Shown here piece after piece: positions 1-64,000 of a stretch of DNA of 64,000 bases. The notes beneath the pieces were generated by a model, which saw only the letters and a list, made by a program, of their open reading frames with translations, did not search any database and had not been told where the DNA came from. How positions within the stretch are numbered: the stretch's first letter is position 1; every line of letters begins with the position of its first letter. This DNA is from Bacillota bacterium (GTDB lineage Bacteria; Bacillota_I; Bacilli_A; RF39; UBA660). Location of the stretch: the NCBI GenBank assembly GCA_015059445.1, contig SVAK01000003.1, positions 55,058 through 119,057 of the forward strand. Reading direction: 5' to 3'. The translations under genes were made by a program, and so were the position numbers.

Positions 1-1211
1 TATGGACACCACTTAAATTTGATGAAGATGGATTAAAAGAAGTATATTCTAAATTCTTTAATCCACTAAGAAATACTTATAATTTCTTTTCAATGTATGC
101 TACAACAGATAATATTAATATTGATGAATGTAATATAAAAATAGAAGATAGAGAAGAAATAGATAAATGGTTATTGTCTAGGTATAATTCGCTGTTAAAA
201 GTAGTTACTGAAGGTTATGAAGAATATGATTTAAATAAAGTGGTAAGAAATATTACAAACTTTGTCTCAGATGACCTATCTAACTGGTATATAAGAAGAT
301 GTAGAAATCGTTTCTGGGGTAGCACTTTAGATGATTCTAAAAAAGCAGTTTATATAACTACATACGAAGTATTAGTGGGACTTTCTAAAATGATTGCACC
401 AATTGTACCTTATGTTAGTGAAGAAATTTATACAAAGTTAACACATGAATATTCAGTACATACTGTAGACTTTCCGAAATATAATGAATCATTAATTGAT
501 TTAAAATTAGAGGAAAAAATGACTTTAGTAAAGAATTTAATTTCTATGGGAAGATGTGTAAGAGAAGAAACAAAAATTAAAGTGCGTACTCCTTTAAGTG
601 AAGCAATTATTGATAGTAATGTTTATGAAAAAATAGCAGATTTAGTTCCATTAATCGAAGAAGAATTGAATGTTAAAAATATTTTAAGTGAAAAAGATTT
701 AACTAAGTATATGAACCTTTCAGTTAAACCTAATTTTAAAGAAGTTGGTAGAGTTTTTGGAGCTAAACTTAAAGATTATCAAACGTTCTTAGAAACTGTA
801 GATATTAATAAATTAACTAGTGGTGGAGAAGTTTATTTTGAAGATACTTTAATAACTAAAGAAATGTATGAAATAAAAATCTCTTCTAAAGAAGGGTTTA
901 ATGTTGGAGTACTTGATAATGTATTTATTATTTTAAATACTAACTTAACTAATGATTTAATTTTAGAAGGTCATGCTCGTGAATTTGTTTCTAAAATCCA
1001 AAATATGAGAAAAACTAATGAGTATGATGTAAGTGATAGAATTAATATTTATTATTATGGAAATGCCTTTAAGGAAGTAATAGGAATGTATAGTGATTAT
1101 ATTAAAAATGAAACTTTAGCATTAGAGATTACAGAAAAAGAAATTGATACTAATGAATTATCGGTTAATGGTATTAAAGTATTTGTAGAAATTGATAAAG
1201 TAAATAAATAA
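1..1211 (+). CDS. ileS: Isoleucyl-tRNA synthetase, C-terminal portion. The gene starts upstream of the window; the reading frame is open from nt 3.
   Basis: The frame from nt 3 reads WTPLKFDEDGLKEVYSKFFNPLRNTYNFFSMYA... with no stops and continues into ORF 93..1211. The anticodon-binding/C-terminal IleRS-like sequence ends at TAA 1209-1211. Confidence 0.85.
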   Translation, partial: WTPLKFDEDGLKEVYSKFFNPLRNTYNFFSMYATTDNINIDECNIKIEDREEIDKWLLSRYNSLLKVVTEGYEEYDLNKVVRNITNFVSDDLSNWYIRRCRNRFWGSTLDDSKKAVYITTYEVLVGLSKMIAPIVPYVSEEIYTKLTHEYSVHTVDFPKYNESLIDLKLEEKMTLVKNLISMGRCVREETKIKVRTPLSEAIIDSNVYEKIADLVPLIEEELNVKNILSEKDLTKYMNLSVKPNFKEVGRVFGAKLKDYQTFLETVDINKLTSGGEVYFEDTLITKEMYEIKISSKEGFNVGVLDNVFIILNTNLTNDLILEGHAREFVSKIQNMRKTNEYDVSDRINIYYYGNAFKEVIGMYSDYIKNETLALEITEKEIDTNELSVNGIKVFVEIDKVNK

Positions 1212-1216
1212 TAAAA

Positions 1217-1252
1217 AAGTAATCTTGATTACATTGAAAGATTACTTTTTTC
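1217..1252 (+). terminator. Rho-independent terminator after ileS
   Basis: Perfect 10-bp stem AAGTAATCTT(1217-1226)/AAGATTACTT(1238-1247) with an 11-nt loop, followed by a T-run. Confidence 0.7.
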
Positions 1253-1372
1253 AAGTGTTGTTAGCATTTTAGTTGGCAAATTAAAAGATATCATCGAGTT
1301 GGCGTAAAATCTCACATTTTCTGAAAACAGATACATAATATGTTTTAAAAATACATAATAAGAAGAAGTGTT

Positions 1373-1401
1373 TTGCTATTTTATTGCATTTGTCTTATAA
1401 T
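1373..1401 (+). promoter_or_regulatory. Sigma-A-type promoter for fmt
   Basis: TTGCTA (1373-1378), a 17-nt spacer, then TATAAT (1396-1401), about 20 nt upstream of the fmt start. Confidence 0.5.
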
Positions 1402-1419
1402 GTCTATAGGTGAAATAAA

Positions 1420-2328
1420 ATGAAAGATATCAGAGTAGTATATATGGGGACACCGGATTTTTCTTTAGAACCATTAAAGATTTTAATGAAAAATACTAAC
1501 GTTGTTTTAGTTGTATCAAAACCTGATGCATTAGTGGGGAGAAAAAAGGTTTTAACATCATCTCCAGTAAAAAAATTAGCAGAAGAACACAATATTCCTA
1601 TTTTTACACCGGAAAGTATAAAAAAAGATTATCAACCAATAATTGACGCTAGGCCAGATTTAATTGTAACTTGTGCATATGGAAAAATAATTCCAAAAAT
1701 ATTAATTGAATATCCTAAATATGGATGTGTAAATATTCATGCTTCATTATTACCAAAGTATAGAGGATCTGCGCCGATTCAATGGGCTCTTATCAATGGT
1801 GAAAAAGAAACTGGTATAACGCTTATGTATATGGACGAATTTATGGATACTGGTGATATGATTGATGTTGTAAAATATACAATCAAAGATACTGATGATA
1901 TTGGTACGCTCCATAATGAATTAAGTATACTTGGCGGAAAACTTTTAGAAAAAAATTTAGATAATCTAATATCCGGAAATGTTAAAAGAATAAAACAAAA
2001 TGGCGAAGATGCAACTTATGCCCCAATGATTGAAAGAAAAATGGAAGAATTAGATTTTAATGATTTAGTTATAAATATAAATAATAAGATTAGAGCATTT
2101 AGTCCCTGGCCTTTAACTAGAACTAAAATAAAAAATGAAGAAATAAAAATAATTAAAGTCCATTATACTAACGAAAAAAGTGAAGTTAATAAACTTTATG
2201 TAACCAAAGATAGTTTGGGTATTGGTGCTATAGATGGAATAATTTATCTCGATGTAATTAAACCTATTGGTAAAAATGCCATGGAAATTAAGAATTATTT
2301 AAATGGTAAAAAGGAGTTATTTAAATGA
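1420..2328 (+). CDS. fmt: Methionyl-tRNA formyltransferase
   Basis: 302 aa. The N-terminus reads IVYMGTPDFS..., followed by HASLLPKYRGSAPIQWA (formyltransferase active-site motif) and the C-terminal Fmt domain. Confidence 0.9.
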   Translation: MKDIRVVYMGTPDFSLEPLKILMKNTNVVLVVSKPDALVGRKKVLTSSPVKKLAEEHNIPIFTPESIKKDYQPIIDARPDLIVTCAYGKIIPKILIEYPKYGCVNIHASLLPKYRGSAPIQWALINGEKETGITLMYMDEFMDTGDMIDVVKYTIKDTDDIGTLHNELSILGGKLLEKNLDNLISGNVKRIKQNGEDATYAPMIERKMEELDFNDLVININNKIRAFSPWPLTRTKIKNEEIKIIKVHYTNEKSEVNKLYVTKDSLGIGAIDGIIYLDVIKPIGKNAMEIKNYLNGKKELFK

Positions 2329-2930
2329 AAGAAAAAGATAATGATAAAATAACATCAATAGTTAAGTTAGGATTATGGCTTACCTTTATTGCAGTATTAA
2401 TAATCGTAGCAAACTTTGGCACTAATAAAAATAATACTAATGATAATGTATTGAATAATAGTAATGAACAAAAAGAATCTGTTTTAACTTATGAAGAAAA
2501 ATTAAATAAATTAACTGATAATTATAAATTTAATTATGAAATTAATGCTGATGGTCAAGTATATAATTATGTCGGAACTAGGTTATCGACAAGGGAAAGT
2601 GGTTATCGTTTAAATAATGATACGTATTTATATTATTATATAGAAGATGGAGCCATTCATGAGGTTAAAGATGAGACACTTTATAGATTAGAAACACTTT
2701 ACGAAAAATTAGATGTGGATAATTTAGATGTATCGAAGATAAAAAGTAGTATTAAAAACAAAGAATTTAATGAAGAAAACGGTAAATATAGTTATTTATT
2801 AGAAAATAATAAAAAAGTATCAGTATATACTGATTCAGAAAATATAACAAAAATAGAAATATATATTGGAAAAGACTATTACAAATTAGAATTTACTGAT
2901 ATTGGATTAGTTGAAAAAATTAAATATTAA
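2325..2930 (+). CDS. Hypothetical membrane-anchored protein with an N-terminal TM helix and an Asn/Tyr-rich ectodomain
   Basis: 201-aa ORF overlapping the fmt stop (ATGA). It has a hydrophobic segment LGLWLTFIAVLIIV. I recognise no family. Confidence 0.5.
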   Translation: MKEKDNDKITSIVKLGLWLTFIAVLIIVANFGTNKNNTNDNVLNNSNEQKESVLTYEEKLNKLTDNYKFNYEINADGQVYNYVGTRLSTRESGYRLNNDTYLYYYIEDGAIHEVKDETLYRLETLYEKLDVDNLDVSKIKSSIKNKEFNEENGKYSYLLENNKKVSVYTDSENITKIEIYIGKDYYKLEFTDIGLVEKIKY

Positions 2931-2940
2931 GGAGGTTTTT

Positions 2941-3666
2941 ATGGCCTGGAAATTATTATTAATAAATGCGCTTACATTAATTAGAGTAATTGGAACAATC
3001 ATTTTAATTCCAATTTATAAAAGCTATGGTGGTTTATATGTTAGTATTTTAGCTCTAATTTGTTATTTAACAGATAGCATTGATGGAATACTTGCAAGGC
3101 GATGGAAAGTATCAACTTTTTTTGGCGCTTTATTTGATGGGGCAGCAGACAAATTATTTACTATAATTAATTTTGTAGTTTTATATTTAATTACCCCGCA
3201 TGCATTAATACCAATAATTTTTGAAATTGCGATTATTGTAGTTTTATTTTTTAAATTCATAATGAAATTGAATGTTAAATCAAATATTATAGGTAAATTA
3301 AAAGTTTGGATTTTAGCAATGAGTGTAGTACTTACTTTTTTAGTGAGTGATATTAAAAGTATAGCATTTGTCCCTTTAAAGTTTAAAGAGTGGTTACTAA
3401 ATATTTCAAGCAGTACTTTATATTTTTGGTTATTATTACCTACCATATTAATAGAATTTTTGACTTTTAGTAGTTATGTTTTAGAATTATTTGCTCCAAA
3501 GAAAATAAAAATATTAAATACCCCTGATAAAGTGCTAAAAATTCCAGAATTAAAAGGTAAAAGTATATGGGGAAAATTTAAATGTATATGGCTTAATCCT
3601 GAATTTTATAATGAACATAAAAATGATACTAATTTAAAAGCTTTATGGAAACTATCAATTAGATAG
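2941..3666 (+). CDS. CDP-alcohol phosphatidyltransferase family protein
   Basis: It carries DSIDGILARRWKVSTFFGALFDGAADK, which is the D-G-x2-A-R...G-x3-D-x3-D motif, and is multi-TM. The ATG at 2941 is preceded by AAGGAGG; the ORF track's 2911 start is less likely. Confidence 0.75.
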   Translation: MAWKLLLINALTLIRVIGTIILIPIYKSYGGLYVSILALICYLTDSIDGILARRWKVSTFFGALFDGAADKLFTIINFVVLYLITPHALIPIIFEIAIIVVLFFKFIMKLNVKSNIIGKLKVWILAMSVVLTFLVSDIKSIAFVPLKFKEWLLNISSSTLYFWLLLPTILIEFLTFSSYVLELFAPKKIKILNTPDKVLKIPELKGKSIWGKFKCIWLNPEFYNEHKNDTNLKALWKLSIR

Positions 3667-3681
3667 TTTTTTTATTTAAAT

Positions 3682-3706
3682 AAAAAAATCCTGGAAGGAT
3701 TTATTT
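3682..3706. terminator. Bidirectional terminator between convergent genes
   Basis: Stem AAATCCT(3686-3692)/AGGATTT(3696-3702) with loop GGA, an A-run upstream and a T-run downstream. Confidence 0.6.
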
Positions 3707-4210
3707 GTTAAATTTAACAGTAATATACATTTCTTTGTCATATAATTCTTGAACGCTTCTAATAATTGAATTCGCTTTTTCATTATTGTGATCAGAAGAT
3801 GCAACAACAATACTAATTGTATTATCTTTAATTTTTACAAAAGCATTTAATTTAAATTTTTCATTAATTAATTCTTTAATTTTATTTTCATTAGCAGTAG
3901 AATCGTTTAATTTTTGCATGTTTTCATAAGCCGCATTTTTTTCTTCTATTGTACTTTCGCCATCTAATAGAATATCTTGATATTCCTCCATTAAAGTTTG
4001 TTTTTCTTCATCTTTTTCTACTTCCAAGGAAACTAGAATATCTGATTCAGTTATTTCAATTACTTCATTAGTATTATTATTTTCTTCAGTTTTTAATACT
4101 TGAGCAACCTCATCATCGATACTGACATAGTAAATTCCCAAAATTAATATTAAAGAAAATAGAGTTATAAACCACAAATTTTGTTTATTTATCATTAAAT
4201 CTCTCCTCAT
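3701..4210 (-). CDS. Hypothetical membrane-anchored acidic protein
   Basis: 169 aa. There is an N-terminal TM helix (WFITLFSLILILGIYYV), then a Glu-rich linker and a C-terminal beta-rich domain. It is divergent from the ABC exporter. Function unknown. Confidence 0.5.
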   Translation of the reverse strand: MRRDLMINKQNLWFITLFSLILILGIYYVSIDDEVAQVLKTEENNNTNEVIEITESDILVSLEVEKDEEKQTLMEEYQDILLDGESTIEEKNAAYENMQKLNDSTANENKIKELINEKFKLNAFVKIKDNTISIVVASSDHNNEKANSIIRSVQELYDKEMYITVKFNK

Positions 4211-4324
4211 AGCTATTAAATACTATGAATTTTATTTTAAAAAATAACTTTTTTGATAAAAAATAATAAATAAAAAAGGAAATGGGATTGTAAGTGACGA
4301 ATATTAATAGTGAAGGGAGGAAGA

Positions 4325-6379
4325 ATGAAAAATTTAAAGGCTATCATTCAAAGAGATTTGAAAGATTGTGGTGTATGTTGTATGCAGTGGATAATAAAAT
4401 ATTATGATGGTTATATCTCTTTAGAAAAATTAAGGGAAGATACTTTTACTGATATCAATGGTACAAGCGCTTATCATATTGTTAATGCTTTTAAAAAGTG
4501 GGGATTTGATTCTTCGGGGGTTTTGGAGCATGACATAAATAGCAGTAAGTTAAACTTTCCTTTAATTGCACATTTAGTTCTTGATAATGGTTTAGAGCAT
4601 TTTGTGGTAGTTAAATATGTTGTGAAAAATACTGTATATATTATGGATCCAGGTATTGGACATACTAAAACGAATATTACAAAATTCACTAAATTATTTA
4701 CAGGTCATATTATTGAAGCATTGCCTAGAGAAAAAATTATTAAAATGGATCATGAACTTTCTATAAATGAATTATTTTTAAATATAGTAAATAAGGAAAA
4801 GCTTCTCATTGCAAAAATAATTGTCACTAGTATTTTGTGGACTATTTTATTAATTGTTTGTAGTTATTATCTTAAAGTTGGTAGTATTTTAATAGAGCAA
4901 GATGCTGGAATATTAAAGTATACAGTTATTTCTTTTGGATTACTCACAGGACTCAAAGTATTTGTTTTATATGTAAGAGAATATTATGAAAATCATTTAA
5001 GTAATTTAGTTGATGTTTATATTTATCCAGAGTTTTTAAGACATTTGTTTTACCTTCCTTTAAAAGTAGTAAAAAGTAGAACAACTGGGGAAATAATTAC
5101 AAGAATTAGTGAACTTTCTAATATTAAGAGTTTGTTTTCTGATATTTTTGTATCATATTTTCTAGATTCTATAATGGTTATCATTTCTATAGTTATTTTA
5201 TTTATAATTAATAAAGACTTATTATTTATTCTACTTGCATGTTTATTACTTTATATAGTATGTGGAATAATTATAAGTAAAATTACGTATAAAAAAGTTT
5301 TGAAAAATATTTGCTATCAAACAGAATTTAATAGTATGATAGTTGAAAAAATTGATATGTTTGAGAGCATTAAAAATTTAAATGTTTGTAAAATTATATT
5401 AAGTAAAATAGAAAGTAGTTTATCTCAATATTTGCTTAATAATTATGAATTTAGTAGTTTTTTTAATATTGCTAATCTAGTTAAAGATTTTATTTTAGAA
5501 ATTTGTTTTTTCTTAATTAATTCATATGGATTTTGGTTAGTCTTGGATGGTAGTATAACGATGGTAAATTTATTTACTTTTAATATAATTCTTTCTTATT
5601 GTGTCGACCCGGTTAAAAATATTGTTAACTTATTACCAAAGTATAATTATATAAAAGCGTCGTTTTCTAAAATTACAGAATTTATTAATATTGAAGAGGA
5701 AAAAATTTCAGATGAAGAAAGTATTATGAAAGGAGATATCATATTTAAAGATGTTAGTTATTCTTACAATGATTACTTGTATGTCTTGGATAAAATTAAT
5801 TTTAAAATAAAAGAGGGCAGTCATGTTTTATTAAATGGTCCATCTGGGTGTGGTAAAAGTACAATATGTAAAATTATTTATGGAATAAATGAAGAATTCA
5901 GCGGTGATGTTTATGTCGGGAATAATAATTTTAAGGATATTAATTTAAGTACTATTAGAAGTAGTATTTTATATATTTCTCAAAATGAAGAATTATTTAC
6001 TGGTTCAATTAGGGAAAATATATTAATTGATAGAGAAATAAGCGAAGAAAAGTTTTTTGATATATGTAAAATATGTGAGATTGATGAGATTATTAGTAAA
6101 AAAGAAATGCGTTTTGATGCGCTGGTGGAGCCATCTTCTAAAAATATCTCAGGAGGTGAAAAACAAAGATTAATTTTAGCAAGAGGGTTGCTTAAGGATG
6201 CTAGTATATTAATCTTAGATGAAGCTTTATCTGAAGTTGATTATAAATTAGAAAGCAAAATAATTAAAAAAATTAAGGAATATTTTAAAGACAAAACAAT
6301 TATTTATATTTCTCATAAAAATCAAACGAAGAACTTTAATAATATTATTGAGTTGGGAGTTGATAATGAAAAGCTATAA
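4325..6379 (+). CDS. Bacteriocin-processing ABC exporter (N-terminal C39 peptidase + 6-TM domain + ABC ATPase)
   Basis: The C39 motifs are QRDLKDCG (catalytic Cys), LIAHLV...LEHFVVV (catalytic His) and IMDPGIG. Walker A is GPSGCGKST, the signature is ISGGEKQRLILAR, and Walker B is ILILDEA. The ATG at 4325 follows a GGGAGG RBS; the track's 4310 is a GTG alternative. Confidence 0.9.
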   Translation: MKNLKAIIQRDLKDCGVCCMQWIIKYYDGYISLEKLREDTFTDINGTSAYHIVNAFKKWGFDSSGVLEHDINSSKLNFPLIAHLVLDNGLEHFVVVKYVVKNTVYIMDPGIGHTKTNITKFTKLFTGHIIEALPREKIIKMDHELSINELFLNIVNKEKLLIAKIIVTSILWTILLIVCSYYLKVGSILIEQDAGILKYTVISFGLLTGLKVFVLYVREYYENHLSNLVDVYIYPEFLRHLFYLPLKVVKSRTTGEIITRISELSNIKSLFSDIFVSYFLDSIMVIISIVILFIINKDLLFILLACLLLYIVCGIIISKITYKKVLKNICYQTEFNSMIVEKIDMFESIKNLNVCKIILSKIESSLSQYLLNNYEFSSFFNIANLVKDFILEICFFLINSYGFWLVLDGSITMVNLFTFNIILSYCVDPVKNIVNLLPKYNYIKASFSKITEFINIEEEKISDEESIMKGDIIFKDVSYSYNDYLYVLDKINFKIKEGSHVLLNGPSGCGKSTICKIIYGINEEFSGDVYVGNNNFKDINLSTIRSSILYISQNEELFTGSIRENILIDREISEEKFFDICKICEIDEIISKKEMRFDALVEPSSKNISGGEKQRLILARGLLKDASILILDEALSEVDYKLESKIIKKIKEYFKDKTIIYISHKNQTKNFNNIIELGVDNEKL

Positions 6380-6779
6380 AATAAATTATCATAGATTACA
6401 AAATTTATTTCAAATAAAATATTATATTGTGGTAATAATTATAGTCTGTTTACTAACTTTCTTAATAATCATTTCTTGTTTTATAAATGTATATCAAATA
6501 AGCAGTTTTTACGGAATTTATAATGATAATGTATTGAAAATAAAAATAAATAATAAACTCTCTGATATTTTAAAAAATAATCAATATATTGAATATAATA
6601 ATCAAAAAACGACTTATAAGATTTTACAATTCGGGGAATATGAAATAATTAATAATGAAATATATCAAGAAGTAGATATGACTATAGATGGTAATTTTGT
6701 AAATAATGAAGTTGGATTGGTGAAATTTTATTATAACAAACAAAAAATCATAGAATATATTTTGGAATTATTTAAGTAG
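6367..6779 (+). CDS. Small single-TM accessory/immunity-like protein of the bacteriocin locus
   Basis: 137 aa counted from the ATG at 6367, which overlaps the exporter stop. It has one N-terminal TM helix (IVVIIIVCLLTFLIIISCF) and lies between the exporter and the peptide genes. Confidence 0.45.
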
Positions 6780-6792
6780 AGGAGGTAATAGA

Positions 6793-6939
6793 ATGAAAAG
6801 ATTAAATGATGAAGAAATGATAGAAGTGCAAGGAGGAGCATTTAGTTATAAAGCATTATTAGGACTGGTAGGTGCAGGCATTGTGTTCTTAATTGGAGTT
6901 ATAGATGGATTAATAAATCCTAGAAAGTGTAATAGTTAG
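6793..6939 (+). CDS. Double-glycine-leader bacteriocin-like prepeptide (48 aa)
   Basis: The GGAGG RBS is 7 nt upstream. The product is MKRLNDEEMIEVQGG|AFSYKALLGLVGAGIVFLIGVIDGLINPRKCNS. The leader has hydrophobics at -4, -7 and -12 and EE at -8/-9. The mature part is Gly-rich with GxxxG motifs. The gene is shorter than 60 aa, so it is absent from the ORF track. Confidence 0.75.
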   Translation: MKRLNDEEMIEVQGGAFSYKALLGLVGAGIVFLIGVIDGLINPRKCNS

Positions 6940-6947
6940 GAGGTAAT

Positions 6948-7109
6948 ATGTTAAATAATGAAGAACTTATAAAGGTAAGAGGTGGCGGTATTACAGCAAC
7001 ACTTCTTAATTCTTTATCGAGGCTTATGGAAACATTGTTAAATTTGGGTCAATTAGTTGGTTCATCTTTAAGACGCTCTTTTTCTAAAAAGACTTGTAAG
7101 CTACAGTAA
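6948..7109 (+). CDS. Second double-glycine-leader bacteriocin-like prepeptide (53 aa)
   Basis: The AGGAGG RBS is 6 nt upstream. The product is MLNNEELIKVRGG|GITATLLNSLSRLMETLLNLGQLVGSSLRRSFSKKTCKLQ. The leader is paralogous to the first peptide's. The mature part is a cationic, amphipathic, helix-like region with a single Cys. Confidence 0.7.
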   Translation: MLNNEELIKVRGGGITATLLNSLSRLMETLLNLGQLVGSSLRRSFSKKTCKLQ

Positions 7110-7113
7110 GATA

Positions 7114-7150
7114 TAAAAAAATATCAGTTTTTAACTGATATTTTTTTATT
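7114..7150. terminator. Rho-independent terminator closing the peptide operon
   Basis: An A-run, then stem ATATCAGTT(7121-7129)/AACTGATAT(7133-7141), then TTTTTTT. Confidence 0.7.
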
Positions 7151-7248
7151 TGCGGCCACATAACCAATCTATAGAGATTTTAAGTTTGGTATATATTTAA
7201 CAATGTAAATTAAGTTAACTTAAAATTTACAAACATTTGGCTTTTTTG

Positions 7249-7277
7249 TTGTCAAATTTTTAAGCAAGTGGTATAAT
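7249..7277 (+). promoter_or_regulatory. Promoter for rpsU-yqeY
   Basis: TTGTCA (7249-7254), a 17-nt spacer, then TATAAT (7272-7277). Confidence 0.5.
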
Positions 7278-7310
7278 ATGTTCAGTTAAAAGCGAAGGGA
7301 GGTCGAATTT

Positions 7311-7496
7311 ATGACAAAGGTTGTAGTACAAAATGGAAATATCGACGGTGCTTTAAAGAAATTTAAAGTAAAAGTTGCTAGAAGCGGTGTCCCTTCAGAA
7401 CTAAAGAAAAAAAAGTTCTACTCTAAACCAGGAGTTGAAAGAAGAATGAAGAAAGAAGAAGGCATTAAAAATTCTCACAAAAGAAATCACAATTAA
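7311..7496 (+). CDS. rpsU: 30S ribosomal protein S21
   Basis: 61-aa basic protein (MTKVVVQNGNIDGALKKFK...KKKFYSKPGVERRMKK) matching the S21 family. A GGGAGG RBS is present. Confidence 0.9.
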   Translation: MTKVVVQNGNIDGALKKFKVKVARSGVPSELKKKKFYSKPGVERRMKKEEGIKNSHKRNHN

Positions 7497-7509
7497 GGAG
7501 GATTAAAAA

Positions 7510-7947
7510 ATGTTTGAAAAAATTAATGAAGATTTAAAGAGCGCTTTAAAAAGTGGTGATAAATTCAAATTGTCAGTACTTAGAATGTTAAAGAGCGCTT
7601 TACAATTAGAAGAAAAAAATAAAAAAGAAGTTTTAACTGATAGTGATGTACTTGTAGTTTTGAAAAGACAAGTAAAACAAAGAAATGATTCAGCAAGAGA
7701 ATATGAAAGCTTAGGTAAGTTAGAAACAGTAGAAGAATTAAAAAAAGAAATTGAAATTATAAATACTTACTTACCAGAAGAAGCATCAATTGAACAAATA
7801 AATAAAACTATAGATGATGCATTTAATAAATTGAACCCTACAAACATGAAAGAAATGGGTACAGTAATGAAATATGTTACTGAGAATTTAACAAATGCTG
7901 ATATGACAAAAGTAAGTGCTATTGTTAAAGAAAGACTAAGTAAATAG
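7510..7947 (+). CDS. yqeY: GatB/YqeY domain protein
   Basis: 145 aa (EDLKSALKSGDKFKLSVLRMLKSAL...), in the conserved rpsU-yqeY arrangement. Confidence 0.8.
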   Translation: MFEKINEDLKSALKSGDKFKLSVLRMLKSALQLEEKNKKEVLTDSDVLVVLKRQVKQRNDSAREYESLGKLETVEELKKEIEIINTYLPEEASIEQINKTIDDAFNKLNPTNMKEMGTVMKYVTENLTNADMTKVSAIVKERLSK

Positions 7948-7957
7948 TCTTTTTTTA
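7933..7957 (+). terminator. Terminator after yqeY
   Basis: Stem AGACTA(7933-7938)/TAGTCT(7945-7950), followed by a T7 run. Confidence 0.55.
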
Positions 7958-7978
7958 TTTATTCTAAAATATAATTTA

Positions 7979-8236
7979 ATGATGAAAAATTTACATTTTA
8001 GAGATAGCTTTAAAAATTTTTTGTTTGATTTAGAAGATTTCATAACTATATATGAAAATCATTTGCATGTTTTTAACTATCAAAAATTAAACAATTTAAG
8101 TGAAACAGAAATAATTTTAAGTTTTAATAAAATGAAAGTAATAATAAGTGGAGTGAATTTAAAAATAAAACAAATGACTAAACAGGAACTTTTGATAAAT
8201 GGCAAAATTTTGAAAGTAGAGTTTTCTTATGTATAG
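7979..8236 (+). CDS. yqfC: YqfC-like sporulation protein
   Basis: 85 aa. The C-terminal pattern ISGVNLKIKQMTKQELLINGKI is typical of YqfC, and the gene precedes a yqfD homolog. Confidence 0.55.
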   Translation: MMKNLHFRDSFKNFLFDLEDFITIYENHLHVFNYQKLNNLSETEIILSFNKMKVIISGVNLKIKQMTKQELLINGKILKVEFSYV

Positions 8237-9395
8237 AGAAAAAATTATATGGATTAAAATTGAAACTAATAACTATTACAAAGTTTTAATTAAATTGAAT
8301 AATATTGGAGTTACTTTATATGATAATGAAAAAATTAAAGATTGCATTTTGATTAAGACAACTTATTCCGATTATAAAAGAATAAAAAGGTATTTAGTTA
8401 GTTATAAAATATCTATTTATAGTAGCTCTGGATTAGAGAAAACTTTAGGAATTTTAAAAAAATATGAAGTGTTTGTAGTAAGTATTATTATTGGAATAAT
8501 TATTTTATTTTTGGCTAATAATATGATTTTTAAAGTTGAAGTAAAAAGTTCTAATAAAGGCATTCAAGAATTGCTTGTTAGAGAATTAAACCAATATGGG
8601 TTAGGAAAAATGAAATTAAAAAAAAATCATAAGAAAGTTGAATTGATTGTAAATAAAATATTGGATGATAATAAAGATAATTTAGAATGGCTAGAAGTTA
8701 AATATGAAGGTTTAATTATGATAGTTAATGTTACAGAGAAAACAAAAACGGAAAATAGTGAAGAATATCCAAGATGTAATATAGTAGCTAGTACTGATGC
8801 CAAAATAACTAGTTTAAATATTTATCGGGGAGTCCCTTTAAAAGAAATTAACGATTATGTTTTAAAAGGTGAGGTTATATTAAGTGGTGATATAATACAT
8901 AATGAGGAAATAAAAAACACAGTTTGTGCTAGTGGAGAGATTTATGGAGAAGTTTGGTATAATGTAAAAGTTGAAATTCCTTTTAAAGAAAGTTATGTAA
9001 AATACACTGGAAAGAATAGATATAATTTAAGTATTGAATTGGATGATAATAAATATCAAATATTTAGAAGTAGAATCATGAAAATGAAAGAAGAGAAGAC
9101 AAATTTATATAAATTAAATGATTTTGAAATTAATTTGGTTAAAGAAAAAGAATATATTACTGAAACGAAAATTTTAAGTGAAGAAGAAGCTTATAATAAA
9201 GGCATAAACAAAGCTTTAGAAAAAGTTAATTTAACTTTAGAAGATAATGAAGAAATATTGCTTAAAAAAGTTTTGAAAAAAGATGTAAATGATAGTAAAA
9301 TATATTTAGAGATATTTATTGTAACAAAAGAGAATATTGGGGTGTTACAAGTAGTTCGAGAGGAAGTTGAAAATGGTGTCGAATCTAATACTTAA
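8229..9395 (+). CDS. yqfD: YqfD-like (stage IV sporulation) membrane protein
   Basis: 388 aa with a single TM helix near residue 80. The architecture is YqfD-like and the gene sits in the yqfC-yqfD-...-ybeY-dgkA-era-recO synteny. Confidence 0.55.
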   Translation: MYREKIIWIKIETNNYYKVLIKLNNIGVTLYDNEKIKDCILIKTTYSDYKRIKRYLVSYKISIYSSSGLEKTLGILKKYEVFVVSIIIGIIILFLANNMIFKVEVKSSNKGIQELLVRELNQYGLGKMKLKKNHKKVELIVNKILDDNKDNLEWLEVKYEGLIMIVNVTEKTKTENSEEYPRCNIVASTDAKITSLNIYRGVPLKEINDYVLKGEVILSGDIIHNEEIKNTVCASGEIYGEVWYNVKVEIPFKESYVKYTGKNRYNLSIELDDNKYQIFRSRIMKMKEEKTNLYKLNDFEINLVKEKEYITETKILSEEEAYNKGINKALEKVNLTLEDNEEILLKKVLKKDVNDSKIYLEIFIVTKENIGVLQVVREEVENGVESNT

Positions 9396-9987
9396 AGTTT
9401 TTAACAATATCTGGCCAATGTTAGTAGTATTTATAGTAGCTATTGCATTATTAAGATTCTTTTATTTACAAAATCATCGGGAAAAATTTTGTTTTTATAA
9501 AGAATTTTGGTATTTAATATCGATAGTATATATTTGGTTATTATTTGAGATACTGACGATGACGGAACTTAATGGTGCTTCTGGAATGAATTTAACGCCA
9601 TTTTCAGAAATACTTCGGTACGAATTTGGGACAAAAATGTTTAATTATAATGTTTTAGGTAATATGATTATCTTTATTCCATTTGGTTATTTAATTGGTA
9701 TGTATGTTAATCCTAAAAAAATATGGCCGGTAATTATTACAACATTAATTACAAGTGGCGTAGTAGAATTTGTCCAACTTAGAATTGGAAGATCTTTTGA
9801 TATTGATGATATTATTTTAAATGTAATTGGCGGTATTGTAGGTTATTTGATATTTATTGGTGCAAGTGCAATAAGTAAGCGATTACCAGACTTCTTAAAA
9901 AGTGATTTAGTAAAAAATATTATCTGCATTGTATTGATTTTATTATTTGGTATATATATATTTGGTTATTGGGGAGTTATATTTTAA
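9367..9987 (+). CDS. VanZ-family membrane protein
   Basis: 206 aa, multi-TM, with the C-terminal VanZ-like motif RIGRSFDIDDIILNVIGGIVG. Confidence 0.6.
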   Translation: MKMVSNLILKVFNNIWPMLVVFIVAIALLRFFYLQNHREKFCFYKEFWYLISIVYIWLLFEILTMTELNGASGMNLTPFSEILRYEFGTKMFNYNVLGNMIIFIPFGYLIGMYVNPKKIWPVIITTLITSGVVEFVQLRIGRSFDIDDIILNVIGGIVGYLIFIGASAISKRLPDFLKSDLVKNIICIVLILLFGIYIFGYWGVIF

Positions 9988-10436
9988 TGAATGATTATAG
10001 TATTACAAATGAATATGGTTATGAAAAAGATTATAGTTACTTAGATAGTGTTATAGAAAGAACTTTGAAGCATGAAAAAGTTAAGAATGCAACATTTAGT
10101 GTTGTATTTGTGGATAATGATAAAATTCAATATTTAAATAAAAATTATCGTAACATTGATAAAATTACTGATGTTATATCTTTTGCATTTGAAGATAATG
10201 CTAAAGTAGTGTATAATAATGTAAGGTTTTTAGGGGAGATTTATATATGTATCCCTAGAATGATTGAGCAAGCAAAAGATTATGGTCATAGTGAAACAAG
10301 AGAACTTGCTTTTTTAACGGTTCACGGTCTTTTACATTTGCTTGGATATGATCACATGGAAGAAGACGAAGAAAAAGAAATGTTTGCATTACAGGAAGTG
10401 ATTTTAAATGAAGATGAACGAACAAAAAGAAACTAA
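9987..10436 (+). CDS. ybeY: Endoribonuclease YbeY
   Basis: It carries the HGLLHLLGYDH zinc-binding motif. The ATG at 9987 gives MNDYSIT...; the track's 9969 is a TTG alternative. Confidence 0.9.
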   Translation: MNDYSITNEYGYEKDYSYLDSVIERTLKHEKVKNATFSVVFVDNDKIQYLNKNYRNIDKITDVISFAFEDNAKVVYNNVRFLGEIYICIPRMIEQAKDYGHSETRELAFLTVHGLLHLLGYDHMEEDEEKEMFALQEVILNEDERTKRN

Positions 10437-10809
10437 TTTATTGAAAAACATGCTAAATAAATGTAAGTATACCTTACAAGGTTTATCTTATTGTTTTAAA
10501 AATGAATCAAGTTTTTTATTTGTAGCTATGATTGCATGTTTAGTAATAATTTTGGGGATTTTGTTTGATATCGCCTTTTTAGAATGGGTAATATCATTTG
10601 GAAGTTTAGCATTTATATTAATTATTGAGCTTATAAATACTGCGATTGAAGCTACGGTGGATATGGTTACACAAGAATATAATGAATATGCTAAAATTGC
10701 TAAAGATTGTGGTAGTGCCGCAACAGGAATAATGAGTGTATTAGCAACTATTGTAAATTTAATTATTTTTATTCCTTATTTTATAGAATTATTTATTGGG
10801 TTGTTTTAG
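10408..10809 (+). CDS. dgkA: Diacylglycerol kinase (prokaryotic DgkA family)
   Basis: 133-aa 3-TM protein with the LIIELINTAIEATVD motif, in the conserved position after ybeY. Confidence 0.8.
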   Translation: MKMNEQKETNLLKNMLNKCKYTLQGLSYCFKNESSFLFVAMIACLVIILGILFDIAFLEWVISFGSLAFILIIELINTAIEATVDMVTQEYNEYAKIAKDCGSAATGIMSVLATIVNLIIFIPYFIELFIGLF

Positions 10810-10816
10810 GTGAAAT

Positions 10817-11698
10817 ATGAAGAGTGGGTTTGTAAGTATAGTTGGTAGACCAAATGTTGGAAAAAGTACTTTGCTAAATAGTATAATTGATCGTAAAGTA
10901 GCAATTACTTCCAATGTTTCTGGAACAACTAGAAATATAATTGAAGGAATATATCATGAAAAAGACACACAAATAATATTTGTGGATACACCAGGAATAT
11001 CTAAGCCATTAAATAAATTAGGAAAAGTTTTAAACAAACAAGCTATTGCATTAACTAAAGATGTAGATTTGATTTTGCTAGTAGTAGATATAAAATCTGG
11101 TATTGGTAAAGGCGATAAATTTTTGATGGACTCTTTACTGGATAATAAAATCCCTGTAATACTTGTTATTAATAAAATTGATATGGTATCGAATGAAACT
11201 TTAATAATGGCAATCAATGAATTTAAAGATTATCCATTTGCAGAAATAGTACCAGTGTCGGCTTTGGAAGACGATAATGTTTCTCATTTAATTGAAGTTA
11301 TTAAAAAATATTTAAAAGATGATATTAAGTATTACAACGATGATGTAATTACAAGTAGTAGTGTGCCTTTTATGGTTGGAGAACTTGTAAGAGAAAAATT
11401 GCTTCAAAATACTCAAGAAGAAATACCACATTCAATTACTTGTCATTGTACTAATATTGAAAATAAAAAAGATATTGTGAATGTTAATGTAGATATAATT
11501 GTTGATAAGCCAGGACTAAAAAAAATAATTATTGGTGCTGGTGGAGAGATGTTAAAAAAAGTCGGTTCTTTAGCACGTAAAGATTTAGAAGAAATGTTAG
11601 GCAAAAAAGTATATTTAGAATTATTTGTTAAAGTAGTAGAAAACTGGAAAGATAAAGAAAGATATTTAAAAGAACTAGGTTTCTTTGATTATGAATAA
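10817..11698 (+). CDS. era: GTPase Era
   Basis: It has the GRPNVGKST G1 box, DTPG, and NKID, plus a C-terminal KH domain. 293 aa. Confidence 0.92.
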   Translation: MKSGFVSIVGRPNVGKSTLLNSIIDRKVAITSNVSGTTRNIIEGIYHEKDTQIIFVDTPGISKPLNKLGKVLNKQAIALTKDVDLILLVVDIKSGIGKGDKFLMDSLLDNKIPVILVINKIDMVSNETLIMAINEFKDYPFAEIVPVSALEDDNVSHLIEVIKKYLKDDIKYYNDDVITSSSVPFMVGELVREKLLQNTQEEIPHSITCHCTNIENKKDIVNVNVDIIVDKPGLKKIIIGAGGEMLKKVGSLARKDLEEMLGKKVYLELFVKVVENWKDKERYLKELGFFDYE

Positions 11699-11742
11699 AA
11701 ATTTTAACACCTTCCCATTATATTAATAGGAAGGTGATTTTA

Positions 11743-11823
11743 ATGAATAAGAAGGAAGCTTGGGAAAAGTTTAAAAATAGTGGAAAAGTGGAAGATTATT
11801 TAAATTATAAAAAATGTAAATAG
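11743..11823 (+). CDS. yqzL: YqzL-like micro-protein (26 aa)
   Basis: The product is MNKKEAWEKFKNSGKVEDYLNYKKCK, which fits the W-x2-F-x3-G-x-[IV]-E-x-YL pattern of YqzL. It sits between era and recO as in Bacillus. An AGGTGA RBS is present. It is missing from the ORF track. Confidence 0.55.
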   Translation: MNKKEAWEKFKNSGKVEDYLNYKKCK

Positions 11824-11836
11824 AATTGGTGATGTA

Positions 11837-12568
11837 GTGATTACAGATGTAGAAGGGATTATTTTAAATGTCACTCCTTTTGGAGAAACTTCTAAAATAA
11901 TTAACGTTTATACCAAACAATATGGTGTGATAGGCATTATGTGTAAGGGGGCAATGGGGATTAAAAGTAAACTTAGAAGTGTTACCCAAAAACTTACATA
12001 TGGTATTTTTAATATTTATTATAAGAAAGATAAACTTTCTACATTGGTATCTGTTGATATAATTAATCCCTTAAAAAAAATAAAAGAAGATATTTTACTT
12101 ATTAGTTATGCATCTTATTTGTGTGATTTGGTAGGCCAAGTATTAAAACAAACAAGTGATAAAATAATATATGATGATTTTATAAACGTTCTTTTAAAAA
12201 TAGAGGAAGGGTTAAATCCTATTGTTATGACTAACATTTTAGAAGTAAAATTATTGGATTGTTTAGGTGTTGGGCTTAATCTTACCAGCTGTATTATGTG
12301 TGATAATAAAAAAGAAATTGTCACCTTATCAAGTGAAAAAGGTGGCTTAATTTGTAAAAATTGTTATACACAGGAAAGAGTAGTACCTATAAGCATTGTG
12401 AAAACATTAAATATGTATTATTTAGTGGATATAAAAAGTGTTAGTAAACTAGCTATTAAAGAGGATGTTATTAATGAAATCAATAAGTTTTTAACAAGTT
12501 ATTATGATGATTACACTGGATTATATTTGAAGAGCAAGGACTTTTTAAAAACAATTCAACAATTATAA
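11837..12568 (+). CDS. recO: DNA repair protein RecO
   Basis: GTG start. The N-terminus MITDVEGIILNVTPFGETSKIINVYTKQYG matches the RecO N-terminus, and there is a C-terminal CxxC...CxxC zinc motif. Confidence 0.85.
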   Translation: MITDVEGIILNVTPFGETSKIINVYTKQYGVIGIMCKGAMGIKSKLRSVTQKLTYGIFNIYYKKDKLSTLVSVDIINPLKKIKEDILLISYASYLCDLVGQVLKQTSDKIIYDDFINVLLKIEEGLNPIVMTNILEVKLLDCLGVGLNLTSCIMCDNKKEIVTLSSEKGGLICKNCYTQERVVPISIVKTLNMYYLVDIKSVSKLAIKEDVINEINKFLTSYYDDYTGLYLKSKDFLKTIQQL

Positions 12569-12596
12569 ACTATTGATCTTTTTCAATAGTTTTTTT
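12568..12596 (+). terminator. Terminator after recO
   Basis: Stem AACTATTGA/TCAATAGTT with loop TCTTT, followed by a T6 run. Confidence 0.65.
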
Positions 12597-12665
12597 GTCA
12601 AATAATTGTTTGTTTATTGTTATCTTAAAAAAATTAAATTATACTATAAATAAGGTGGTGTTGTA

Positions 12666-13307
12666 ATGGCAGATATGGTGTTTAAGTACGGCGCTATGAA
12701 TGGTGGTAAAACATTAAATATTTTGCAAACAGTTTATAGTTATGAAGAGAATAATTTCAAAGTAATAGTAGTAAAATCTATTAAGGATACTAAAGGCGAA
12801 GATACTATTTTATCTCGTAATGGTATGGGGAGAAAAGTTGATATTTTACTTAAAGATAATGAATCTTTATTAACAGAAAAAAATTATCAAAAATATTATA
12901 CTGCAAAAGTTATTTTGGTTGATGAAGTAGAACTATTAAATGAAAGCCAAATAAAAGAATTGTGGATGATTGCTCATTTAATAAATGTTCCGGTAATATG
13001 TTATGGTTTAAAAAGTAATTTTAGAGGAGATATATTTAGCGATGGAATAGCCCAAATATTTGCTATGGCTGATCATATTGAAGAAATTGGAAGTAGCAGT
13101 TTGTGTCGGTGTGGAAAAAAAGCAACATTTAACGCTCGTAAAGAAAATGATGTTTTTACTGATAAAGGTCCGCGTATAGTGATTGATGATGGCACTAACA
13201 AGGAATTTGAATATGTAGCTTTATGCTCTGATTGCTATTTAAAGTATGTTAAAATTGGTAGTGATGAAGCGAAAAAATTAGCAAATTTGGTTGATAAAAT
13301 TAAATAG
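12666..13307 (+). CDS. tdk: Thymidine kinase
   Basis: It has the GAMNGGKT P-loop and the C-terminal zinc motif CRCGKKATFNARK...CSDCY. Confidence 0.9.
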   Translation: MADMVFKYGAMNGGKTLNILQTVYSYEENNFKVIVVKSIKDTKGEDTILSRNGMGRKVDILLKDNESLLTEKNYQKYYTAKVILVDEVELLNESQIKELWMIAHLINVPVICYGLKSNFRGDIFSDGIAQIFAMADHIEEIGSSSLCRCGKKATFNARKENDVFTDKGPRIVIDDGTNKEFEYVALCSDCYLKYVKIGSDEAKKLANLVDKIK

Positions 13308-13450
13308 ATAATATATAATTGTAGACATACAAGTGATGACGGCGTGGAAAACCAGAGCTATATAAATATAAGTGATTCTTCTAAGAATAATTAGGGTGGA
13401 ACCGTGGGCATTTGCTCACCCCTAGATGATTTTTAGAAGTTTTTTTATTA
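13291..13450 (+). promoter_or_regulatory. Promoter plus a compact T-box leader (putative glycine specifier) for glyQS
   Basis: The promoter is TTGATA(13291-13296), a 17-nt spacer, then TATAAT(13314-13319), inside the tdk 3' end. The T-box core AATTAGGGTGGAACCGTGGG lies at 13389-13408. It is followed by the terminator GGGTG...CACCC and a T-run. The element TGATGACGGCGTGGAAAACC has GGC as the candidate specifier. Confidence 0.5.
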
Positions 13451-13464
13451 GAAGGAGAGATATT

Positions 13465-14835
13465 ATGGAAAAAATTACAATGGAAAAAATGGTTAATTTC
13501 TGTAAGCAATATGGTTTTATATTTCAAGGAAGTGAAATATATGATGGACTTGCTAATACTTGGGATTATGGTCCTTTAGGAAGCAGATTAAAAAATAATG
13601 TAAAGGATGCATGGAGAAAGAAATTTATACAAGAAAGACCTAATGCTTATGAAGTAGATGCTGATATTTTAATGCATCCAAAAGTTTGGAAAGCATCTGG
13701 ACATGTTGATTCTTTTGCAGATCCATTAACTGATTGTCGTGAGTGTAAAACAAGACATAGAGCAGATAATTTAGTAAATGACTTTTCAAATAGTAGCATT
13801 GGTGATGCTATGAGTAATGAAGAACTTTTAAATTATATTAATGAAAATAAAGTCCCTTGTCCAAAATGTGGTAAAACTAATTTTACAGAAATAAGACAAT
13901 TTAAATTAATGTTTGAAACATTTAGAGGGGTTACGCAAGATGCTAAAAGTGTTGTTTATTTAAGACCTGAAAATGCGCAAGGTGAATATGTTAATTTTTT
14001 AAATGTTCAAAGAAGTATGAGAGCTAAATTACCGTTTTCTATTGGACAAATAGGAAAGGCATTTAGAAATGAAATAACTCCTGGTAATTTTACATTTAGA
14101 ACCATTGAATTTGAACAAATGGAATATCAAACGTTTTGTAAAGAAGGTATGGATGAAGAATTATACGAGTATTTTAAAGAATATGGTAAAAAATTCTATA
14201 TGACTTTAGGAATCCCAGAAGAGAAATTAAGATATCACGATCATGAAAAACTAGCACATTATGCAAAATCTGCCTGTGATATAGAATTTTTGTTCCCATT
14301 TGGATGGGGGGAAATAAACGGTACTCATAATAGAACTAATTTTGACTTAACCCGTCATCAAGAATATAGTGGCAGAAGTATGGAATATTTAGATCCAGAG
14401 ACTAACGAAAAATATATACCTTATATTATCGAATCAACTTATGGACTTGATAGAACTATTTTAGCATTGTTATTTAATGCATACCATGAAGAAACATTGG
14501 AAGATGGATCAACTAGAGAAGTTTTAAGTTTACATCCATATTTAGCACCTTATAAAGTAGCAGTACTTCCATTAGTTAAGAAATTTCACTCCGAAAAAGC
14601 TTTAAAGGTGTATAATGAATTATCAAAACAATTTATGACGAATTATGACGAGTCAGGAAACATTGGAAAACGTTATAGAAGACAAGATGTAATTGGTACT
14701 CCTTTCTGTATAACTATAGATGACAATACATTGAATAATAATACTGTAACGGTTCGAGACAGAGATACAATGGAACAAATAACACTTAACATAGATGAAG
14801 TAAAGGACTATATTGAAAGTAAAATGGTCTTGTAA
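13465..14835 (+). CDS. glyQS: Glycyl-tRNA synthetase (alpha2, class II)
   Basis: Counted from the ATG at 13465 with a GAAGGAGAG RBS, the N-terminus is MEKITMEKMVNFCKQYGFIFQGSEIYDGLANTWDYGPLG. There is a C-terminal anticodon-binding domain. The track's 13426 start would run into the T-box. Confidence 0.9.
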   Translation: MEKITMEKMVNFCKQYGFIFQGSEIYDGLANTWDYGPLGSRLKNNVKDAWRKKFIQERPNAYEVDADILMHPKVWKASGHVDSFADPLTDCRECKTRHRADNLVNDFSNSSIGDAMSNEELLNYINENKVPCPKCGKTNFTEIRQFKLMFETFRGVTQDAKSVVYLRPENAQGEYVNFLNVQRSMRAKLPFSIGQIGKAFRNEITPGNFTFRTIEFEQMEYQTFCKEGMDEELYEYFKEYGKKFYMTLGIPEEKLRYHDHEKLAHYAKSACDIEFLFPFGWGEINGTHNRTNFDLTRHQEYSGRSMEYLDPETNEKYIPYIIESTYGLDRTILALLFNAYHEETLEDGSTREVLSLHPYLAPYKVAVLPLVKKFHSEKALKVYNELSKQFMTNYDESGNIGKRYRRQDVIGTPFCITIDDNTLNNNTVTVRDRDTMEQITLNIDEVKDYIESKMVL

Positions 14836-14885
14836 AAGTTAGTTTTATTTGATAAAATTAAAGAGTAATCTAGGGAGGATTAGTT

Positions 14886-15296
14886 ATGGCACTTAGTAAA
14901 TTAAAGAATTTATTTAAAGACGATGATGATACTGAAGTAATTGGCACAGAAGACGAGTATTATGCAGTATCAGAAGCAGATGCATTAAGAGAAGCTGATA
15001 AAGTGGGAAATAAAATGATTTTATTAGAACCACGTTCATTTTCAGAAGCTCAAGCTATTGCAGATCATTTAAAATCTCGTAATAGTGTTGTTGTAAATTT
15101 AAAAAGAGTTACATCTGCACAAGCAAAAAGAATCATTGATTTTCTAAGTGGTTGTATATATGCTATAGGTGGAAACATGCAAAAAATTGGTGTAGGAATT
15201 TATTTATGTACTCCAAAAAATGTTAATGTTCAAGGCAAAATAACTGATGATGCTGATAAATCAAAAAATGGAGCAGAAGACGAATTAGAGTGGTAA
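14886..15296 (+). CDS. sepF: Cell division protein SepF
   Basis: It has the SepF signature LLEPRSFSEAQAIADHLKSRNSVVVNLKRV...IIDFLSGCIYAIGG. Confidence 0.85.
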   Translation: MALSKLKNLFKDDDDTEVIGTEDEYYAVSEADALREADKVGNKMILLEPRSFSEAQAIADHLKSRNSVVVNLKRVTSAQAKRIIDFLSGCIYAIGGNMQKIGVGIYLCTPKNVNVQGKITDDADKSKNGAEDELEW

Positions 15297-15314
15297 AGAA
15301 ACGGTTGTGAGTTT

Positions 15315-15740
15315 ATGAGAAAATTTAATAATAGTTTTCTAGGATACAATAAAAATGAAGTTAATTCTTTTGTTAAAAATGTTACAACTGAATATGAAAG
15401 TATGCTCAATAATTTAAAGATGCGTGATAAAGAAATAGAATCTTTAAAAAAAGAATTAGAGCATTATAAAAATATTGAGAGTACTTTAAATAGAGCAATT
15501 TTAATAGCAGAGGAATCATCACAAAATATTAAAAAAACAGCATTTGATGAATCTAAAGTTATTATAGAAGACGCTAAAAGAAATGCTTCACGGATAATAA
15601 ATAATGCTTTATTAAAGGCTGAAAAAGTCGAAATGGAAGCTAATAACTTAAAAAGACAAGTAGCTTCATATAAGAGAAGATACAAGAATATTTTAGAAGA
15701 ACAATTAGATCAAATAGAGAGATTGGATTTAGATAACTAA
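15315..15740 (+). CDS. divIVA: DivIVA-domain protein
   Basis: The N-terminal DivIVA motif is FNNSFLGYNKNEVNSFV, followed by a coiled coil. It sits downstream of sepF as in the ylm cluster. Confidence 0.65.
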   Translation: MRKFNNSFLGYNKNEVNSFVKNVTTEYESMLNNLKMRDKEIESLKKELEHYKNIESTLNRAILIAEESSQNIKKTAFDESKVIIEDAKRNASRIINNALLKAEKVEMEANNLKRQVASYKRRYKNILEEQLDQIERLDLDN

Positions 15741-15762
15741 GTGTAGGTTTCTACACTTTTTC
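15740..15762 (+). terminator. Terminator after divIVA
   Basis: Stem AGTGTAG/CTACACT with loop GTTT, followed by a T5 run. Confidence 0.6.
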
Positions 15763-15820
15763 TTGTACTTTAAAAGAATTAATAGTATACTTTATTTAGA
15801 ATATAATGTATGGAGGATGT

Positions 15821-16612
15821 ATGAAAGTAAGAGTTTTAAGTGCAGCGATTGTGCTTGCAATATTAATTCCATTTATTTGTATCGGAGGTTATCCATTTGC
15901 TATAGTTGTTGGCGTAGTTAGCGTATTGGCTTATAAAGAAATATTAGATTTAAAAAAATCGCATAAAGATATACCTAATGTGGTTAAAGTATTAGGATTA
16001 TTAGTATTAATTTATTTAGTTTTAGGAAATTATGGTATTAACTCACTTGATTTTGCTGTTAATTATCCAAGAATTTTATTGCCATTAATCCTCTTATTGT
16101 TACCAACCATCTTTTATAAAAAAGAGGAATACACAACAAAGGATGCGTTTTATTTTATAGGAACAACACTTTTATTAGGTATGTTATTCAATTTATTAAT
16201 AGTTATTAGAAATATTAATGTATATCTATTATTATACTTATTAAGCATTACAATTTTTACAGACACATTCGCTTATGTAATTGGATGTTTAATTGGTAAA
16301 CATAAAATGGCACCAAGTATAAGTCCAAAGAAATCATGGGAAGGTGCTGTAGCAGGTTTGATTGGTGGTACAGCTATATCTGTAATTTTTTATTCAAATT
16401 TAATCGGTGATTTTAGTTTAAAATTAGTATTTATTACTATGATATTATCTATCGTTGGTCAAATGGGAGATTTAGTATTTAGTAAAATAAAAAGAGAAAA
16501 TGATATAAAAGATTTTTCAAATATTATGCCAGGTCACGGTGGTATATTAGATAGATTAGATAGTATATCATTTGTAATATTTGTTTATGTAGTATTAATA
16601 TGGTTCTTATAA
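15821..16612 (+). CDS. cdsA: Phosphatidate cytidylyltransferase
   Basis: Multi-TM protein with the C-terminal GHGGILDRLDS signature. The ATG at 15821 follows a GGAGGA RBS. Confidence 0.9.
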   Translation: MKVRVLSAAIVLAILIPFICIGGYPFAIVVGVVSVLAYKEILDLKKSHKDIPNVVKVLGLLVLIYLVLGNYGINSLDFAVNYPRILLPLILLLLPTIFYKKEEYTTKDAFYFIGTTLLLGMLFNLLIVIRNINVYLLLYLLSITIFTDTFAYVIGCLIGKHKMAPSISPKKSWEGAVAGLIGGTAISVIFYSNLIGDFSLKLVFITMILSIVGQMGDLVFSKIKRENDIKDFSNIMPGHGGILDRLDSISFVIFVYVVLIWFL

Positions 16613-16627
16613 GGAGATGATTACAAC

Positions 16628-17680
16628 ATGTGGTTTTTAACATTAATAGTATTTGTATTTATTTTAGGATTAATTGTTTTAGTTCATGAACTAGGACATT
16701 TCTTATGGGCTAAAAAATTTGGTGTTTATATTTATGAATTTTCTATTGGTATGGGTCCTGTAGTATATTCTAGAAAAGGAAAGAAAGATGGAATTTTATA
16801 TAATATAAGAGCTCTTCCTATTGGTGGTTTTGTATCAATGGCAGGGGAAGTTTATGAAGATGATAAGAAAGTCCCTAAAGATAGATGTTTATGTAATAAA
16901 CCGGTATGGCAAAGAGTTATAGTAATGGCTGCTGGAGTTATTAATAACTTTATAATGGCTATAGCAGTATTACTTATTATGGCATTATTTTGGGGAAGTA
17001 ATTCTTTAACTCCTAAAATAGAAGCAGTTGAGGATAATTATCCGATGGCTGAAGCTGGGATTGTCAAAGGTGATGTAATACTTGCCATTAATAATCATAA
17101 AGTAAGTACTTGGGATGAAGCTCAAATTGTATTACATTATAAAAACAAAAATGACTATTATGAGTTTAGAATAGAACATGAAGATGGCACAATTGATAAT
17201 TATAAAATTACTCCAAAGTATGAAGAAGTAGAAGACGGAAGCAAACAACCTGTTTTTGGAGTGCATATTAATCAAGAGAAAACTTATGGTTTATGGAATA
17301 AAATTAAATATGCTTTTGAAAAATTTTTTGCAGTTGTATCTTCAATGTGGTTAACTATAGCAGGACTAATTACAGGTAAAATTTCAGTTGATGCTTTATC
17401 TGGGCCTGTTGGAATTTATACAGTAGTAGGTCAAAGTGTTAGTTATGGATTATATTATGTTATTTATTTAATTGCATATTTATCAATAAATGTAGGAGTT
17501 ATTAATATCTTACCTTTCCCAGCATTTGATGGCGGAAGAATATTATTCTTAATTATTGAAAAGATAAAAGGTAGTCCGGTGAATCAAAAATTTGAAAATT
17601 GGTGTCATACTATTGGATTTGCTTTATTAATGTTATTAATATTGTATGTAACAATAAATGATATAATTAAATTATTTTAA
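16628..17680 (+). CDS. rseP: RIP metalloprotease RseP (site-2 protease, M50)
   Basis: It has the HELGHF zinc motif and a PDZ segment. The cdsA-rseP order is conserved. Confidence 0.9.
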   Translation: MWFLTLIVFVFILGLIVLVHELGHFLWAKKFGVYIYEFSIGMGPVVYSRKGKKDGILYNIRALPIGGFVSMAGEVYEDDKKVPKDRCLCNKPVWQRVIVMAAGVINNFIMAIAVLLIMALFWGSNSLTPKIEAVEDNYPMAEAGIVKGDVILAINNHKVSTWDEAQIVLHYKNKNDYYEFRIEHEDGTIDNYKITPKYEEVEDGSKQPVFGVHINQEKTYGLWNKIKYAFEKFFAVVSSMWLTIAGLITGKISVDALSGPVGIYTVVGQSVSYGLYYVIYLIAYLSINVGVINILPFPAFDGGRILFLIIEKIKGSPVNQKFENWCHTIGFALLMLLILYVTINDIIKLF

Positions 17681-17705
17681 GTAAGCGCATAGCTTACTTT
17701 TTTTA
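17679..17705 (+). terminator. Terminator after rseP
   Basis: Stem AAGTAAGC/GCTTACTT with loop GCATA, followed by a T-run. Confidence 0.65.
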
Positions 17706-17732
17706 TTACTAAAAAAATGTTATAATGTTAGT

Positions 17733-17809
17733 GTTCTTGTAGCTCAGTTGGATAGAGCGTATGCCTCCGACGCATAAGGTCGAGAGTTCGATTCTCTCCA
17801 AGAACACCA
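17733..17809 (+). tRNA. tRNA-Arg (anticodon CCG)
   Basis: The acceptor stem GTTCTTG/CAAGAAC is followed by the D-arm GCTCAGTTGGATAGAGC. The anticodon stem TATGC/GCATA carries the loop CT-CCG-AC. The T-arm is GAGAGTTCGATTCTCTC, followed by an encoded CCA. A TTATAAT -10 box lies 10 nt upstream. Confidence 0.9.
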
Positions 17810-17817
17810 TAAAATTA

Positions 17818-17842
17818 AAAATAGTCATTTGACTATTTTTTT
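17818..17842. terminator. Bidirectional terminator between the tRNA and a convergent gene
   Basis: Stem AAATAGTC/GACTATTT with loop ATTT, an A-run 5' and a T-run 3'. Confidence 0.6.
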
Positions 17843-17843
17843 G

Positions 17844-18539
17844 TTAATTAATTTCCTTTTTTACCTTTCTTAAATAATCAATAGGGTATTTATGTTTAGA
17901 AAGTGTTCTGCATATTTCATGACCTTTTGATTGATTATTACAAAAATAATCGCGAAAATTTGTTGATTCAAATTCTGGATAAATTTGTGCCGAGTAAATT
18001 AAATATGAGTATAATATCCAACATGCATTTAAATAATTATCATGCTCAATAATTTGTATCTCTCTATCACTTTCGCGGTAACGCTCGCTATCTATTATAA
18101 TAATTTCATTGTCTGTAAAAATAGTATTTTCTAAATTAGCATCCCATGTTTCAATGTGTTCTTTTGAAAGTTTATCAAATGATGCAAAAATATTTGTAAA
18201 GTTATCTAATAAATAGTCACTTGTTTCTAATAAAAAATCTTTTTGACTTTGTTCATAAAAAGGCCCGATAAATGCTCTGAAAGCATGAGAAGCATTAAAA
18301 AAATATTCATCTATTTGAAAAAAATTTTTTAATTGTAAATATTGGATTTTTTGTTGAAATAATAAATCTGGTTCTTCGCCAGTATGTACTCTAAATCTTT
18401 TTAGACATCTTCCATCTGTAGTTTGATATACAAAATGAGCGTTATATTGGTGGCTTATCTTTCTTGCTATAGGTATTTGGATAATTTGATTCTCGCTATC
18501 ATAAAGCCACATATATAACATCTCATTTCTTTTTTGCAA
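17844..18539 (-). CDS. Hypothetical protein, possibly a kinase-like (APH/ChoK-type) fold
   Basis: 231 aa. The segment TWDANLENTIF...IIIIDSERY resembles a D-x4-N catalytic loop plus an IDxE motif. The assignment is weak. Confidence 0.35.
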   Translation of the reverse strand: MQKRNEMLYMWLYDSENQIIQIPIARKISHQYNAHFVYQTTDGRCLKRFRVHTGEEPDLLFQQKIQYLQLKNFFQIDEYFFNASHAFRAFIGPFYEQSQKDFLLETSDYLLDNFTNIFASFDKLSKEHIETWDANLENTIFTDNEIIIIDSERYRESDREIQIIEHDNYLNACWILYSYLIYSAQIYPEFESTNFRDYFCNNQSKGHEICRTLSKHKYPIDYLRKVKKEIN

Positions 18540-18680
18540 ATTATTATATCATAATAATTTATTAATTCCAGTTTTAATAGCCAAATATATTTTAAATACT
18601 TAATGATGAGTCAAATTGACTTCTTTTTTAATGACTAAAATATTGTAAAATGATATAATTATGTAAGAGGTATAGAACAT

Positions 18681-20759
18681 ATGAATTATTTAGACACCCT
18701 TAATAAAGAACAAAGAGAAGCAGTAATGCATATAGATGGACCTTGCTTAGTAGTGGCAGGGGCAGGCTCTGGTAAAACTAAGGTATTAACTACGAGAATT
18801 GCTCATTTAATTGAAAGTGGTATTTATAGCAGTAATATATTAGCAATTACATTTACAAATAAAGCTGCTAAAGAAATGAAAGATAGGATTAGTAAGATAG
18901 TTTCAGAAAACTATGCTTTTGTAGGAACTTTTCATTCTTTTGGATTAAGAATAATAAAGGAAAACTATGAAGTGCTTGGGTTAGATAAAAATTTTACTAT
19001 TATAGATTCTGATGATGTTTTAAGTATTATAAAAAAAATACTAAAAGACTTAGGATATGATATTAAGCAAGTTGCTCCTTCATACATTAGAAATAGAATT
19101 AGCTTTATTAAAAATGAAATGTTGAGTGATTCTGAAATAGAAAAATACTTTTTATCAGAACCTGAAAAAATTGCTAAACAAGTATACTTTGAATATGTGA
19201 AAGTATTAAAGAAAAATAATGTAGTTGATTTTGATGATTTACTTAAACTACCAGTAGATTTATTTGTGAATAATCCTGATATTTTAGAAAAATATCAAGA
19301 TAAATATAAATATATATTAATTGATGAATATCAAGATACTAATGAGGTACAATATAAGTTAGTGAAGTTACTTTCTAGAAAATATCGTAATATTTTTGTT
19401 GTAGGAGATCAAAATCAAGCAATTTATGGTTTCAGACAAGCAAATTATAAAAATATTTTGAATTTTGAAAAAGATTATCCAGACGCAGCAGTTATCGTTT
19501 TAAATCAAAATTATAGAAGTACAACTACTATTTTAAATGCTGCTAATTCAGTAATAAAAAATAATGTTGAAAGAAAAGACGTTAATTTATTTAGTGAATT
19601 AGGAGAAGGTGTTAAAGTTAAATACTTAAGAAGCAACGATGGATTTCAAGAAGTTAATTTAGTTGTTAATGAAATAAATAATTTGTTAGATATGGGTTAT
19701 AAAAAGCAGGACATAGCAATCTTTTATAGAACTAACGCTCAGTCGCGTGTTTATGAAGAAGCAATGTTAAAAAGTAATTTTCCATATAAAGTGGTTGGTA
19801 GTTTTTATTTCTATAAAAGAAAAGAAATTAAAGATTTAATTAGCTATTTAAAATTAATTGCTAATCATAATGATGATATTGCTTTAAAAAGAGTGATAAA
19901 TGAACCAAAAAGAGGTATTGGTGCTAAGACTATTGAAGGACTTGAAAATGAAGCTAATATTACTGGACAATCTATGTTTGATGTTATTAGTAATGGTAAA
20001 GAGTTAGAATTTAAAAAATTAATTGAAAATTTAATTAAAGAAGCTGAAAACTTATCTCTTACTGAGTTAATTGACAAAGTATTAGAAAACTCGGGAATGA
20101 AAGCTGAGCTTGAAAAAGAAAAAAATTTAGATAGCGAACTAAGAATTGATAATTTAATGGAATTTAGAAGTATAACAGAGAGCTATCAAAATGTAACAGG
20201 AAGTGTTAATTTACAGGATTTCTTAGATGAAATAAGTTTAATTGCTGATATAACCGAGCATCAAAATCAAGATGACGCAATTACTCTGATGACGTTCCAT
20301 TCTGCAAAAGGACTAGAATTTAAAGTGGTATTCATGGTGGGGATGGAAGAAGGCTTAATGCCACATTCAAATGCCTTTTGTGAAGAAAATGGTATTGAAG
20401 AAGAGCGAAGATTATGTTATGTTGGAATTACGAGAGCAAAAGAAAGATTATATCTTACTAATGCTAAATCTAGAATGTTGTATGGAAAAGATATGATGAA
20501 TCCGCCATCTCGTTTTATTGGAGAAATATCTAATGAATATATTGAATCAAATATTCAAGAAGAAAAGAAAATAAATAAAGATTTATTATATGATTCAGAA
20601 AATGAAGAATATAAAAGTGGGGAAGTTGTAAACCATTTATCTTTTGGTAGAGGTGTTGTTATAGGTGTTGATGAAAGATTTGTAACGGTAGCTTTTGACA
20701 AAAGATTTGGAATAAAGAAATTCTTGAAAAATTATAAAGGGTTAAAGAAAGGAAAATAA
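18681..20759 (+). CDS. pcrA: ATP-dependent DNA helicase PcrA (UvrD family)
   Basis: The N-terminus LNKEQREAV precedes a GAGSGKT Walker A motif. The DEYQDTN and VGDQNQAIYGFR motifs are present. It is followed by ligA as in Bacillus. Confidence 0.9.
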   Translation: MNYLDTLNKEQREAVMHIDGPCLVVAGAGSGKTKVLTTRIAHLIESGIYSSNILAITFTNKAAKEMKDRISKIVSENYAFVGTFHSFGLRIIKENYEVLGLDKNFTIIDSDDVLSIIKKILKDLGYDIKQVAPSYIRNRISFIKNEMLSDSEIEKYFLSEPEKIAKQVYFEYVKVLKKNNVVDFDDLLKLPVDLFVNNPDILEKYQDKYKYILIDEYQDTNEVQYKLVKLLSRKYRNIFVVGDQNQAIYGFRQANYKNILNFEKDYPDAAVIVLNQNYRSTTTILNAANSVIKNNVERKDVNLFSELGEGVKVKYLRSNDGFQEVNLVVNEINNLLDMGYKKQDIAIFYRTNAQSRVYEEAMLKSNFPYKVVGSFYFYKRKEIKDLISYLKLIANHNDDIALKRVINEPKRGIGAKTIEGLENEANITGQSMFDVISNGKELEFKKLIENLIKEAENLSLTELIDKVLENSGMKAELEKEKNLDSELRIDNLMEFRSITESYQNVTGSVNLQDFLDEISLIADITEHQNQDDAITLMTFHSAKGLEFKVVFMVGMEEGLMPHSNAFCEENGIEEERRLCYVGITRAKERLYLTNAKSRMLYGKDMMNPPSRFIGEISNEYIESNIQEEKKINKDLLYDSENEEYKSGEVVNHLSFGRGVVIGVDERFVTVAFDKRFGIKKFLKNYKGLKKGK

Positions 20760-20760
20760 A

Positions 20761-21666
20761 ATGGAAAAAGATTTAACATTATTAGTATTAGCTGCAGGAA
20801 TGGGCAGTAGATTTGGAGGTCTCAAACAAATAGAACCAGTAGGTCCAAATGGAGAATTTATTATTGATTATTCAATATATGATGCGATTGAAGCCGGATT
20901 TACAAAAGTGGTATTCTTAATTAAAGAAGAAAACTTTGAAATTTTTAAGGAAACTGTTGGAAAAAGAGTAGAAAATAAAATAAAAGTAGAATATGCTTTT
21001 CAAAAAATAGAAGATGTACCGGAAGGTGTAGAAATTCCTAGTGAAAGAGTTAAACCTTTGGGCACAGCACATGCAATATACGCTGCAAGAAATGTTATTC
21101 ATGAAAATTTTGCGACAATTAATGCCGATGATTTTTATGGAAGAGACGCATATATGAAAGCAGCAGAATTTTTAAGAAATTGTGAAGCTAATCAATATGG
21201 AAATATTGCATATAAAACTGGTAATACATTAACAGAAAATGGCGCTGTTAAAAGAGGAATTATTTTTGAAGAAAATGGAAATTTAAGTCAGTTAGTTGAA
21301 AGTAGTATAATAGAAAAAAATGGATTAGCAGAATGTAGTCCTCTTGATGGTAGTGAAACATTTACAACAAGTTTAGAACAACCAGTTTCAATGAATTTAT
21401 TCTGTCTAACACCGAAATTAATTGAGTATATTAGTAATAATATTAAAGATTTCTTTACTAATTCAGCTAATGATTTATTAACTTGTGAGTATTTATTACC
21501 AAATGCAGTTTATGAAAGTTCATTAGAAGAAGATGAACCTATAAAAGTTATTACTACTGATAGTAAATATTTAGGTATGACTTATAGAGAAGATTTAGAA
21601 GAATTAAAATTAGGAATAGCAAATCTGATAAATGAAGGCGTTTATAAAAAAGATTTATGGGGGTAA
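20761..21666 (+). CDS. Sugar-phosphate nucleotidyltransferase family protein
   Basis: It has an N-terminal LAAGMGSRFGGLKQ NTP-transferase motif. 301 aa, inserted between pcrA and ligA. Confidence 0.6.
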   Translation: MEKDLTLLVLAAGMGSRFGGLKQIEPVGPNGEFIIDYSIYDAIEAGFTKVVFLIKEENFEIFKETVGKRVENKIKVEYAFQKIEDVPEGVEIPSERVKPLGTAHAIYAARNVIHENFATINADDFYGRDAYMKAAEFLRNCEANQYGNIAYKTGNTLTENGAVKRGIIFEENGNLSQLVESSIIEKNGLAECSPLDGSETFTTSLEQPVSMNLFCLTPKLIEYISNNIKDFFTNSANDLLTCEYLLPNAVYESSLEEDEPIKVITTDSKYLGMTYREDLEELKLGIANLINEGVYKKDLWG

Positions 21667-24250
<2,584 letters not shown>

Positions 24251-24290
24251 AGATTAACAATTGTTAGTCTTTTTAAATAGCAAATAAAAA

Positions 24291-24316
24291 AACTTAGAAT
24301 TTTCTAAGTTATTTTA
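24291..24316. terminator. Bidirectional terminator (hypothetical gene / rpmB)
   Basis: Stem AACTTAGAA/TTCTAAGTT, flanked by A-rich sequence on the 5' side and a T-run on the 3' side. Confidence 0.6.
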
Positions 24317-24467
24317 ATTTTTTTGCTTCTCTAGCACTAGTTATTACTTTTTTACCATCAATTGTTTTCTTTTGTAAATTTGGCTTTTGAACCATTCTTG
24401 TAGCATTTAAAGCATGGCTTCTTTTATTTCCTGCTAAAGGTTTTTTATTTGTTGTTTTTTTTGCCAT
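24309..24467 (-). CDS. rpmB: 50S ribosomal protein L28
   Basis: The product MAKKTTNKKPLAGNKRSHALNATRMVQKPNLQKK matches the L28 signature. I take the second Met, preceded by GGAGG, as the start. Confidence 0.8.
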   Translation of the reverse strand: MAKKTTNKKPLAGNKRSHALNATRMVQKPNLQKKTIDGKKVITSAREAKKLK

Positions 24468-24566
24468 TATAAAGCCTCCTTTTTCTCTTAAAAACTTTAC
24501 CATATATACGAATATTTGTCAAATATTTTTGAGTATTGTGTTATAATTTAGCTAGGAGGATTTTTC

Positions 24567-27437
24567 ATGTACGCACCATTAAAAGTTACAACTGATTATA
24601 CATTACTAAATAGTTTAATTAAAGTTAATGATTTAATTAATTTTTGTGTGAAACAAAATATCAAAAGTTGTGCGATATGTGATACTAATTTATTTGGAAG
24701 TATAGAATTTTATAAGCTTGCCAAAAAAAGTAATATTAAACCCATTTTAGGATTAGAAATAAAATTTAATAATAAAACTGTGTATTTGTATGCAGAAAAT
24801 TATGATGGGTATAAAAACATGTTAAAAATAAATACAATTGTATGTGAAAGAGATATTAGTATTTTAGAGTTAGAAAGATTAAGTAAAAATGTTTTAGCAA
24901 TTATTCCATATGGAAGTATAGATTTATATGATAATTTAAAATTTATAAATAATTTATATATTGGATATGAAAATAAAAATGAATTACAAAGTAGTTTATT
25001 GAAAAGTAGTAATGTTGTTTTTGTAAATGATATTAAAGCTTTTTCTTTTGAAGATTTAGAATATATTAAATATTTAGATATTATAGCAGAGAGAGATAAT
25101 CAAGAATATATTCATAATTATTTTGACAATCAAAATTTATCAAAGTTTGATTTAGATAAAATAGAAGAAGTAGTAAATCTTCTTAATATAGAAATGCCTA
25201 CTAATACAAGATATATTCCAAAATATAATAAAGAATTTGATTCATTTCAAACTCTTTATAATTTATGTGTTAAAGGTTTAGATAAAAGACTTAAGGGGAA
25301 TGTTTCAAAAGAATATAGTGAACGATTAAAATATGAATTATCTGTTATTAAAAAAATGGGATTTGTAGATTATTTCTTAATTGTTTATGATTATGTTTTA
25401 TATGCTAAGAAGAACAATATTTTTGTCGGACCTGGAAGAGGGAGTGCTGCTGGGTCTTTAGTAAGTTACGTAATTGGAATTACTGATATTGATCCAATAA
25501 AATATAATTTATTATTTGAAAGATTTTTAAATTATGAAAGAGTTACCATGCCTGATATTGATATAGACTTTGATAATACAAAAAGAGATGATGTTATTAA
25601 TTATGTTAAAAATAAATATGGTAAAGATAATGTATCTGGCGGTATGACTTTTGCTACTTTGAAGACAAGGTTGGTTTTAAGGGAATTAGGTAAGATTTTA
25701 AAAATAGATGAAAGATTATTAAATAAATTTTTAAAAGTATTAAATAAAGATGTAAATTTAAAAAATAATTTAGAACAAAAAATAGTTAAAGATTATTTGA
25801 ATAGTTATTCTGAATTAAAAAAATTATATCATATTAGTTTAAAATTAGAAGGATTGAAGAGAAATATTAGCACTCATGCTGCAGGTATTGTTATTGGTGA
25901 TAGGGCACTTGATGAAATAATTCCTATGTATAAAAAGGGTGATGTTTATTTAACTGGTGTAGGAATGGAACACTTAGAAGATTTAGGATTATTAAAGATG
26001 GATTTTTTAGCCTTAAAAAATCTAAGTATAATTAGTAATGTTGTAAGTAGGATCCCAAATTTTAATGTTAATAAAATTTCACTAGAAGATAAGGAAGTAT
26101 ATGAATTATTTGGAAAGGCAGAAACTGATGGGATTTTTCAATTTGAAACTAATGCTTTTAAAAATATGTTAGTTAAATATAAACCAAAGAATTTTTCTGA
26201 GTTAGTAGCAAGTGTAGCTTTAGTAAGACCCGGGCCAAGTAGAGAGTTAGAAACTTACATTAAAAGAAAAAATGGATTAGAAAAAATAACTTATTATCAT
26301 GAATCTTTGGAAGATATTTTAAAAGAAACGTATGGTGTAATTGTTTATCAAGAACAAGTTATTAATATTTTAGTTAAGATGGCTAAATTTAGTTATGCAG
26401 AAGCTGATAATATAAGAAGAGCTATGTCTAAGAAAAAAGAAGATATTGTATTAAAAGAAAAGGATAATTTTATTAAAAGAAGTATGTTAAATGGTTATGA
26501 AGAAAAATTAGCAGAAAATGTTTTTAATCATATCTTAAAATTTGCATCTTATGGATTCAATAAGGCTCATTCTGTTTCTTATGCAATTATTTCTTATCAG
26601 ATGGCATATTTAAAAGTTCATTATAAATCACTATTTATTTTTGAACTTTTAAATAATTCTTTAGGTAGTGAAGAAAAAGTTAAAATATATTTAAATGAAT
26701 TAAAAAAAGATAAATTAAAAATTTATCCAGTTAGTATTAATTATTCCGATTATAATTTTATTTTAAAGAATAATGTTGTATTTTTACCATTTAAGTTAAT
26801 TAAAAATATGAAAAATGATTTAATTAAACATTTAATAGAAGAAAGAAAAAATAATGGTTCATTTAAAGATGTTTTTGATTTTTTTAAAAGAACTGTTAAA
26901 AATACAACAAAAAATGAATATACAATGTTAATTAATGCTGGAGTATTAAACGAATTTCAATTAGGTGTAAAAACTTTAATTAATAATTTAGATGTTTTAA
27001 TAAATTATGGTAACTTATATAATGATTTAGGAGAATATGCATTGATTCCAGAGCTTGAAATAGTAGAGGAATATGATAAAGATACTTTAAGACAAAATGA
27101 GATTAATAGTTATGGATTTTTTATAAGTAACCATCCTGCTAGTAAATACAGTAACAAAGAGGTCATAAAATTAGAAAATATTAAGGAAAATGTGTTTAAA
27201 AATATAGTGTGTTATGTTATGGTAGATAATGTAAAGAAGATTAAAACTAAGAAGAATGAAGATATGGCTTTTATTAGCGCTAGTGATGAAACTGATAAGT
27301 GTGATTTTACAGTGTTTCCAAAAAATTTTTACTTGTTACAAAATATAAGTAAAAATGATATGATAAAAGTATGGGGAAGTGTGACCAAAAGATTTGACAA
27401 ATATAGTGTTATTGTAAATAATATTTTAGAGGAGTAA
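24567..27437 (+). CDS. dnaE: DNA polymerase III alpha subunit DnaE, with a degenerate PHP domain
   Basis: It has the Pol C-family catalytic motif MPDIDIDFD, fingers/thumb regions and a C-terminal OB fold. The N-terminal PHP region lacks the HxH/DH metal ligands: it reads YAPLKVTTDYT and ICDTN. Confidence 0.85.
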   Translation: MYAPLKVTTDYTLLNSLIKVNDLINFCVKQNIKSCAICDTNLFGSIEFYKLAKKSNIKPILGLEIKFNNKTVYLYAENYDGYKNMLKINTIVCERDISILELERLSKNVLAIIPYGSIDLYDNLKFINNLYIGYENKNELQSSLLKSSNVVFVNDIKAFSFEDLEYIKYLDIIAERDNQEYIHNYFDNQNLSKFDLDKIEEVVNLLNIEMPTNTRYIPKYNKEFDSFQTLYNLCVKGLDKRLKGNVSKEYSERLKYELSVIKKMGFVDYFLIVYDYVLYAKKNNIFVGPGRGSAAGSLVSYVIGITDIDPIKYNLLFERFLNYERVTMPDIDIDFDNTKRDDVINYVKNKYGKDNVSGGMTFATLKTRLVLRELGKILKIDERLLNKFLKVLNKDVNLKNNLEQKIVKDYLNSYSELKKLYHISLKLEGLKRNISTHAAGIVIGDRALDEIIPMYKKGDVYLTGVGMEHLEDLGLLKMDFLALKNLSIISNVVSRIPNFNVNKISLEDKEVYELFGKAETDGIFQFETNAFKNMLVKYKPKNFSELVASVALVRPGPSRELETYIKRKNGLEKITYYHESLEDILKETYGVIVYQEQVINILVKMAKFSYAEADNIRRAMSKKKEDIVLKEKDNFIKRSMLNGYEEKLAENVFNHILKFASYGFNKAHSVSYAIISYQMAYLKVHYKSLFIFELLNNSLGSEEKVKIYLNELKKDKLKIYPVSINYSDYNFILKNNVVFLPFKLIKNMKNDLIKHLIEERKNNGSFKDVFDFFKRTVKNTTKNEYTMLINAGVLNEFQLGVKTLINNLDVLINYGNLYNDLGEYALIPELEIVEEYDKDTLRQNEINSYGFFISNHPASKYSNKEVIKLENIKENVFKNIVCYVMVDNVKKIKTKKNEDMAFISASDETDKCDFTVFPKNFYLLQNISKNDMIKVWGSVTKRFDKYSVIVNNILEE

Positions 27438-27442
27438 ACAAC

Positions 27443-30400
27443 ATGGATGAATTAAAAAGATTTTTAAATAGTATAAATTTTGAATACACTGATGATTTAC
27501 AGGATACTGAAATAATGAAAGTAGTTTTAAACAGAGAAACTAAAGTATATAATGTTTATTTAAAAAGTAAATATGTTTTAAGTTATGAACTAGTAACTGA
27601 TCTTTTTAATCATGCTAAAAGGGGTATAAATGGTAAAGATAAATGTTATTTAGAAATGGTTTATGACAATATAACTACTGAAGATTTAGAAGCTTATATA
27701 AAATCAATTTTAAATGCTGTTGTTTTTGAACATCCATCTTTAATGGGACTGGAAAATAGTTTTACAAAAGAAGAAGATAATACGATTTATTTAGAAGTAG
27801 GTAGTAATGCAGAAGTTAAAGCTTTAGAAAATTACCAAGATGAAATAATTACTCATTTAAGAAATTATGGTTTAGGAGATTTTCTTATTAATATATCAAT
27901 TAATGAACAAATTAAAGAAGAAATAAAGAAAGAAATCGAAGCATCAAAAGAAGTTAAACCAGAAAAGAAAGAAGATAGTCCAGTAATATTTGGGTTTCAT
28001 AAAGATGGTGAAGTAACTCAAATTAAAAATATTATGGGTGAACAAAAAAATATTATTATTGAAGGTTATGTTTTTGGAATCGATAATAGTGAAAGAAAAG
28101 GACAAAAAGCTACTGCTTATATTATAAATCTAAAAGTAAGTGATAAGACTGATAGTTTTTTAGTTAAATTTGTTAGATTTAAAGAGGAAGAATATAAACA
28201 AATATTAAAAGGCTTAAAAGTCGGGAAATGGTTTAGAATCGTTGGTAATGTGGAAATGGATAACTATTTAAGACAAATGGTTTTAAATGGACGAAGTATT
28301 GAAGCAATAAAGAGTAAAGATATAGCAGTTACTGATGAAGAAGAAGAAAAAAGAGTAGAACTTCATGTCCATACTATGATGAGTGCAATGGATGGTGTAA
28401 TAGAGGCTAAAAAGTTAGTAAAACATGCTAAAAGTTTGGGGCACAAAGCAGTGGCTGTCACTGATCATGATTGTTTACAATCTTATCCAGAATTATATCA
28501 TGCAGTATGTGATATAAATTATGGAATTGAAAATGAAGAAGATAAGTTTAAAGTTATTTATGGTGCTGAAATGAGTATTGTGAATAATGAAAATGATTTA
28601 ATTCACAATCTAAGAGATTATGATTTATTAGAGACTGAATTTGTTGTATTTGATACCGAAACAACAGGATTTACACCCTATACAGATCAAATAATTGAAA
28701 TTGGTGCTGTTAAAATTAAAAATGGGGAAATAACTGATAGATTTGATGAACTTATTAATCCGGGACGAAAGTTGCCAGAAAAAATAATTGAACTTACTAA
28801 TATAACTGATGAAATGTTAGAAGATAAAGATACGGAAGAAAATGTTACGAAAAGATTTATGGAATTTATTGGTGATTTACCGATGGTTGCTCATAACGCC
28901 AAATTTGATATCGGTTTTATAAGTGCTGCTTATAATAAATACAATTTAGGTGAATTTAGTAATACTGTTCTTGATACAATGAGTATGGCCAGAATGCTTT
29001 ATCCAAACTGGAAAAATCATAAATTATCAACACTTGTTAAACAATTAGAAGTTCCTTGGGATGAGGATGCACATCATAGAGCTGATTATGATAGTGAGGG
29101 AACTGCAATAGGATTTTATAAAATGTGTAAAACATTATATAATCGCAATATTGAAACTACTAAAAAATTGTATGATTCAGTAGATTTAGAAGAATTATTA
29201 AAATTTAGTAGACCATTCCATATGTCTGTTTTAGTTAAAAATAGAACGGGATTAAAAAATTTATTTAAAATAATTAGTTTTGCAAATACAAAATATTTAT
29301 TTAAAGGTGATCAACCGAAACTACCAAGAGACGAGCTTAATGCACATCGCGAAGGAATGCTTTTTGGTTCTGGATGTGTCAATGGTGAAATATTTGAAGC
29401 TGCTTTTACTAAAGAAGATGAAGAATTAGCTAAAATGATGCAATATTATGATTATATTGAAGTTCAGCCACCAGAAGTTTATTCTTATCTTGTTGATATG
29501 GAATCTAGTCCAATTAAATCTTTAGCGGATATTTATACTCATATTAAGAAAATTGTTAAAGTAGCAGAGGAAGCTGGAGTAATGGTTTGCGCTACTAGTG
29601 ATGCCCATCATTTAACAAGAGAAGATAAAATATATCGTGATATTATTGCTAATCAAAGATTTAATGGTAAGTTGCATCCTCTCAATAAAAGAGGCATAAC
29701 TATTCCAGACATGCATTTTTATACTACACGAGAAATGCTTGATGCATTTTCATTCTTAGGAGAAGAAAAAGCTAAAGAAATAGTAGTAATTAATCCAAAT
29801 AAAATTGCGGATCAATGTGAAATTGTTGAAGTTATTATTGAAACTGGTGGTGTTCCATTCTCGCCAAAAATTGAAAATTCAGCACAAATTGTTGAAGACA
29901 TGGTTTATAACAAAGCAAAAGATTGGTATGGAGATCCGCTTCCCGATAATATTCGAGATAGAATTGAACAAGAATTAAAAGGGATAATTGGTGGTGGATT
30001 TGATGTTATTTATCTAATTGCCCAAAAACTGGTTAAAAAGAGTAATGACGATGGGTTCTTAGTTGGTTCTCGTGGTTCAGTTGGATCATCTTTTGTTGCT
30101 ACTATGATGGGAATTACCGAAGTTAATCCGCTTCCTTCCCATTATCGTTGTCCAAATTGTAAACATAGTATCTTTAAAAATGATGATGGCGAAGACCTAG
30201 CAATTGAATTTGGTATAGGTTTTGATCTTCCGGATAAAGATTGTCCAAAGTGTGGGGTTAAAATGATTAAAGATGGTGAAGACATGCCATTTGCTACATT
30301 CTTGGGGTTTAATGCTGATAAAGTTCCGGATATTGACTTAAACTTTTCTGATTTAAATCAAGCAGCAGCCCACGAATACACAAAAGTATTATTCGGCGAA

Positions 30401-31768
30401 GATAATGTATATCGTGCTGGTACTATTGGTACGGTTGCAGAAAAAACTGCTTTTGGTTTCGTAAAAGGTTATTGTGAAGATAAAAATATTATCATGCGTG
30501 GAATAGAAGTTGAAAGGCTAGCTGCAGGTTGCGTTGGTGTTAAAAGGACAACTGGACAACACCCTGGTGGAATAGTAGTTATTCCAGGATATATGGACGT
30601 TTATGATTTTACACCATATCAATATCCTGCTGAAGATGTTGATGCTGCATGGAGAACAACACACTTTGATTACCATGCAATTGATCAAGATGTATTAAAA
30701 TTAGATATCTTAGGTCATACCGATCCAACTCAATTACGGATGTTACAAGATTTAACTGGAATTGATGTTAAAACAGTACCATTTGATGATAAAGAAACTA
30801 TGGGATTATTCTTATCGCCAGAACCTTTAGGAGTTACTAAAGAACAAATAATGAATGATACAGGGACTTTAGGAGTTCCAGAATTTGGTACTAACTTTAC
30901 AATTGGAATGCTAAGAGATACTAAACCAACTACTTTTGGTGAACTTATCAAAATATCTGGTTTATCTCATGGAACTGATGTATGGCTCGGTAATGCTCAA
31001 GAATTAATTCGAAAAGGAGTTGTTCCTTTTAAAGAGGTTATTGGATGTCGGGACGACATCATGGTATTCTTAATGCAAGCTGGTATGGAACCTTTAAAAG
31101 CCTTTAAAATTATGGAATTTGTTAGAAAAGGTAAGGCAAGTAAGGATCCAGAGGGATGGTCAAAGCACAAAGCTGCTATGGAAGAAGCTGGTATACCAGA
31201 TTGGTATATTGGCTCATGTGAAAAAATTAAGTACATGTTCCCTAAAGCCCATGCTTCAGCATATGTTATGAGTGCTTTTAGAATTGCTTGGTTTAAAGTT
31301 CATCGACCTGCCGAATATTATGCTTCATATTTTTCAACAAGGTTTGATGATTTTGAAATAGAAACAATGATTAAAGGATATGATGCAATTAAAGCAAGGA
31401 TTAATGATATAATTGGTAAGGGATATGAAGCTACAAGTAAAGAAACATCACTTTTAGAAACATTGAAGCTAGCTCTTGAAGCTACTGCTAGAGGTTTCAA
31501 GTTTGGTAATATAGATGTAGAAAGAAGCCTTGCTAAAAATTATGTAATTGATGAAGATGGCAAAACTTTAATATCACCATTTAGAACACTGGATGGTTTA
31601 GGAGATGCCGTTGCAAATCAAATAGTAGAAGAAAGAAATAAGAAATCATATTATTGTATTGAAGATTTTCAAAACAGAGGTAAAGTAAATGCTTCTACTA
31701 TGGAAAAGTTAAGAAATCTAGGTGTATTTAAAGGAATGCCAGAATCAGCTCAACTAAGTTTATTTTAA
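27443..31768 (+). CDS. polC: DNA polymerase III PolC-type
   Basis: 1441 aa. It has a PHP domain (LHVHTMMSAMDG), an inserted DEDDh exonuclease (FVVFDTETTGF) and a Zn module (CPNCKH...CPKCG). Confidence 0.95.
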   Translation: MDELKRFLNSINFEYTDDLQDTEIMKVVLNRETKVYNVYLKSKYVLSYELVTDLFNHAKRGINGKDKCYLEMVYDNITTEDLEAYIKSILNAVVFEHPSLMGLENSFTKEEDNTIYLEVGSNAEVKALENYQDEIITHLRNYGLGDFLINISINEQIKEEIKKEIEASKEVKPEKKEDSPVIFGFHKDGEVTQIKNIMGEQKNIIIEGYVFGIDNSERKGQKATAYIINLKVSDKTDSFLVKFVRFKEEEYKQILKGLKVGKWFRIVGNVEMDNYLRQMVLNGRSIEAIKSKDIAVTDEEEEKRVELHVHTMMSAMDGVIEAKKLVKHAKSLGHKAVAVTDHDCLQSYPELYHAVCDINYGIENEEDKFKVIYGAEMSIVNNENDLIHNLRDYDLLETEFVVFDTETTGFTPYTDQIIEIGAVKIKNGEITDRFDELINPGRKLPEKIIELTNITDEMLEDKDTEENVTKRFMEFIGDLPMVAHNAKFDIGFISAAYNKYNLGEFSNTVLDTMSMARMLYPNWKNHKLSTLVKQLEVPWDEDAHHRADYDSEGTAIGFYKMCKTLYNRNIETTKKLYDSVDLEELLKFSRPFHMSVLVKNRTGLKNLFKIISFANTKYLFKGDQPKLPRDELNAHREGMLFGSGCVNGEIFEAAFTKEDEELAKMMQYYDYIEVQPPEVYSYLVDMESSPIKSLADIYTHIKKIVKVAEEAGVMVCATSDAHHLTREDKIYRDIIANQRFNGKLHPLNKRGITIPDMHFYTTREMLDAFSFLGEEKAKEIVVINPNKIADQCEIVEVIIETGGVPFSPKIENSAQIVEDMVYNKAKDWYGDPLPDNIRDRIEQELKGIIGGGFDVIYLIAQKLVKKSNDDGFLVGSRGSVGSSFVATMMGITEVNPLPSHYRCPNCKHSIFKNDDGEDLAIEFGIGFDLPDKDCPKCGVKMIKDGEDMPFATFLGFNADKVPDIDLNFSDLNQAAAHEYTKVLFGEDNVYRAGTIGTVAEKTAFGFVKGYCEDKNIIMRGIEVERLAAGCVGVKRTTGQHPGGIVVIPGYMDVYDFTPYQYPAEDVDAAWRTTHFDYHAIDQDVLKLDILGHTDPTQLRMLQDLTGIDVKTVPFDDKETMGLFLSPEPLGVTKEQIMNDTGTLGVPEFGTNFTIGMLRDTKPTTFGELIKISGLSHGTDVWLGNAQELIRKGVVPFKEVIGCRDDIMVFLMQAGMEPLKAFKIMEFVRKGKASKDPEGWSKHKAAMEEAGIPDWYIGSCEKIKYMFPKAHASAYVMSAFRIAWFKVHRPAEYYASYFSTRFDDFEIETMIKGYDAIKARINDIIGKGYEATSKETSLLETLKLALEATARGFKFGNIDVERSLAKNYVIDEDGKTLISPFRTLDGLGDAVANQIVEERNKKSYYCIEDFQNRGKVNASTMEKLRNLGVFKGMPESAQLSLF

Positions 31769-31798
31769 TCATAGAAAGAATAGGAAAGGAGTTTATAG

Positions 31799-31882
31799 GT
31801 GAAAAATAAGAATCAAACTATTGGAATAACTATGCTACTAGTAGTAATTTTATTTTTAACAGCAGCATTGTTTAGTATTTAG
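31799..31882 (+). CDS. Small hydrophobic peptide (27 aa)
   Basis: GTG start with an AAGGAG RBS 8 nt upstream. The product is MKNKNQTIGITMLLVVILFLTAALFSI and has a single TM helix. It sits directly after polC and before a terminator. Confidence 0.4.
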   Translation: MKNKNQTIGITMLLVVILFLTAALFSI

Positions 31883-31900
31883 AGTATTAACAATATCGTA

Positions 31901-31928
31901 AAAAAAGAACAAAAATGTTCTTTTTTTT
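31901..31928 (+). terminator. Terminator after polC and the small peptide
   Basis: Stem AGAACA/TGTTCT with loop AAAA, followed by a T8 run. Confidence 0.7.
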
Positions 31929-32079
31929 AGTAAATTTGCTAGTAAGTAACAAATATTAAAACTAAAGTGTTTAAATTTAGAAAACAAATTGACTGAATTT
32001 AATTTATGCATGTACTAGAACAAAGTAAATATGCATAAATAATTATAAAAAATATTTGCATAATAATACTGGTGATTAT

Positions 32080-32838
32080 ATGAATTATCAAACTGCAATA
32101 TCTTTTGGATTAGTACATATACCTGTACTTATGAATAGCGCTATTAAAAATAATGATATATCTTTTAATATGTTACATAAAAAGTGTGGTGAGAAATTAG
32201 AATATATTAGATATTGTCCCAGCTGTAAAGAAAAAGTTAAAAATGCTGAGATTGAAAAAGGATATGAGTATACTGACGATAATTTTATAACGTTTACTGA
32301 AGATGATTTTGATAAATTAAAAAGTGAAAATGATAAAGTAATAGAAATTATTTCTTTTGTAGATATTTCTGACATAGATCCAATTTATTATGATAAGAGT
32401 TATACATTAACTCCTAATAAAAGCACTAAATCATTTAATTTATTTAAAGAAGCTTTAAGGAAAAGTAAAAAGGTAGCAATTGCGAAAACATATATACGTA
32501 ATAAAGCTTATTATGTTGTAATTAGATTTGGCTATGAAAATATAATCATGGATACACTTTATTATGAAGAAGAAATAAAAATGCAAAAAGAAAAAACTAA
32601 AAAGGAATTTAATGATACTGAATTGAAAACAGCTATACAACTAATTGATGCTATGAGCGATGAATTCAGGCCAGAAGAATATATTGATGAATATCAAACT
32701 AGACTTAGAAAAGCTATTGATAAAAAAATAAATGGTAAAGAAATTAAGCAGTATAAAAAGAAAAAGCAAAGGAGTATTAGCGATTTAATGACAGCGCTAG
32801 AAGAATCTTTGAGGGAACAGAAAAATGGAAAAAAATGA
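32080..32838 (+). CDS. ku: Ku protein (NHEJ DNA end-binding)
   Basis: Counted from the ATG at 32080, the product begins MNYQTAISFGLVHIPVLMNSA..., which is a Ku core. There is a Lys-rich C-terminal tail. Confidence 0.85.
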   Translation: MNYQTAISFGLVHIPVLMNSAIKNNDISFNMLHKKCGEKLEYIRYCPSCKEKVKNAEIEKGYEYTDDNFITFTEDDFDKLKSENDKVIEIISFVDISDIDPIYYDKSYTLTPNKSTKSFNLFKEALRKSKKVAIAKTYIRNKAYYVVIRFGYENIIMDTLYYEEEIKMQKEKTKKEFNDTELKTAIQLIDAMSDEFRPEEYIDEYQTRLRKAIDKKINGKEIKQYKKKKQRSISDLMTALEESLREQKNGKK

Positions 32839-33715
32839 TTTCTTAAAATTAAAACCAATGCTTTTAGACGAAATATTCAAACCATTTAACGATAAAGATT
32901 ATTTGTTTGAAATTAAATTTGATGGTATTAGATCCTTAATATTTATTGATAAGGAAAAAATATTTATAAAAAGTAGGAGAAATATTATATTAAATGATAC
33001 TTTTCCAGAATTATTAGACATTAAAAATATAAGTAACGAAACATGTATTTTTGATGGTGAAATTGTTTTACTAGAAAATGGTAAACCATCTTTTTTTAAA
33101 TTACAAGAAAGAACTAGACTTAAAAATAAATATCGTATTAATGAGATGAAAGAAAATAATCCTGTTGCTTTTATATGTTTTGATATTTTATATAAGAATA
33201 AAGATTTAACTAAATTACCACTTCTTGATAGAAAGAAAATATTAGATAAATACAATGATAATAATATTTTTATTAAATCAAAATATTTTGAAGAGAAAGG
33301 TAATGATTTATTTAAATTTGTAAAGAAAGAAAATTTGGAAGGCATTATAGCGAAGAAAAAGATGAGTAAATATTATTATAATATTAGAACTAAAGAATGG
33401 ATTAAAATAAAAAATTTTAAAGAAGAGGAATTTTATATTTCGGGATTTATTATAACTAAAAGTGATAATGTAGTCAGTGCATTATTATCAGAAAAAATTA
33501 ATAATAAATATGTTTTTGTGGGAAAAATACTTTTTAGTCATAAGAATAAAGATTATGAAAAAGTTATAAATTCAGATTCTGTTAAAAATTATTTAGAAAA
33601 TTGTGAAGATAATGCAATTTTTATTAAACCAATCTATAAATTAAAAGTTAACTATATGGAAAGAACTAAAAATAATATGTTAAGGCAACCATTTGTTAAT
33701 AAAGATAATAAATAA
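32825..33715 (+). CDS. ligD: ATP-dependent DNA ligase (ligase-domain-only LigD)
   Basis: It has motif I EIKFDGIR (KxDGxR) and an OB-fold C-terminus. 296 aa, overlapping the ku stop. Confidence 0.8.
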   Translation: MEKNDFLKLKPMLLDEIFKPFNDKDYLFEIKFDGIRSLIFIDKEKIFIKSRRNIILNDTFPELLDIKNISNETCIFDGEIVLLENGKPSFFKLQERTRLKNKYRINEMKENNPVAFICFDILYKNKDLTKLPLLDRKKILDKYNDNNIFIKSKYFEEKGNDLFKFVKKENLEGIIAKKKMSKYYYNIRTKEWIKIKNFKEEEFYISGFIITKSDNVVSALLSEKINNKYVFVGKILFSHKNKDYEKVINSDSVKNYLENCEDNAIFIKPIYKLKVNYMERTKNNMLRQPFVNKDNK

Positions 33716-33811
33716 TTTATCTTTTTTTATTGTTTTAATAATTATTTACAAGAAAATATGATAAAATTATTTAAGAAGACATGTATTATTTTTAAATAAG
33801 GAGTTTTAATT

Positions 33812-34330
33812 ATGGATATATTTGTACCAGATATGTATCAAAAAAGCATATATACTATAAATTATAAAAAATTAAAAAAGAACGGAATTAAATGTTTATT
33901 ATTTGATTTGAATAATACTTTAGCTAGTTATGAAGTTGATTTCCCAGATAATAAGTTGAGAGAATTAATATTTGAACTAGAAAAAGATTTTAAAGTGATT
34001 ATTGTATCTAATAGTCCCAAAGATAGAGTAAGACCTTTCAAAGAAAAATTAAATATAGATTCATCTTTTTCATCAGGAAAACCATTTAAGAAAAAATTTA
34101 AAAAGATAATGAATTTATATGGGTTTAAAGATACAGAAATTGCGATGATTGGTGATGAATTATTAACTGATATTTGGGGTGGAAATAAAATGAAATTCAC
34201 TACTATATTAGTTAATGGTATAAGCGAAGATGAACCATTTCATACTAGAATAATTAGATGGATTGAAAGAAAGATTATTAAAAGATTAAATAACAAAGGA
34301 ATTTTGTTTAAAGGGGAGTATTATGAATAA
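33812..34330 (+). CDS. yqeG: YqeG-family HAD phosphatase
   Basis: It has the HAD motif I LLFDLNNTL. 172 aa, in conserved yqeG-yqeH order. Confidence 0.75.
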   Translation: MDIFVPDMYQKSIYTINYKKLKKNGIKCLLFDLNNTLASYEVDFPDNKLRELIFELEKDFKVIIVSNSPKDRVRPFKEKLNIDSSFSSGKPFKKKFKKIMNLYGFKDTEIAMIGDELLTDIWGGNKMKFTTILVNGISEDEPFHTRIIRWIERKIIKRLNNKGILFKGEYYE

Positions 34331-35210
34331 ATGTATTGGTTGCGGAATAAAGTTGCAAAATACAAATAAAGAAAAATTGGGTTATACAAAAAACTTAGAC
34401 AACAAATATTGTGAAAGATGTTTTAAAACAATTCATTATAATGAAGAAAAAAAAGTTACTAATTTAGATAATACTAAAATAATAAATAAAATAAATAAAT
34501 TGGGATTTTTTACAATATTTATTACCGATTTAGTAAGTATTAATAAAGAATTAATTAAAGTATTCAAAAGTATTAATAATAATAAAATATTAGTGATAAA
34601 TAAATGTGATATTATTCCAGGTAATTTAAAGTTAGAACATATTGAAGAGAATATTAAAAGTAATTTTAATATAAATGATGAAATTTGTTTTATAAGTGCT
34701 AAAAAGAATTTATATTTAAATAAGATAATTAGTTTAATTGAAGAAAAAGAAAATGTTATATTATGTGGGGAAACTAGTAGTGGTAAATCAACATTAATAA
34801 ATAATTTAATAGGTAGTAATTTAACAACGAGTCATTATAGTAATACAACTTTAGATTTTATTAAATTAAAATATTTAGATTATTGTATATATGATAGTCC
34901 TGGAATTATAATTAGTGAAAAGAAAAATAATACTGAAAAAATAGTGGTTAGTACAAAACAACTTAATGATAGTTATGTTTTAAGTGTTGGTGATATTAAA
35001 TTAAGATTAAATGGTAATTTAACTTTTATAGTACCACATAATTTAAAAATAACTAGTAAAAAGGAAGATATTCAACTAGAAAGTATTATAGAAATAAATA
35101 AACCAAGTGATATTGAATTGCCAAACGGTGGATTTATTTTCGTTAAAAATTCATGTATAATAAAATCCAATAAAAGTTTAGGAGTTAGAAATTCAATAAT
35201 AGGTAAGTAG
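34323..35210 (+). CDS. yqeH: Ribosome biogenesis GTPase YqeH (circularly permuted)
   Basis: It has an N-terminal Zn finger CIGCG...CERCF and a permuted GTPase with G4 (INKCD) ahead of G1 (GETSSGKST). Confidence 0.75.
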   Translation: MNKCIGCGIKLQNTNKEKLGYTKNLDNKYCERCFKTIHYNEEKKVTNLDNTKIINKINKLGFFTIFITDLVSINKELIKVFKSINNNKILVINKCDIIPGNLKLEHIEENIKSNFNINDEICFISAKKNLYLNKIISLIEEKENVILCGETSSGKSTLINNLIGSNLTTSHYSNTTLDFIKLKYLDYCIYDSPGIIISEKKNNTEKIVVSTKQLNDSYVLSVGDIKLRLNGNLTFIVPHNLKITSKKEDIQLESIIEINKPSDIELPNGGFIFVKNSCIIKSNKSLGVRNSIIGK

Positions 35211-35219
35211 GTAGTAGTA

Positions 35220-36941
35220 ATGAGCGTAATAAAAGTAATGAGTGAAAATTTAGCTAATAAAATTGCTGCAGGTGAAGTTGTCGAAAAATGCGCATCTGTT
35301 GTAAAAGAACTTGTGGAAAATAGTATTGATGCTAAAGCTCAAAGTATTAAGATAAATTTACTTAAAGGCGGATTAGAAGAAATTACAGTCATAGATGATG
35401 GAACTGGTATGGATGAAAGTGATGCAATACTTGCTTTTCAAAGGCATGCTACTAGTAAAATTTATAAAGATGATGATTTATTTTTTATTGATACTTTAGG
35501 ATTTCGTGGTGAAGCATTACCATCAATTGCATCAGTTTCTGAAGTTGTTTTAGAAACTTGTCAAAAAGATGTTGGTACCCTTATTCATATTAAAGGTGGT
35601 ATGTTAATAGAAAAAAGTAACAGTAGTGCGCGTATAGGAACCAGAATTACTATAACTAATTTGTTTTTTAATACACCAGCTAGATTAAAATATTTAAAAA
35701 GCGAGCAAACAGAACTGGCTAATACTGTATCTTTTATTGAAAAATTGTCTTTAGCTAAACCAGATATTTCATTTACTTTAACCAATAATGGAAGTGTGAT
35801 TGTTAAAACTAGTGGAAGTGGCAATTTAATAAAAACTATTCATGAAATATATGGATTGCAAGTATCAAGTAAAATGTTAGAAATTAAAGCTTTAAACGAT
35901 GATTTTGAAATTAAAGGATTTATATGTAAACCAGAAATACTTAAGGCTAGTAGAAATCATCTAATTACTTTTATTAATGGAAGAGTAGTTAAAAATAATG
36001 ATATTAATCGCGCGATTAATGATGCATATTATACATATAAACCTGATGGTAAATATCCAATTGTTGTAATTAACATTGAAACTGATCCAACTTTAGTAGA
36101 TGTAAATATTCATCCAACTAAACAAGATGTTAAGTTGAGCAAAATAGATTCTTTATATAATTTGATTTATGAAACTATGAAAAGAAGATTGTATGATAGT
36201 TTATTAATACCGGATGCAATTTCCAAAAAAGATATTGATAAAATAAAAGATAGTTTTGCGCCAGTAGAGAATTACAAAGAAGTAGAAATAAAACAAACTA
36301 CTTTTGACTTTGGTGAAAATAATTCTTCTGAAGTAGTAAAAAACGAAGAATTCAAAAGTTTAGTTTTATATCCGATTGGACTAGCACATGGTACTTATAT
36401 TATTTGTGAAAATGATGAAGGACTATATTTACTTGATCAACATGCTGCTCAAGAGCGAGTAAATTATGAAAAATATTTAGAAAATTTAAAAAATGAGGCA
36501 GTAAATATAACTAGCATGTTAGTTCCAATTAATATTGAATTTTCTCAAAGTGAATATATTACATTTGTAAAGAACTCTAATATATTCGAAAATATGGGAT
36601 TTGAATGGGTAGAATTTGGAATTAATACTGTTTCTGTTAAAGCACACCCCACTTGGTTAAAAACTGGTTATGAAGAGGAATCAATTAGAAAAATAATCGA
36701 TTTAATAATTACTATGAATAATGATTTTGATGTAATTAAATTTAGAGAAAATGTGGCAATAACATTGGCTTGCAAAATGGCAATTAAAGCTAATGAACAT
36801 ATTTCGATGATGGAAATAGAAGGGCTCCTTAAAAATTTAGTTAAGTGCGATAATCCTTATAATTGTCCACATGGCAGGCCCACAATTATTAAATTTAGTA
36901 TATATGATTTAGAAAAAATGTTTAAAAGAGCAATGAATTAA
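35220..36941 (+). CDS. mutL: DNA mismatch repair protein MutL
   Basis: It has a GHKL ATPase N-terminus (ENSIDA..., GTGM) and a C-terminal endonuclease motif DQHAAQERVNYE. Confidence 0.9.
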   Translation: MSVIKVMSENLANKIAAGEVVEKCASVVKELVENSIDAKAQSIKINLLKGGLEEITVIDDGTGMDESDAILAFQRHATSKIYKDDDLFFIDTLGFRGEALPSIASVSEVVLETCQKDVGTLIHIKGGMLIEKSNSSARIGTRITITNLFFNTPARLKYLKSEQTELANTVSFIEKLSLAKPDISFTLTNNGSVIVKTSGSGNLIKTIHEIYGLQVSSKMLEIKALNDDFEIKGFICKPEILKASRNHLITFINGRVVKNNDINRAINDAYYTYKPDGKYPIVVINIETDPTLVDVNIHPTKQDVKLSKIDSLYNLIYETMKRRLYDSLLIPDAISKKDIDKIKDSFAPVENYKEVEIKQTTFDFGENNSSEVVKNEEFKSLVLYPIGLAHGTYIICENDEGLYLLDQHAAQERVNYEKYLENLKNEAVNITSMLVPINIEFSQSEYITFVKNSNIFENMGFEWVEFGINTVSVKAHPTWLKTGYEEESIRKIIDLIITMNNDFDVIKFRENVAITLACKMAIKANEHISMMEIEGLLKNLVKCDNPYNCPHGRPTIIKFSIYDLEKMFKRAMN

Positions 36942-37283
36942 TTAATATATTTGATTTTTTGGTATATACTTTTATTTACACTTTTTTTACATCAACCTTT
37001 AATTTATTTTTATCTTATAGTCTTAATCATTATATAATTTATGCATATGATAGTTATTAATTTTTAATATAATTTTGAAAGGGTGAAATTAATAAATGTC
37101 GAAGAAACAAAAGAAAAATTAGGAGAAAAGCTACTATTTCTGATACTAGTGGGTTTAGACCAGCATATTAATATACGAGAGTCCGTTGCTTGGCAACTCT
37201 TTGAAAAAAACAATGAGTATATAAAATGATACTTTTTATTAGATAATAAATTAACAATTTTAAAATTATAGGAGATGATAGTA

Positions 37284-37916
37284 ATGTTAGGAAAAGATCA
37301 ATTAGAAATATATAAAAAACAAATAAAAAACAATCCGCAATTAGAAGAAGTTCTTTCTTTTTGTAATTTTGAATTTAGGGATAATATTGATGTAAAAGAA
37401 GACATATTAATTTGCGGTGAAGAAAGCAATTATGAAATTTATCCATTTGGTAAAGATGGTTGTGGATGTACTTATGCATTATTAAACAACCAATATGTTG
37501 GTTTTATCTCAAGTGCAGGTGGTTGTGGTATTATTGCAAACAACATAAAAGATTTTTTTAATTTTTTAGCTGTTATTAAAAACATAGAATCTTATTTTGT
37601 AAAAGGAGTTTTTGATAATTTGGAAAATTTTAATGATACGTTTAAAATGGCATCAGAAGATTTTTTGGATTCAATAACAAGATTTGGAAATTATTCATAT
37701 GATGTTTCAATTCAAGCTTTAGAAAAATTTATTATAGATAATGGTTTTGTAACTGATAATGCTATTATGTATGAAAAATTAAAATCAGCTCTTATTACTG
37801 AACCATCATTTGTGCTTCGCGCAGATCCTAGCGAATATGAACCATGGGATGATGTTTTTTATACTAATCAAAAATACATCAATGAATTAAGAGAAAAAAA
37901 AGTTAACCATGATTAG
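37284..37916 (+). CDS. Hypothetical protein, tentatively SMI1/KNR4 (SUKH)-like
   Basis: The segment FGKDGCGCTYALLNNQYVGFISSAGG resembles the G-DG-G core of SUKH immunity-type proteins. The likely start is the ATG at 37284, which follows an AGGAG RBS. Confidence 0.4.
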   Translation: MLGKDQLEIYKKQIKNNPQLEEVLSFCNFEFRDNIDVKEDILICGEESNYEIYPFGKDGCGCTYALLNNQYVGFISSAGGCGIIANNIKDFFNFLAVIKNIESYFVKGVFDNLENFNDTFKMASEDFLDSITRFGNYSYDVSIQALEKFIIDNGFVTDNAIMYEKLKSALITEPSFVLRADPSEYEPWDDVFYTNQKYINELREKKVNHD

Positions 37917-37991
37917 ATAAAAATTAAATGAAAAGCCTTAAAACTTGAAAAAAATAGGTAGTTATAATAAAATAAATTTAGGTGAAAGAGT

Positions 37992-38423
37992 ATGAAAGAC
38001 ATTTTAAATGAATTTAAAAAATTTATTTCAAGAGGTAACGTATTAGATTTAGCTGTAGGTGTTATTATCGGTAGTGCTTTTAGTGGTATTGTAACATCTT
38101 TAGTAAATAACATATTTACGCCATTAATTGGAATTATATTTGGTGGTGTTGATTTTTCGGGATTATCTATTACCATTAGGAATGCGCAAATTATGTATGG
38201 AGCTTTTTTGCAAAGTGTATTCGATTTTTTAATTACAGCAGTTTGTTTATTCATAATAGTAAAAATAATTAATAAAATTAATAATGACTTATTGCAAAAA
38301 ACAAAGAAAAAAAACGAAGAAGAAAAAGTGGAAGTACCTAAAAAAAGTGATGATATAATATTACTTGAAGAAATTAGAGATTTATTAAAAGATAATAATA
38401 AAAAGAAAGGAAAGAGCAAATAA
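37992..38423 (+). CDS. mscL: Large-conductance mechanosensitive channel
   Basis: It carries the MscL signature FISRGNVLDLAVGVIIGSAFSGIVTSLVNNIFTPLIG. Confidence 0.92.
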   Translation: MKDILNEFKKFISRGNVLDLAVGVIIGSAFSGIVTSLVNNIFTPLIGIIFGGVDFSGLSITIRNAQIMYGAFLQSVFDFLITAVCLFIIVKIINKINNDLLQKTKKKNEEEKVEVPKKSDDIILLEEIRDLLKDNNKKKGKSK

Positions 38424-38635
38424 TGTTAGAAAATATATTATATTTGGTTGGCGGTTTAGTGGGAGGCTTAATTTTAGGGTTCTTTTTAGCAAGATTCTTT
38501 ATGAAAAAGTATTTAACTAAAAATCCTCCAATTAACGAAAAAATGATTGAAACCATGATGAGTAGTATGGGAAGAAAACCAAGTCAAAAACAAGTTAAAC
38601 AAGTTATGAATCAAATGAATAGACTCAATAAATAA
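38423..38635 (+). CDS. yneF: UPF0154/YneF-family small membrane protein
   Basis: 70 aa. It has the TM helix LYLVGGLVGGLILGFFLARFF, then ...NPPINEKMI...MGRKPSQKQ. Confidence 0.7.
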   Translation: MLENILYLVGGLVGGLILGFFLARFFMKKYLTKNPPINEKMIETMMSSMGRKPSQKQVKQVMNQMNRLNK

Positions 38636-38648
38636 TTTGATAATAATA

Positions 38649-38677
38649 TTGTCAATTGAAAAAATATTTGGTATATT
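38649..38677 (+). promoter_or_regulatory. Promoter of the T-box leader
   Basis: TTGTCA (38649-38654), a 17-nt spacer, then TGgTATATT as an extended -10 (38669-38677). Confidence 0.5.
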
Positions 38678-38683
38678 AATGGC

Positions 38684-38885
38684 ATAAATCGATGAAGAAA
38701 GATTAGTAGCTATAGAAGTTTTTTTAGAGAGTTAGTGGATGGTGAAAACTAATAAAAAAGAAATAGTGAATCTACTTTCTGAGAGTATTTAATAAATAAC
38801 GGGTAGTTTACGTTATAAACTAATAAGTAATATATTGGATGGTACCGCAGAATTGCTCCTTGAGTTTTTTGCGGTTTTTTATTTT
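38684..38885 (+). promoter_or_regulatory. T-box riboswitch leader with a serine (UCU) specifier
   Basis: It has the GA motif ATCGATGAAG, the AGAGAG plus GTGGATGGTGAAAAC Stem-I distal elements, and GAA-UCU-A as a specifier-loop candidate (38768-38774). The T-box sequence AATATATTGGATGGTACCGCAG lies at 38829-38850. The terminator is ACCGCAG...TTGCGGT followed by a T-run. Confidence 0.65.
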
Positions 38886-38896
38886 TGGAGGTTCAT

Positions 38897-39397
38897 ATGT
38901 TAAAGAATTATATGGGAGAAGAAAAATATTTAAAAATAAAAAATAGTAGTAATGTTTTTTATAAAGCTTTGGAAATTGTCTCCATATTATTTGAAAATGA
39001 CAAAGATAAAGGCGGATGGCCATATATTTTACATTTAATTTCGGTTTATAAAAAAGTTTCGGAAGAAAATGAAAAAATAATTGCGCTTCTTCACGATGTA
39101 ATTGAAGATAAAAATGTGAGTGAACAAGATTTACTAGATATTGGCTTTTCTAAAGAAATAGTTGAATCTGTCAAATTGATTAGCAAATCGCAAGAAATTA
39201 GTTATGAAGAATATATTCATAATTTAATTATTAATGGTTCTAAACACATTTTGCGAGTGAAAATGGCTGATTTAGAAAATAATATGGATATAAGTAGAAT
39301 TAGTAATGCAGCGGAAAAAGATTATGAACGAATAGAGAAAAAATATAAACCTGCTTATTTAAGAATTAAAAACAGACTAGAAGAAATGGAGAGATAA
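38897..39397 (+). CDS. HD-domain protein, SpoT/Mesh1-like (p)ppGpp hydrolase family
   Basis: It has HLISV...ALLHDVIED, which is an HD His/Asp metal motif. The ATG at 38897 follows GGAGG, and the gene is co-directional and contiguous with serS. Confidence 0.65.
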   Translation: MLKNYMGEEKYLKIKNSSNVFYKALEIVSILFENDKDKGGWPYILHLISVYKKVSEENEKIIALLHDVIEDKNVSEQDLLDIGFSKEIVESVKLISKSQEISYEEYIHNLIINGSKHILRVKMADLENNMDISRISNAAEKDYERIEKKYKPAYLRIKNRLEEMER

Positions 39398-39399
39398 AA

Positions 39400-40692
39400 A
39401 TGATAGATATTAAATTAATAAGAGAAAATAGAGAATTAGTAAAAGAAAATATTAAGAAAAAATTTCAGGATAATAAGTTACCTTTAGTTGACGAAGTATA
39501 TGAACTTGATATTAGATATAGAGAATGTAAGAGTAAAGCAGATAATTTAAGAAGTGAAAAAAATAATTTAAGTGCATCAATTGGTGAATTAATGCGAGAT
39601 GGTAAAAAAGAAGAAGCGATGGCAATAAAAGAAAAAATTGCTTTAATTGCAAAAGAAATACCTGCACTTGAGGAAAAAGAAATAGAATTAGAAACAAAAA
39701 TTAAAGAAAAAATGATGATAATTCCTAATATAATTGCAGCTGATGTACCAGTTGGTAAAGATGATTCTGAAAATGTTGAAGAACAGGTTTTTGGAGAATG
39801 TAAAGTTCCTACATTTGAAATTCCATATCATTCTGATATTATGGCAAAATTTAATGGGTTAGATAAAGAAGCAGCGGGAAGAGTAAGTGGTAATGGTTTT
39901 TACTATTTAATGGGTGATATCGCTCGTCTTCATTCTGCTGTATTAGCATATGCAAGAGATTTTATGATAAACAAAGGATTTACATATTGTATTCCCCCTT
40001 TTATGATTAGATCTGATGCTGTAAATGGTGTAATGTCTTTTGAAGAAAAAGAAAATATGATGTATAAAATAGAAGGAGAAGATTTATATTTAATCGGTAC
40101 TTCTGAACATTCAATGATTGCAAAATTTAAAGATCAAATGTTAAAAGAAAGTGAGTTACCAATAACTATGACTTCATATTCTCCATGTTTTAGAAAAGAA
40201 GTTGGAGCACATGGAATTGAAGAAAGAGGAGTTTATAGAATACATCAATTTGAAAAACAAGAAATGATTGTAGTCTGTAGACCAGAAGAAAGTGATGCCT
40301 GGTATGAAAAAATGTGGAATTATTCAGTTGAATTATTTAGAAGTTTAGATATACCGGTTAGGAAATTAGTTTGTTGTTCTGGAGATTTAGCAGATTTAAA
40401 ATATAGATCATGTGATATAGAGGCTTGGAGTCCAAGACAACAAAAGTTTTTTGAAGTATGTTCTTGTTCTAATTTAACAGATGCTCAAGCAAGGAGACTA
40501 GCGATTAGATATAAAAAAGAAAATGGCGAAAAGGAATTTGCTCATACGCTAAATAATACAGTTATAGCACCGCCAAGAATGTTAATTGCTTTTTTAGAAA
40601 ACAATTTAAATGAAGATGGTAGTGTAAATATTCCAGTTTCTTTAAGACCATATATGGGTGGAATGGATAGAATAGTTATTAATAAAGATTAA
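39400..40692 (+). CDS. serS: Seryl-tRNA synthetase
   Basis: It has an N-terminal coiled coil and a class II core (motif 2 FRKEVGAHGIEERGVYRIHQFEKQE, motif 3 region). 430 aa. Confidence 0.92.
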   Translation: MIDIKLIRENRELVKENIKKKFQDNKLPLVDEVYELDIRYRECKSKADNLRSEKNNLSASIGELMRDGKKEEAMAIKEKIALIAKEIPALEEKEIELETKIKEKMMIIPNIIAADVPVGKDDSENVEEQVFGECKVPTFEIPYHSDIMAKFNGLDKEAAGRVSGNGFYYLMGDIARLHSAVLAYARDFMINKGFTYCIPPFMIRSDAVNGVMSFEEKENMMYKIEGEDLYLIGTSEHSMIAKFKDQMLKESELPITMTSYSPCFRKEVGAHGIEERGVYRIHQFEKQEMIVVCRPEESDAWYEKMWNYSVELFRSLDIPVRKLVCCSGDLADLKYRSCDIEAWSPRQQKFFEVCSCSNLTDAQARRLAIRYKKENGEKEFAHTLNNTVIAPPRMLIAFLENNLNEDGSVNIPVSLRPYMGGMDRIVINKD

Positions 40693-40696
40693 ATTA

Positions 40697-40724
40697 AGGA
40701 GACTTATTAAAAAGTCTCTTTTAT
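40697..40724 (+). terminator. Terminator after serS
   Basis: Stem GAGACTT/AAGTCTC with loop ATTAAA, followed by a T-run. Confidence 0.7.
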
Positions 40725-40904
40725 TTATATGATGGTAACTTGATAAAGAATAATAGTACTATTATAAGAAATTGAGACATTCTCTTTTCACAATAATTTA
40801 AACAGATGCCAGGAAAATATTTAATTTTATAAATAAAAAATGTCGAAAAATATCATAAAAATAGAAGTTTTGACAACGTTTGTCGAATGTATTGAAATGC
40901 ATTT

Positions 40905-41059
40905 TTAAATAGGGTATTATCTAATCAGAAAGCGGGTTTTGGTTGAAATTATCATAAAAATTATTTTCTTTATTTATATGTTTTATCTACCCTAACTTAT
41001 CCCAAAAACAAATCCCGCTTTCAAATTATTATTGAATATGTTAAAATACGGGTTAGGAA
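40905..41059 (+). promoter_or_regulatory. Structured 5' leader of miaB with alternative pairings (candidate cis-regulatory RNA)
   Basis: TAGGGTA(40910-16) pairs with TACCCTA(40988-94). GAAAGCGGGTTTT(40928-40) pairs with AAAtCCCGCTTTC(41010-22), which gives a pseudoknot-like order. CCTAAC(40991-96) can alternatively pair with the RBS segment GTTAGG(41052-57). Confidence 0.35.
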
Positions 41060-41068
41060 GTGGTTTAT

Positions 41069-42481
41069 ATGCATTTGCCAGATTTAAATGTAGCAAAAGA
41101 TAGAACTAGTAAAGAAAATAAATATATTACATTAAATGAAAATTATCAAAGTATTTTTAAAGGTCAAAAATATTTTTTAAGAACTTATGGTTGTCAAATG
41201 AATGTTCATGATAGTGAAGCGATTAGAAGTTATTTGGAAACTTTAGGATATGTTAATACAGAAAGAATTGAAGAGGCTAATATAGTAGTTTTAAATACTT
41301 GTGCAATTAGAGAGAATGCTCGAGATAAAGTAGTTGGTTTTTTAGGGAAATGTAAATATTTGAAAAAAAATAGAGATGATTTTAAAATTGTTTTAGCAGG
41401 GTGCATGTGTGAACAACCAGATTTTGTTGAAACTATTCAACAAAATCATAAATATGTAGATTTAGTAATTGGAACTCATAATATTTACGAATTACCTAAA
41501 TTATTATTAGAACTTAATCAAAAACAAACTATTGAAGTGTATTCTAATAGTGATGAAATAATTGAAGGTATGAATTTTACAAGAGATAGTAAAGTTACTG
41601 CGTGGGTTAATATTATGTATGGATGTGATAAATTTTGTACATACTGTATTGTTCCTTATACAAGGGGAAGAGAGCGTAGTAGAAAATTAGAAGATATCCT
41701 GGAGGAAGTTAAACATTTAAAGATGGATGGTTATAAAGAAGTCACCCTTCTAGGACAAAATGTTAATGCTTATGGTCGAGATATTGGAGAGTCTTTTGCT
41801 AATTTATTAGAACAAGTTGCTAAAATAGGAATTGAAAGAATTCGTTTTGTTACATCTCATCCTTGGAATTTTACTGATGAAATGATTGATATAATAGCTA
41901 AATATGATAATATTATGCCTTATATTCATTTGCCTCTTCAATCTGGAAGCAATGAAATTTTAAAGAAAATGAATAGACGATATACTAAAGAAGAATATTT
42001 AGAATTATTTAATAAAATGAAAGAGCGTATACCAAATGTAGCAATTACCACGGATATCATTGTGGGATTTCCAAATGAAACAGAAGAAGATTTTAAAGAT
42101 ACATTAGAAGTTGTAAAAGCCTGTGAGTATGATGGGGCTTATACATTTATCTTTTCTCCAAGAGCTGGAACTCCAGCTGCTAAAATGAATGACGAAGTTT
42201 CTTTAAAAATAAAGGAAGAAAGATTATATAAATTAAATGAATTAGTAAATTATTATTCTAACAAAAATAATCAAAAATTATTAGGCAAAGTTGTGGATGT
42301 GTTAATTTTGGGTGAAAGTGAAAAAGATAACACTAAAGTTTATGGTTATACAGATACAATGAAGTTAGTTAATGTGGTAGGAAATAAAGAATTAATTGGA
42401 AAAATTGTTAAAGTAAAAATTTTTGAAGCAAAAAGTTTTAGTCTAGATGGTGAATGTGTTGAAGAATTAGCGGTGTCTTAA
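41069..42481 (+). CDS. miaB: tRNA-2-methylthio-N6-dimethylallyladenosine synthase MiaB
   Basis: It has an MTTase N-terminus (FLRTYGCQMNVHDSE), a radical SAM CTYCIVP motif and a C-terminal TRAM domain. The ATG at 41069 follows AGGAAG. Confidence 0.8.
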   Translation: MHLPDLNVAKDRTSKENKYITLNENYQSIFKGQKYFLRTYGCQMNVHDSEAIRSYLETLGYVNTERIEEANIVVLNTCAIRENARDKVVGFLGKCKYLKKNRDDFKIVLAGCMCEQPDFVETIQQNHKYVDLVIGTHNIYELPKLLLELNQKQTIEVYSNSDEIIEGMNFTRDSKVTAWVNIMYGCDKFCTYCIVPYTRGRERSRKLEDILEEVKHLKMDGYKEVTLLGQNVNAYGRDIGESFANLLEQVAKIGIERIRFVTSHPWNFTDEMIDIIAKYDNIMPYIHLPLQSGSNEILKKMNRRYTKEEYLELFNKMKERIPNVAITTDIIVGFPNETEEDFKDTLEVVKACEYDGAYTFIFSPRAGTPAAKMNDEVSLKIKEERLYKLNELVNYYSNKNNQKLLGKVVDVLILGESEKDNTKVYGYTDTMKLVNVVGNKELIGKIVKVKIFEAKSFSLDGECVEELAVS

Positions 42482-42550
42482 GATACTGCTTTTTTGTTTG
42501 AATAAATACTATATATATGATAAATTAGAGTCAATGAGGTGTAGTGAATT

Positions 42551-44278
42551 ATGAATAAAAAGGTTATTAAGTTTTTATGGGAATATTTAAAAGAATATAA
42601 AATTAAATATCTTTTTGGAGCAGTTTTTGTAATTGGGGCTAGTTTAATTAGCATCTTAACCGGATATTTAAATGGATTAAGTGTTGAAAAAATTACGACT
42701 TTTGAATTTAAATTATCAATCCTTGCTTTAATAATTTATTTTATTTTTAACTTAATTCAATCATTATTGAGAAAGGTTAGTAATGTTATTTTCCAAAAGG
42801 TAAGTAATGATGTTATGGAAAAAATAACTTATAATGTTTTTGAAAAGATTGGATTATTACCTGCTAAAGCTTTCGAAGAAAAATCGAGTGGAGAATTAAT
42901 AAATCGAGTTACTGGGGATTCTACTAATATAGTATCCAATTTAAATCAACTTATTTGGATTGGTTCTGACATTGTAGCAATAATAGTAATAGCTATTTAC
43001 ATATTAATTAATTCTTGGGTGATATTTTTAGAAATTGCAATATATTTGATTATTTTCTATTTTTTCACAAAAAAATATATGCCTAAATTAAAAGAAAATC
43101 AAAAAGAAATTAAAAATGAAATTGATAAAACCACTTCTAAAGTTAATGAAGCAATTAGGGGAGTTCGGGAAATTAGAGCATTAGGTATTAGAGAAAAAAT
43201 AAATAAAAGAGTAAAAAAGGATATAGTTGAAGTATTTAAAAAACGTAATGAAACTGTTGATTTTACAGAAAATTATTATGCCATAGTTAGATATATGAAT
43301 GCTACTTTAGAAGCTTTAGTATTTATAAGTTGTATATTTCTATTAATGTATGGTCAAGTAAATTTAACATTTGTTATTGCCATGACTTGGTATATATATC
43401 GTTTTATGCATTTATTTGAATCAATCACAAGCATTTCTACTAGTTTCCAAACTTTAGTCGTTTCAGCAGAAAGAATTTTAGAGCTTTTAAATAACACGTT
43501 ATATAAAGATATGAAGTTTGGAATGGTAAATAAAAAAGTTGAAGGAAATATAATTTTCAAAAATATAAATTTTAGTTATAGTGTTGATGAACCAGAAATT
43601 TTAAAAAATTTTAATTTAGAGATAGAGAAGAATAAAGTTACAGCGTTAGTTGGAAAAAGTGGTGGTGGTAAAACAACTATATTTAATTTATTACTTAGAT
43701 ATTTTGATGTTAATGATGGAGAAATATTAATTGATAGCGTTAATATTAAAGATTTTACAGAGAAATCATTACAGCAAAATACCGCTATAATAAGACAGGA
43801 TCCATTTTTATTTAACTTAACTATATTAGAAAATTTTAGAATTTTGGATGAAAAAGTTAGTTTAAAAAAAGTAAGAGAATATTGTAAAAAAGCAGAAATA
43901 GATGAGTATATTATGAGCCTCCCTAATTCATATGATACTTTAATTGGTGAAGGTGGTATTAATTTATCTGGTGGTCAAAAACAAAGATTAGCAATAGCCA
44001 GAGCGTTGATGAAAGAAAGCAAAATTTTATTATTAGATGAAGCTACAAGTGCCTTAGATAATGTCAACCAAGAAAAAATTAAGAAAGTCATTATGAATTT
44101 AGCTAAAGACCATACCATTATTATAGTAGCTCATCGTTTATCAACAATAATTGATGCCGATTTAATATGCTTTATGGAACAAGGCCAAGTTAAAATACGC
44201 GGTACTCATAAAGAACTTTTAAGAAAATCAAAAGAATATAAAAAACTATATTTGAATGATGAAATAAACGAAATGTAA
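42551..44278 (+). CDS. ABC exporter with fused permease and ATPase (MsbA/Lmr-like)
   Basis: 6-TM N-terminal domain. Walker A is GKSGGGKTT, the signature is LSGGQKQRLAIARAL, and Walker B is ILLLDEATSALD. Confidence 0.85.
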   Translation: MNKKVIKFLWEYLKEYKIKYLFGAVFVIGASLISILTGYLNGLSVEKITTFEFKLSILALIIYFIFNLIQSLLRKVSNVIFQKVSNDVMEKITYNVFEKIGLLPAKAFEEKSSGELINRVTGDSTNIVSNLNQLIWIGSDIVAIIVIAIYILINSWVIFLEIAIYLIIFYFFTKKYMPKLKENQKEIKNEIDKTTSKVNEAIRGVREIRALGIREKINKRVKKDIVEVFKKRNETVDFTENYYAIVRYMNATLEALVFISCIFLLMYGQVNLTFVIAMTWYIYRFMHLFESITSISTSFQTLVVSAERILELLNNTLYKDMKFGMVNKKVEGNIIFKNINFSYSVDEPEILKNFNLEIEKNKVTALVGKSGGGKTTIFNLLLRYFDVNDGEILIDSVNIKDFTEKSLQQNTAIIRQDPFLFNLTILENFRILDEKVSLKKVREYCKKAEIDEYIMSLPNSYDTLIGEGGINLSGGQKQRLAIARALMKESKILLLDEATSALDNVNQEKIKKVIMNLAKDHTIIIVAHRLSTIIDADLICFMEQGQVKIRGTHKELLRKSKEYKKLYLNDEINEM

Positions 44279-44362
44279 ATTGACGAAAATTGACAGTTAT
44301 GGTTACAGTTTGCGTCCAAATTTATCTTATAGTATAATATTAAAGACACGAGAGGTGTATAA

Positions 44363-44863
44363 ATGAAAAAAATTAAAAAAATTTGGGTAGAAAATAAAGT
44401 TTTATTGGTATTGGCCATCATTTTGGTAATTTGTCTACTTATATTTGCGGGTGTAGCAATAACCTATTTTTATGGTTCTAGTGATAATGTATATGGTAAT
44501 AGATTGGACGTTACTAACAATGTCCCTTTAAATGACAAGTTACTGGAAGATATTAAAGAAGAACTTGGAGCTAATGAAAATGTTAAAAGTACTAGTGTTA
44601 GTCTCAAAGGTAAAATAGTATATGTTAATATTAAATATGTGGATGAAACTAAAATGGAAGATGCTAAAAGTATAGCTGAAAAAGTTGTTGAACTATTTAA
44701 TGACGATGAATTAGAAATCTATGACATTCAATTCACAATTAGTACATTATCAACAAGTGAAGTAAATGGGTATACTTTAATGGGAGCAAGAAATGCTAGC
44801 GGTAGTGGTATTGTGATTTGGAATAATTATAATATCGAAGAAGGAAGTAGTGAGTCTGAATAG
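44363..44863 (+). CDS. Hypothetical membrane-anchored protein
   Basis: 166 aa with an N-terminal TM helix. It sits upstream of, and overlaps, the GGDEF-like gene. Confidence 0.45.
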   Translation: MKKIKKIWVENKVLLVLAIILVICLLIFAGVAITYFYGSSDNVYGNRLDVTNNVPLNDKLLEDIKEELGANENVKSTSVSLKGKIVYVNIKYVDETKMEDAKSIAEKVVELFNDDELEIYDIQFTISTLSTSEVNGYTLMGARNASGSGIVIWNNYNIEEGSSESE

Positions 44864-46877
44864 TATGAAAAAGAAAAGATGGATTATATCTTTAATGCTA
44901 ATTGTTTTAGCTTTAGTATTTGTTGGTATAATAACATTTAATATTTTAAGTAATGATAATAAACTGACCAGTGAAGAGAGAACTTGGATAAATGAAAATA
45001 TAAATAATGTTCAAAACATCTATGTTGTAAAAGATGAAAATGCTTTTAGCAGAGATGGTAGCGGTGTATTTTATTCTTTTTTAAATGATTTTAGCGAAGA
45101 ATATGGTATTGAACTTAATATTATTAGTTTTGATAATACTAATACACCGACAGACAATAATTTGAATTATACGAAAAATATTTCTGATAACTCAAAAGTT
45201 TTTTATACTGATCATTATGTCCTAGTTAGTAAAAATCAAGAAATTTTAAATACTAATAAAGATCTAGAAAATAAAACTATTGGAGTTCTTAATAGTGAAC
45301 TAGAGTATATTAAAAGCTATTTAAAAGGAATAAATATAAATTTTAACGGATATGAAACTGAAAAAGAATTATTTGAAGCGGTTAATTCTACAATTAATTA
45401 TATAATATTACCTAGAATTAAATACATAGATCAAATTCTTTCCAATAATTTAGAAATTGTCTATCATTTGAGTGATATAAATAGTTACTATACTTTAAAT
45501 AGTACAGGTGATAGATTTAGCAGCATTTTAAATAAATATTTTACAAAGTGGGCTGATAATATTGATACTTCTTTAAAAAAGGAAGAATTTAAACTATTTA
45601 CTCAATCTCTTACTATAAGTGATAGCGAAATTGATAAATTATTAAGTATTGATTATCGTTATGGCTTTGTTAATAATTCGCCCTATGAAGTTATTATGAG
45701 TGGTAATTATGGAGGAATTATTGCAGAATATTTACAAGAATTTAGTGAATTTTCAGGAGTATATTTTGATATAACCAAATATAAAAATGCTAACAAATTA
45801 ATGAATGCGCTTAATAATGGAAAAGTAGATTTATATTTTGCTTTCAATGATAATATGGAAACAATTTATAAAGAAACAAGTAATGGTATCAATAGTAGTT
45901 TATCAATTCTTACCAGAAGTGAAAGTGATAAAATGATTAATTCTATTTATGGATTGCTGGGAGAAACTGTCTATGTTGAAAATAATAGTAATTTAATGGC
46001 TTATTTGAAAAGTATTGGTAATATAGATATAAAAACATACGAAACTAGCAAAGAATTATTTAAATTAAACAAAGAAAATGAAATCATTGTTATGGATACT
46101 TATATTTATGAGTATTATAGTGACAGTAAATTAAATAATTATGTTAGTAAATATGATACTTACATTAATAATAAATATACTTTTAAAATAAATAGTGATT
46201 ATAATACGTTATATACGTTATTAAATAAATATATTAGTTATTTAGATAATTCTACAATGATTAATCAGGGGATTAATAGTCATATGGAAACTATTAAAAG
46301 TGGTAATGTTTTAAATAGTATTGCGAAATACTTTATAATAAGTATTAGTGCAATATTAATAATTGGTTTAATAGTTTATAAAAATTCGAAAAAGATAAGA
46401 ATAGCTAGAAGAATAAAAAATACTGATAAAATAAGATTTATTGACGAATTAACTTGTTTAAAAAATAGAGCTTATTTAAGTGATTTTATTAAAACTTGGA
46501 GTAATAATACTGTTTATCCCCAAACTATTATTGTAATGGATTTAAATAGATTACAAGAAATAAATGATAAACATGGAGTATTAGAAGGTGATAAACAAAT
46601 TCAAGCTGCTGCTAATGCTTTAATTAAAACACAATTAGATAATAGTGATTTAATGCGTAGTGATGGCAATGAATTTGTAATCTATACAGTTGGATATAGT
46701 CAAAAACAAATTATTAATTATATACATAAATTGAACAAAGAACTCAAGAAAATGCCATATAATTATGGTGCCGAATTTGGTTATAGTATCATTGAAAATA
46801 ATTTAAAGACTATAGAAGATGCTTTAAATGAAGCGGTAGAAGATATGAAAAATAAAAAAGCGAGTGTAAAAGAGTGA
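44850..46877 (+). CDS. Membrane sensor with a degenerate GGDEF domain (SDGNEF)
   Basis: It has an N-terminal TM helix, a large extracytoplasmic region and a second TM helix. The C-terminal GGDEF fold begins DELTCLKNRAYL, but the active-site motif reads RSDGNEF in place of RxGGDEF, and there is no RxxD I-site. Confidence 0.7.
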   Translation: MSLNSMKKKRWIISLMLIVLALVFVGIITFNILSNDNKLTSEERTWINENINNVQNIYVVKDENAFSRDGSGVFYSFLNDFSEEYGIELNIISFDNTNTPTDNNLNYTKNISDNSKVFYTDHYVLVSKNQEILNTNKDLENKTIGVLNSELEYIKSYLKGININFNGYETEKELFEAVNSTINYIILPRIKYIDQILSNNLEIVYHLSDINSYYTLNSTGDRFSSILNKYFTKWADNIDTSLKKEEFKLFTQSLTISDSEIDKLLSIDYRYGFVNNSPYEVIMSGNYGGIIAEYLQEFSEFSGVYFDITKYKNANKLMNALNNGKVDLYFAFNDNMETIYKETSNGINSSLSILTRSESDKMINSIYGLLGETVYVENNSNLMAYLKSIGNIDIKTYETSKELFKLNKENEIIVMDTYIYEYYSDSKLNNYVSKYDTYINNKYTFKINSDYNTLYTLLNKYISYLDNSTMINQGINSHMETIKSGNVLNSIAKYFIISISAILIIGLIVYKNSKKIRIARRIKNTDKIRFIDELTCLKNRAYLSDFIKTWSNNTVYPQTIIVMDLNRLQEINDKHGVLEGDKQIQAAANALIKTQLDNSDLMRSDGNEFVIYTVGYSQKQIINYIHKLNKELKKMPYNYGAEFGYSIIENNLKTIEDALNEAVEDMKNKKASVKE

Positions 46878-47740
46878 AAAAAAGAATAGATAAAGCTAAA
46901 AATACAATAAAAGATTTTTTTGATAATTTTTTTAGAGTTTTAAGAAGGCCAGATATGGTTTTACTTCCAGGTAATCTATCGTTTTTCTTTGTTCTTGCAA
47001 TAATTCCTACACTTGGTTTAATTAGTTATGGAGCCTCTATTTTAAATTTATCAACAGATGTATTATATGATTTTATAGCAGGTTCATTTTCTGCAGAAAT
47101 GGCTGATATAATACTTGGAGTCAATTTAGGGAACAATGTAGGCATTCAATTTGTCATTACACTGATAGTTGGACTTTATGTTGCAAGTAATAGTGCTGAT
47201 GCAATTATTGTTGCTAGTAATACTATTTATCACATTGAAAATAAATCTTGGTTTAAAAGACGATTTAAAGCCATGGGAATATCTTTTTTAATAGTAGTAT
47301 TACTTATATTTATGTTAATAATTCCTGTATTTGGTAATATTATTATAGATTTAATAAAAGAAGTTGATATAGGTGATTTAATAACTACACGTATAATTGC
47401 TGTTATTAATCTATTAAAAGGACCAATTTCGTGGTTGATTATATTTGCATTTATTAGAATTATTTATGCTGTGGCACCAGATAGCAAGCCAAAAAATAGA
47501 GTAATAAATTATGGAGCATTCTTTACTACAGTTGGTTGGATAGTGGGAACTAAAATATATTCAGCTTATGTTACGGGATATGCTGATTATTCAGCTTTAT
47601 ATGGAAGTCTTGCTGGTATAGTAGTGCTTATGATTTGGATTTATTTTTTATCTTATATTTTTACTGTTGGTATTGCTTTAAATAGCCAACAAGATGAAAA
47701 TAATTTGCTAAAAACTGGCACTATAAAAGTAGAAAAATAG
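46874..47740 (+). CDS. yihY: YihY/BrkB-family membrane protein
   Basis: 288 aa, multi-TM, with a GTG start overlapping the upstream stop. The YihY-like topology and conserved LPGNLSFFFVLAIIP region are present. Confidence 0.6.
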   Translation: MKKRIDKAKNTIKDFFDNFFRVLRRPDMVLLPGNLSFFFVLAIIPTLGLISYGASILNLSTDVLYDFIAGSFSAEMADIILGVNLGNNVGIQFVITLIVGLYVASNSADAIIVASNTIYHIENKSWFKRRFKAMGISFLIVVLLIFMLIIPVFGNIIIDLIKEVDIGDLITTRIIAVINLLKGPISWLIIFAFIRIIYAVAPDSKPKNRVINYGAFFTTVGWIVGTKIYSAYVTGYADYSALYGSLAGIVVLMIWIYFLSYIFTVGIALNSQQDENNLLKTGTIKVEK

Positions 47741-47752
47741 TTAAAAATAAAG

Positions 47753-47788
47753 ATATGTACACAGGTATTACTTAGTACATATTTTTAT
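47753..47788 (+). terminator. Terminator after yihY
   Basis: Stem ATATGTAC/GTACATAT with a 14-nt loop, followed by TTTTTATTTTT. Confidence 0.5.
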
Positions 47789-47920
47789 TTTTAATATCAA
47801 TCTAGTATTAATTACTAACGATATTGAAGAGTAATACTTAAAAAGAAACAATCGATGTTTCTTTTTTATTTATTAGTGTACAAATTGATTTTAAATGATA
47901 TAATAAAGTTGAGTGATGAT

Positions 47921-49882
47921 ATGAAAAAGATTAGTGTTATTTTAGTGTATCTTATTAGTTTTATATATATGGAATGTCTATATAAAATATTTATTTATGA
48001 TAGTATATTTAGATTATCCATTATTAATATGTTATTATTTTTAATTCCTTTTAGTTTATTGCTGGGGATACTTACTAAATTAATAAAGGATTCTAAATGG
48101 AATAAAGTTGTATTTATCGTAATTATGAGTGTTATAGCAGTATGGTTTAGCGCTCAATATGTTGTCAAAGATTATTTTGATTTTTATATATCATTATCTA
48201 CTTTTGAAGTTGCAGATCAAGTAGGAGATTTTTTTGACAAATGTGTCATTGAAACATTGAAAAGATTACCAGTAATAATATTATTTTTCTTGCCCTTAAT
48301 ATTAAGCGTTATACTTAATAAGTATATAAATTTTAAACAAAATAATTGGAAAAAGAATATAGCTTTATTATGTATAGTATTATTTAGTTATGCCTTTTAT
48401 ATTTTAGGGCTAAATGTAGGTAAAAATAATTCTATTTCGTCATATGCATTATATTATAATATTAACGATGTCTCACTTAATATGGAAAATTTTGGAATAA
48501 TAAATACATTTATTATAGATACAAAACGAGCAGTTTTAGGCTTTGAAGATAAAATAATCATGAACAATGGATTAAATGATAATAGCCAAAATGCAGAAAA
48601 TAATAATGGAGAAGTTGTAGCACCTATAGTCTATGAATATAATAATTTAGACATTGATTTTGAGTCGTTAATTGCTAACGAATCAAATAAAACAATAAAG
48701 CAACTACACGAATATTTTAATAGTGATACTGGCACTTTAAAAAATGAATATACTGGAATATTTGAAGGGAAAAATTTAATATTATTTATGGCAGAAAGCT
48801 ATAATGAAATTGCAGTCAACAAGGAATTAACTCCAACATTATATAAACTTGTTAATAGCGGTTTTGTTTTTGAAAATTTTTATACGCCAACAATTTATAG
48901 TACTATTGGTGGAGAATTTCAAGAATTAACCGGGCTGTATGCTCAATCAACTAGTATTCTTTCAAAATTTAGAAGCGGTAAGATATCTTTTCCTCAAGGA
49001 GTTGCTAATAAGTTTAAAGAAATAGAGTATAACACTTATGCATATCATAACAATGCTTATTCGTTTCAAGATCGAAATAAATATTTAAAAAGTATGGGCT
49101 TTGATAATTATAAAGGGTGTTATAATGGATTGGAAAAATTAATTAATTGTAAAGAGTGGCCTCAAAGTGATGTGGCAATGATTAATGCTACTGTAGATGA
49201 TTATATTAATGACGATAACTTTATGGTATTCTATGCATCAGTATCAGGACATTCGTCATATGGTTTTAGTAGTAATGCTGCATCTAAACGTAACAAAGAA
49301 GAATATATGAAAGCAGGTCTTTCATATTCTGAAAGACCTGCTGCATATATTGCAGCTCAAATGGAATTAGATAAAGCTTTGGAATCCTTGATCAAAAAGT
49401 TAGATGAAGCTGGTAAGCTAGAGGATACTGTTATAGCGTTGGTTGGAGATCATTATCCGTATGAGTTAACCATAGATGAAATTAACGAAGTTAGTACTTA
49501 TAAAAAGGATTCTGTAGTTACCGTAAATAAAAGTAATTTTATTTTATGGAATAGTGAAATGGATACTATTAAAGTATCTAAAGTAGGTAGCCAACTAGAT
49601 GTTATTCCGACAATTTATAATACTTTTGGTATTAATTATGATTCTCGTTTGTTTATTGGAAAAGATATTTTAAGTACCGAGGGTGGCCTTGCTATGTTTG
49701 GTAATCGTTCTTGGGTAACGGATAAAGGGACTTACTTTGCTGCTAGTGGTAAATTTGTCCCAGTAGATGGAGTAGATGTTTCGGAAGATTATGTGAAAAA
49801 TATTAATCAAATAGTTAATAATAAAATTACTATGAGTAAATTAATTATAGAAAAAAATTATTATGAAAAAGTATTGAATTAG
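47921..49882 (+). CDS. ltaS: LtaS-family lipoteichoic acid synthase / sulfatase-domain membrane protein
   Basis: It has a 5-TM N-terminus and an extracellular alkaline-phosphatase-superfamily domain. The start is taken at the ATG at 47921 (MKKISVILVY...); the track's 47855 start would include a terminator-like hairpin. Confidence 0.7.
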   Translation: MKKISVILVYLISFIYMECLYKIFIYDSIFRLSIINMLLFLIPFSLLLGILTKLIKDSKWNKVVFIVIMSVIAVWFSAQYVVKDYFDFYISLSTFEVADQVGDFFDKCVIETLKRLPVIILFFLPLILSVILNKYINFKQNNWKKNIALLCIVLFSYAFYILGLNVGKNNSISSYALYYNINDVSLNMENFGIINTFIIDTKRAVLGFEDKIIMNNGLNDNSQNAENNNGEVVAPIVYEYNNLDIDFESLIANESNKTIKQLHEYFNSDTGTLKNEYTGIFEGKNLILFMAESYNEIAVNKELTPTLYKLVNSGFVFENFYTPTIYSTIGGEFQELTGLYAQSTSILSKFRSGKISFPQGVANKFKEIEYNTYAYHNNAYSFQDRNKYLKSMGFDNYKGCYNGLEKLINCKEWPQSDVAMINATVDDYINDDNFMVFYASVSGHSSYGFSSNAASKRNKEEYMKAGLSYSERPAAYIAAQMELDKALESLIKKLDEAGKLEDTVIALVGDHYPYELTIDEINEVSTYKKDSVVTVNKSNFILWNSEMDTIKVSKVGSQLDVIPTIYNTFGINYDSRLFIGKDILSTEGGLAMFGNRSWVTDKGTYFAASGKFVPVDGVDVSEDYVKNINQIVNNKITMSKLIIEKNYYEKVLN

Positions 49883-49910
49883 AAGAAATGAAAAAAATCA
49901 TTTCTTTTTA
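49883..49910 (+). terminator. Terminator after ltaS
   Basis: Stem GAAATGA/TCATTTC with loop AAAAAA, followed by a T5 run. Confidence 0.7.
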
Positions 49911-50001
49911 TGTGCTAAGATATGAGTCAAGAAGAATGGGCTTTAGAATAAAACTTTTAGCTCCAAATTATGTTTTAAATAAAAAGAACTTAGTTAGTTC
50001 T

Positions 50002-51528
50002 TTAAAATGGTATTTTTATTAAATTCTTTTGTTTTAACTTTTCTAGCTTACTTTCAATAGATTTTTTTATTTTGTCATTGTATTGAGGGTGATTTTCTAT
50101 CCGAGTTTTATAATGATTAATTTTATTTAATATTTCATTTGTTTTGTTATTTAAATATTTTTCATAATATATATATAATAATTCTTCTAAAGATTCTATT
50201 AAAGTATTTGAATGTTCAAAATATTCAATTGCCTTTTCAATATCTTTTAGTGTATGCGTTTCTAAATCTCCATCTAAATAATAATATTTTGCAATATTAT
50301 AATAAGCCCATATTGTTTTTTCGGTGGTACTGCTTTCTAATGCTTTTTTATAGTATTCTAACGCTTCTTGTTTTTTATTTTCCTTTCTTTTGTATTCTCC
50401 AATTTTGTTGCAAGCATAACTTTCATTTAAATTAGCGCTTTTTATAAAAAACTTGTATGCATTATTATAATCATTTTGAGATTCATAATATATTCCTAAA
50501 TTATTTAAAGCATAAACATAATTTTTATTGGCGGCTTCTTTAAACAATTTTAATGCTTTATCTAAATTTTTATTTACACCTAAGCCTTTTTTATAGCATA
50601 ATCCTAATGAATTAATTGCCGCAACATTCCCAAGAGATTTAGCTTTTTCAAAATATTTAATAGCTTCTTTAAAATCAGTGTGTTTTTTGCTACCTATTTT
50701 TCCTTTAATAATCATATTGCCAATCATCCAACAAGCTGATGGATGATTATTATTGGCAGAAGCAATAAAATATTCATAAGCTTTGTCATATCGAGGACAA
50801 CCGCTGAATTCACCTCGATATTCCATAACTGCTAAACGATAATTAGCATATGCGTTGCCGTCGTTAGCAAGGTTTCTTAAAGAGTGACTAAAGTTAATTC
50901 CTTCGTTCAATTCTAAAATAAGAAAATTTTGCAAATCGATAACTGAAATATCTGTGTTTTGTAGAATAGTCTCCACCATATTTTGGGTTTGTTCATTTTC
51001 ATATAATGGTTGTTTTTTATCTAAAATAGCATAAAGTAGTAGTTCACTAAATAAATGATAATATTTTTCTAATTTTAATAATTTTCTAAATTTTGTAATG
51101 TTTTCTTTTGGGACATATAAATCGTTCTTACTAACGTTATATAATTTGGTACATACGTTTTTTAAATTGCTATTTGTATTTATAGATTCAATGTTTTTTA
51201 AATCATAAATAGAACCATTTATAATAGTCAAAATATTACAAATTATATTAACAAAACTATTCTCATCTTTTTTGTATTTTTTTTTGAGATTAATATAGAT
51301 TTGTTTGTAATCATTTCCAATGCTTCTAGAACCAATGCAGTAATTGTTTACTGTTGATTCATTAATGTAATCCAAATTGAATAAAGCACAAAAAACTTCG
51401 CTTTGTATAGCGGAACTTTTATTTTTGCTTTCATCTTTTATGGCATTAATAATATTTCCGATAGATAAATGGCTGTAATTATCGTTTAATTTAATATACT
51501 TTCTCTTCATGTCTATATTATAACACAA
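50002..51528 (-). CDS. Sel1/TPR-repeat protein
   Basis: 508 aa. The C-terminal two-thirds consist of tandem Sel1-like repeats of the form ...A..YF.KAA..G...A.N.LG..Y..G.GV.KN...A. The N-terminal ~200 aa are unassigned. A minus-strand terminator hairpin lies at 49984-50002. Confidence 0.7.
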   Translation of the reverse strand: MCYNIDMKRKYIKLNDNYSHLSIGNIINAIKDESKNKSSAIQSEVFCALFNLDYINESTVNNYCIGSRSIGNDYKQIYINLKKKYKKDENSFVNIICNILTIINGSIYDLKNIESINTNSNLKNVCTKLYNVSKNDLYVPKENITKFRKLLKLEKYYHLFSELLLYAILDKKQPLYENEQTQNMVETILQNTDISVIDLQNFLILELNEGINFSHSLRNLANDGNAYANYRLAVMEYRGEFSGCPRYDKAYEYFIASANNNHPSACWMIGNMIIKGKIGSKKHTDFKEAIKYFEKAKSLGNVAAINSLGLCYKKGLGVNKNLDKALKLFKEAANKNYVYALNNLGIYYESQNDYNNAYKFFIKSANLNESYACNKIGEYKRKENKKQEALEYYKKALESSTTEKTIWAYYNIAKYYYLDGDLETHTLKDIEKAIEYFEHSNTLIESLEELLYIYYEKYLNNKTNEILNKINHYKTRIENHPQYNDKIKKSIESKLEKLKQKNLIKIPF

Positions 51529-51625
51529 AAGTGAGTGAACGTTGAGTGCAAATTAAAATTGATGAGTATTTGTGAAAGTGTATTTATTCAATTTTTTTTA
51601 ATATACTTTTTTTAGGAGGAATAAA

Positions 51626-52858
51626 ATGAAGAAAATATTTAAAAATTATAAGAGCACCATTATTTTACTTGGCTCAATAATTTTAGGGGGAATTATTGGT
51701 TTAATTTTTGGAGAAAAAGCTGCAGTACTAAGTCCTTTAGGAGATATTTTTATTAATCTAATGTTTGTAGTTATAGTGCCGCTTATCTTTTTAACTGTTA
51801 CAACTGCCATAATTAAAATGGAAAGCCCTAAAAGACTTGGTAAAATTATGAGTAGAATTGTTATTGTATTCATAATTATGTCAGTAATTTCTGCTTTAAT
51901 TGGCGTAGTCTCAACTTATGCTGTTAAACTTGTGGATAATAAAAACACATCAAGTATTTTGGAATTATTAGATGAAGAAACAGTCATTGATACAGATTTG
52001 TCAATATTAGAAAGAACTGCTAGTTTACTTACGGCAGGTGATTTTAACACCCTTTTAAGCAAAGATAGTATCATAGCTTTATTAGTATTCTCAATTATTT
52101 TTGCTTTGGCTGTTAGAAAAAGTAAAGAGAAGGGAGAAACAGTTACTAAAATACTGTTTAGTTTAAATGAGGTTGTATTAAATTTTGTTAATATTATAAT
52201 GTATTATGCTCCGATTGGCTTAGGTTGTTATTTTGCTACGTTAATTGGAACCTATGGAGAAAGTATAGCAGTAGGTTTTTTAAAAACATTTGTAATTTAC
52301 ACAATAGTATGTGTGTTTGTATATGTTGTAGTTTATTCAGTATATGCATTAATTGCAGGTGGAAAAAAAGGATTAAAAGCTTATTGGAAAAATATTGTTC
52401 CCCCAACAATTACAGCACTTGCAACTTGTTCATCTGCAGCATGTATTCCTGTAAATGTAAAAGCATCTAAAGACGTTGGTGTATCTGATGATATTGCTGA
52501 AACAACTATTCCAATGGGAACTAGTTTTCATAAAGATGGTTCAGTCATAGGTAGTGTATTTAAAATTATGTTTTTAGTGAATTTATTTAATATGAATCCA
52601 TCAATATGGACAGTTTTAGGAGTTTCAATATTAGCCACTTTATTAGTAACTGCGGTTCCAGTTGGTGGCGGAACTATTTCCGAAATGTTTATAATAACAC
52701 TTATGGGCTTCCCGGCGGGTTCTTTACCAATACTAACAATTATTGCTACTGTAATTGATGCCCCAGCAACTGTGTTGAACGTGGTAGGAGATACAGCCAG
52801 TTCTATGTTAGTAGGGAGAATGGTTGATGGTAAAAAATTTTTAAAAAAGAATAAATAA
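51626..52858 (+). CDS. Dicarboxylate/amino acid:cation symporter (GltP/DAACS family)
   Basis: 410 aa with a re-entrant-loop transporter topology. The segment TALATCSSAACIPVNV and the C-terminal GDT...VGR region are typical of GltP-family carriers. Confidence 0.75.
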   Translation: MKKIFKNYKSTIILLGSIILGGIIGLIFGEKAAVLSPLGDIFINLMFVVIVPLIFLTVTTAIIKMESPKRLGKIMSRIVIVFIIMSVISALIGVVSTYAVKLVDNKNTSSILELLDEETVIDTDLSILERTASLLTAGDFNTLLSKDSIIALLVFSIIFALAVRKSKEKGETVTKILFSLNEVVLNFVNIIMYYAPIGLGCYFATLIGTYGESIAVGFLKTFVIYTIVCVFVYVVVYSVYALIAGGKKGLKAYWKNIVPPTITALATCSSAACIPVNVKASKDVGVSDDIAETTIPMGTSFHKDGSVIGSVFKIMFLVNLFNMNPSIWTVLGVSILATLLVTAVPVGGGTISEMFIITLMGFPAGSLPILTIIATVIDAPATVLNVVGDTASSMLVGRMVDGKKFLKKNK

Positions 52859-52885
52859 AAGAGATTAATTTCTCTTTTTATTTTT
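52858..52885 (+). terminator. Terminator after the symporter gene
   Basis: Stem AAAGAG/CTCTTT with loop ATTAATTT, followed by a T-run. Confidence 0.55.
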
Positions 52886-52938
52886 CTATAAATATAGAAA
52901 TAAAGATCAAAATTTAGTAAAATTAAATTGGTGATAAT

Positions 52939-53310
52939 ATGAAGTTTAAATTTAAGCCAGAAAAAAGCAATTTGTTTTTAATGACATCAATAATATTTTT
53001 GCTATTTATAACATGTATTTTTTGGTTAATTATAAAAGAATATATATTTTTTTCTGTTTATATAATGTTAACTGTAATAATTGCTCATATTTATTATTTT
53101 ACTAGTTATTTTATAGAAGCAAAATATTTTGTGACAAAATTAGGTTTTATAAAAATCAAAATTAAATATAGTGATATTAGAAAAATTGAGGATATGCAAG
53201 AGAAGGTGAAAATTAGCCTAAAATCTTTTAGTTTTTATGTTTATCCTAGAAATAAAGATATTTTTGTTGCAAAGTTAAATAGTAAAATTGACAAACAAAA
53301 ATTCGCATAA
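52939..53310 (+). CDS. Small membrane protein, bacterial PH (YdbS-like) type
   Basis: 123 aa with two N-terminal TM helices and a beta-rich C-terminus. Confidence 0.4.
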   Translation: MKFKFKPEKSNLFLMTSIIFLLFITCIFWLIIKEYIFFSVYIMLTVIIAHIYYFTSYFIEAKYFVTKLGFIKIKIKYSDIRKIEDMQEKVKISLKSFSFYVYPRNKDIFVAKLNSKIDKQKFA

Positions 53311-53340
53311 TATAATATTAAAAAATAAGAGGTGTTAAAT

Positions 53341-54444
53341 ATGGAATATATAATTATTGGTTTACTTGTAGTGGTAATTATTCTTTTAATTGTTATTTTA
53401 GCAAAAAATAATGGTAGCAAAGATATGATAGAAAGAATGGGAAGATTAGATACAAGTATTACTAAAGAGATTGGAGAATTTAAATTAAATTTTAGTAAAG
53501 ATTTACGTGGGGATTTTGAAGTTTTAAATAGTAAAATTGAGTATAAATTAAATTTAATTAGTGATAGAGTTAATAGCCAGCTTAATGAAAATTTTGAAAA
53601 AAGTAATAAGACTTTTATGAATGTTTTAGAAAGATTGAATAAAATAGATGAAGCTCAAAAGAAAATAGATGGACTCAATTCAGAAATAGTTTCTCTTCAA
53701 AGTGTATTAACAGATAAAAAGACTAGAGGAACTTTTGGAGAGGTTAATTTAGAATATATTTTAAATAATGCTTTTGGCCCTTCATCAAGTGGTGTTTATA
53801 GTATTCAACATAAAATGAGTAATGGTAGTATAGCAGATTGTATATTGTATGCACCAGCACCTTTAGGTACTATTGCAATCGATAGTAAATTTCCTTTAGA
53901 AGATTATCAAAAAATGGTTGATAAAAATAGAACTAGAGAAGAACGAGCTATTTTTGAAAAAAATTTTGTCATGGATGTAAAAAAACATATTAATGATATT
54001 TCTGAAAAATATATTATTCCAGGTGAAACTAGTAATGAAGCAATTATGTTTTTACCAGCTGAAGCTATATTTGCAGAAATTAATGCGTATCACCCAGAGC
54101 TTATTAATTATGCATATTCAAAAAGAGTTTGGATTACTGGTCCAACTACTTTAATTAGTACATTATCAATTATTAGTATGATTTTAAAAAATATGGAAAG
54201 AGATAAATATGCTCAAATAATTCATGAGGAATTAGACAAATTAGGGGTGGAATTTGGACGTTATAAAGATAGATGGGATAAGTTATCCAGAAGTGTTAAA
54301 TCGGTTAATCAAAGTTTAGATGAATTACATACAACTACTGAGAAAATTACTAAAAGATTTCAAAGTATTAAAAATGCAGAAATTGACAAATTAAAACATG
54401 ATGAAGCATTAAAATTAGAATATGATGCTGAGGAGTTGGAATAA
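53341..54444 (+). CDS. rmuC: DNA recombination protein RmuC
   Basis: It has an N-terminal TM helix and a long coiled coil, then the RmuC C-terminal nuclease-like domain. The ATG at 53341 follows AGAGGTG. Confidence 0.75.
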   Translation: MEYIIIGLLVVVIILLIVILAKNNGSKDMIERMGRLDTSITKEIGEFKLNFSKDLRGDFEVLNSKIEYKLNLISDRVNSQLNENFEKSNKTFMNVLERLNKIDEAQKKIDGLNSEIVSLQSVLTDKKTRGTFGEVNLEYILNNAFGPSSSGVYSIQHKMSNGSIADCILYAPAPLGTIAIDSKFPLEDYQKMVDKNRTREERAIFEKNFVMDVKKHINDISEKYIIPGETSNEAIMFLPAEAIFAEINAYHPELINYAYSKRVWITGPTTLISTLSIISMILKNMERDKYAQIIHEELDKLGVEFGRYKDRWDKLSRSVKSVNQSLDELHTTTEKITKRFQSIKNAEIDKLKHDEALKLEYDAEELE

Positions 54445-55049
54445 TGAAAATATATTTAATCAGTAATAATTTGTTATTAGATGGTTTAAGTTATGATAGT
54501 AGTGCGAATTTAGAATTAATTAGAATGATTAGACCTTTAAGTGTAAATGGAGAACAAGCATCAAAAAAAATAAGTGAAATGAAAGAATTTCAAAATATCG
54601 AAAAAATATATTCTAGTTTTCATAGTACTACTTTAAGTGCAGCTAAATATTTAAGCAATAAACTAGAATTACCAATCAATATGGATGAAAGATTAAATGA
54701 TTGTAAAGTAGGAATTCTAGGTAGTAAAAACATAAAAATGGTAAAAGGATTACAAGATCATGAATTTTCTTATAAATTACCTAGTGGAGAATCTTTAAAC
54801 GATGTTGGTAATCGAATAAATAATTTTATAAAAGAGGTTTGTAGTAAAAGTGAAGAATGTGTAATCTTATCTCATAAGAGGGCTATTTTAGGTTTTTTGC
54901 TAAAGCATTCTAAAGTTGGTTATAATTTAGATGATAATTTGATTTTGGAATATAATGGTAAGCTTATTTATGATGATAGTGAATCGGATATAGATATATA
55001 TGAATTAACTATAGAAAACCGAGAAATAGTAGACGTTAATAAATTATAA
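54444..55049 (+). CDS. Histidine-phosphatase (PGM/SixA)-like protein with a degenerate catalytic motif
   Basis: The start overlaps the rmuC stop (TAATG). The segments PLSVNGEQASKKISE and ILSHKRAILGFL match the family, but the N-terminal RHG motif is replaced by LISNN. Confidence 0.5.
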   Translation: MKIYLISNNLLLDGLSYDSSANLELIRMIRPLSVNGEQASKKISEMKEFQNIEKIYSSFHSTTLSAAKYLSNKLELPINMDERLNDCKVGILGSKNIKMVKGLQDHEFSYKLPSGESLNDVGNRINNFIKEVCSKSEECVILSHKRAILGFLLKHSKVGYNLDDNLILEYNGKLIYDDSESDIDIYELTIENREIVDVNKL

Positions 55050-55057
55050 AGCAAACA

Positions 55058-55085
55058 AAAAGTACAAGTGAAATTGTACTTTTTA
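55058..55085. terminator. Terminator following the rmuC operon
   Basis: Stem AAAGTACAA/TTGTACTTT with loop GTGAAAT, followed by a T-run. Confidence 0.65.
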
Positions 55086-55125
55086 TTTGATCAGACTGTT
55101 GACAAGCGACAGTTTGAAATCTTCC

Positions 55126-55341
55126 TTATGTAGGAAGATTTGTTTGTTCTTCAGTGTCAATTGTTAACCATTCTGTTGTTCCACAAGTAGTGCATATTTG
55201 AGGGACTAACACTTTTTTTCCTTTGGGTAAATCTATTTTTTTCTCTAAAGTTACACAAAGCATTCCAGATTCTTCATCAATATAACAACGACCTTGAATT
55301 TGTGTTTCTTGACACTTATTGCATCCTGGTTTTTTCATCAT
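55126..55341 (-). CDS. Small zinc-ribbon protein
   Basis: 71 aa with the paired CxxC motifs CNKC...CTTC plus two extra Cys. GGTGA lies immediately before the ATG. Confidence 0.45.
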   Translation of the reverse strand: MMKKPGCNKCQETQIQGRCYIDEESGMLCVTLEKKIDLPKGKKVLVPQICTTCGTTEWLTIDTEEQTNLPT

Positions 55342-55419
55342 ATCACCAATTTTATTATGTGTAAAATGACTATAATTATTCTTTTAAATAAGGTATAATT
55401 AATATGAGGTGTTATTCAA

Positions 55420-55980
55420 ATGGAATATAGTATTAATGCAAGAATTAGTAATCGTCATGTTCATTTGACAAAAGAAATGTATGATTTGTTATTTGATGGA
55501 GAAATGACTAAGAAAAATGATTTAAGTCAAATTGGAGAATTTTCATCTAATCAAGTTGTAACAATTAAAAATGGAGATAAAGAAATCAAGAATGTAAGAG
55601 TTTTGGGACCGCTTAGAAATTATACTCAGATAGAAGTTTCTAAAAAAGATGCTCGAACTTTAGGGATTAATCCACCAGTAAGAAGAAGCGGTGATTTAGA
55701 AAATTCTGAAAAAGTTACATTAGTAACAGAGAAAAATGAAGTTGAAACTAATGGCGTAATTATCTCTCAAAGACACATTCATATGAATAAAGAAGATGCG
55801 AGTAAATTTGGCGTTGAAGATAGACAATTAGTTCAAATAAAAGTGAATGGCGATAAAAGTGGCATAATGGATGCTGAAGTTAAAATAAGTGAGAATGGAG
55901 TTTTTGAACTTCATATTGATACTGATGATGCTTGTGCATTTTTATTAGAAGATTATGATAAGGTAACAATGATAGTATGA
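55420..55980 (+). CDS. pduL: PduL-type phosphate acyltransferase
   Basis: It has two PduL repeats carrying ISNRHVHL and ISQRHIHM. 186 aa. Confidence 0.7.
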   Translation: MEYSINARISNRHVHLTKEMYDLLFDGEMTKKNDLSQIGEFSSNQVVTIKNGDKEIKNVRVLGPLRNYTQIEVSKKDARTLGINPPVRRSGDLENSEKVTLVTEKNEVETNGVIISQRHIHMNKEDASKFGVEDRQLVQIKVNGDKSGIMDAEVKISENGVFELHIDTDDACAFLLEDYDKVTMIV

Positions 55981-56957
55981 AATTTTTTATTGGAAATGTA
56001 GAAATTAAAAACCAAATTATTTTAGCTCCGATGGCAGGGATTACTAGTACGACTTTTAGACGTATTTGTAAAAATATGGGTGCAGGGTTAGTAGTAGCAG
56101 AAATGGTTTCAGATAAAGCACTAATATATGAGTCAAAAAAAACTTATGAATTATTAAAAATGGATGAATCGGAAAGGCCAATTTCTCAACAAATTTTTGG
56201 TGGTGAAGCCGAAACAATGGCAAGTGCTGCGAAAATAATTGAAGAATATATGCATCCAGATATAATTGATATTAATATGGGATGTCCTGTTCCAAAAGTA
56301 GCTGTTAAAAATAATGCTGGAAGTAATTTATTAAAGACACCAGATAGGGTTAGGGAAATAGTTAAAGCAGTAGTTAGTGCTGTATCAGTTCCTGTAACTG
56401 TTAAAATAAGAATTGGTTGGGATGAACTTAGTATTAATGCTACAGAAATAGCTAAAATTTGTGAAGAAGCGGGAGCAAGTGCTATTTTTGTTCACGGCAG
56501 AACAAGAAAACAAGGATACTCAGGTGAAGCAAATTGGAATGTTATTAAAGATGTTGTGAATGCTGTATCTATTCCAGTTATTGGTAATGGTGATGTTAAG
56601 TCTTGCTATGATGCTGAAAAAATGTTAAAAGATACTGGATGTGCTGCTGTAATGATTGGGCGTGCAGCTTTAGGTAATCCATGGCTAATTAAAGAGTGTG
56701 TAGAGTATTTAGAAGCTGGAACTAAACCACAAGAAGTAACATTAAAAGAAAAATTAGATATGATGCGATACAATATTGAAGAATTGGTTAATGATAAAAA
56801 TGAAGTAGTAGGAGTTCTAGAAATGCGTACTCAACTAATGTATTATTTGAAAGGCATGCCTAATACTAAAAATTTAAAATTAGCGATATGCAAAGCAAAT
56901 AGCAAAGCTGAATTAATGAAAATACTAGATGAATATGAGAAAGAAGTAATGGAGTAA
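55977..56957 (+). CDS. dus: tRNA-dihydrouridine synthase
   Basis: TIM-barrel Dus motifs LAPMAGITSTTFR and NMGCP with a catalytic Cys. 326 aa. Confidence 0.88.
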   Translation: MKFFIGNVEIKNQIILAPMAGITSTTFRRICKNMGAGLVVAEMVSDKALIYESKKTYELLKMDESERPISQQIFGGEAETMASAAKIIEEYMHPDIIDINMGCPVPKVAVKNNAGSNLLKTPDRVREIVKAVVSAVSVPVTVKIRIGWDELSINATEIAKICEEAGASAIFVHGRTRKQGYSGEANWNVIKDVVNAVSIPVIGNGDVKSCYDAEKMLKDTGCAAVMIGRAALGNPWLIKECVEYLEAGTKPQEVTLKEKLDMMRYNIEELVNDKNEVVGVLEMRTQLMYYLKGMPNTKNLKLAICKANSKAELMKILDEYEKEVME

Positions 56958-56959
56958 GA

Positions 56960-59332
56960 ATGAACATAAATGATATTCAAGATAATACGATTATAATTTG
57001 TGAAAGTGAATATAAAAATTATTTACTAAAGAAGTTGACTAAAAATCATATTTTTTTGAATGTCAAATTTTATTCTAAAAAAGAATTTCTTAAAGATTTT
57101 TTATTTTCTTATAATGAAAAAGCAGTATATTATTTAGTTAAGAAATATCAATATAAAGTAGAAATAGCCAAAATGTATTTAGAGAATTTATATTATGTAG
57201 ATGATTCTAAAGAATATAAGAATCCTAAGTTAATTCATTTAGTAAAACTGAAAAAAGAGTTAAATGCTCAAAAATTATTAACATACAATAAAAATTTTGA
57301 GAAATATTTGGGAAAGCATAAAATATTAGTAGTAGGTTATCCGTTTTTAGATAATTATGAATTAGAAATATTTAATAATTTAAATGCCAATATTATAAAT
57401 ACTTTTGGAAAATACGAATTAACTAAAGTTTTTGAATTTACTAATATCGAAGAAGAAATTAACTTTGTTTTGAAAAGTATTGGTGATTTGTTAACTAAAG
57501 GAATAGATATAAATAAAATAAAAATTATAGGAATTGATGATGAATATTATAACGATTTAAATCGGCTAAGTAGTTTTTACAATATTCCTGTAAATATCCC
57601 AACTAATAATACTTTATATAGTAATATTATTACAAAGAAGTTTTTAGATAACTATGACTCTGATATAAAAAAAAGTATTGATGCTATAAAAAATGAAAAT
57701 AGTGATATTGTAAATAAAATAGTAAATATTTGTAATAAATATGTTTTTGTTAAAGATTATAATGAAGTTAAAGATCTAATTATAAATGATTTAAAAAATA
57801 GTAATATTGATAATTTTAAACTAAAGAATTTTGTGGAAATTATTAATATAGAATCTCCAATTGATGATGAGTTTGTTTTTCTAATGAATTTTAATACTGG
57901 AAATATTCCTCGGCCAATTAAAGATGAAAATTATATTACTGATAATATTAAATGTGAGTTGAATATGAAAAGCATTGTGGAAATGAATAAATTAAATAAG
58001 GAGTTTATAAAAAATAAAATTAGCAGTATTAAAAATTTAGTAATTAGTTATAAATTAAAAAGCGGAAAAGGAGAATATTACCCATCGTCATTAATTAATG
58101 AACTAAATTTACAAGTTATTCATTACAAAAATGATATTTTAAATAGTTATTCATATATGAATGATTTAATTAATTTTGCTAAAAAATGGGATAATTATGA
58201 AAAATATGGTGATGTAGATGAAGAATTTTTTGTTTATAAAAATAATCTAAAAGATATTTCTTATAATACTTATGATAATAGTTATACCAAAATAGATAAA
58301 AATAATTTAAGAGAATATTTAAATAATAAATTAACTTTGTCTTATAGTTCTTTAAATAATTATAATAAATGTGCCTTTAGGTATTATGTTGCTAACATTT
58401 TAAAATTAGATAAATATGAGGAAAATTTTGAAGCTTTTGTTGGCTCTATTTTTCATGATGTGTTAGAAAAGTGCTTTATTAATAAATTAGATGTTCAAGA
58501 CGAAGTTAATAATTATATAGAGAATAGCGGAAAACAATTATCAATTAAAGAAAGGTTTTTTGTAAATAAAATAATTGAAGATATTAAATATGTGATAAAT
58601 GTTTTAAATAAACAACAAGACTACATAGGGTTAGATAAGAGCTTATATGAGAAAAATATAGTAATAGATAAAAGTCGAGATATTCTAGTAAAGTTTGTTG
58701 GTTTTGTAGATAAAATTTTATATAAAGAAAATAGTAATAATACTTTAGTAAGTATAATTGATTATAAAACTGGTTTTGTTGATATTGATTTAAAATATGT
58801 TCCATATGGGTTAAGTTTACAACTTCCTATATATTTATATTTAGTTAAAAAATCCAACTTATTTTCAAATCCTAAATTTGTTGGTTTCTATTTACAATAT
58901 ATTTTAGACAAAGACATCACAAAAGTTAGCAAAAAAACCTATGATATGAAAAGATGGGATAATTTAAAATTGATAGGTTATTCCAACAAAGATATTCATT
59001 CTTTAGTTGAGTTTGATAATGGTTATAGAGATAGCTCTTTAATAAAAGGGATGAAAGTCAAAACTGATGATAGTTTTAATGCGTATGCCAAAGTTTTAAG
59101 TGATGCTGAAATAGATAAATTAATTGAATTGACAGAAAAAAATATAGATTCTGCAGTTGATAAAATATTAGATGGCGATTTTTCTATTAATCCTAAAAAG
59201 ATTGGTTATGATAATGATTTAGGATGTAAATTTTGTAAATTTAAAGATTTATGTTTTAAAAAGGATAATAATTATGTCATTTTAGAAGATATAAAGACGT
59301 TAGACTTTTTAGGGGGTGAAGGAGATGCCTAG
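56960..59332 (+). CDS. addB: AddB/RexB-like helicase-nuclease subunit B (short form)
   Basis: It has a C-terminal RecB-type nuclease (IIDYKTG) with an Fe-S Cys cluster (C...CKFCKF..C). There is no Walker A motif in the N-terminal domain. 790 aa, directly upstream of and overlapping addA. Confidence 0.7.
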   Translation: MNINDIQDNTIIICESEYKNYLLKKLTKNHIFLNVKFYSKKEFLKDFLFSYNEKAVYYLVKKYQYKVEIAKMYLENLYYVDDSKEYKNPKLIHLVKLKKELNAQKLLTYNKNFEKYLGKHKILVVGYPFLDNYELEIFNNLNANIINTFGKYELTKVFEFTNIEEEINFVLKSIGDLLTKGIDINKIKIIGIDDEYYNDLNRLSSFYNIPVNIPTNNTLYSNIITKKFLDNYDSDIKKSIDAIKNENSDIVNKIVNICNKYVFVKDYNEVKDLIINDLKNSNIDNFKLKNFVEIINIESPIDDEFVFLMNFNTGNIPRPIKDENYITDNIKCELNMKSIVEMNKLNKEFIKNKISSIKNLVISYKLKSGKGEYYPSSLINELNLQVIHYKNDILNSYSYMNDLINFAKKWDNYEKYGDVDEEFFVYKNNLKDISYNTYDNSYTKIDKNNLREYLNNKLTLSYSSLNNYNKCAFRYYVANILKLDKYEENFEAFVGSIFHDVLEKCFINKLDVQDEVNNYIENSGKQLSIKERFFVNKIIEDIKYVINVLNKQQDYIGLDKSLYEKNIVIDKSRDILVKFVGFVDKILYKENSNNTLVSIIDYKTGFVDIDLKYVPYGLSLQLPIYLYLVKKSNLFSNPKFVGFYLQYILDKDITKVSKKTYDMKRWDNLKLIGYSNKDIHSLVEFDNGYRDSSLIKGMKVKTDDSFNAYAKVLSDAEIDKLIELTEKNIDSAVDKILDGDFSINPKKIGYDNDLGCKFCKFKDLCFKKDNNYVILEDIKTLDFLGGEGDA

Positions 59333-62300
59333 ATGGACTGAAGAGCAACTTCAAGCAATTCATAAAAGTGGTAGTAATATTATTGTTTCGGCTGGAGCTG
59401 GTTCTGGTAAAACAGCGGTGTTAACTGAAAGAGTAATAGAAAAATTAAAAACAGGTATAAAGATTAACGAACTATTAATTTTAACTTTTACTAATGCCGC
59501 TGCCGCTGAAATGAAGGATAGAATTAGAAGAAAAATAAATGAACATGAAGAACTAACTGAAAACTTAGATTATCTTGATGCAGCTTATATTACAACATTT
59601 GATTCTTTTACTTTATCTCTAGTAAAAAAATATAATTATATTTTAAATGTATCTCCTAATTTAAGTATTATTGATGGAGGGTTAATAAATATTTTAAAAG
59701 AAGAAATTTTAGATAGAGTATTTGATGAGTTTTATTTAGAAGATAATCCTTTGTTTTTAAATTTAATTAATGATTTTGCTATAAAAAATGATGCTAATTT
59801 AAAATCTGCTATATTAAAAATTAGTCATGGTTTAGAATTAAAAAGTAATAAAGAAGAATATTTGAATAATTATATAGAAAATTTTTTAAATAATGAACAA
59901 ATAGATAGTTATATAAATGAATTTAATAATCTTTTGATAAATGAAATAAAGGATATTGAAACTAATTTAATGTATATTAGTGAAAGTGATTTTTATGATT
60001 ATTATGAGGAAATGGTAAAATCATTAGATAAGTTAATAAAATCAAGAGATTATGATGGTATATTGGAAAGTGTTAATATAACACTTCCCAGAAGACCAAG
60101 AGGTAGCGATGATATCAAAATATATAGAGATAATATTGATGTCGCATTAAAAAATTTAAAAAGTTATTTAAGATTTGAAAATGCTGAAGAAATAAGAGAA
60201 TCGTTTACTATAGTAAAAAAATATATTGAAGTTATATTGGATATCATTAAAAGATTTGATAAAGAAGTGATGAAGTATAAAAATAATAATGATTTATATG
60301 AATTTACTGATATTGAGTTAATGGCTATAAAATTGTTAAGAGAAAATGAACATATAAGAGAAGAAATTCAAAACTTATATAAGGAAATATGTGTTGATGA
60401 GTATCAAGATACTAATGATTTACAAGAGGAGTTTATTAGTTTAATAGAGAATAATAATGTTTATATGGTTGGGGATATTAAACAATCTATTTATGGCTTT
60501 AGAAATGCTAATCCCAGTATTTTTAAGGAAAAATATGATAAATATACTATTAATGACGGTGGTGTTAAAATAGACTTGCTAAAGAATTTTCGTTCTCGCG
60601 GCGAAGTACTGGATGGTATTAATCGAATTTTCTCGTTGATAATGGACCACTCAATTGGAAGAGCAGACTATAAAAAAACACATCAAATGGTTTTTGGGAA
60701 TTTATCTTATGAAGAGAATAAAAATAGTAATCAAAATTATGAATTAGAAATTCTTAATTATAATTATGAAGATAAAGTATTTAATAAAGAAGAAATCGAA
60801 GCCTTTATTATTGGAAAAGATATTTTAAGTAAAATAAATAATAAATATGAAGTTGTAGATAAATTTAGTGGTAATCTAAGAAGTGTTAAATATGAAGATT
60901 TTTGTATTATTATGGATCGTGGGACTAGTTTTCCAGTATATAAAAAAATATTTGAATATTTAGGGATTCCTCTTACTATTTTCGAAGATAAAAAATTAAC
61001 TAATGAAATTGATATTATGCTTATTAATAATATTTTGGGCTTTGTTTTAAAAGTTAAAGATAATATAGTAGACATAGAATTTAAATATTATTTTATGAGT
61101 ATAGCTAGATCATATCTTTTTGAATATGATGATAATAAAATATTTAATATAATTAAGAATAAGAAGTTTAAAGATACAGAAATTTATGCAATAGCTAAAA
61201 ACATAAGTAATAAAATAGATTCTTTAAATAATTATGAATTATTAGAAATTATTATTAACGATTTCAAATTTTATGAAAAAACTCTTAAAGTTGGTAACAT
61301 ACAGGAAACTATTATTAGAATAAATAATTTGTTTGATATTTCTAAAAATTTAAGTGATATTGGATATACAATATATGATTTTAAAGATTACATAGGTAAA
61401 ATGATAGAAAGTAAAAATGAAATTACTTATAAAGTAAGTGCTGCTTCTAATGATAGTGTTAAAGTAATGAATATTCATAAATCAAAGGGGCTAGAATTTC
61501 CTATTTGTTATTTTAGTGGGTATTATAAAGAATTTAATACTATGGATATTAAAGATAGGTTTATTTATGATAATGTTTATGGCATAATTACACCATATTT
61601 TAAAGAGGGAATAGGTGCAACTATTTTAAAAGATTTACTAAAAAATAAATATATGATAGATAATATATCTGAGCGCATTAGACTTTTCTATGTAGCATTA
61701 ACAAGAGCTAAAGAAAAAATGATAATTGTTACTAGTTTGGAAGAAGAAAAAAAATATTCTAATAAAGTAGTAGATTATAATATAAGAAGAAAATATAAAT
61801 CTTTTTTAAATATTTTAAATTCTATCAATGGTACTTTAGAAAGATTTATTAAAAATGTTAATATAGATGATTTAGGAGTAACTAAAGATTATATCTATGG
61901 AAATTCAAAAAAAGAATTGTTAGAAAGTAACAATCTTGAAGCAATTAATTATAAAACTATTAATATAATTAATGAGAAAATTGAAAAACAACATGCCTCT
62001 AAAATCATAAATAATATTATTAGTGAGGAAGAACAAAATATTTTAGAGTTCGGTACATATTTACATAATATTTTTGAAACTACAGATTTTTTAAATGTTG
62101 AAGAAGAAAATCCTTATAAAGAAAAACTGAGAGAATTTGTTGAAAAATTAAATATTACTGCTAAAACAAAAATATATAAAGAACATGAATTTATATTCGA
62201 TGATAAAGAAGTAACTTATCATGGAATTATAGACTTAGTTTTAATTGAAAATGATGTTATTAAAATAGTAGATTATAAATTAAAAAATATTGATGATCCA

Positions 62301-62417
62301 AAATATATTGAACAATTACGAGTTTATTATAATTATTTAAATACTATTTTTGACTTTGAGATAAAAACATATTTGTATAGCATTATTAATGCAGAGTTAA
62401 AAGAAGTGAATATATAA
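59316..62417 (+). CDS. addA: ATP-dependent helicase/nuclease AddA (UvrD-like helicase + RecB nuclease)
   Basis: It has WTEEQLQAI, Walker A GAGSGKT and DEYQDTN. The C-terminal nuclease motif reads GIIDLV...VDYK. An ATG at 59325 is an alternative start. Confidence 0.88.
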   Translation: MKEMPRWTEEQLQAIHKSGSNIIVSAGAGSGKTAVLTERVIEKLKTGIKINELLILTFTNAAAAEMKDRIRRKINEHEELTENLDYLDAAYITTFDSFTLSLVKKYNYILNVSPNLSIIDGGLINILKEEILDRVFDEFYLEDNPLFLNLINDFAIKNDANLKSAILKISHGLELKSNKEEYLNNYIENFLNNEQIDSYINEFNNLLINEIKDIETNLMYISESDFYDYYEEMVKSLDKLIKSRDYDGILESVNITLPRRPRGSDDIKIYRDNIDVALKNLKSYLRFENAEEIRESFTIVKKYIEVILDIIKRFDKEVMKYKNNNDLYEFTDIELMAIKLLRENEHIREEIQNLYKEICVDEYQDTNDLQEEFISLIENNNVYMVGDIKQSIYGFRNANPSIFKEKYDKYTINDGGVKIDLLKNFRSRGEVLDGINRIFSLIMDHSIGRADYKKTHQMVFGNLSYEENKNSNQNYELEILNYNYEDKVFNKEEIEAFIIGKDILSKINNKYEVVDKFSGNLRSVKYEDFCIIMDRGTSFPVYKKIFEYLGIPLTIFEDKKLTNEIDIMLINNILGFVLKVKDNIVDIEFKYYFMSIARSYLFEYDDNKIFNIIKNKKFKDTEIYAIAKNISNKIDSLNNYELLEIIINDFKFYEKTLKVGNIQETIIRINNLFDISKNLSDIGYTIYDFKDYIGKMIESKNEITYKVSAASNDSVKVMNIHKSKGLEFPICYFSGYYKEFNTMDIKDRFIYDNVYGIITPYFKEGIGATILKDLLKNKYMIDNISERIRLFYVALTRAKEKMIIVTSLEEEKKYSNKVVDYNIRRKYKSFLNILNSINGTLERFIKNVNIDDLGVTKDYIYGNSKKELLESNNLEAINYKTINIINEKIEKQHASKIINNIISEEEQNILEFGTYLHNIFETTDFLNVEEENPYKEKLREFVEKLNITAKTKIYKEHEFIFDDKEVTYHGIIDLVLIENDVIKIVDYKLKNIDDPKYIEQLRVYYNYLNTIFDFEIKTYLYSIINAELKEVNI

Positions 62418-62446
62418 AAACAGTTGTCTAAATGCAGCTGTTTTTA
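62416..62446. terminator. Bidirectional terminator between addA and a convergent gene
   Basis: Imperfect stem AAACAGTTG/CAGCTGTTT flanked by A- and T-runs. Confidence 0.5.
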
Positions 62447-63379
62447 TAATCCTAGTGTTTTATCAATTCCAGGAGGGATAATTATATCTCCATCTTCAAG
62501 AAGTTCTTCATCGTCATATTCTAATTGTTTTACCTGATGATTATTTATTATATCTATATACACATTTCCTGTTTTTTGCATAATTTGCTGTTGTTTTTGA
62601 ATTGTAGCTAATGTTAAACCGCTACATTCAAAACCAGTTCCATAAATTTTGGCATTTTCTTCTGTTAATTCAATAAATCCTCTTTTTAATAATATAGTGG
62701 CAAAAGTTCGACCATCCGGAGTTTGACAAACGTAATATCCTGCATCAGGCCCTTTACAACAATTTTTAAAATAAAATTTACCGTTGTTGCAGTTTACGGT
62801 TGCGAAAAATTGTCTATATGAAGCATCTAGTAAAAATTGTTTATAAAAAACTTGATTATGTTCTCTAATAGGTATTTTAACGGTACCAAATGCGTGGGAC
62901 GCAGAATGATTAGAAAAATTAAAAGCATTATTAATTGTGCATTCTAGATTAGCTTTAAGCAATGGAATAATAGTTAAACTTTGGGTATAACTACAACATC
63001 CTTGTAAGCTAGCAACAGTTATGTCTTGAGTTTTTGATAAACTTATTCTAGTATTTTGAATGTCCCAATCTAGAATAAGATAAGCTTCTTCTAAAGAAAT
63101 GCCATCTACTAATCCATTTCTGTTTTTTTCAATAACTTCCTGTAAGTGTTTAATAGCGCCAGCAACGTCATCTTTATTTGTATTAAATACTAAAGGTTCA
63201 CTTTCAACGATATAAGAAAATGGTTCCAGCCCAAAAATATCTAATTCATCTTTTAATTGTTTTTCATAGCAATGTTTAAAATAATTTGTTAACAAATCTG
63301 CTAATTTCTCGTGTTTATAAGGAACATTGGAGTTTGCGATTAATTTAATTTGTTTTAATAATAATTTTTGTTTTTTCAT
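62444..63379 (-). CDS. Cysteine-rich hypothetical protein, possibly a Cys-His hydrolase/transferase fold
   Basis: 311 aa with conserved-looking segments ASLQGCCSYTQSL and HSASHAFG and several CC/CxxC pairs. No secure family assignment. Confidence 0.4.
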   Translation of the reverse strand: MKKQKLLLKQIKLIANSNVPYKHEKLADLLTNYFKHCYEKQLKDELDIFGLEPFSYIVESEPLVFNTNKDDVAGAIKHLQEVIEKNRNGLVDGISLEEAYLILDWDIQNTRISLSKTQDITVASLQGCCSYTQSLTIIPLLKANLECTINNAFNFSNHSASHAFGTVKIPIREHNQVFYKQFLLDASYRQFFATVNCNNGKFYFKNCCKGPDAGYYVCQTPDGRTFATILLKRGFIELTEENAKIYGTGFECSGLTLATIQKQQQIMQKTGNVYIDIINNHQVKQLEYDDEELLEDGDIIIPPGIDKTLGL

Positions 63380-63457
63380 TAAAAAATCACCTTTATTATT
63401 AAATTTAATATATCATAATAATTTTATATTAATAAAAAAGTAATGAGAAAATTGTCA

Positions 63458-64000
63458 TTACTTTACAAGTTTATTACCAATTTCATTAACTGGGCCAGCA
63501 CCAATAGTAATTACTAAATCATTCGTTTTTAAATTATCTTTCAAATAATCTACAATTTTATCAAATGATTCAATATAATGAACATTTTTGTTGTGCGGTT
63601 TAATCAAATTAACGATATCTTCTTCTTTAATATTAAAAATATTTATTTCACGAGCCGGATAAATAGGGGCAATTATAACATTATCAAATTCTTTTAAAAT
63701 ATTGGCAAATTCTTCTAAGTGTTCTTTAGTTCTAGAAAATGTGTGCGATTGAAAAATTGCCCAATTTTGATTACATTTAATAGTTTTAACAGAATTTAGA
63801 GTAGAAGCAATTTCAGTTGGATGATGTGCATAATCATCATAGACTAAAACATTTTCATTATAAGTTCCTAAAAATTGGAATCTACGTTCTACGCCAATAT
63901 ATTCATTTAACCCATTAATGATGGCATTTTTACTGACATTATGCAAAATACACATACAAGTTGTTGCCAGAGCATTATAAATATTATGATTACCTAAAAC
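63458..64000 (-). CDS. murC: UDP-N-acetylmuramate--L-alanine ligase, C-terminal part. The N-terminus lies beyond the window end.
   Basis: It has the C-terminal Mur-ligase motif YDDYAHHPTEI. The frame stays open to nt 64000 and encodes ...GNHNIYNALATT, which is the MurC NxxNALAA motif. Confidence 0.8.
   Translation of the reverse strand, partial: VLGNHNIYNALATTCMCILHNVSKNAIINGLNEYIGVERRFQFLGTYNENVLVYDDYAHHPTEIASTLNSVKTIKCNQNWAIFQSHTFSRTKEHLEEFANILKEFDNVIIAPIYPAREINIFNIKEEDIVNLIKPHNKNVHYIESFDKIVDYLKDNLKTNDLVITIGAGPVNEIGNKLVK

Follow-up and report, generated by a model that had tools for sequence, protein, structure and literature searches.

A vertically inherited PCAT operon with two GG-peptides beside rpsU in an uncultured Bacilli clade

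Is the small export module that lies immediately upstream of rpsU a recently acquired bacteriocin island, as the initial annotation of the 64,000-nucleotide stretch analyzed here (the window) had proposed, or was it inherited together with its neighbors, and what would its two peptides do? Bacteriocin loci are usually regarded as accessory and strain-variable, and core-like conservation is unusual for such a locus. The explanation that we favor, and regard as probable, is a vertically inherited set of a peptidase-containing ABC transporter (PCAT), a putative mini-adaptor and two class-IIb-like GG-peptides beside rpsU, rather than a recent insertion.

Gene content and boundaries

All five listed open reading frames were present at their given places, and public contigs of this species, about 22 in number, gave identical calls (Table 1). 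The initial annotation had spoken of a four-gene module while listing five genes. The operon itself (4276-7149) is self-contained and does comprise four, for the PCAT, a 137-aa protein and two GG-peptides.

Table 1. Features of the locus upstream of rpsU (positions within the window).
Feature	Position	Strand	Remarks
Weak hairpin AAATCCT-GGA-AGGATTT, A/T-flanked	3681..3697		Left boundary, outside the module
SpoIIIAH-family membrane protein	3701..4195	-	164 aa from ATG 4195 (169 aa from 4210)
Sigma-H-type promoter-like motif AAAGGAAAT-N12-GACGAATAT (putative)	4276..4305	+	20 nt 5' of the exporter start codon
Peptidase-containing ABC transporter (PCAT)	4325..6379	+	684 aa; C39 peptidase, six-helix membrane domain, NBD
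137-aa single-TM protein	6366..6779	+	14-nt overlap with the exporter stop; proposed MFP-type mini-adaptor
GG-peptide 1, 48 aa	6793..6939	+	Leader MKRLNDEEMIEVQGG; 33-aa mature peptide
GG-peptide 2, 53 aa	6948..7109	+	Leader MLNNEELIKVRGG; 40-aa mature peptide
Intrinsic terminator of the module	7113..7149	+	17-bp perfect inverted repeat, 3-nt loop, T-run
rpsU sigma-70 promoter TTGTCA-17-TATAAT, TG upstream	7249..7277	+	11/12 match; right boundary

Strong terminators had been claimed for both sides, and only the right one withstood folding. The right hairpin reached -17 kcal/mol (z -6.5; none of 200 shuffled sequences was as stable), whereas the left hairpin, located between the convergent genes for a CDP-alcohol phosphatidyltransferase and the SpoIIIAH-like protein, has 7 bp and reached only -8.5 kcal/mol (z -1.5). 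Neither was called in a consensus terminator scan, because each contains fewer than three G-C pairs, and no conservation of the right hairpin was seen in L006, L009 and L022. The rpsU promoter was kept in all six aligned loci.

The sigma-H-type consensus RNAGGAWWW / RNNGAATWW (PMC8510167) has two matches on both strands of the 64 kb, versus 0.86 expected, and one of them is the motif upstream of the exporter. A strict match at the same position was found in L009, L103 and L105, and the -35 block is retained in L006, L011, L013, L022, L047, L050 and L053. Judged from this motif, the operon may be under sigma-H-type control.

The divergent gene had been described as encoding an acidic membrane protein and counted as a module member, possibly for immunity. 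It is present and divergent from the exporter gene as described, but its product belongs to the SpoIIIAH family (PF12685; E 3.5e-11; 43.8 bits versus a Pfam gathering threshold of 30.6), and precomputed Pfam calls on the orthologues concur. Homologues with 55-70% identity are encoded without an exporter within 8 kb in many relatives (L015, L017-L037); that of L019 adjoins ftsA-ftsZ-spoIIGA-sigE and gerE/GerM. Since the gene is also found without the module, it is not a module component, but a conserved, unrelated neighbor. A spoIIIAA-AH operon context was not found; the gene stands alone in the window and in all relatives, some other lineages having GerE/GerM or ftsAZ-spoIIGA-sigE beside it.

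As already noted in the initial annotation, the open reading frames and domains of 3701-7150 include no two-component system, no 3-4-TM immunity protein and no full-length HlyD/LcnD protein. An immunity gene is missing as well: from 6779 to the terminator at 7113, no open reading frame of at least 30 aa was found except those of the two peptides. A tiny TM open reading frame 3' of peptide 2 occurs in a distant sub-clade only.

The exporter and its candidate adaptor

For the exporter, ATG 4325 (684 aa) is the most likely start codon, rather than GTG 4310. Its product matches Peptidase_C39 (PF03412, E 4.9e-30), ABC_membrane (PF00664, E 1.3e-26) and ABC_tran (PF00005, E 2.9e-26), and the translation contains a Walker A motif (GPSGCGKST), a signature motif (ISGGEKQR) and a Walker B motif (ILILDEA). 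In the alignment with PCAT1 (4RY2), the Gln-x5-Cys element (IIQRDLKDCG; Q9/C15), the His (EHFVVV) and the Asp (MDPG) correspond residue for residue, in agreement with the earlier prediction that the peptidase with its Cys (DCG) and His is intact and should be processing-competent.

Full-length matches were obtained to PCAT1 from Clostridium thermocellum (E 2e-89) and ComA from Streptococcus (8HF4, E about 1e-86). Both have the three-domain architecture and the catalytic Gln/Cys/His/Asp in common with the window exporter, yet identity is only about 25-30%, and unlike them the window exporter is coupled to a gene for a putative mini-adaptor and to a two-peptide cargo family without a characterized member. 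With 373.9 bits, it stays below the 523.85 bits of the curated model TIGR01193 (peptide cleavage/export ABC transporter), and can be classed as a divergent PCAT member by architecture, not by curated HMM. Cognate GG-leader genes adjoin the exporter gene, and a compact, presumably processing-competent export module of the PCAT type with the two GG-peptides as predicted substrates is supported.

The model of the 137-aa protein shows an N-terminal membrane anchor and, outside the cytoplasm, an MFP-type beta-barrel domain. Fold similarity and gene position fit a truncated membrane-fusion (HlyD-type) adaptor, and we infer that the protein may be a translationally coupled, minimal HlyD/MFP-type adaptor consisting of the beta-barrel only. 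The MFPs and periplasmic adaptors used for comparison were MacA, BesA, ZneB, AcrA, EmrA, Spr0693 and the HlyD family including LcnD/ComB. Unlike MacA/HlyD-type MFPs, the model has no alpha-hairpin, no lipoyl domain and no membrane-proximal domain. HlyD Pfam families matched none of the 136 members of the protein family, and a PDB sequence search with the 137-aa protein gave no match. Foldseek matches of the model were weak, with a best E-value of 0.014 (HerA) and a probability of 0.93 for the MFP Spr0693. The beta-barrel fold of the model is a generic one.

In L050, L053 and L075, both peptides are present without the 137-aa gene, which is therefore not essential everywhere. Against the adaptor reading, one can count this absence, the weak Foldseek matches and the lack of any HlyD Pfam match in the family.

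Annotated counterparts of exporter and small protein at the HMM level were found in mycoplasmas, with every window score below the curated cut-offs. The exporter matches NF045998 (Mbov_0121 family) over its full length with 303 bits (cut-off 500), and the 137-aa protein matches NF045999 (MAG1140 family) end to end with 15.6-16.4 bits (cut-off 35). End-to-end matches to NF045999 were also obtained for 35 of 136 family representatives (best E 5.4e-7), all under the cut-off. The 137-aa protein is a distant MAG1140 relative and not a member. It and its mycoplasma counterpart both have about 126-137 aa and an N-terminal TM helix. The mycoplasma genes of the two families are presumably adjacent, as their NCBIfam accessions are consecutive; the literature gives no published function for the pair.

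The peptide pair and its possible roles

Within the 64 kb, the two peptides are the only open reading frames with a GG leader and a ribosome binding site (RBS). The RBS is strong in both cases, leader hydrophobics are at -4, -7 and -12, and the genes are 8 nt apart. Mature peptide 1 is hydrophobic (GRAVY 1.0, charge +2), with GVIDG (GxxxG), a Pro-x-x-Cys motif and a C-terminal Cys. Mature peptide 2 is amphipathic and cationic (charge about +5, pI 11), with GQLVG (GxxxG), GSSxRR and also a C-terminal Cys. The pair was retained in all lineages. Across 12 lineages, the GG, GxxxG and Cys are invariant in both peptides (G35-x3-G39 in peptide 1, G34-x3-G38 in peptide 2), together with a Pro in peptide 1 and a Ser in peptide 2.

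No curated bacteriocin HMM cut-off was reached by the window peptides. Peptide 1 weakly matches NF038034 (lactococcin G-beta; 20.9 bits, under 37) and TIGR03949 (11.9 bits, under 21.5), and peptide 2 gave no match to the class-IIb models TIGR03949, NF038034 and NF038035. Among the peptide 1 orthologues, those of L022 and L050 exceed the TIGR03949 cut-off (23.3 and 24.3 bits), and 10 of 12 match both families under the cut-off; 2 of 12 peptide 2 orthologues match lactococcin G-alpha (E 7e-5). A profile search with peptide 2 yielded 777 clusters. No Pfam domain is assigned to any of them, and the name 'bacteriocin-like protein' is used by one source.

Comparison with class IIb loci, namely lactococcin G (lagA-lagB-lagC-lagD-lagE), enterocin 1071 and the lactobin A/cerein 7B family, revealed a mixed picture. 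In common are adjacent GG-leader genes in one operon, cationic mature peptides of which one is hydrophobic and one amphipathic, a GxxxG in each, and an own C39-ABC exporter with an accessory gene within the operon. The HMM affinity is weak, of peptide 1 to lactococcin G-beta/TIGR03949 and of peptide 2 to lactococcin G-alpha. According to PMC2850506, class IIb is defined by both peptides having a GxxxG motif for helix-helix contact, the immunity gene always lies alongside both peptide genes in the same operon, and accessory proteins may add to immunity. The window operon, in contrast, contains no immunity gene, and its accessory protein has 137 aa instead of roughly 450 aa (HlyD-type). In both peptides, one C-terminal Cys is invariant, and the window peptides score under curated cut-offs. 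Moreover, unlike strain-variable class IIb loci, it is vertically conserved beside core genes in a deep clade.

In the scheme that we prefer, the C39 domain would cleave both precursors after the GG, and the ABC core would export a 33-aa hydrophobic and a 40-aa cationic amphipathic peptide. These most likely would form a class-IIb-like pair, membrane-active through GxxxG-mediated helix-helix contact, with a two-peptide bacteriocin-like, antimicrobial function. The missing immunity gene, the core-like conservation and the sub-threshold HMM scores of the window peptides count against this scheme.

Core-like conservation with purifying selection and the absent immunity gene would fit a second explanation, less probable in our estimate, in which a dedicated PCAT exports physiological or signaling peptides (cues for cell density or for stationary phase/sporulation onset) or self-directed membrane effectors. 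ComC and other GG peptides are exported by PCATs. According to PMC7018657, PCAT substrates serve communication as well as competition. The conserved sigma-H-type promoter motif and the neighborhood rich in sporulation genes (SpoIIIAH-like, GerM, YabP, YqfD) point in the same direction. However, no histidine kinase, response regulator or Rgg/PlcR-type receptor was found nearby, and mature peptides of 33-40 aa, one with a TM-like hydrophobic helix, are unlike typical pheromones. The peptides occur as an obligate pair with GxxxG motifs and show HMM affinity to the families of lactococcin G and lactobin/cerein 7B, which argues for a membrane-active pair of the class IIb type.

More speculatively, and in our opinion unlikely as a whole, an order-level, vertically inherited system might be switched on from a sigma-H-type promoter at stationary-phase/sporulation onset and release a GxxxG-packed peptide heterodimer, disulfide-linked through the single invariant C-terminal Cys of each partner, that acts on the producer's own population. 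If so, the lack of an immunity gene and the core-like conservation next to sporulation genes would both be accounted for. The heterodimer would be a cannibalism-like toxin or a developmental cue, not a classical strain-variable bacteriocin, and the 137-aa protein would represent a previously undescribed minimal ABC adaptor class shared with mycoplasmas.

Synteny and inheritance of the operon

Four relatives were sampled without bias, through YqfD. Three of them carry the module 5' of rpsU; L106 (YqfD 59% identical) has capsule genes in its place. The module was also present in every lineage reached through other genes whose locus includes rpsU. Its order 5' of rpsU was found in at least 12 divergent lineages (L006, L009, L011, L013, L022, L047, L057/59/63/69, L095, L100 and L103-105), including two circular metagenome genomes of 1.4-1.8 Mb, and module-bearing lineages extend down to an rpsU identity of 62-68%.

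The module has diverged together with its flanks. Identity to the window is 72/76/70/53% for the exporter (abc), 72/74/-/53% for the phosphatidyltransferase and 79/76/74/50% for YqfD, and synonymous divergence is the same for module and flanks (pS about 0.5), with a dN/dS of 0.09-0.6 in the module. GC content shows no shift (0.18-0.28 inside versus 0.21-0.30 outside), and no flanking repeat pair, tRNA, integrase or transposase open reading frame was found.

These data bear on the initial proposal that an accessory bacteriocin island was recently acquired next to rpsU, on its phosphatidyltransferase side, and that the 137-aa or 169-aa protein confers immunity. The module does split a gene block that has no such interruption in Bacillus-type genomes, L106 has other genes at this site, no other immunity candidate was seen, and accessory proteins may contribute to class IIb immunity, as mentioned above. 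Nevertheless, the proposal has become very improbable and is largely refuted by synteny: conservation of the order across the lineage, named beforehand as an argument against accessory status, is largely what was observed, L106 alone among the four relatives lacking the module, and neither co-divergence nor composition nor structure hints at mobility. Both immunity candidates have also lost ground, the 169-aa protein as a SpoIIIAH-family member widespread without the module, and the 137-aa protein by its MFP-like fold and gene position and its absence from the three peptide-bearing lineages named above.

It is scarcely credible that the locus is a decaying relic without current function: the exporter of the strain-level contig L097 is split into four open reading frames, calls for the 137-aa gene and peptide 1 are missing there, and L106 has lost the module, but the window and nearly all relatives have intact open reading frames and unaltered catalytic and Walker motifs, dN/dS is well under 1 for all four genes, and RBSs and the promoter-like block are conserved.

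The operon is thus ancestral and vertically inherited, with occasional loss, in a gut/rumen Bacilli clade that is species-rich, uncultured, low in GC, small in genome size and equipped with sporulation genes. Under purifying selection, a PCAT and two-peptide operon has retained its chromosomal position throughout a large clade whose genomes measure 1.4-1.8 Mb. Known biology is not overturned by this, and no cultured representatives of the lineage were identified here. It does bring to light an uncharacterized family of GG-peptide pairs, with 777 clusters for peptide 2 alone and an invariant Cys in each partner, as well as a family of beta-barrel proteins of about 135 aa without Pfam match (at least 153 cluster representatives), linked to unannotated mycoplasma genes, which look like the smallest membrane-fusion adaptors so far paired with an ABC exporter. 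The locus also offers a natural case for how producers of a class-IIb-like pair cope without a linked immunity gene.

Gene layout and the exporter

All ORFs claimed in the initial annotation are present in the region, and gene callers report the identical five genes for about 22 publicly available contigs from this species (see table). The observation of a compact bacteriocin export module beside rpsU is largely correct, and its interpretation half right. Of the two "strong terminators" said to bound the region, the right-hand one stands, with perfect 17-nt arms and a folding energy of -17 kcal/mol (z -6.5); the left-hand hairpin has a 7-bp stem, -8.5 kcal/mol and z -1.5, and does not. A terminator consensus scan called neither hairpin, because each contains fewer than three G-C pairs, and folding was therefore used instead.

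Coordinates of the features discussed, in the window unless a comparison locus (L-number) is named
Feature	Coordinates	Strand	Basis
164/169-aa ORF	3701-4195/4210	-	ORF reading
Exporter, 684 aa, ATG at 4325 preceded by GGGAGG	4325-6379	+	ORF reading
137-aa ORF, 14-nt overlap with the exporter stop codon	6366-6779	+	ORF reading
GG-peptide P1, AGGAGG-type RBS	6793-6939	+	ORF reading
GG-peptide P2, AGGAGG-type RBS	6948-7109	+	ORF reading
Sigma-H-type motif	4276-4305		
201-aa protein	2325-2930		
VanZ-like protein	9373-9987		
era-recO gap, 139 nt	11699-11836		
26-aa ORF between era and recO	L011 8736-8816; L013 13338-13418; L104 10016-10096		
rpsU-yqeY-yabP insertions	L098 7620-8912 (-); L100 7604-8689; L104 4906-6183; L105 5295-6164 (-)		
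Third tiny hydrophobic ORF	L057 14534-14638; L059 13525-13662; L063 12802-12966; L069 12871-13008; L100 7156-7266		
Split exporter	L097 4282-6388		
Alternative phosphatidyltransferase context	L007 1973-8813		
SpoIIIAH-like gene with GerE-type HTH and GerM genes	L019 3766-9748; L095 1421-3195		

The exporter has Peptidase_C39, ABC_membrane and ABC_tran domains (Pfam), and its whole length can be aligned to PCAT1 (4RY2, E 2e-89) and ComA (8HF4). The peptidase Gln-x5-Cys, His and Asp align with their PCAT1 counterparts, and as far as sequence goes the proposed processing competence of the exporter holds up. Its score against TIGR01193 is 374 bits, under the curated cut-off of 524, and it also matches the mycoplasma "Mbov_0121 family" model (303 bits versus a cut-off of 500). 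Literature searches on Mbov_0121/MAG1140 and mycoplasma C39 bacteriocin systems gave no functional study.

No sigma-70 promoter with at least 9 of 12 matches was found upstream of the exporter (+ strand, 4200-4324). The region contains AAAGGAAAT-N12-GACGAATAT, which fits the sigma-H consensus RNAGGAWWW/RNNGAATWW as quoted in PMC8510167; the host sigma-H is itself putative. Two such matches occur in the window versus 0.86 expected, a count that is not significant alone. L009, L103 and L105 have the motif in the matching place, as does L013 with one mismatch, and its -35 block is kept in far more distant loci. From this motif we infer putative sigma-H-type control of the exporter operon. The rpsU gene, downstream of the module, has its own invariant promoter (TTGTCA-17-TGgTATAAT).

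Insertion or inheritance at rpsU

The idea that the module was inserted at this site is contradicted by comparison with relatives. Homologues of the 137-aa protein with 58-70% identity all lie in the order phosphatidyltransferase / SpoIIIAH-like(-) / ABC / 137 aa / 47-48 aa / 52-53 aa / rpsU-yqeY-yabP-yqfD. Scanning genome contigs for the phosphatidyltransferase gave only three loci, of which L006, the sole comparable GTDB representative (phosphatidyltransferase 53% identity), was informative and has the same order as the window, whereas the synteny of L007 proved unrelated. The divergent arrangement recurs in L016, L022 and L047, found via the SpoIIIAH-like gene, and much more distant loci (L057, L059, L063, L065, L069, L071) have AH(+)-GerM-[0-3 genes]-ABC-about 136-148 aa-P1-P2-rpsU. 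Searches with P2 led to two abundant species with circular genomes of 1.81 Mb and 1.42 Mb, in which ABC-136/137 aa-46 aa-56 aa directly precedes rpsU and the left-hand neighbours of the module differ. In an unbiased sample of relatives, taken as YqfD homologues at 59-62% identity (n = 4), the module was present in three (L103-L105), and the fourth (L106) has capsule genes at that site.

From relative to relative, module and flanking genes show parallel levels of identity to the window (exporter 72/76/70/53%, phosphatidyltransferase 72/74/-/53%, YqfD 79/76/74/50%), and pS is about 0.5 both inside and outside the module. Values of dN/dS were 0.19-0.21 (exporter), 0.17-0.42 (137-aa gene) and 0.09-0.61 (peptides). 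There is no GC difference between module and flanks, and searches at the module for flanking repeats, tRNA and mobility genes found none. Because gene order is shared and divergence is matched to the flanks, we conclude that the module was present in an ancestor and has mostly been kept, being lost only now and then. A gene order conserved in the lineage, which the initial annotation had named as grounds for refuting its island reading, is essentially what the relatives show. In L097, one contig of the species that carries P0178, the exporter is broken into four ORFs (259, 136, 75 and 196 aa), with no call for the 137-aa gene or P1; either the module is decaying in this strain or frameshift errors from long reads are responsible.

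Several other features of the surroundings were observed. L007, a more distant relative, has a phosphatidyltransferase 46% identical to that of the window and wholly different downstream synteny (rlmN, PP2C phosphatase, PASTA kinase, rsgA); upstream of fmt it encodes several large pilin-like proteins whose N-terminal helices are of the prepilin type. In the window, fmt and the CDP-alcohol phosphatidyltransferase gene are separated by the gene for a 201-aa protein, which has a TM helix at its N terminus and no Pfam or NCBIfam match; relatives encode a protein of 205-213 aa at this position (29% identity in L032). In several lineages, differing unannotated genes of 289-430 aa separate rpsU from yqeY, or yqeY from yabP; these points of an otherwise conserved operon tolerate insertions. 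A VanZ-like (PF04892) membrane protein encoded within the rpsU-era operon, between yqfD and ybeY, is kept in every related locus, and was rejected as a hidden immunity gene since it is also found in L106, which lacks the module. The era-recO gap of the window is the counterpart of the site where a 26-aa ORF is called in relatives.

The two small membrane proteins

Both small membrane proteins had been proposed to provide immunity. The 164/169-aa protein scores above the Pfam threshold for SpoIIIAH. A scan of metagenome contigs, using its aligned orthologues as the query, gave 80 loci, and in many of them (L015, L017-L037; 55-70% identity) no exporter was present within 8 kb. In L019 the gene adjoins ftsA-ftsZ-spoIIGA-sigE, and gerE-like and GerM-like genes come next; GerE-type HTH and GerM (Germane) genes were likewise seen after the stand-alone SpoIIIAH-like gene of L095. 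The 164/169-aa gene is a lineage-wide, stand-alone gene of sporulation type outside the export module and no candidate for immunity, and its neighbours in relatives indicate that this uncultured small-genome lineage carries a sporulation toolkit.

The 137-aa protein has no Pfam family, and Pfam searches on 136 members of its family gave scattered chance matches, none to HlyD. An exhaustive profile search found at least 153 cluster representatives, nearly all of 130-150 aa. The sole recurrent HMM match was the mycoplasma MAG1140 family, with 15.6-16.4 bits for the window protein and matches in 35 of the 136 relatives (best E 5.4e-7), all under the 35-bit cut-off. In AlphaFold models from 11 sequences (pLDDT 84) and 136 sequences (pLDDT 89.9) alike, a TM helix at the N terminus is followed by a beta domain (41-127) and then by a short helix at the C terminus. 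Foldseek matches in the PDB were weak and heterogeneous (HerA, PlzA, then membrane fusion proteins), and PDB sequence searches with P1, P2 and 137-aa profiles gave nothing meaningful. Based on the modelled structure and translational coupling to the exporter, we interpret the protein as a candidate minimal adaptor of the membrane fusion type; its gene shares the position of lcnD/comB-type accessory genes, whereas the protein is one third of their size. This explains it better than immunity. The gene is absent from L050, L053 and L075 despite their peptide pair, which argues against an immunity role and shows that it is not universally required.

The peptide pair

P1 and P2 were the only GG-leader peptides within 64 kb in a regex-plus-RBS scan. 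Their leaders (15 and 13 residues, respectively) terminate in GG, and positions -4, -7 and -12 are hydrophobic. Mature P1, AFSYK...RKCNS (33 aa), is hydrophobic (GRAVY 1.0, charge about +2), and mature P2, GITAT...CKLQ (40 aa), is amphipathic (charge about +5). Among P1 orthologues, 10 of 12 match the lactococcin G-beta/enterocin 1071B HMM (best 31.9 bits, below 37) and 10 of 12 the lactobin A/cerein 7B class-IIb HMM (two above cut-off, window P1 below); two P2 orthologues match the lactococcin G-alpha HMM. The P2 family comprises 777 clusters, unannotated except for one "bacteriocin-like protein" label.

These features agree with how class IIb two-peptide bacteriocins are defined (PMC2850506), except that in this class an immunity gene always accompanies the two peptide genes (PMC2850506), and none was found among the ORFs of the region. 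In a distant sub-clade only, a third hydrophobic ORF of 34-54 aa (MSFR...G.FVGKLL-like) overlaps the P2 stop codon; the sub-clade of the window lacks this ORF and L095 has it in truncated form, and it is possibly a small immunity or partner peptide.

Across 12 lineages, with identity down to about 28%, both families keep the GG site, one GxxxG and one C-terminal-side Cys, the P1 family also a Pro three residues ahead of the Cys. The paired invariant Cys sets P1 and P2 apart from class IIb, as the review of that class does not mention cysteine (PMC2850506). A conserved physiological or signalling role for the pair appears unlikely, and we lean towards a weapon. As a whole, the genes have the look of a working PCAT operon that would export a class-IIb-like pair of peptides.

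Follow-up and report, generated by a model that had tools for sequence, protein, structure and literature searches.

A conserved, exporter-linked pair of double-glycine-leader peptides as a candidate class IIb-like two-peptide toxin of uncultured gut Bacilli

Organization of the peptide genes and their operon

Two small genes encoding double-glycine-leader peptides lie in tandem on the forward strand of the window, by which we mean the whole 64,000-nucleotide (64-kb) stretch of DNA analysed here. The upstream gene (6793..6939) encodes the 48-aa precursor of peptide A, comprising the leader MKRLNDEEMIEVQGG (6793-6837) and the mature part AFSYKALLGLVGAGIVFLIGVIDGLINPRKCNS (6838-6936), and the downstream gene (6948..7109) encodes the 53-aa precursor of peptide B, with the leader MLNNEELIKVRGG (6948-6986) and the mature part GITATLLNSLSRLMETLLNLGQLVGSSLRRSFSKKTCKLQ (6987-7106). 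Both open reading frames are found exactly where the original prediction had placed them. Its description of the translation signals and leaders holds as well: a Shine–Dalgarno AGGAGG stands 7 nt 5' of the ATG of peptide A (6780-6785) and 4 nt 5' of the ATG of peptide B (6938-6943), and the claimed canonical register, with hydrophobic residues at -4, -7 and -12 and EE at -8/-9, can be read directly in both sequences (V-4, M-7, EE-8/-9 and L-12 in peptide A; V-4, L-7, EE-8/-9 and L-12 in peptide B). The two genes are separated by a gap of 8 nt, and the AGGAGG of peptide B overlaps the stop codon of peptide A. A regular-expression search of both strands returned peptides A and B as the only free-standing double-glycine-leader ORFs in the 64 kb.

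The mature parts are mutually unrelated in sequence. Mature peptide A (33 aa, AFSYK...NPRKCNS) is hydrophobic, with a net charge of +2 and a computed mass of 3420.1 Da, and mature peptide B (40 aa, GITAT...KKTCKLQ) is cationic and amphipathic, with a net charge of +5 and a computed mass of 4379.2 Da. Each peptide contains exactly one cysteine, near its C-terminus as predicted and conserved in the homologues. GxxxG motifs had also been predicted, in the plural; they are indeed present in both peptides, yet peptide A has just one true motif, G35xxxG39, as does peptide B, G34xxxG38.

The peptide genes appear to close a four-gene operon (4275-7153), in which they follow an exporter gene and a gene for a 137-aa protein. 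Transcription probably starts from a sigma-H-type promoter on the forward strand (4275..4304), with the -35 element AAAGGAAAT (4275-4283), a 12-nt spacer and the -10 element GACGAATAT (4296-4304). This segment fully matches the sigma-H consensus RNAGGAWWW (-35) / RNNGAATWW (-10) with an 11-12-nt spacer (PMC8510167). The promoter call rests on this consensus match together with a phylogenetic footprint. Using a stricter form of the consensus, which we take to be RWAGGANNT-N14-HGAAT, we found one match on the two strands of the 64 kb (0.36 expected), namely the operon promoter, and likewise a single match in each of six further loci (L001, L004, L007, L008, L014 and L022), where the motif always lies about 48 nt before the exporter ATG.

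The exporter gene (4325..6379, forward strand) encodes a 684-aa peptidase-containing ABC transporter (PCAT) with C39 peptidase, transmembrane and ATPase domains (Pfam Peptidase_C39, 4.9e-30; ABC_membrane, 1.3e-26; ABC_tran, 2.9e-26). Its ATG at 4325 is preceded by the Shine–Dalgarno sequence AAGGGAGG, and the gene calls in homologous contigs have the same length of 684 aa. Among solved structures it is closest to PCAT1 (4ry2, 2e-89) and ComA (8hf7), and the catalytic Cys/His/Asp motifs DCG, HFVV and DPG align with those of PCAT1. The protein carries the features expected of a PCAT, that is, an N-terminal C39 triad, a six-helix transmembrane domain and ATPase Walker and signature motifs; because its scores do not reach the equivalog cut-offs of TIGR01193 and its related models, we classify it from its sequence as a divergent member of the group. 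The earlier expectation that a C39-peptidase ABC exporter accompanies the peptides is thus borne out within the same operon, but not its placement immediately upstream, since the 137-aa gene (6366..6779, forward strand) separates the exporter from peptide A.

The start of this 137-aa gene overlaps the end of the exporter gene by 14 nt. The predicted fold of its product, an N-terminal membrane helix followed by an external six-stranded beta-barrel, matches membrane-fusion (adaptor) proteins. HlyD/LcnD-type proteins are characterized by a membrane anchor, beta-barrel, lipoyl and alpha-hairpin domains and a Pfam HlyD match; with its predicted membrane helix and, among the domains, only a membrane-fusion-like beta-barrel, the 137-aa protein may represent a minimal membrane-fusion-protein-like adaptor. 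Downstream of peptide B lies an intrinsic terminator (7113..7153, forward strand), a 17-bp A/U-rich hairpin followed by a U run. RNA folding gives it -17.9 kcal/mol with z = -5.75, and none of 200 shuffled sequences was equally stable; a consensus terminator scan, which demands more G-C pairs than this stem contains, did not report it. The following gene, rpsU, has its own promoter (TTGTCA-17-TATAAT, 7249-7277).

Conservation and inheritance of the module

Orthologues of the peptides were found in at least 14 other contigs or metagenome-assembled genomes. With synonymous sites near saturation, dN/dS was 0.15-0.50 for peptide A and 0.11-0.44 for peptide B. Both peptides are under purifying selection, and both small ORFs are real, conserved genes. 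The orthologues of peptide A share 33-88% identity, and in an alignment of 13 sequences the GG, F32, G35xxxG39 and C46 are invariant and P43 is near-invariant. For peptide B we identified 17 close homologues and, in a profile search (E<=1e-3), a family that comprises at least 311 clusters at 50% identity, with the GG, G34xxxG38 and C50 invariant or at least 90% conserved. The cysteine is kept in 13/13 distant homologues of peptide A and 17/17 homologues of peptide B, and in 145 of the 150 best family members; three of the five members lacking it are evident fragments or frameshifts and two stop short of its position. Its distance from the GxxxG motif is also conserved, at 7 residues in all 13 sequences of peptide A, as read from the alignment, and at 12 residues in 130 of 143 sequences of peptide B. 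The cysteines are clearly important, in agreement with the weight that the original prediction gave them.

The two peptides are adjacent in every locus examined, down to 31-40% identity, and two read-through ORFs of distant relatives join A and B. A metagenome search for further peptide A loci, conducted with a narrowed alignment, yielded one extra locus. Among the few members of the peptide B family whose source was checked, nearly all are metagenomic and bear no functional name; the family is uncurated and undescribed, and comes from uncultured gut bacteria. Its sequence motifs had no match in a literature search, and the papers retrieved with 'two-peptide bacteriocin' and 'intermolecular disulfide' deal with other subjects, judging by their titles; a broader search brought up mainly unrelated work, and the Mycoplasma family names led to papers in which Mbov_0121 is mentioned.

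Uncultured Bacilli of gut and rumen carry the module repeatedly, often at one shared chromosomal site, and its position between a spoIIIAH-like gene and rpsU is kept down to 43% exporter identity. In genomes that are more distant (L013, L016 and L017) it lies in other contexts. Sporulation genes are among the neighbours (spoIIIAH-like, yabP and yqfD). Peptide B has diverged about as fast as its housekeeping neighbours, with 73-85% identity where YqeY has 62-87% and YqfD 62-79%. We also considered a mobile-element origin and rejected it, as no homologues of peptides A and B were found on plasmids and none of peptide A, the one searched for, on viral contigs. The module thus behaves like a vertically inherited, core-like locus rather than a mobile bacteriocin island, as far as its distribution and synteny indicate. 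Such synteny, neighbour-like divergence and absence from plasmids and viruses are unusual for bacteriocins.

Relation to curated models and known systems

The resemblance of the window peptides to curated bacteriocin models is weak, and they stay below the cut-off of every such family. Peptide A scores 11.9 against TIGR03949 (lactobin A/cerein 7B; cut-off 21.5) and 20.9 against NF038034 (lactococcin G-beta/enterocin 1071B; cut-off 37), peptide B matches neither model, and neither peptide has a Pfam match. Since mature peptide A alone matches no bacteriocin model, the similarity to class IIb models comes from the leader and the glycine-rich start of the mature part. Among the homologues of peptide A, 13/13 weakly match the lactococcin G-beta/enterocin 1071B model and 11 match the lactobin A/cerein 7B model, two of which (L014 and L015) pass the TIGR03949 cut-off. 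Profile searches with both families against PDB sequences found no relatives of either mature region, and the sole match of peptide A was to the leader of the PCAT1 substrate CtA. An AlphaFold2 model of a natural read-through ORF containing both peptides (P0134) predicts both mature parts to be helical at a pLDDT of 57.7 and is uninformative on the proximity of the cysteines.

Class IIb bacteriocins are recognized by tandem genes, GxxxG motifs, double-glycine leaders and an ABC transporter (PMC5093712). The locus has two different peptides in tandem, double-glycine leaders with a C39 exporter, and GxxxG in both peptides, but not the linked immunity gene that also belongs to the class. The interval from peptide B to the terminator or rpsU contains no ORF of at least 30 aa, and the remaining small protein of the operon, of 137 aa, has a predicted transport-adaptor fold. 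Immunity candidates were also sought in the genes flanking the module in distant loci; none was conserved or immunity-like. The claim of a two-peptide class II bacteriocin stands as regards leaders, exporter, GxxxG and tandem arrangement, and is weakened by the missing immunity gene and by scores below the curated cut-offs. The locus departs from textbook class IIb systems in that it has no adjacent immunity gene and no quorum-sensing regulators, is vertically inherited and encodes peptides that fall short of the curated class IIb models.

The closest parallels are the lactococcin G/enterocin 1071 and lactobin A/cerein 7B groups, which share tandem co-transcribed genes, double-glycine leaders and a C39 ABC exporter, as well as predicted unmodified helical peptides of 30-40 aa with a GxxxG each, one partner being cationic and amphipathic and the other hydrophobic and glycine-rich, with weak profile similarity. 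In contrast to these groups, the peptides described here fall below the curated cut-offs, have no detectable mature-region homology, carry an invariant near-C-terminal cysteine each and have no adjacent immunity gene; within the single operon the transporter genes come first and the structural genes after them, the locus keeps its synteny and is inherited vertically, and the accessory protein is a 137-aa mini-adaptor, whereas theirs is an HlyD/LcnD-family protein of about 450 aa. The exporter resembles PCAT1 of Clostridium thermocellum in architecture and catalytic motifs, and the leader of peptide A aligns with that of CtA. PCAT1 is not known to need an accessory protein. The partner of ComA is the large ComB, whereas here a protein predicted to be a minimal beta-barrel is translationally coupled to the exporter.

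Two further systems are comparable in biology rather than in sequence. CibAB of Streptococcus pneumoniae is a competence-induced two-peptide fratricide bacteriocin, encoded by cibABC under ComX (PMC5295010). It is a chromosomal two-peptide system present species-wide and is transcribed by an alternative sigma factor, not through a dedicated quorum-sensing pair, to which the conserved sigma-H-type promoter of the operon here corresponds; however, cibABC carries the immunity gene cibC, its exporters are encoded elsewhere, and no sequence similarity between CibAB and the peptides was detected. ComX is an alternative sigma factor of the sigma-H family. In Bacillus subtilis, the peptide toxins that skf and sdp encode on the chromosome are linked to sporulation onset. 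The operon shares with these cannibalism toxins a sigma-H-type promoter in a sporulation-capable lineage, but there is no similarity in sequence or architecture, and skf and sdp come with immunity and modification functions of their own.

Proposed function and alternative explanations

Most likely, the product of the operon is an exported two-peptide membrane toxin of class IIb-like type, a reading in which we place somewhat better than even confidence. The fit to a two-peptide bacteriocin lies in the tandem coupling, the GxxxG in each peptide, the pairing of a hydrophobic with a cationic amphipathic partner, and the weak class IIb matches. In the proposed mechanism, transcription would start at the sigma-H-type promoter and end at the hairpin after peptide B, and the tightly coupled genes would yield the two precursors in near-equal amounts. 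By homology, the C39 domain would cut the leaders after Gly-Gly and the transporter would expel the mature peptides, presumably assisted by the 137-aa protein as a minimal membrane-fusion-like adaptor, as its homology and fold suggest. Outside the cell, A (33 aa) and B (40 aa) may pair as parallel helices via their GxxxG motifs, and the pair would insert into the membrane of a target cell and make it permeable, in the manner put forward for lactococcin G-type bacteriocins. The invariant cysteines, next to the cationic tails and at a fixed distance from the GxxxG, would then probably lie side by side, forming an interchain disulfide or paired thiols. A disulfide-linked A/B heterodimer, with a stable disulfide outside the cell, is nevertheless uncertain in an anaerobe: the gut habitats of the hosts are anaerobic, the window contains nrdD, and the 64 kb showed no enzyme for thiol oxidation.

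The lack of linked immunity and quorum-sensing genes, the vertical inheritance and the conserved site suggest, by analogy with CibAB fratricide and the Bacillus cannibalism toxins, that such a toxin might be wired into a stationary-phase or developmental programme. Taken to its full extent, this would be a kin-directed heterodimeric toxin, disulfide-stapled or thiol-paired, that belongs to the core genome of an entire clade of uncultured spore-forming gut Bacilli and is turned on by sigma-H when cells enter stationary phase, sporulation or competence, with the developmental state of the producer, rather than an adjacent gene, providing immunity. We consider this complete scenario quite unlikely.

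Several observations could also be read as a non-antibiotic, lineage-specific physiological role of the exported pair, perhaps as a heterodimeric factor in the membrane or at the surface during stationary phase or sporulation onset, with leader and exporter serving as a secretion route only. The module behaves as a core gene set at one chromosomal site across deep divergence, with peptide B paced like YqeY and YqfD and dN/dS of 0.1-0.5; it has no immunity gene or regulators in cis and no plasmid (A and B) or viral (A) copies; and it combines a sigma-H-type promoter with sporulation-gene neighbours. Against this stand the lack of any known precedent for a double-glycine-leader peptide pair in such a role and the features of pore-forming two-peptide bacteriocins, namely GxxxG motifs, paired cationic amphipathic and hydrophobic helices, and lengths of 30-40 aa. 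In addition, the modules of L013, L016 and L017 lie elsewhere, which indicates that the tie to the sporulation neighbourhood is not strict. On balance we regard a physiological role as unlikely. The unrelated mature regions and the lack of a single immunity gene after the pair, unlike in classic class IIb operons, would suit two independent one-peptide class II bacteriocins that share an exporter by chance, and loci elsewhere often carry several independent double-glycine peptides. This is very unlikely given the strict one-to-one adjacency in all loci seen, read-through ORFs included, the 8-nt gap with the Shine–Dalgarno sequence overlapping the stop codon, and the matched invariants of one GxxxG and one C-terminal cysteine in each peptide.

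The original prediction had named ComC/BlpC-like pheromones with a cognate kinase/regulator pair as the case that would speak against a bacteriocin. No histidine kinase or response regulator was found in the 64 kb or in the homologous loci examined, and pheromones exported by a ComA-like transporter would have to rely on a pair encoded elsewhere. The exporter is equally similar to ComA and PCAT1, the operon -10 element GACGAATAT resembles what is presumably the streptococcal ComX box, TACGAATA, and two of the 150 family members show very weak ComC Pfam matches; yet the window peptides match neither ComC nor induction-factor models, and their mature parts, with lengths of 33 and 40 aa and one of them in essence a transmembrane helix, do not resemble the pheromones known to induce competence or bacteriocin production. 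This explanation is highly improbable. Least probable of all are post-translationally modified peptides (glycocin, lanthipeptide, sactipeptide or similar) with the conserved cysteine as modification site. An invariant cysteine at or near the C-terminus recalls the S-glycosylated glycocins, and a glycosyltransferase adjoins the peptides in one contig (L009). This enzyme is, however, a membrane GT2 that is absent from the window and the sister loci, and the contig junction beside it cuts the 137-aa gene, pointing to a chimera or deletion; neither the operon nor the conserved flanks of any locus examined contain a RiPP-modifying enzyme.

If the class IIb-like toxin is active, the peptides would represent a wholly uncharacterised family of two-peptide toxins and a large one, given its minimum of 311 clusters at 50% identity. 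It would combine design features undescribed for class IIb: an obligatory single cysteine in each partner at a fixed distance from the GxxxG, a minimal export adaptor, no linked immunity gene and an alternative-sigma-type promoter. The mature peptides, at 33 and 40 aa, are short enough for direct synthesis. Were the thiol-linked reading true, they would form the first covalently heterodimeric class II bacteriocin, and developmental killing, if true, would be the first such system outside Bacillus and Streptococcus. The locus thereby raises the questions of whether covalent stapling occurs in two-peptide bacteriocins, how a producer survives without a linked immunity gene, and whether developmental killing occurs in uncultured gut Bacilli related to Mollicutes and Erysipelotrichia.

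Peptide genes and export operon

Both short ORFs of the original prediction were recovered, peptide A (48 aa) at 6793-6939 and peptide B (53 aa) at 6948-7109, each with the strong Shine–Dalgarno sequence claimed for it. AGGAGG precedes peptide A with 7-nt spacing and stands 4 nt before the ATG of peptide B, where it overlaps the stop codon of peptide A. The leaders fit the predicted double-glycine register, with V-4, M-7, E-8, E-9 and L-12 in peptide A and V-4, L-7, E-8, E-9 and L-12 in peptide B. A six-frame regular-expression sweep found no other free-standing double-glycine-leader ORF in the 64 kb, which has a G+C content of 25.7%. Orthologues are 33-88% identical for peptide A and 31-94% for peptide B, and dN/dS against six orthologous loci is 0.15-0.50 and 0.11-0.44, respectively, with synonymous sites near saturation. 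Judged by sequence, both are genuine genes. The exact peptide A sequence is present among JGI, Logan and ENA gene calls and in no NCBI call, whereas the 137-aa neighbour has the NCBI entry 'hypothetical protein E7161_02110 [Firmicutes bacterium]'; this would fit a deposited MAG in which the peptide genes had gone unannotated.

The exporter (4325-6379) is a complete peptidase-containing ABC transporter (PCAT): C39, ABC_membrane and ABC_tran domains are all present. Among solved structures it is closest to PCAT1 (2e-89) and ComA, its DCG, HFVV and DPG align with the corresponding PCAT1 motifs, and it scores under the cut-offs of all NCBIfam equivalogs. It had been placed immediately upstream of the peptides; it is not, because the gene for the 137-aa protein (6366-6779), whose start overlaps the exporter end by 14 nt, lies between it and peptide A. 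The 137-aa protein matches no Pfam family. In its AlphaFold2 model (11 homologues, pLDDT 84) a membrane helix at the N-terminus precedes six strands and a short helix, and we read this as a putative minimal adaptor consisting of an anchor and a beta-barrel. Classical accessory proteins of ~450 aa carry lipoyl and hairpin domains, whereas this protein has neither. An immunity protein is not our reading of it, but immunity may be a second role. On the Mycoplasma 'Mbov_0121 family' PCAT model the exporter reaches 303 bits against a cut-off of 500. The 137-aa protein reaches 16 bits against a cut-off of 35 on the 'MAG1140 family' model of adjacent NCBIfam number (NF045998 / NF045999 pair), a model that three of its 11 homologues also hit; the two may be remote relatives of a gene pair that is conserved in Mollicutes and whose role is unknown. 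After peptide B there is a terminator, a 17-bp A/U-rich hairpin with a U tail (-17.9 kcal/mol, z -5.75), with no ORF of at least 30 aa in between, and rpsU downstream of it has its own near-consensus promoter.

Promoter and inheritance of the locus

A sigma-H-type promoter, AAAGGAAAT-N12-GACGAATAT, lies upstream of the exporter at 4275-4304. Its -10 part, GACGAATAT, also resembles the streptococcal ComX box. A stricter sigma-H form, RWAGGANNT-N14-HGAAT, has this site as its sole match on both strands of the window (0.36 expected), and it also matches just once in each of six homologous loci (L001, L004, L007, L008, L014 and L022), every time ~48 nt ahead of the exporter ATG. Because L014, at 43% exporter identity, is only distantly related and has another gene upstream, the motif is a phylogenetic footprint rather than shared neutral ancestry. 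The promoter is presumably in use. The site also fully matches the published consensus RNAGGAWWW / RNNGAATWW (PMC8510167).

Besides Candidatus Coprovivens and an 'uncultured Clostridium', the four-gene module was found in metagenomic contigs and in MAGs that carry the label uncultured Bacilli and derive from goat rectum, rabbit and Hadza gut. All the closer loci have it between a divergent spoIIIAH-like gene and rpsU-yqeY-yabP-yqfD; L014 shares this placement, as does L018 apart from one inserted gene, and in both the exporter is just 43% and YqeY 53-55% identical. Among five closer loci, identity is 73-85% for peptide B, 62-87% for YqeY and 62-79% for YqfD, so peptide B diverges about as slowly as these two; peptide A (51-73%), exporter (60-73%) and adaptor (42-70%) diverge faster. 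Three loci, L013, L016 and L017, carry the module at other sites, L017 without the adaptor. No copies of the peptides were found on plasmids and none of peptide A, the only one searched, on viral contigs. The locus thus appears to be largely vertically inherited and selectively maintained, which is unusual for a bacteriocin.

Several neighbouring features were recorded. The spoIIIAH-like gene (3701-4210, minus strand; Pfam SpoIIIAH 3.5e-11) is an orphan, divergent from the exporter operon and apart from any spoIIIA operon, and adjoins the module even in L014 and L018 (37-40% identity). Only in these two does a ~150-aa secreted or membrane protein, conserved between both and with a weak T4SS_pilin match (0.0034), stand between it and the exporter (L014:1902-2354, L018:2843-3292). 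In L009 (1-1660), 99.98% identity to L007 starts inside the 137-aa gene, and the sequence upstream of this junction encodes, on the opposite strand, an unrelated membrane GT2 glycosyltransferase; either the assembly is chimeric here or a deletion took out the exporter and left both peptide genes. Between fmt and a CDP-alcohol phosphatidyltransferase gene, the window encodes a 201-aa protein (2325-2930) that has an N-terminal membrane helix, matches no family and is missing from the equivalent position in L007 and L008. Further on is a DnaE-type polymerase gene (956 aa) with polC (1441 aa) following 5 nt later (24567-31768). This gut Bacilli genome of 25.7% G+C also has genes for non-homologous end joining, with Ku next to an ATP-dependent DNA ligase (32056-33715). 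An Rfam scan of 1-64000 at gathering thresholds returned one tRNA (17733-17806) and no T-box or riboswitch, despite several aminoacyl-tRNA synthetase genes (the end of ileS, glyS and serS).

The peptide families

Mature peptide A (33 aa, +2, GRAVY 1.0) is approximately a single hydrophobic helix followed by DGLINPRKCNS. Mature peptide B (40 aa, +5) is a helix of strongly amphipathic character that ends in a cationic tail. Each has exactly one cysteine, as predicted, and one true GxxxG where several had been proposed. Across 13 peptide A sequences the GG site, F32, G35xxxG39 and C46 are invariant and P43 nearly so, with 7 residues from GxxxG to Cys in 13/13, read off the alignment; invariant positions in 17 peptide B sequences include GG, N21, G34xxxG38 and C50. 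An exhaustive profile search for peptide B gave 311 clusters (50%-identity representatives) at E<=1e-3, nearly all of 50-57 aa. Among the best 150 of these, conservation reaches 90% or more at G34, G38 and C50, and 145 have a Cys after the GG site, the last Cys being 0-4 residues from the C-terminus in 143 of the 145; the GxxxG-to-Cys distance is 12 residues in 130 of 143. The other five are three truncated or frameshifted fragments and two that stop just short of the Cys position. Two distant members, P0134 (102 aa) and P0148 (101 aa), are read-through ORFs that join, in one frame, units resembling peptides A and B, and the second leader serves to link them; either natural fusion or faulty gene calling may explain these ORFs.

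Model searches bore out the class II assignment only in part, giving class IIb (two-peptide bacteriocin) matches below cut-off for peptide A and no NCBIfam match for peptide B; neither peptide matches a Pfam family. Peptide A scores 20.9 bits on lactococcin G-beta/enterocin 1071B (cut-off 37) and 11.9 on lactobin A/cerein 7B (cut-off 21.5). Among its 13 homologues, the former recurs weakly in all and the latter in 11, two distant ones above cut-off. Since the mature part alone matched no bacteriocin model, the leader and the glycine-rich start account for the similarity. Relatives of peptide B (best 150) show weak class II matches in minorities only. Searches of the PDB matched only one leader, that of the PCAT1 substrate CtA, and gave no relative of either mature region. 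The clusters looked up contain solely metagenomic or 'hypothetical protein [Bacilli bacterium]' members, and a literature search found the sequence motifs in no paper. Given the absence of curated, PDB, named-member and literature matches, the family is uncurated and apparently undescribed.

Proposed mechanism and alternatives

We consider it most likely, with moderate confidence, that one operon would be transcribed from the sigma-H-type promoter, the GG leaders cleaved and the peptides exported by the PCAT with its mini-adaptor, and the two helices paired in parallel through their single GxxxG motifs within the target membrane. The cationic C-terminal tails and both cysteines would then lie on the same side of the paired helices. 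By a back-of-envelope estimate, made without a computed model, 12 helical residues in peptide B span ~18 Å, and three helical plus four extended residues past the proline-interrupted end of peptide A ~17-18 Å, which would bring the two thiols to a similar level and supports this geometry. The two thiols might form a disulfide, although the hosts are gut or rumen organisms, the window carries nrdD and no oxidase was seen.

Pfam-annotated gene maps and family scans, together covering the window, revealed no bacteriocin immunity-like protein, histidine kinase or response regulator, modifying enzyme or thiol-disulfide oxidoreductase, and the flanks of the distant loci have none either. Class IIb immunity is described as 'invariably linked' to the structural genes (PMC5093712); this defining feature is absent here. 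An exported pair with a non-antibiotic developmental or physiological role is a real if unlikely alternative. As a precedent, cibABC (PMC5295010) is a two-peptide bacteriocin operon on the chromosome that is transcribed by an alternative sigma factor; unlike the operon in the window, it carries its own immunity gene. In profile-profile comparison, the leader is the only part over which the peptide A and B families align; pairing, helix-contact motifs and cysteines are all conserved, given the family-wide pattern and the read-through pairs, and two independent one-peptide bacteriocins seem improbable. Pheromones, with no kinase or regulator at hand, are very improbable, and Cys-modified RiPPs, with no modifying enzyme, slightly more so. 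With conserved pairing, GxxxG motifs, GG leaders and a PCAT, a candidate two-peptide bacteriocin, as originally proposed, is the best available reading. On the sequence comparisons made, the locus is a variant outside every described family, notable for its obligatory paired cysteines, minimal adaptor, lack of an immunity gene, alternative-sigma promoter and core-genome behaviour.

Follow-up and report, generated by a model that had tools for sequence, protein, structure and literature searches.

A serine-specifier T-box leader precedes an operon of a predicted Aph-type (p)ppApp hydrolase and seryl-tRNA synthetase

The DNA stretch analysed here (64 kb; hereafter the window) carries a Ser-specifier T-box leader in front of a tightly coupled two-gene operon. 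The first of these genes codes for a small stand-alone hydrolase that, judged by its sequence, belongs to the RelA/SpoT-hydrolase HD superfamily (hereafter the HD protein), and the second gene is serS. We consider it likely that the Ser T-box attenuates an operon of an Aph-type (p)ppApp hydrolase and serS. This reading is built on the architecture and covariation of the RNA, the geometry of the operon, the protein family to which the enzyme is assigned and the repeated occurrence of the module among related genomes. We rate the operon as a new wiring made from known parts, which are as follows:

38649..38677, + strand: sigma-70-type promoter (TTGTCA, 17-nt spacer, extended −10 TGgTATATT)
38683..38886, + strand: Ser-specific T-box leader (RF00230 match, relatives' profile, covariation)
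38771..38773, + strand: specifier codon UCU (Ser), placed by Rfam alignment position in the loop GAA-UCU-A (38768-38774)
38837..38859, + strand: antiterminator, with A1 (GGA/UCC), a 7-nt bulge UGGUACC (38840-38846) and A2 (GCA/UGC)
38844..38886, + strand: intrinsic terminator, hairpin ACCGCAGAA...UUUUGCGGU (38844-38875) followed by U6-A-U5
38887..38891, + strand: Shine-Dalgarno sequence GGAGG of the HD gene, read from the sequence, 5 nt 5' of the ATG
38897..39397, + strand: gene of the Aph1-like HD hydrolase, 166 aa, ATG to TAA; predicted (p)ppApp 3'-pyrophosphohydrolase
39400..40692, + strand: serS, seryl-tRNA synthetase, 430 aa (TIGR00414, 410 bits; Pfam Seryl_tRNA_N and tRNA-synt_2b)
40696..40731, + strand: intrinsic terminator at the operon end (strong terminator at 40696-40721; 10-bp stem and T-rich tail)

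We analysed the leader by comparison with the Rfam T-box family and with its homologues. A check against RF00230 had been proposed with the initial annotation, and it gave a full-length match (model positions 1-219 against 38683-38863) with E=2e-17, although at 77.7 bits the match lies under the gathering score of 93 bits, which is an operational cut-off and not a structural criterion. The match came from a permissive local search rather than from a scan at the gathering threshold; the latter, run over the whole window, returned one tRNA and no T-box, because the leader scores below that threshold. Among homologous leaders, 12 of the 19 scanned reach the gathering score (98-113 bits). A profile built from the relatives' leaders (nhmmer) gives 93 bits for the window leader, which aligns end to end with the 20 relatives' leaders in the alignment (21 in total). 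In T-boxes the variable base of the UGGN bulge pairs with base 73 (N73) of the tRNA. The only tRNA gene in the 64-kb window is that of Arg-CCG, and no tRNA-Ser gene was found there.

The leader has a Stem I but no Stem III; its Stem II/IIA-B region is reduced, and an antiterminator and a terminator follow. It contains a GA/K-turn motif (GAUGA...CUGAGA), the AGAGA bulge of Stem I (38726-38730) and the distal loop GGUGAAA. The specifier encodes Ser in all 21 aligned leaders (UCU, or UCA in L011 and L012), which agrees with the serS gene downstream, and is followed on its 3' side by the purine A. The T-box core GGA-UGGUACC-GCA is found at 38837-38849. The antiterminator has only 3+3 bp, with an energy of −2.2 kcal/mol alone, and the terminator folds at about −15 kcal/mol (ViennaRNA). 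The two structures share nucleotides, since the terminator hairpin is formed in part by bases of the bulge (ACC) and of the A2 5' strand. A simple terminator scanner did not pick up this hairpin, the loop of which is longer than 8 nt. The initial annotation had predicted a T-box leader at 38684-38885 with a GA/K-turn, AG bulge, distal loop, GAA-UCU-A specifier, T-box sequence and terminator; all of these are present, and the boundaries agree to within 1-2 nt.

The structure of the leader is well beyond chance. RNAalifold recovered the three helices of Stem I, with compensatory changes in 14 of its 15 pairs; for Stem I and the antiterminator taken together, 18 of 23 pairs show such changes, and A1 and A2 both covary. 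In the alignment of 21 leaders the fraction of cells that pair is 97.5%; it is 76% in shuffles, none of 500 of which attains 97.5%, and 39-53% when the partners are slid. Folding had also been proposed as a check; the minimum free energy (MFE) of the whole leader is like that of shuffled sequences, with no extra stability (z=−0.77). Thermodynamic stability alone thus gives the structure no support, and covariation does. Gaps in the alignment kept RNAalifold from recovering the lower terminator stem in the 3' parts of the relatives' leaders, and the terminators of these leaders were judged by per-sequence folds instead.

The lack of extra stability, the sub-threshold Rfam score, the missing Stem III, the shortened Stem II and the very short antiterminator could mean that the leader is what remains of a degenerated T-box, without function as such and acting only as a constitutive attenuator. 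We find this hardly credible, as the functional motifs are all intact and are kept with compensatory changes over 21 leaders, and the leader of L037, the relative with the closest SerRS, is still about 90% identical. Moreover, with serS essential and of single-copy type, a strong terminator without function ahead of it would be harmful.

The promoter was found where it had been annotated (38649-77) and matches the consensus at 10 of 12 positions, TG extension included. Matches of this kind number 18 in this AT-rich DNA, against 17.4 expected, and on its own the match is at chance level. A TTGAC(A/T) −35 and a TGnTAnAAT −10 element recur in the relatives (including L037) at an equal distance 5' of the leader. 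The first gene downstream is, as annotated, not serS, but that of the 166-aa HD protein with the motifs HLISV and ALLHDVIED. Its composition is native, and its ATG start is supported by the relatives, which begin with MLK.Y at the equivalent ATG. serS starts 2 nt after the stop codon of the HD gene (3 nt in the initial annotation), with its Shine-Dalgarno sequence (GGAGAG) inside the final HD codons. The corresponding gap in 24 relatives ranges from −29 to +2 nt, frequently as an ATGA or TAATG overlap. A terminator scan of the HD-serS junction found no terminator, and the count of promoter-like matches inside the operon is not above chance.

The HD protein had been taken for a SpoT-like enzyme of the (p)ppGpp-hydrolase type, an assignment that did not survive closer comparison. 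It scores 17.6 bits against Pfam HD_4 (cut-off 27.2), covering profile positions 1-83 of 156, and matches the N-terminus of TIGR00691 (spoT_relA) partially, at 41 bits; as these matches are weak and partial, both families were dropped in favour of Aph1. The best solved relative by sequence is Aph1 (PDB 7SMG, '(p)ppApp hydrolase'; E=7e-24), with SpoT, Mesh1 and Rel at E=1e-5 or worse. We also compared an AF2 model of the HD protein (pLDDT 93.5) with solved structures using Foldseek. The target-normalised TM score was 0.90 to 7SMG (rmsd 2.1 Å, 38% identity over 143 residues) and about 0.6 to stand-alone small alarmone hydrolases (SAHs) of the (p)ppGpp type. Residues 100-166 (67 aa) alone have a single PDB match, again 7SMG (E=3.6e-5), and no (p)ppGpp hydrolase was matched when this C-terminal region was compared with the whole PDB. 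Homology through this C-terminal region (Aph1 Y90-E143) was the criterion by which Ahmad et al. (2023, PMC10083569) told Aph enzymes and (p)ppGpp hydrolases apart. The HD protein is thus placed nearer to Aph1 than to SpoT or Mesh1, an outcome of the kind (a different HD subfamily) that the initial annotation had itself named as speaking against it.

The catalytic residues H46, H66-D67, E70-D71 and N129 are present in 120 or 121 of the 121 family sequences. D37, D131 and R134 (D24, D116 and R119 of Aph1) are found in 121/121, Y150 (Y134) in 119, and K148 (K133) as K or R in 118. Such invariance of catalytic and specificity residues indicates that the enzyme is under selection. The HD protein keeps five of the six signature residues of Aph1. 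The exception is R96, replaced by N109 (N in 86 and R in 9 of the 121 sequences); this is the sole signature residue placed away from the active site (PMC10083569). Given this replacement, we name the HD protein Aph1-like rather than a proven Aph member, although its sequence and model suggest that it is probably a divergent member of that family. The guanine recognition of the R43/R44 region of TtRel is missing, the HD protein having D37-K38-G39 at this place (compare D24-K25-A26 in Aph1). These features lead to the prediction that the HD protein takes the 3'-pyrophosphate off (p)ppApp and is selective against (p)ppGpp.

Could the HD protein nevertheless be a SAH of the SpoT/Mesh1 type that degrades (p)ppGpp or pGpp, so that Ser starvation would feed into stringent-alarmone turnover? 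Its partial TIGR00691 and HD_4 matches do place it in the RelA/SpoT HD superfamily, and the catalytic H...HD...ED...N residues are conserved. In addition, while all 12 Aph homologues assayed hydrolysed ppApp, two showed modest ppGpp activity (PMC10083569), and by analogy with these two the HD protein may possibly have dual specificity, for ppApp and ppGpp. We nonetheless regard a (p)ppGpp hydrolase as unlikely. The HD_4 score is under its cut-off, and Aph1 is far nearer than any (p)ppGpp hydrolase in sequence, in fold and in the C-terminal region alone. The guanine-stacking Arg of Rel is Asp37 here and is accompanied by Arg134, the pair that makes Aph1 reject ppGpp; consistently, the Aph1 D24R and R119A double mutant gains ppGpp activity (PMC10083569). 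Furthermore, a Rel-type RSH that has its own hydrolase domain is present in L035 and L036, relatives from this lineage. Of the link between starvation and alarmones proposed in the initial annotation, the presence of a hydrolase-superfamily gene in a Ser T-box operon stands, but the alarmone is predicted to be (p)ppApp, not ppGpp.

The module recurs in related genomes. The HD gene is directly 5' of serS in all 24 related loci that have it, and a Ser T-box lies upstream in 22/22 informative HD-serS loci. None of these 24 loci shares the flanking genes of the window, the neighbourhood being wholly reshuffled. The expectation that relatives would keep the HD gene in the serS T-box operon holds for these loci but not for L037, the nearest relative by SerRS (94% identical), which has the same synteny and no HD gene, so that its T-box runs directly into serS. 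In L037, about 20 nt preceding serS look like the 3'-terminal part of the HD gene, suggesting that a simple deletion was tolerated. Three more SerRS relatives (83-85%) have neither the HD gene nor the T-box. The HD gene is dispensable, and its coupling to the T-box and serS is not obligatory. Having obtained relatives without the HD gene by sampling through SerRS, we rejected the idea that the module is universal in the lineage. DUF1653 and GNAT accessory genes come and go in the slot between leader and serS. A defence-system reading was dropped, as PADLOC gave no matches for HD, DUF1653 or GNAT. The HD protein evolves much faster than SerRS (51-61% versus 66-83% identity), and since the divergences of the two are weakly congruent (Mantel r=0.27), their strict co-inheritance is not claimed.

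Ap4A-type compounds can be products of aminoacyl-tRNA synthetases, SerRS among them, and the partner of the HD gene is serS, and no other synthetase, at 24/24 loci. The HD protein might act on another SerRS-linked nucleotide, for example a dinucleoside polyphosphate or a 3'-pyrophosphorylated by-product arising in side reactions of the aminoacyl-adenylate, and its tie would be to serS as such instead of starvation signalling. Both this substrate and this tie appear very unlikely to us: nothing in the sequence points to them, the active-site signature is that of proven ppApp hydrolases, and the serS of close relatives works without the HD gene.

A further explanation is that the HD gene is a passenger, placed by history in the interval between leader and serS and co-expressed but with no functional tie to seryl-tRNA charging, in which case the wiring would be without adaptive meaning. 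This would fit with the T-box of the closest relative leading straight to serS, with the remnant-like nucleotides left there by what seems a tolerated deletion, with the traffic of DUF1653 and GNAT through the same slot, and with the fast evolution of the HD protein, loosely in step with SerRS. Besides, about 8% of surveyed T-boxes precede genes of unknown or unrelated function (PMC2494555). We take this explanation seriously but doubt it, as the HD gene occupies one position in 24/24 HD-bearing genomes though all flanking genes differ, its translational coupling is kept throughout, and selection on the enzyme is evident from its catalytic and specificity residues, invariant over 121 sequences.

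According to the reading that we prefer, attenuation of the HD-serS operon by the T-box, transcripts started at the promoter 38649-38677 would run into a class-I (transcription-attenuating) leader that reads tRNA(Ser) through its UCU specifier. As long as tRNA(Ser) is charged, transcription would end ahead of HD and serS through formation of the strong terminator (38844-38886). Once the tRNA is uncharged, its 3' end would pair with the UGGU of the bulge and stabilise the weak antiterminator, whereupon RNA polymerase would read into the translationally coupled operon. The HD hydrolase of the Aph family, with its predicted removal of the (p)ppApp 3'-pyrophosphate, would be made alongside serS, and falling Ser-tRNA charging would result in more of it. 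The tRNA dependence of read-through, the substrate of the HD protein and any adaptive reason are what we infer. One possible reason is that (p)ppApp made during the starvation response gets cleared; alternatively, it may be cleared once (p)ppApp-synthetase toxins have drained ATP and so reduced tRNA charging. The 64-kb window was searched for an RSH or SAS (20 ORFs; tblastn with a relative's Rel), and no synthetase of (p)ppApp or (p)ppGpp was found. As the HD protein is Aph1-like and has D37 and R134, the predicted tie is between tRNA(Ser) charging and the turnover of (p)ppApp, not of ppGpp.

Known T-box targets are synthetases, amino-acid biosynthesis and transporters. To our knowledge, Aph-type hydrolases have no regulation or physiological role beyond toxin immunity. 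Our literature search found no paper tying T-boxes or SerRS to (p)ppApp and no report of T-box control over an alarmone hydrolase. Aph-type (p)ppApp hydrolases were first described in 2023 by Ahmad et al., who note that (p)ppApp is not known to take part in nutrient stress, and the main text of whose paper mentions neither serS, tRNA nor T-box (PMC10083569). The recurrent operon gives the turnover of (p)ppApp a specific regulatory input that can be put to the test. It is tempting to speculate, though we would not bet on it, that in uncultured gut Bacilli of the RF39 type (p)ppApp is physiological and tied to tRNA charging, with uncharged tRNA(Ser) inducing a dedicated hydrolase. If so, (p)ppApp turnover would gain a defined starvation input, which it is not known to have in any organism, and also the 'environmental trigger' described as missing by those who discovered the Aph family (PMC10083569). 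The HD gene is, however, dispensable in close relatives and its substrate predicted, so a role as co-expressed passenger may apply. Sister genomes with the same leader, with or without the HD gene, provide a natural comparison.

Compared with class-I synthetase T-boxes of RF00230 (for example, Bacillus serS and tyrS), the window leader has the same K-turn Stem I, specifier loop with 3' purine, AG bulge/distal-loop platform, UGGN bulge in a two-helix antiterminator, competing intrinsic terminator and agreement between specifier and synthetase. It differs from them in being compact, with no Stem III, a reduced Stem II, a 3+3 bp antiterminator and a sub-cut-off score; in that the 5' strand of its terminator is made of the 3' half of the bulge and A2, and not of the 3' strand of the antiterminator; and in that the first gene regulated is not amino-acid-related. 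The HD protein resembles Aph1 (adenosine 3'-pyrophosphohydrolase 1) of Bacteroides caccae (7SMG), a monofunctional (p)ppApp hydrolase (PMC10083569), in its catalytic HD residues and compact single domain, but is longer at the N-terminus by about 15 residues, which add a helix, and does not conserve R96. Aph1 is a prophage-encoded immunity enzyme beside a MuF (p)ppApp-synthetase toxin (PMC10083569), whereas the HD gene lies on the chromosome, where a T-box precedes its housekeeping operon, and the activity of its product is predicted here from sequence. With the (p)ppGpp SAHs (Mesh1, PaSAH, C. glutamicum RelH) and the Rel/SpoT domain the HD protein shares the HD superfamily and the HD...ED...N motif, and with the SAHs also the small, stand-alone format; it is set apart from them by E values of 1e-5 or worse, a TM score of about 0.6, an Aph pattern in place of the guanine-recognition residues and a score below the HD_4 cut-off. 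Finally, T-box operons with a non-synthetase or 'hypothetical' first gene have been described (Wels et al. 2008, PMC2494555), and they likewise have, 3' of the T-box, a small gene of non-obvious function that precedes the synthetase gene or takes its place; in contrast to these, the HD gene can be identified as that of an alarmone-type hydrolase and keeps one position lineage-wide.

We analysed the leader and the two genes downstream of it in the window. The promoter, T-box leader with its motifs, terminator, HD-domain hydrolase gene (HD gene) and serS proposed by the initial annotation were all present as described:

38649-38677, + strand: promoter-like site TTGTCA-17-TATATT with a TG extension (promoter motif scan)
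38683-38863, + strand: leader with GA/K-turn, AGAGA bulge and GGUGAAA distal loop (Rfam alignment)
38771-38773, + strand: UCU of the specifier loop GAA-UCU-A (Rfam alignment)
38837-38849, + strand: T-box core GGA-UGGUACC-GCA (Rfam alignment)
38844-38875, + strand: leader terminator hairpin ACCGCAGAA...UUUUGCGGU, then U6-A-U5 (local folding)
38897 (ATG) to 39397, + strand: HD gene, an ORF of 166 aa, preceded by GGAGG at 38887-38891
39400-40692, + strand: serS, 430 aa (TIGR00414 at 410 bits)

A whole-window scan with the Rfam T-box model gave no report at the gathering score. In a local permissive search the model matched 38683-38863 over its full length (E=2e-17), with Stem III deleted and Stem II shortened, but at 77.7 bits this stays under the gathering score of 93. 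Promoter-like matches are no commoner in the window than chance predicts (18 found versus 17.4 expected in 26% G+C DNA); in relatives, a -35 and an extended -10 element recur with the same spacing to the leader. Of the local structures in the window leader, the terminator hairpin is the most stable at ~-15 kcal/mol, compared with -2.2 kcal/mol for the antiterminator. Both structures use the bulge nucleotides ACC and the 5' strand of A2, where A1 and A2 are the antiterminator helices flanking the UGGNACC bulge.

When one genome per species was scanned, relatives of the HD protein turned up at 24 loci (L004-L027). In 22 of these the upstream DNA was long enough to look for a leader, and a leader sequence profile found one 5' of the operon in every case; it also hit the window once. 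The window leader aligns end to end with those of 20 relatives; 12 of the 19 relatives' leaders scanned reached the Rfam gathering score (98-113 bits). Unguided RNAalifold folding of the aligned leaders recovered three Stem I helices and two antiterminator helices around the 7-nt UGGNACC bulge, with compensatory changes in 18 of 23 pairs. Of the cells, 97.5% were paired, compared with 76% after shuffling (0/500 shuffles reached the observed value) and 39-53% with partners slid; the covariation scores were 0.66, 0.23 and ~0.1, respectively. Nineteen leaders have UCU as specifier codon and two have UCA, both Ser codons, which bears out the serine specificity proposed for the T-box. Given this recurrence, the covariation relative to controls and the Ser specifiers of relatives, we judge the window leader to be a compact, diverged and genuine Ser T-box.

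We noted a different terminator design in 16-17 of the 20 relatives' leaders (L005, L007-L015, L018-L023 and L025; for example, L009:3931-3990 and L020:3929-3990), where the sole hairpin adjoining the U-tract encloses the antiterminator. A lower stem of 7-11 bp is followed by A1, the unpaired UGGNACC bulge and A2; the 5' strand of this stem is the conserved AAUUAAGACUA linker, the 3' strand is ..UAGUCUU abutting the U-tract, and four positions show compensatory changes. Holding UGGN unpaired costs 0 kcal/mol in these leaders, or ~1-2 kcal/mol in L007, L010, L015, L021 and L023. Since the enclosing hairpin leaves the bulge unpaired, terminator and antiterminator do not compete for bases, unlike in a textbook T-box. 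One idea for how tRNA could still prevent termination is that, when held on both Stem I and the bulge, it keeps the short linker stretched. In the window, L017, L026 and L027 the terminator pairs with the bulge instead. The same pairing (AAGGAUGGUACC / GGUACUGUCCUU) is seen in a second T-box on the L015 contig (L015:284-481), upstream of an ORF starting MIEKWKLALREF.

The HD gene is tightly coupled to serS, as had been proposed, with a gap of 2 nt between HD stop and serS start. The serS Shine-Dalgarno sequence lies inside the last HD codons, a terminator scan of the window found none between the genes, and a strong terminator lies 3' of serS. In all 24 loci serS follows the HD relative with a gap of -29 to +2 nt, often as an ATGA or TAATG overlap; identity to the window is 36-61% for HD and 66-83% for serS. 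In seven HD relatives that are more divergent (≤39% identity), serS is not nearby. At none of the 24 loci do any of the window flanks (mutL, mscL, UPF0154, miaB, ABC transporter) occur within 4 kb of the module. The loci come from MAGs whose labels read uncultured Bacilli, Erysipelotrichaceae or 'Clostridium sp. CAG:594'; in GTDB, genus CAG-594 belongs to order RF39 (PMC8035907). In seven loci a DUF1653 gene (~80 aa) lies 3' of the T-box and directly before the HD gene (L004:3334-3990, L015:3319-3991, L019:2222-3356, L024:61-717, L006:3751-3990, L018:3750-3986 and L022:3736-3990), preceded in four of them by a GNAT (Acetyltransf_3) gene; L025 carries a decayed DUF1653 remnant. DUF1653 and HD are fused in one database protein (P0047, 242 aa), suggesting that DUF1653 works with the HD hydrolase.

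Elsewhere in the window, a second 166-aa ORF (44363-44863), whose end overlaps the start of a gene for a 675-aa GGDEF-domain protein (44850-46877), has no Pfam/NCBIfam match and was not among the matches of the tblastn searches for HD relatives. One relative has a lysine riboswitch (RF00168, 116.6 bits) directly 3' of serS, at L020:5888-6063.

The HD protein had been described as of (p)ppGpp-hydrolase type, an assignment that did not hold up. It matches Pfam HD_4 weakly (17.6 bits versus a cut-off of 27.2) and the N-terminus of NCBIfam spoT_relA partly. Among solved structures, a sequence search placed 7SMG, '(p)ppApp hydrolase', first by a wide margin (E=7e-24, residues 15-158), compared with 1e-5 to 1e-1 for SpoT, Mesh1, RelH and Rel. 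A confident AlphaFold model (pLDDT 93.5), for which 24 homologues were used, also had 7SMG as its top structural match (target-normalised TM 0.90, rmsd 2.1 Å, 38% identity), ahead of Mesh1, PaSAH and RelH (TM ~0.6), and across the whole PDB the C-terminal 67 residues match 7SMG only. 7SMG is Aph1 of Bacteroides caccae, founder of the Aph family, whose enzymes are monofunctional and hydrolyse (p)ppApp (Ahmad et al. 2023, PMC10083569). This family was split from (p)ppGpp hydrolases via searches with the C-terminal 53 residues and has a six-residue signature (PMC10083569).

Aph signature residues in the window HD protein and in 121 family sequences
Aph1 D24, window D37: kept in 121/121
Aph1 R96, window N109: not kept; R in 9/121
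Aph1 D116, window D131: kept in 121/121
Aph1 R119, window R134: kept in 121/121
Aph1 K133, window K148: K or R in 118/121
Aph1 Y134, window Y150: kept in 119/121

The catalytic H, HD, ED and N residues are conserved in 120-121 of the 121 sequences. Because 7SMG is the best match by sequence, fold and C-terminus, and the signature is kept except for R96, we class the HD protein, from sequence and model, as an Aph1-like enzyme whose predicted substrate is (p)ppApp and not (p)ppGpp. All 12 purified Aph homologues hydrolysed ppApp, two with modest ppGpp activity, and an Aph1 D24R/R119A double mutant gains ppGpp hydrolysis (PMC10083569). The HD gene has the composition of its surroundings; its product matches a phage 'metal-dependent phosphohydrolase' family and none of the defence-system models.

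Whether relatives keep the HD gene inside the serS T-box operon had been raised as a check. It sits before serS in all 24 loci, with the T-box upstream in the 22 that have enough upstream DNA, but a second sampling by SerRS showed that the gene is not universal, as four relatives lack it. In L037 (SerRS 94% identical to the window; shared order mutL-mscL-UPF0154 ... miaB), a leader ~90% identical to that of the window, with the same terminator, leads directly into serS without the HD gene (L037:2730-3003 versus window 38633-39402). The ~20 nt 5' of the L037 serS start resemble the HD gene 3' end, AGATAA stop included, which is suggestive of a deletion of the HD gene that retained the serS ribosome-binding site. 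The window and L037 thus form a natural with/without pair for experiments. A 213-aa ORF between mutL and mscL in the window (37275-37916; no Pfam/NCBIfam match) is also absent from the otherwise syntenic L037. Neither HD gene nor T-box is present in three other relatives (SerRS 83-85% identical). Two of these carry a 476-aa Rel-type RSH (HD_4, RelA_SpoT, TGS) 1.4 kb 3' of serS (L035:5706-7136 and L036:5703-7133), so the lineage encodes a (p)ppGpp synthetase/hydrolase, near serS in these genomes.

HD and SerRS pairwise identities are weakly correlated (Mantel r=0.27, reached by 2/5000 permutations). Judged from these comparisons, the HD gene is dispensable, as seen from L037 and the three relatives, and it has not simply shared the history of serS. 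One may speculate that it is a passenger in the serS operon, as the same leader running straight into serS in L037 would allow; against this, where the gene is present (24/24 loci) it always sits in this one slot, and it is under purifying selection.

What the above results show is a Ser T-box whose terminator competes with the antiterminator, followed by an operon in which the Aph-like gene and serS are translationally coupled. By the established T-box mechanism, uncharged tRNA(Ser) would pair at two sites, the specifier and the UGGU in the bulge, stabilizing the antiterminator and allowing read-through, and hydrolase and SerRS would rise together as Ser charging falls. Speculatively, the enzyme could clear (p)ppApp formed in the starvation response; or (p)ppApp-synthetase toxins could drain ATP, whereupon charging would drop and the detoxifying enzyme be induced. 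No synthetase of (p)ppApp or (p)ppGpp was found in the 64-kb window, either among 20 ORFs examined or by tblastn with the Rel of a relative. The triggers of (p)ppApp signalling are unknown according to the Aph paper, which names 'translation' among gene neighbourhoods and whose main text is silent on serS, tRNA and T-boxes (PMC10083569). In the full-text literature we found no paper that joins ppApp to T-box riboswitches or to seryl-tRNA synthetase, and none tying small alarmone hydrolases to T-boxes or serS. The T-box and the Aph-like hydrolase are each of a known kind; their wiring together appears to be new.

What the first reader, a model, noticed from the sequence alone, without database searches (positions are those of the whole stretch)
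40893..41068. Long structured miaB leader with mutually exclusive helices, one of which sequesters the RBS
The 367-nt gap between the serS terminator (40697-40724) and miaB contains several paired elements. TAGGGTA(40910-16) pairs with TACCCTA(40988-94). GAAAGCGGGTTTTGG(40928-42) pairs with CCAAAAACAAATCCCGCTTTC(41002-22). These interleave as a-b-a'-b', a pseudoknot-like order. The CCTAAC part of a' (40991-96) can alternatively pair with GTTAGG(41052-57) inside the miaB Shine-Dalgarno region GGGTTAGGAAG. A perfect palindrome AAATGCATTT (40893-40902) lies just upstream. This architecture is typical of a ligand- or protein-responsive translational switch. I do not recognise it as a known riboswitch class.
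Basis: seen in the sequence. Interest (0 to 1): 0.55.

Follow-up and report, generated by a model that had tools for sequence, protein, structure and literature searches.

The report
Sporulation-controlled hairpin RNA upstream of miaB

Summary
Only one proposed helix is real. GAAAGCGGGTTTTGG (40928-42) pairs with 41002-22. This pairing recurs in about 20 lineages of low-GC gut Bacilli between serS and miaB, with compensatory and G·U changes specific to the miaB strand.

Helix a/a' and the a'/RBS pairing show no conservation. 'a' lies inside a promoter, upstream of the predicted transcript start.

Anatomy of the conserved module:
- Two or three TGTCGAA boxes, the Spo0A "0A box" core.
- Sigma-A-type promoter P1.
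- A predicted start within a few bases of the 5' arm.
- A G-depleted, variable loop of 50-120 nt.
- The 3' arm.
- 17 nt further on, an extended -10 promoter P2, then the RBS and miaB.

P2 also occurs in relatives that lack the module, so miaB has its own promoter downstream of 41022. No Rfam family matches.

Best reading: a Spo0A-controlled promoter makes a 5'-end-protected hairpin RNA, and read-through adds sporulation-linked miaB transcription. A stand-alone sRNA is a close rival.

The Spo0A link fits the old, unexplained rise of ms2i6A at sporulation in B. subtilis. Transcript starts, Spo0A binding and read-through are all inferred.

The parts
40696..40721 (+). serS intrinsic terminator. 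It marks the upstream limit and separates serS transcription from the module.
   Evidence: Terminator scan: 10-bp stem, 6-nt loop, T-rich tail.
40841..40847 (+). Distal 0A box, TGTCGAA (perfect Spo0A core motif).
   Evidence: A second same-strand perfect box lies at -130..-48 in 10 of 20 lineage representatives, against 0.2% expected per locus. Motif identity from PMC3485338.
40871..40876 (+). TTGACA within TTTTGACAAC: a conserved -35-like or degenerate box, 10 nt before the proximal 0A box.
   Evidence: Conserved as TTTGACAA/TTTGACAT in many relatives. Role unknown.
40881..40887 (+). Proximal 0A box, TGTCGAA, 4 nt upstream of the P1 -35.
   Evidence: Present in loci found through the protein (L001 twice, L005, L020); L006 has TGTCCAA. 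Its invariance in L084-L199 is by construction of the search pattern.
40892..40920 (+). Promoter P1: -35 TTGAAA (40892-97), 17-nt spacer, -10 TATTAT (40915-20).
   Evidence: Promoter scan, (10 of 12 matches). The same geometry (TTGCAA/TTGAAA, 17 nt, TAnAAT) holds in all homologues.
40927..40928 (+). Predicted P1 transcription start (A40927 or G40928).
   Evidence: Inferred from the distance to the -10. Across the family, 6-8 bases separate the -10 from the G of GAAAGC, so the predicted start lies 0-3 nt upstream of that G. Not measured.
40928..40942 (+).
   Evidence: Nearly invariant across the family. In the minimum-energy fold it pairs with 41002-22.
40943..41001 (+). G-depleted, sequence-variable loop.
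   Evidence: Summed over 44 elements (each trimmed by 20 nt at both ends): A 1331, C 570, G 139, T 1469, while the host loci have positive GC skew. The window's trimmed interior has 1 G and 9 C in 55 nt. TACCCT and TATCCC are enriched.
41002..41022 (+).
   Evidence: Variable in sequence but complementary to its own 5' arm. Cognate versus non-cognate duplex energy: -19.7 versus -17.5 kcal/mol, p = 1e-4. Distal-helix covariation.
41039..41047 (+). Promoter P2: extended -10, TGTTAAAAT. The -35 position coincides with TTTCAA at the end of the 3' arm. Predicted start about 41054.
   Evidence: TG before the -10. TGnTAnAAT lies 24-30 nt before the ATG in nearly all relatives, including those without the module.
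41055..41071 (+). miaB ribosome-binding site AGGAAGTGG (41055-63) and start codon ATG (41069-71).
   Evidence: MiaB equivalog TIGR01574, 539 bits. The distance from the 3' arm end to the ATG is 45-51 nt across the family.

Best explanation
The flagged interval is the core of a conserved module of about 210 bp. The module is a transcription unit of its own, placed between serS and the housekeeping promoter of miaB in a clade of low-GC, apparently spore-forming gut Bacilli.

Anatomy. Two or three Spo0A-type 0A boxes (TGTCGAA) lie directly upstream of a sigma-A-type promoter, P1. The transcript is predicted to start at or just before the first base of GAAAGCGGGUUUUGG. This 5' arm pairs with a 3' arm 60-130 nt downstream. 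Together they close a G-poor, A/U/C-rich loop of variable length and sequence. Exactly 17 nt after the 3' arm lies the extended -10 of P2, the ancestral miaB promoter.

Proposed mechanism:
1. Spo0A~P controls P1 at entry into stationary phase or sporulation. Activation is the more likely direction, given boxes at about -41 to -47.
2. A stem anchored at the RNA's 5' end shields it from 5'-end-dependent decay. The G-poor loop gives the C-rich 3' arm no rival partner inside the RNA. The P1 product is therefore a stable hairpin RNA.
3. The tail after the stem is only moderately U-rich. Part of the P1 transcripts therefore run on through P2 into miaB. This adds sporulation-linked miaB mRNA with a protected 5' end on top of constitutive P2 mRNA.

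Shown here: conservation, synteny, stem covariation and strand asymmetry, G depletion, 0A-box enrichment, P2 conservation, and sporulation genes in the window.

Inferred: both transcription starts, Spo0A binding and its direction of effect, read-through, and stabilisation.
For: Family and synteny. Five loci were found through the MiaB protein and about 70 low-GC contigs through a DNA pattern. All share the same order of parts between serS and miaB.

The stem:
- It is in the minimum-energy fold of all 18 predicted transcripts tested, with z from -1.4 to -5.6.
- Cognate arms pair better than non-cognate arms, p = 1e-4 with 16 lineages.
- In the distal helix, 88% of cells are paired against 79% in shuffles. 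Covariation score is 0.266 against 0.130 (0 of 500 shuffles). Four pairs change on both sides. One pair is G·U in 8 of 15 sequences and G-C in 7.
- The plus strand gives the more stable duplex in 18 of 20 cases.
- L006 keeps 17 pairs despite changes in the otherwise invariant proximal stem.

The interior holds G 139 against C 570, opposite to the positive GC skew of the host loci.

P1 geometry is conserved.

0A boxes. TGTCGAA is the Spo0A core motif in Bacillus and Clostridioides (PMC3485338). A second perfect same-strand box occurs in 10 of 20 lineages, against 0.2% expected. L171 has three boxes phased by 10 bp.

The window encodes YqfD and a SpoIIIAH-like protein, plus Ku with an ATP-dependent ligase.

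P2 is present in relatives that lack the module. The distance from the 3' arm to the ATG is fixed at 45-51 nt.

Biology. In B. subtilis, ms2i6A is low in exponential growth and high in stationary phase and sporulation, and no regulon is known for ymcB/miaB (PMC2952846).
Against: - No transcript data exist. Both starts are read from promoter geometry.
- P1 has a near-consensus -35, 17-nt spacing and a good -10. It could be constitutive, and the boxes could repress rather than activate.
- No spo0A gene was seen in the DNA I hold (the query sequence came from memory).
- My metagenome pattern required TTGTCGAA and GAAAGCGG. Their invariance among L084-L199 is therefore by construction.
- Stand-alone copies are followed by their own terminators: L006 (called by the scan) and, by eye only, L171 element 1 and L119. 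In these lineages the hairpin RNA is kept without being a miaB leader. This favours the sRNA rival.
- L171 element 2 (8-bp stem, 21-nt loop, UUUUAUUUU) looks like a real terminator. That would block read-through there.
- The model does not explain the near-invariance of the 5' arm sequence or the exact 17-nt coupling to P2.
- The lineages are related, so the permutation p-values are optimistic.
Confidence: 0.4

Rival explanations
1. A stand-alone, Spo0A-controlled small RNA. P1 makes a 95-160 nt RNA that ends at or just after the terminal stem. Its unpaired, G-poor loop carries C-run motifs (UAYCCCU, CUUUC). It acts in trans on G-rich ribosome-binding regions or on a protein. miaB is only a syntenic neighbour, expressed from P2.
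For: - Copies detached from miaB keep P1, arms and G-poor loop, and have their own downstream terminator. L006 is called by the scan. L171 element 1 has AGTAAGA-N7-TCTTACTTTTTT by eye. L119 is also by eye.
- P2 is independent and ancestral.
- C-run 6-mers are enriched in the loop: TACCCT in 6 of 20 against 0.5 expected, TATCCC and ATCCCT in 5 of 20.
- The tail after the stem is moderately U-rich in many lineages, with 9-11 T in 16 nt.
Against: - Most copies, including the window's, have no canonical terminator. The window tail is AAAUUAUUAUUG.
- Loop sequence and length are poorly conserved for a seed region.
- The best-conserved segment, the 5' arm, is sequestered in the stem.
- The exact 17-nt spacing to the P2 -10 and the near-universal adjacency to miaB suggest coupling in cis.
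- No target was identified.
Confidence: 0.3
2. Negative control of miaB. P1 transcription, or the C>G rut-like loop recruiting Rho, interferes with or occludes P2. The 3' arm and U-rich tail sit in the P2 -35/spacer region. When P1 fires, miaB goes down.
For: - The end of the 3' arm lies at the P2 -35 position, with 17-nt spacing to the -10 in 13 of the 14 lineages I read (by eye; window).
- The loop is C-rich and G-poor over 50-120 nt, the composition typical of Rho loading sites (my knowledge).
- L171 element 2 looks like a promoter followed at once by a terminator, abutting P2.
Against: - It runs against the B. subtilis precedent, where ms2i6A rises at sporulation.
- C is only modestly enriched (16%); the main signal is loss of G.
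- No rho gene or Rho dependence was examined.
- Detached copies (L006, L171 element 1) cannot act on P2.
Confidence: 0.1
3. One reading: one long miaB leader that forms a pseudoknot (a-b-a'-b'). Helix a' alternatively pairs with the Shine-Dalgarno region, giving a ligand- or protein-responsive translational switch.
For: - The strings exist and b/b' is real.
- In the L090 family, a 15-18 nt stretch of the loop is complementary to the RBS and start codon (-22.3 kcal/mol, z = -3.9). In L199, z = -2.1.
- The window and L001b share CCTAAC/GTTAG(G).
Against: - 'a' lies in the P1 spacer/-10, upstream of the predicted start. It varies while a' is kept, with no cognate signal (p = 0.42).
- Interior against RBS: p = 0.24 with 16 lineages, and most z-scores are near 0.
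- No conserved core: the loop spans 21-123 nt.
- A conserved promoter, P2, lies between the element and the RBS.
- No Rfam hit.
Confidence: 0.06
4. A DNA-level element: an inverted repeat that serves as a pair of protein-binding sites, or the ends of a decayed miniature transposable element, rather than an RNA stem.
For: - The outermost 6-7 bp of both arms (TGAAAG...CTTTCA) are nearly invariant. Free RNA covariation would not require this.
- The arms sit at fixed positions relative to P1 (+1) and P2 (-35).
- Duplications and insertions cluster here (L001, L006, L171).
Against: - One copy per locus in fixed synteny, and none elsewhere in 64 kb.
- The arms differ by bulges and indels, and many positions are G·U on the plus strand, which would be A·C mismatches on the other strand.
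- The distance between the arms ranges from 21 to about 130 nt, which does not fit a fixed protein geometry.
- The G depletion is strand-specific.
Confidence: 0.05

Closest known systems
Spo0A-dependent sigma-A promoters with 0A boxes (spoIIG/spoIIE type in B. subtilis; spo0A and sigH upstream regions in C. difficile)
   Same: Perfect TGTCGAA core motifs (PMC3485338). They are multiple, same-strand, roughly one helical turn apart, and end just upstream of the -35 of a sigma-A-type promoter.
   Different: P1 has near-consensus hexamers with 17-nt spacing. The classical Spo0A-activated promoters have defective spacing (my knowledge). The downstream product is a hairpin RNA and miaB, not a sporulation gene. 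Binding was not tested.
5'-terminal stabiliser structures of Bacillus mRNAs (5' stem-loops such as the aprE leader; STAB-SD GAAAGGAGG of cryIIIA); recalled from my own knowledge
   Same: The stem begins within 0-3 nt of the predicted 5' end. The 5' arm GAAAGCGGG resembles GAAAGGAGG, and some 3' arms (CUCCUUUC) resemble the 16S 3' end. The expected effect is protection from 5'-end-dependent decay.
   Different: The stem is closed over a loop of 50-120 nt instead of being a compact hairpin. The partner is intramolecular, not the ribosome. No half-life data exist.
Firmicute sRNAs with unpaired C-run motifs (RsaE/RoxS and other UCCC-motif RNAs) and sporulation-controlled sRNAs (B. subtilis SurA/SurC/CsfG; C. 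difficile SpoX/SpoY); from my own knowledge
   Same: Its own promoter, a size of about 100-160 nt, a G-poor unpaired region with enriched C-runs, and control linked to sporulation.
   Different: No sequence or structure match to any Rfam model. There is usually no separate terminator. The loop is poorly conserved. It is physically fused to the miaB promoter.
Type I toxin mRNAs with 5'-3' long-distance pairing
   Same: The 5' end pairs with a distant 3' segment. In L171, the same kind of 0A-box promoter drives a toxin-like 27-aa hydrophobic ORF with such end pairing.
   Different: The miaB-proximal element has no conserved ORF, start codon or RBS inside; it contains almost no G.
Riboswitches and T-box leaders
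   Same: A structured RNA upstream of a gene of tRNA metabolism. A genuine T-box lies 2 kb upstream, before serS.
   Different: No conserved binding core, no conserved expression platform, and a promoter lies between the element and the gene.

Membership tests
   The enclosed region is 21-123 nt and alignable only within close relatives. Only short C-run motifs recur.
   Interior against its own RBS versus other lineages' RBSs: p = 0.24 (16 lineages). Only the L090 family (z = -3.9) and L199 (z = -2.1) stand out.
   The conserved extended -10 promoter P2 lies between the 3' arm and the RBS. Read-through from P1 is possible but not measured.
H-type pseudoknot a-b-a'-b' | Both helices lie in one transcript and both are maintained in relatives | tested here: not met
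   'a' lies in the P1 spacer/-10, upstream of the predicted start. It changes without compensation, with no cognate signal (p = 0.42).
Any described RNA family (Rfam 15) | Covariance-model match | tested here: not met
   Nothing at the gathering threshold in the window. Only chance-level hits with E >= 0.8 in window 40700-41100 and in L089.
Spo0A-regulated promoter | One or more 0A boxes (TGTCGAA core) at or near the promoter | tested here: met
   Window 40841-47 and 40881-87. Second boxes are enriched, P about 3e-22 ignoring phylogeny. Motif from PMC3485338.
Spo0A-regulated promoter | The organism encodes Spo0A and sporulates | tested here: inconclusive
   Sporulation genes YqfD and SpoIIIAH-like are in the window. 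No spo0A was found in the DNA held. The whole genome is not available.
Spo0A-regulated promoter | Spo0A~P binds and changes transcription | not testable with these tools
   Needs EMSA or footprinting and a reporter assay.
Intrinsic terminator | Compact G+C-rich hairpin (loop 3-8 nt) followed at once by a U tract | tested here: not met
   The scan calls only the serS terminator in window 40600-41200. The window stem encloses 59 nt and the tail is AAAUUAUUAUUG. L171 element 2 comes close (8-bp stem, 21-nt loop, UUUUAUUUU) but is not called.
5'-terminal stabiliser stem | The stem begins within about 4 nt of the RNA 5' end | tested here: met
   Met by prediction only. Across the family, 6-8 bases separate the P1 -10 from the G of GAAAGC, which puts the predicted start 0-3 nt before that G.
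5'-terminal stabiliser stem | It increases transcript half-life | not testable with these tools
   Needs rifampicin chase with and without stem mutations.
Trans-acting C-rich sRNA (RsaE/RoxS-like) | An independent transcript with its own promoter and terminator | tested here: inconclusive
   The promoter is present. A terminator is present only in detached copies: L006, and L171 element 1 and L119 by eye.
Trans-acting C-rich sRNA (RsaE/RoxS-like) | Homology to the family model | tested here: not met
   No Rfam match.
MITE / IS remnant | Dispersed copies with terminal inverted repeats and target duplications | tested here: not met
   A single copy in the window. Fixed serS-miaB synteny. No dispersed copies: the only second hairpin copies are local, in L001 and L171, and the one hit elsewhere (L171 2266-2341) is a related promoter, not a hairpin.

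The most novel reading that the evidence does not exclude
In a clade of uncultured spore-forming gut Bacilli, the sporulation master regulator Spo0A is wired directly to tRNA methylthiolation. The link is a dedicated 0A-box promoter whose transcript is a hairpin RNA of a previously undescribed family: a stem anchored at the predicted 5' end, a nearly G-less giant loop, and a 3' arm fused to the miaB promoter. If true, this would be the "regulatory element that remains to be discovered" behind the growth-phase switch from i6A to ms2i6A that has been known in Bacillus since the 1970s. The hairpin would be a new kind of sporulation RNA, acting in cis, in trans, or both.
Probability: 0.3. Interest if true: 0.7.

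Novelty: new variant of a known kind. Interest (0 to 1): 0.55.

Why it matters
MiaB converts i6A37 to ms2i6A37 in tRNAs that read UNN codons. In B. subtilis this modification rises sharply at stationary phase and sporulation. [quoted passage not shown]

Here miaB is preceded by a promoter with several perfect Spo0A boxes and by a strongly conserved RNA stem, in organisms that carry sporulation genes. This gives a concrete hypothesis for how cell differentiation is coupled to the decoding properties of tRNA. It can be tested with reporter fusions in B. subtilis and with Spo0A-DBD binding assays.

The finding also adds a conserved, unannotated structured RNA with an unusual anatomy to a poorly studied group of gut bacteria.

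Tried and rejected
The signal appears only with the predicted transcript boundaries.
- Rfam at gathering and at permissive thresholds found nothing.
- Repeat or mobile-element idea: the arm words are unique in the window. nhmmer found one copy per locus, apart from the local duplications in L001 and L171.
- Helix a/a' and the palindrome are not conserved.
- RBS sequestration looked significant with 32 redundant sequences. The signal vanished after reducing to 16 lineages.
- A column-wise alignment of the full arms was unusable, because the 3' arms differ by bulges. I used duplex-energy tests and an anchored distal-helix alignment instead.
- Small-ORF idea: the loop has almost no G, hence almost no start codons or SD. 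UUG-initiated frames are not conserved (read).
- A general promoter type? TGTCGAA-box promoters are otherwise absent from 848 kb of low-GC loci, apart from one in L171.
- A 0A box upstream of miaB in other Bacilli? None in the Bacillaceae loci. The hits in L007 and L009 are coincidental and lie inside an RBS next to a LexA box.
- tblastn with a B. subtilis Spo0A sequence written from memory found only receiver-domain hits in the DNA held.
- Literature search for "upstream of miaB" found nothing relevant.
- From memory only, I noted that TGAAAGCG...CGCTTTCA looks like a split cre palindrome and that GAAAGCGGG resembles STAB-SD. I did not test these and treat them as probable coincidences.
- The terminator scans did not call the AT-rich hairpins that I see by eye after L171 element 1 and after L119.
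Full report
**Context.** The window is about 25% G+C with a strong positive GC skew, and most genes are on the + strand.
- ORF 39400-40692 is serS (TIGR00414, 410 bits).
- ORF 41069-42481 is miaB (TIGR01574, 539 bits).
- The window also encodes YqfD (stage IV sporulation protein, 187 bits), a SpoIIIAH-like protein, and Ku plus an ATP-dependent ligase. The organism therefore looks like an endospore former.
- The closest genomes are uncultured "Bacilli", "Mollicutes" or "Tenericutes" MAGs from animal guts. The best MiaB identity is 79%.

**Checking the observation.**
- TAGGGTA and its complement occur at chance frequency.
- GAAAGCGGG occurs only at the two arms in 64 kb.

**Homologues.**
- A MiaB-based scan of one genome per species returned 80 loci. 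In most of the 40 closest, the gap upstream of miaB is only 30-110 nt.
- BLASTN and nhmmer with the window's intergenic region hit L001 (two copies), L005, L006 and L020.
- An exact-protein look-up found the same species on other contigs. One of them, L082, switches to a divergent serS/P1 allele just before the 5' arm.
- A pattern built from the conserved left half, run against metagenome contigs, returned 116 stretches. About 70 are low-GC contigs with the same architecture. The rest are high-GC chance matches.
- serS lies upstream and miaB downstream in nearly all of them. MiaB is only 61-84% identical to the window's protein, so the family spans considerable divergence.

**Anatomy**, from left to right:
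1. One to three TGTCGAA boxes, the last one 4 nt before the -35. TTTGACA(A/T) often lies one helical turn upstream.
2. P1: TTGCAA or TTGAAA, 17 nt, TAnAAT. In the window this is 40892-40920.
3. After 6-8 further bases, (T)GAAAGCGGGTTTTGG. The transcript is therefore predicted to begin at or up to 3 nt before the first base of the 5' arm.
4. An interior of 50-120 nt, poorly conserved in sequence.
5. A 3' arm ending in CTTTCA.
6. Exactly 17 nt later (13 of the 14 lineages I read), the hexamer of an extended -10 promoter, TGnTAnAAT (P2). In the window this is TGTTAAAAT, 41039-47.
7. The RBS and ATG, 45-51 nt after the 3' arm.

P2 occupies the same position relative to the ATG in relatives that lack the module. 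It is therefore the ancestral miaB promoter.

**The stem is real, and it is an RNA stem on the miaB strand.**
- All 18 predicted transcripts fold with the terminal stem in the minimum-energy structure. z ranges from -1.4 to -5.6; the window gives -17.0 kcal/mol, z = -3.60.
- The 5' arm is almost invariant. The 3' arm varies, with bulges, but matches its own partner. Cognate versus non-cognate duplex energy is -19.7 versus -17.5 kcal/mol, p = 1e-4 for 16 lineages.
- I built a distal-helix alignment anchored on UUUGG/YCAAA. In it, 88% of cells pair, against 79% in shuffles. The covariation score is 0.266 against 0.130 (0 of 500 shuffles). Four pairs change on both sides (for example U-A to C-G, A-U and G-C). 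One pair is G·U in 8 sequences and G-C in 7. Slid controls collapse to 21-53% paired.
- The + strand duplex is the more stable one in 18 of 20 cases.
- The lineages are related, so these p-values are optimistic. Even so, the individual compensatory changes are hard to explain otherwise: L100 CUAAU/AUUAG, L090 UGGA/UCCA, L097 GAUUUGG/CCAAAU(G), and L006 C-G to U-A inside the conserved proximal stem.

**The loop is G-depleted.** Summed over 44 elements, each trimmed by 20 nt at both ends, it holds A 1331, C 570, G 139 and T 1469. The host loci have GC skews of +0.07 to +0.36. C-run hexamers are enriched: TACCCT, TATCCC and ATCCCT.

**What is not supported.**
- Arm 'a' lies in the P1 spacer/-10. 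It changes freely while a' is kept. The region upstream of the start shows no cognate complementarity to the interior (p = 0.42).
- Interior-RBS complementarity looked significant with redundant sequences. It is not significant with 16 lineages (p = 0.24). Shuffle z-scores are near zero except in the L090 family (z = -3.9) and L199 (z = -2.1).
- There is no Rfam match.

**The boxes.** TGTCGAA is the core Spo0A-binding motif (0A box), shared by Bacillus and Clostridioides (PMC3485338).
- My metagenome pattern demanded the proximal box. The loci found through the protein carry it independently (L006 has one mismatch).
- Second boxes, which the pattern did not demand, occur on the same strand at -130..-48 in 10 of 20 lineages. 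The expected rate is 0.2% per locus, and none occur on the other strand.
- L171 has three perfect boxes phased by 10 bp before its miaB-proximal element. A further three-box promoter elsewhere in L171 drives a type-I-toxin-like 27-aa ORF.
- Otherwise this promoter type is absent from 848 kb of related DNA.
- Bacillaceae miaB loci have no box. This agrees with the report that B. subtilis ymcB is not in the Spo0A regulon.

**Leader or separate RNA?**
- For read-through: most tails are only moderately U-rich and start with A. The scan calls no terminator at the window's element. Detached copies have an extra terminator, as if the stem alone were not enough.
- For a separate RNA: detached copies keep all features without abutting miaB. 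These are L006 (terminator called at 1686-1717) and, by eye, L171 element 1 and L119. L171 element 2 (GAAAGCGA, 21 nt, UCGCUUUC, UUUUAUUUU) looks like a promoter-proximal terminator.
- I therefore rank a combined model first at 0.4: a Spo0A-controlled P1 makes a hairpin RNA with a protected 5' end, and partial read-through boosts miaB. The pure sRNA model is a close rival at 0.3.
- Neither model explains the near-invariant 5' arm sequence or the exact 17-nt coupling of the 3' arm to the P2 -10. I record both as unexplained.

**Comparison with what is known.**
- P1 works like a Spo0A-box promoter. Membership rests on the motif only; binding is untested.
- The stem works like a 5'-terminal stabiliser or like the closing helix of an sRNA. 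It is not a member of any described RNA family.
- It fails the defining features of a riboswitch, a pseudoknot, an intrinsic terminator (in the window) and a mobile element.
- The biological fit is the long-known rise of ms2i6A at sporulation in B. subtilis, for which no regulator is known (PMC2952846).

**Verdict.** The feature is real and conserved, and it is new as a family. Interest is moderate to good because of the Spo0A-miaB link. Every mechanistic step still needs transcript and binding data.

Noticed in passing
window 38683-38863 (+): A T-box leader (RF00230) scores 77.7 bits, E = 1.3e-16, below Rfam's gathering score of 93, so the default scan missed it. It lies upstream of a 170-aa HD/RelA-SpoT-like ORF (38885-39397) and serS, and probably controls that pair.
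   Followed up: partly
L171 2266-2341 (- strand) and downstream to about 2050: A third promoter of the same type (three perfect TGTCGAA boxes, TTGCAA, TATAAT) drives an RNA whose 5' and 3' ends are complementary. It encodes a 27-aa hydrophobic peptide, (M)NEDLYLLVVILILVIYGTNNKKGANK, which looks like a type I toxin. It lies next to an XRE-like gene.
   Followed up: partly
L082 1-840 (ENA ERZ27248306 k141_2241274): This contig of the same species has MiaB 100% identical, and its DNA is identical to the window from about GAAAGCGGG onward. Its serS side is a divergent allele (71% over the part present) and its P1 sequence differs. This is either recombination between strains or an assembly chimera, with the switch point inside the element. 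Its serS-P1 spacer also holds a GC-richer hairpin with a T-run at 430-505.
   Followed up: partly
L001 825-1850: Two copies of the whole P1-hairpin module flank about 600 bp of ORF fragments, including a winged-HTH (HTH_24) piece. Only the second copy abuts P2 and miaB.
   Followed up: partly
L007 2700-2900 and L009 2700-2910: In these relatives, miaB is preceded by a divergent lexA, a Gram-positive SOS box (CGAACACTTGTTTG / CGAACACACGTTCG) and a small membrane ORF, a YneA-like arrangement. Their TGTCGAA lies inside the RBS region and is coincidental.
   Followed up: no
window 3701-4210 (-), 8229-9395 (+), 32056-33715 (+): SpoIIIAH-like, YqfD, and Ku plus an ATP-dependent ligase. These genes are typical of sporulation and spores, so this very low-GC "Bacilli" MAG lineage is or was an endospore former.
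   Followed up: partly
window 37060-37230 (+): In the mutL-downstream spacer there is an 8-codon ORF (ATGTCGAAGAAACAAAAGAAAAATTAG) behind a good RBS (GAAAGGGTG). A GC-richer stretch of about 90 nt follows it, and the Rfam E-value search over 36900-38900 returned nothing in this stretch. Its TGTCGAA is part of the start codon region.
   Followed up: no
L006 1492-1720: A FemAB-family gene on the opposite strand has been inserted between the hairpin module and miaB. The detached module keeps a fully paired 17-bp stem, with compensating changes in the normally invariant part (GGAAGUGGG / CUUACUUUC).
   Followed up: partly
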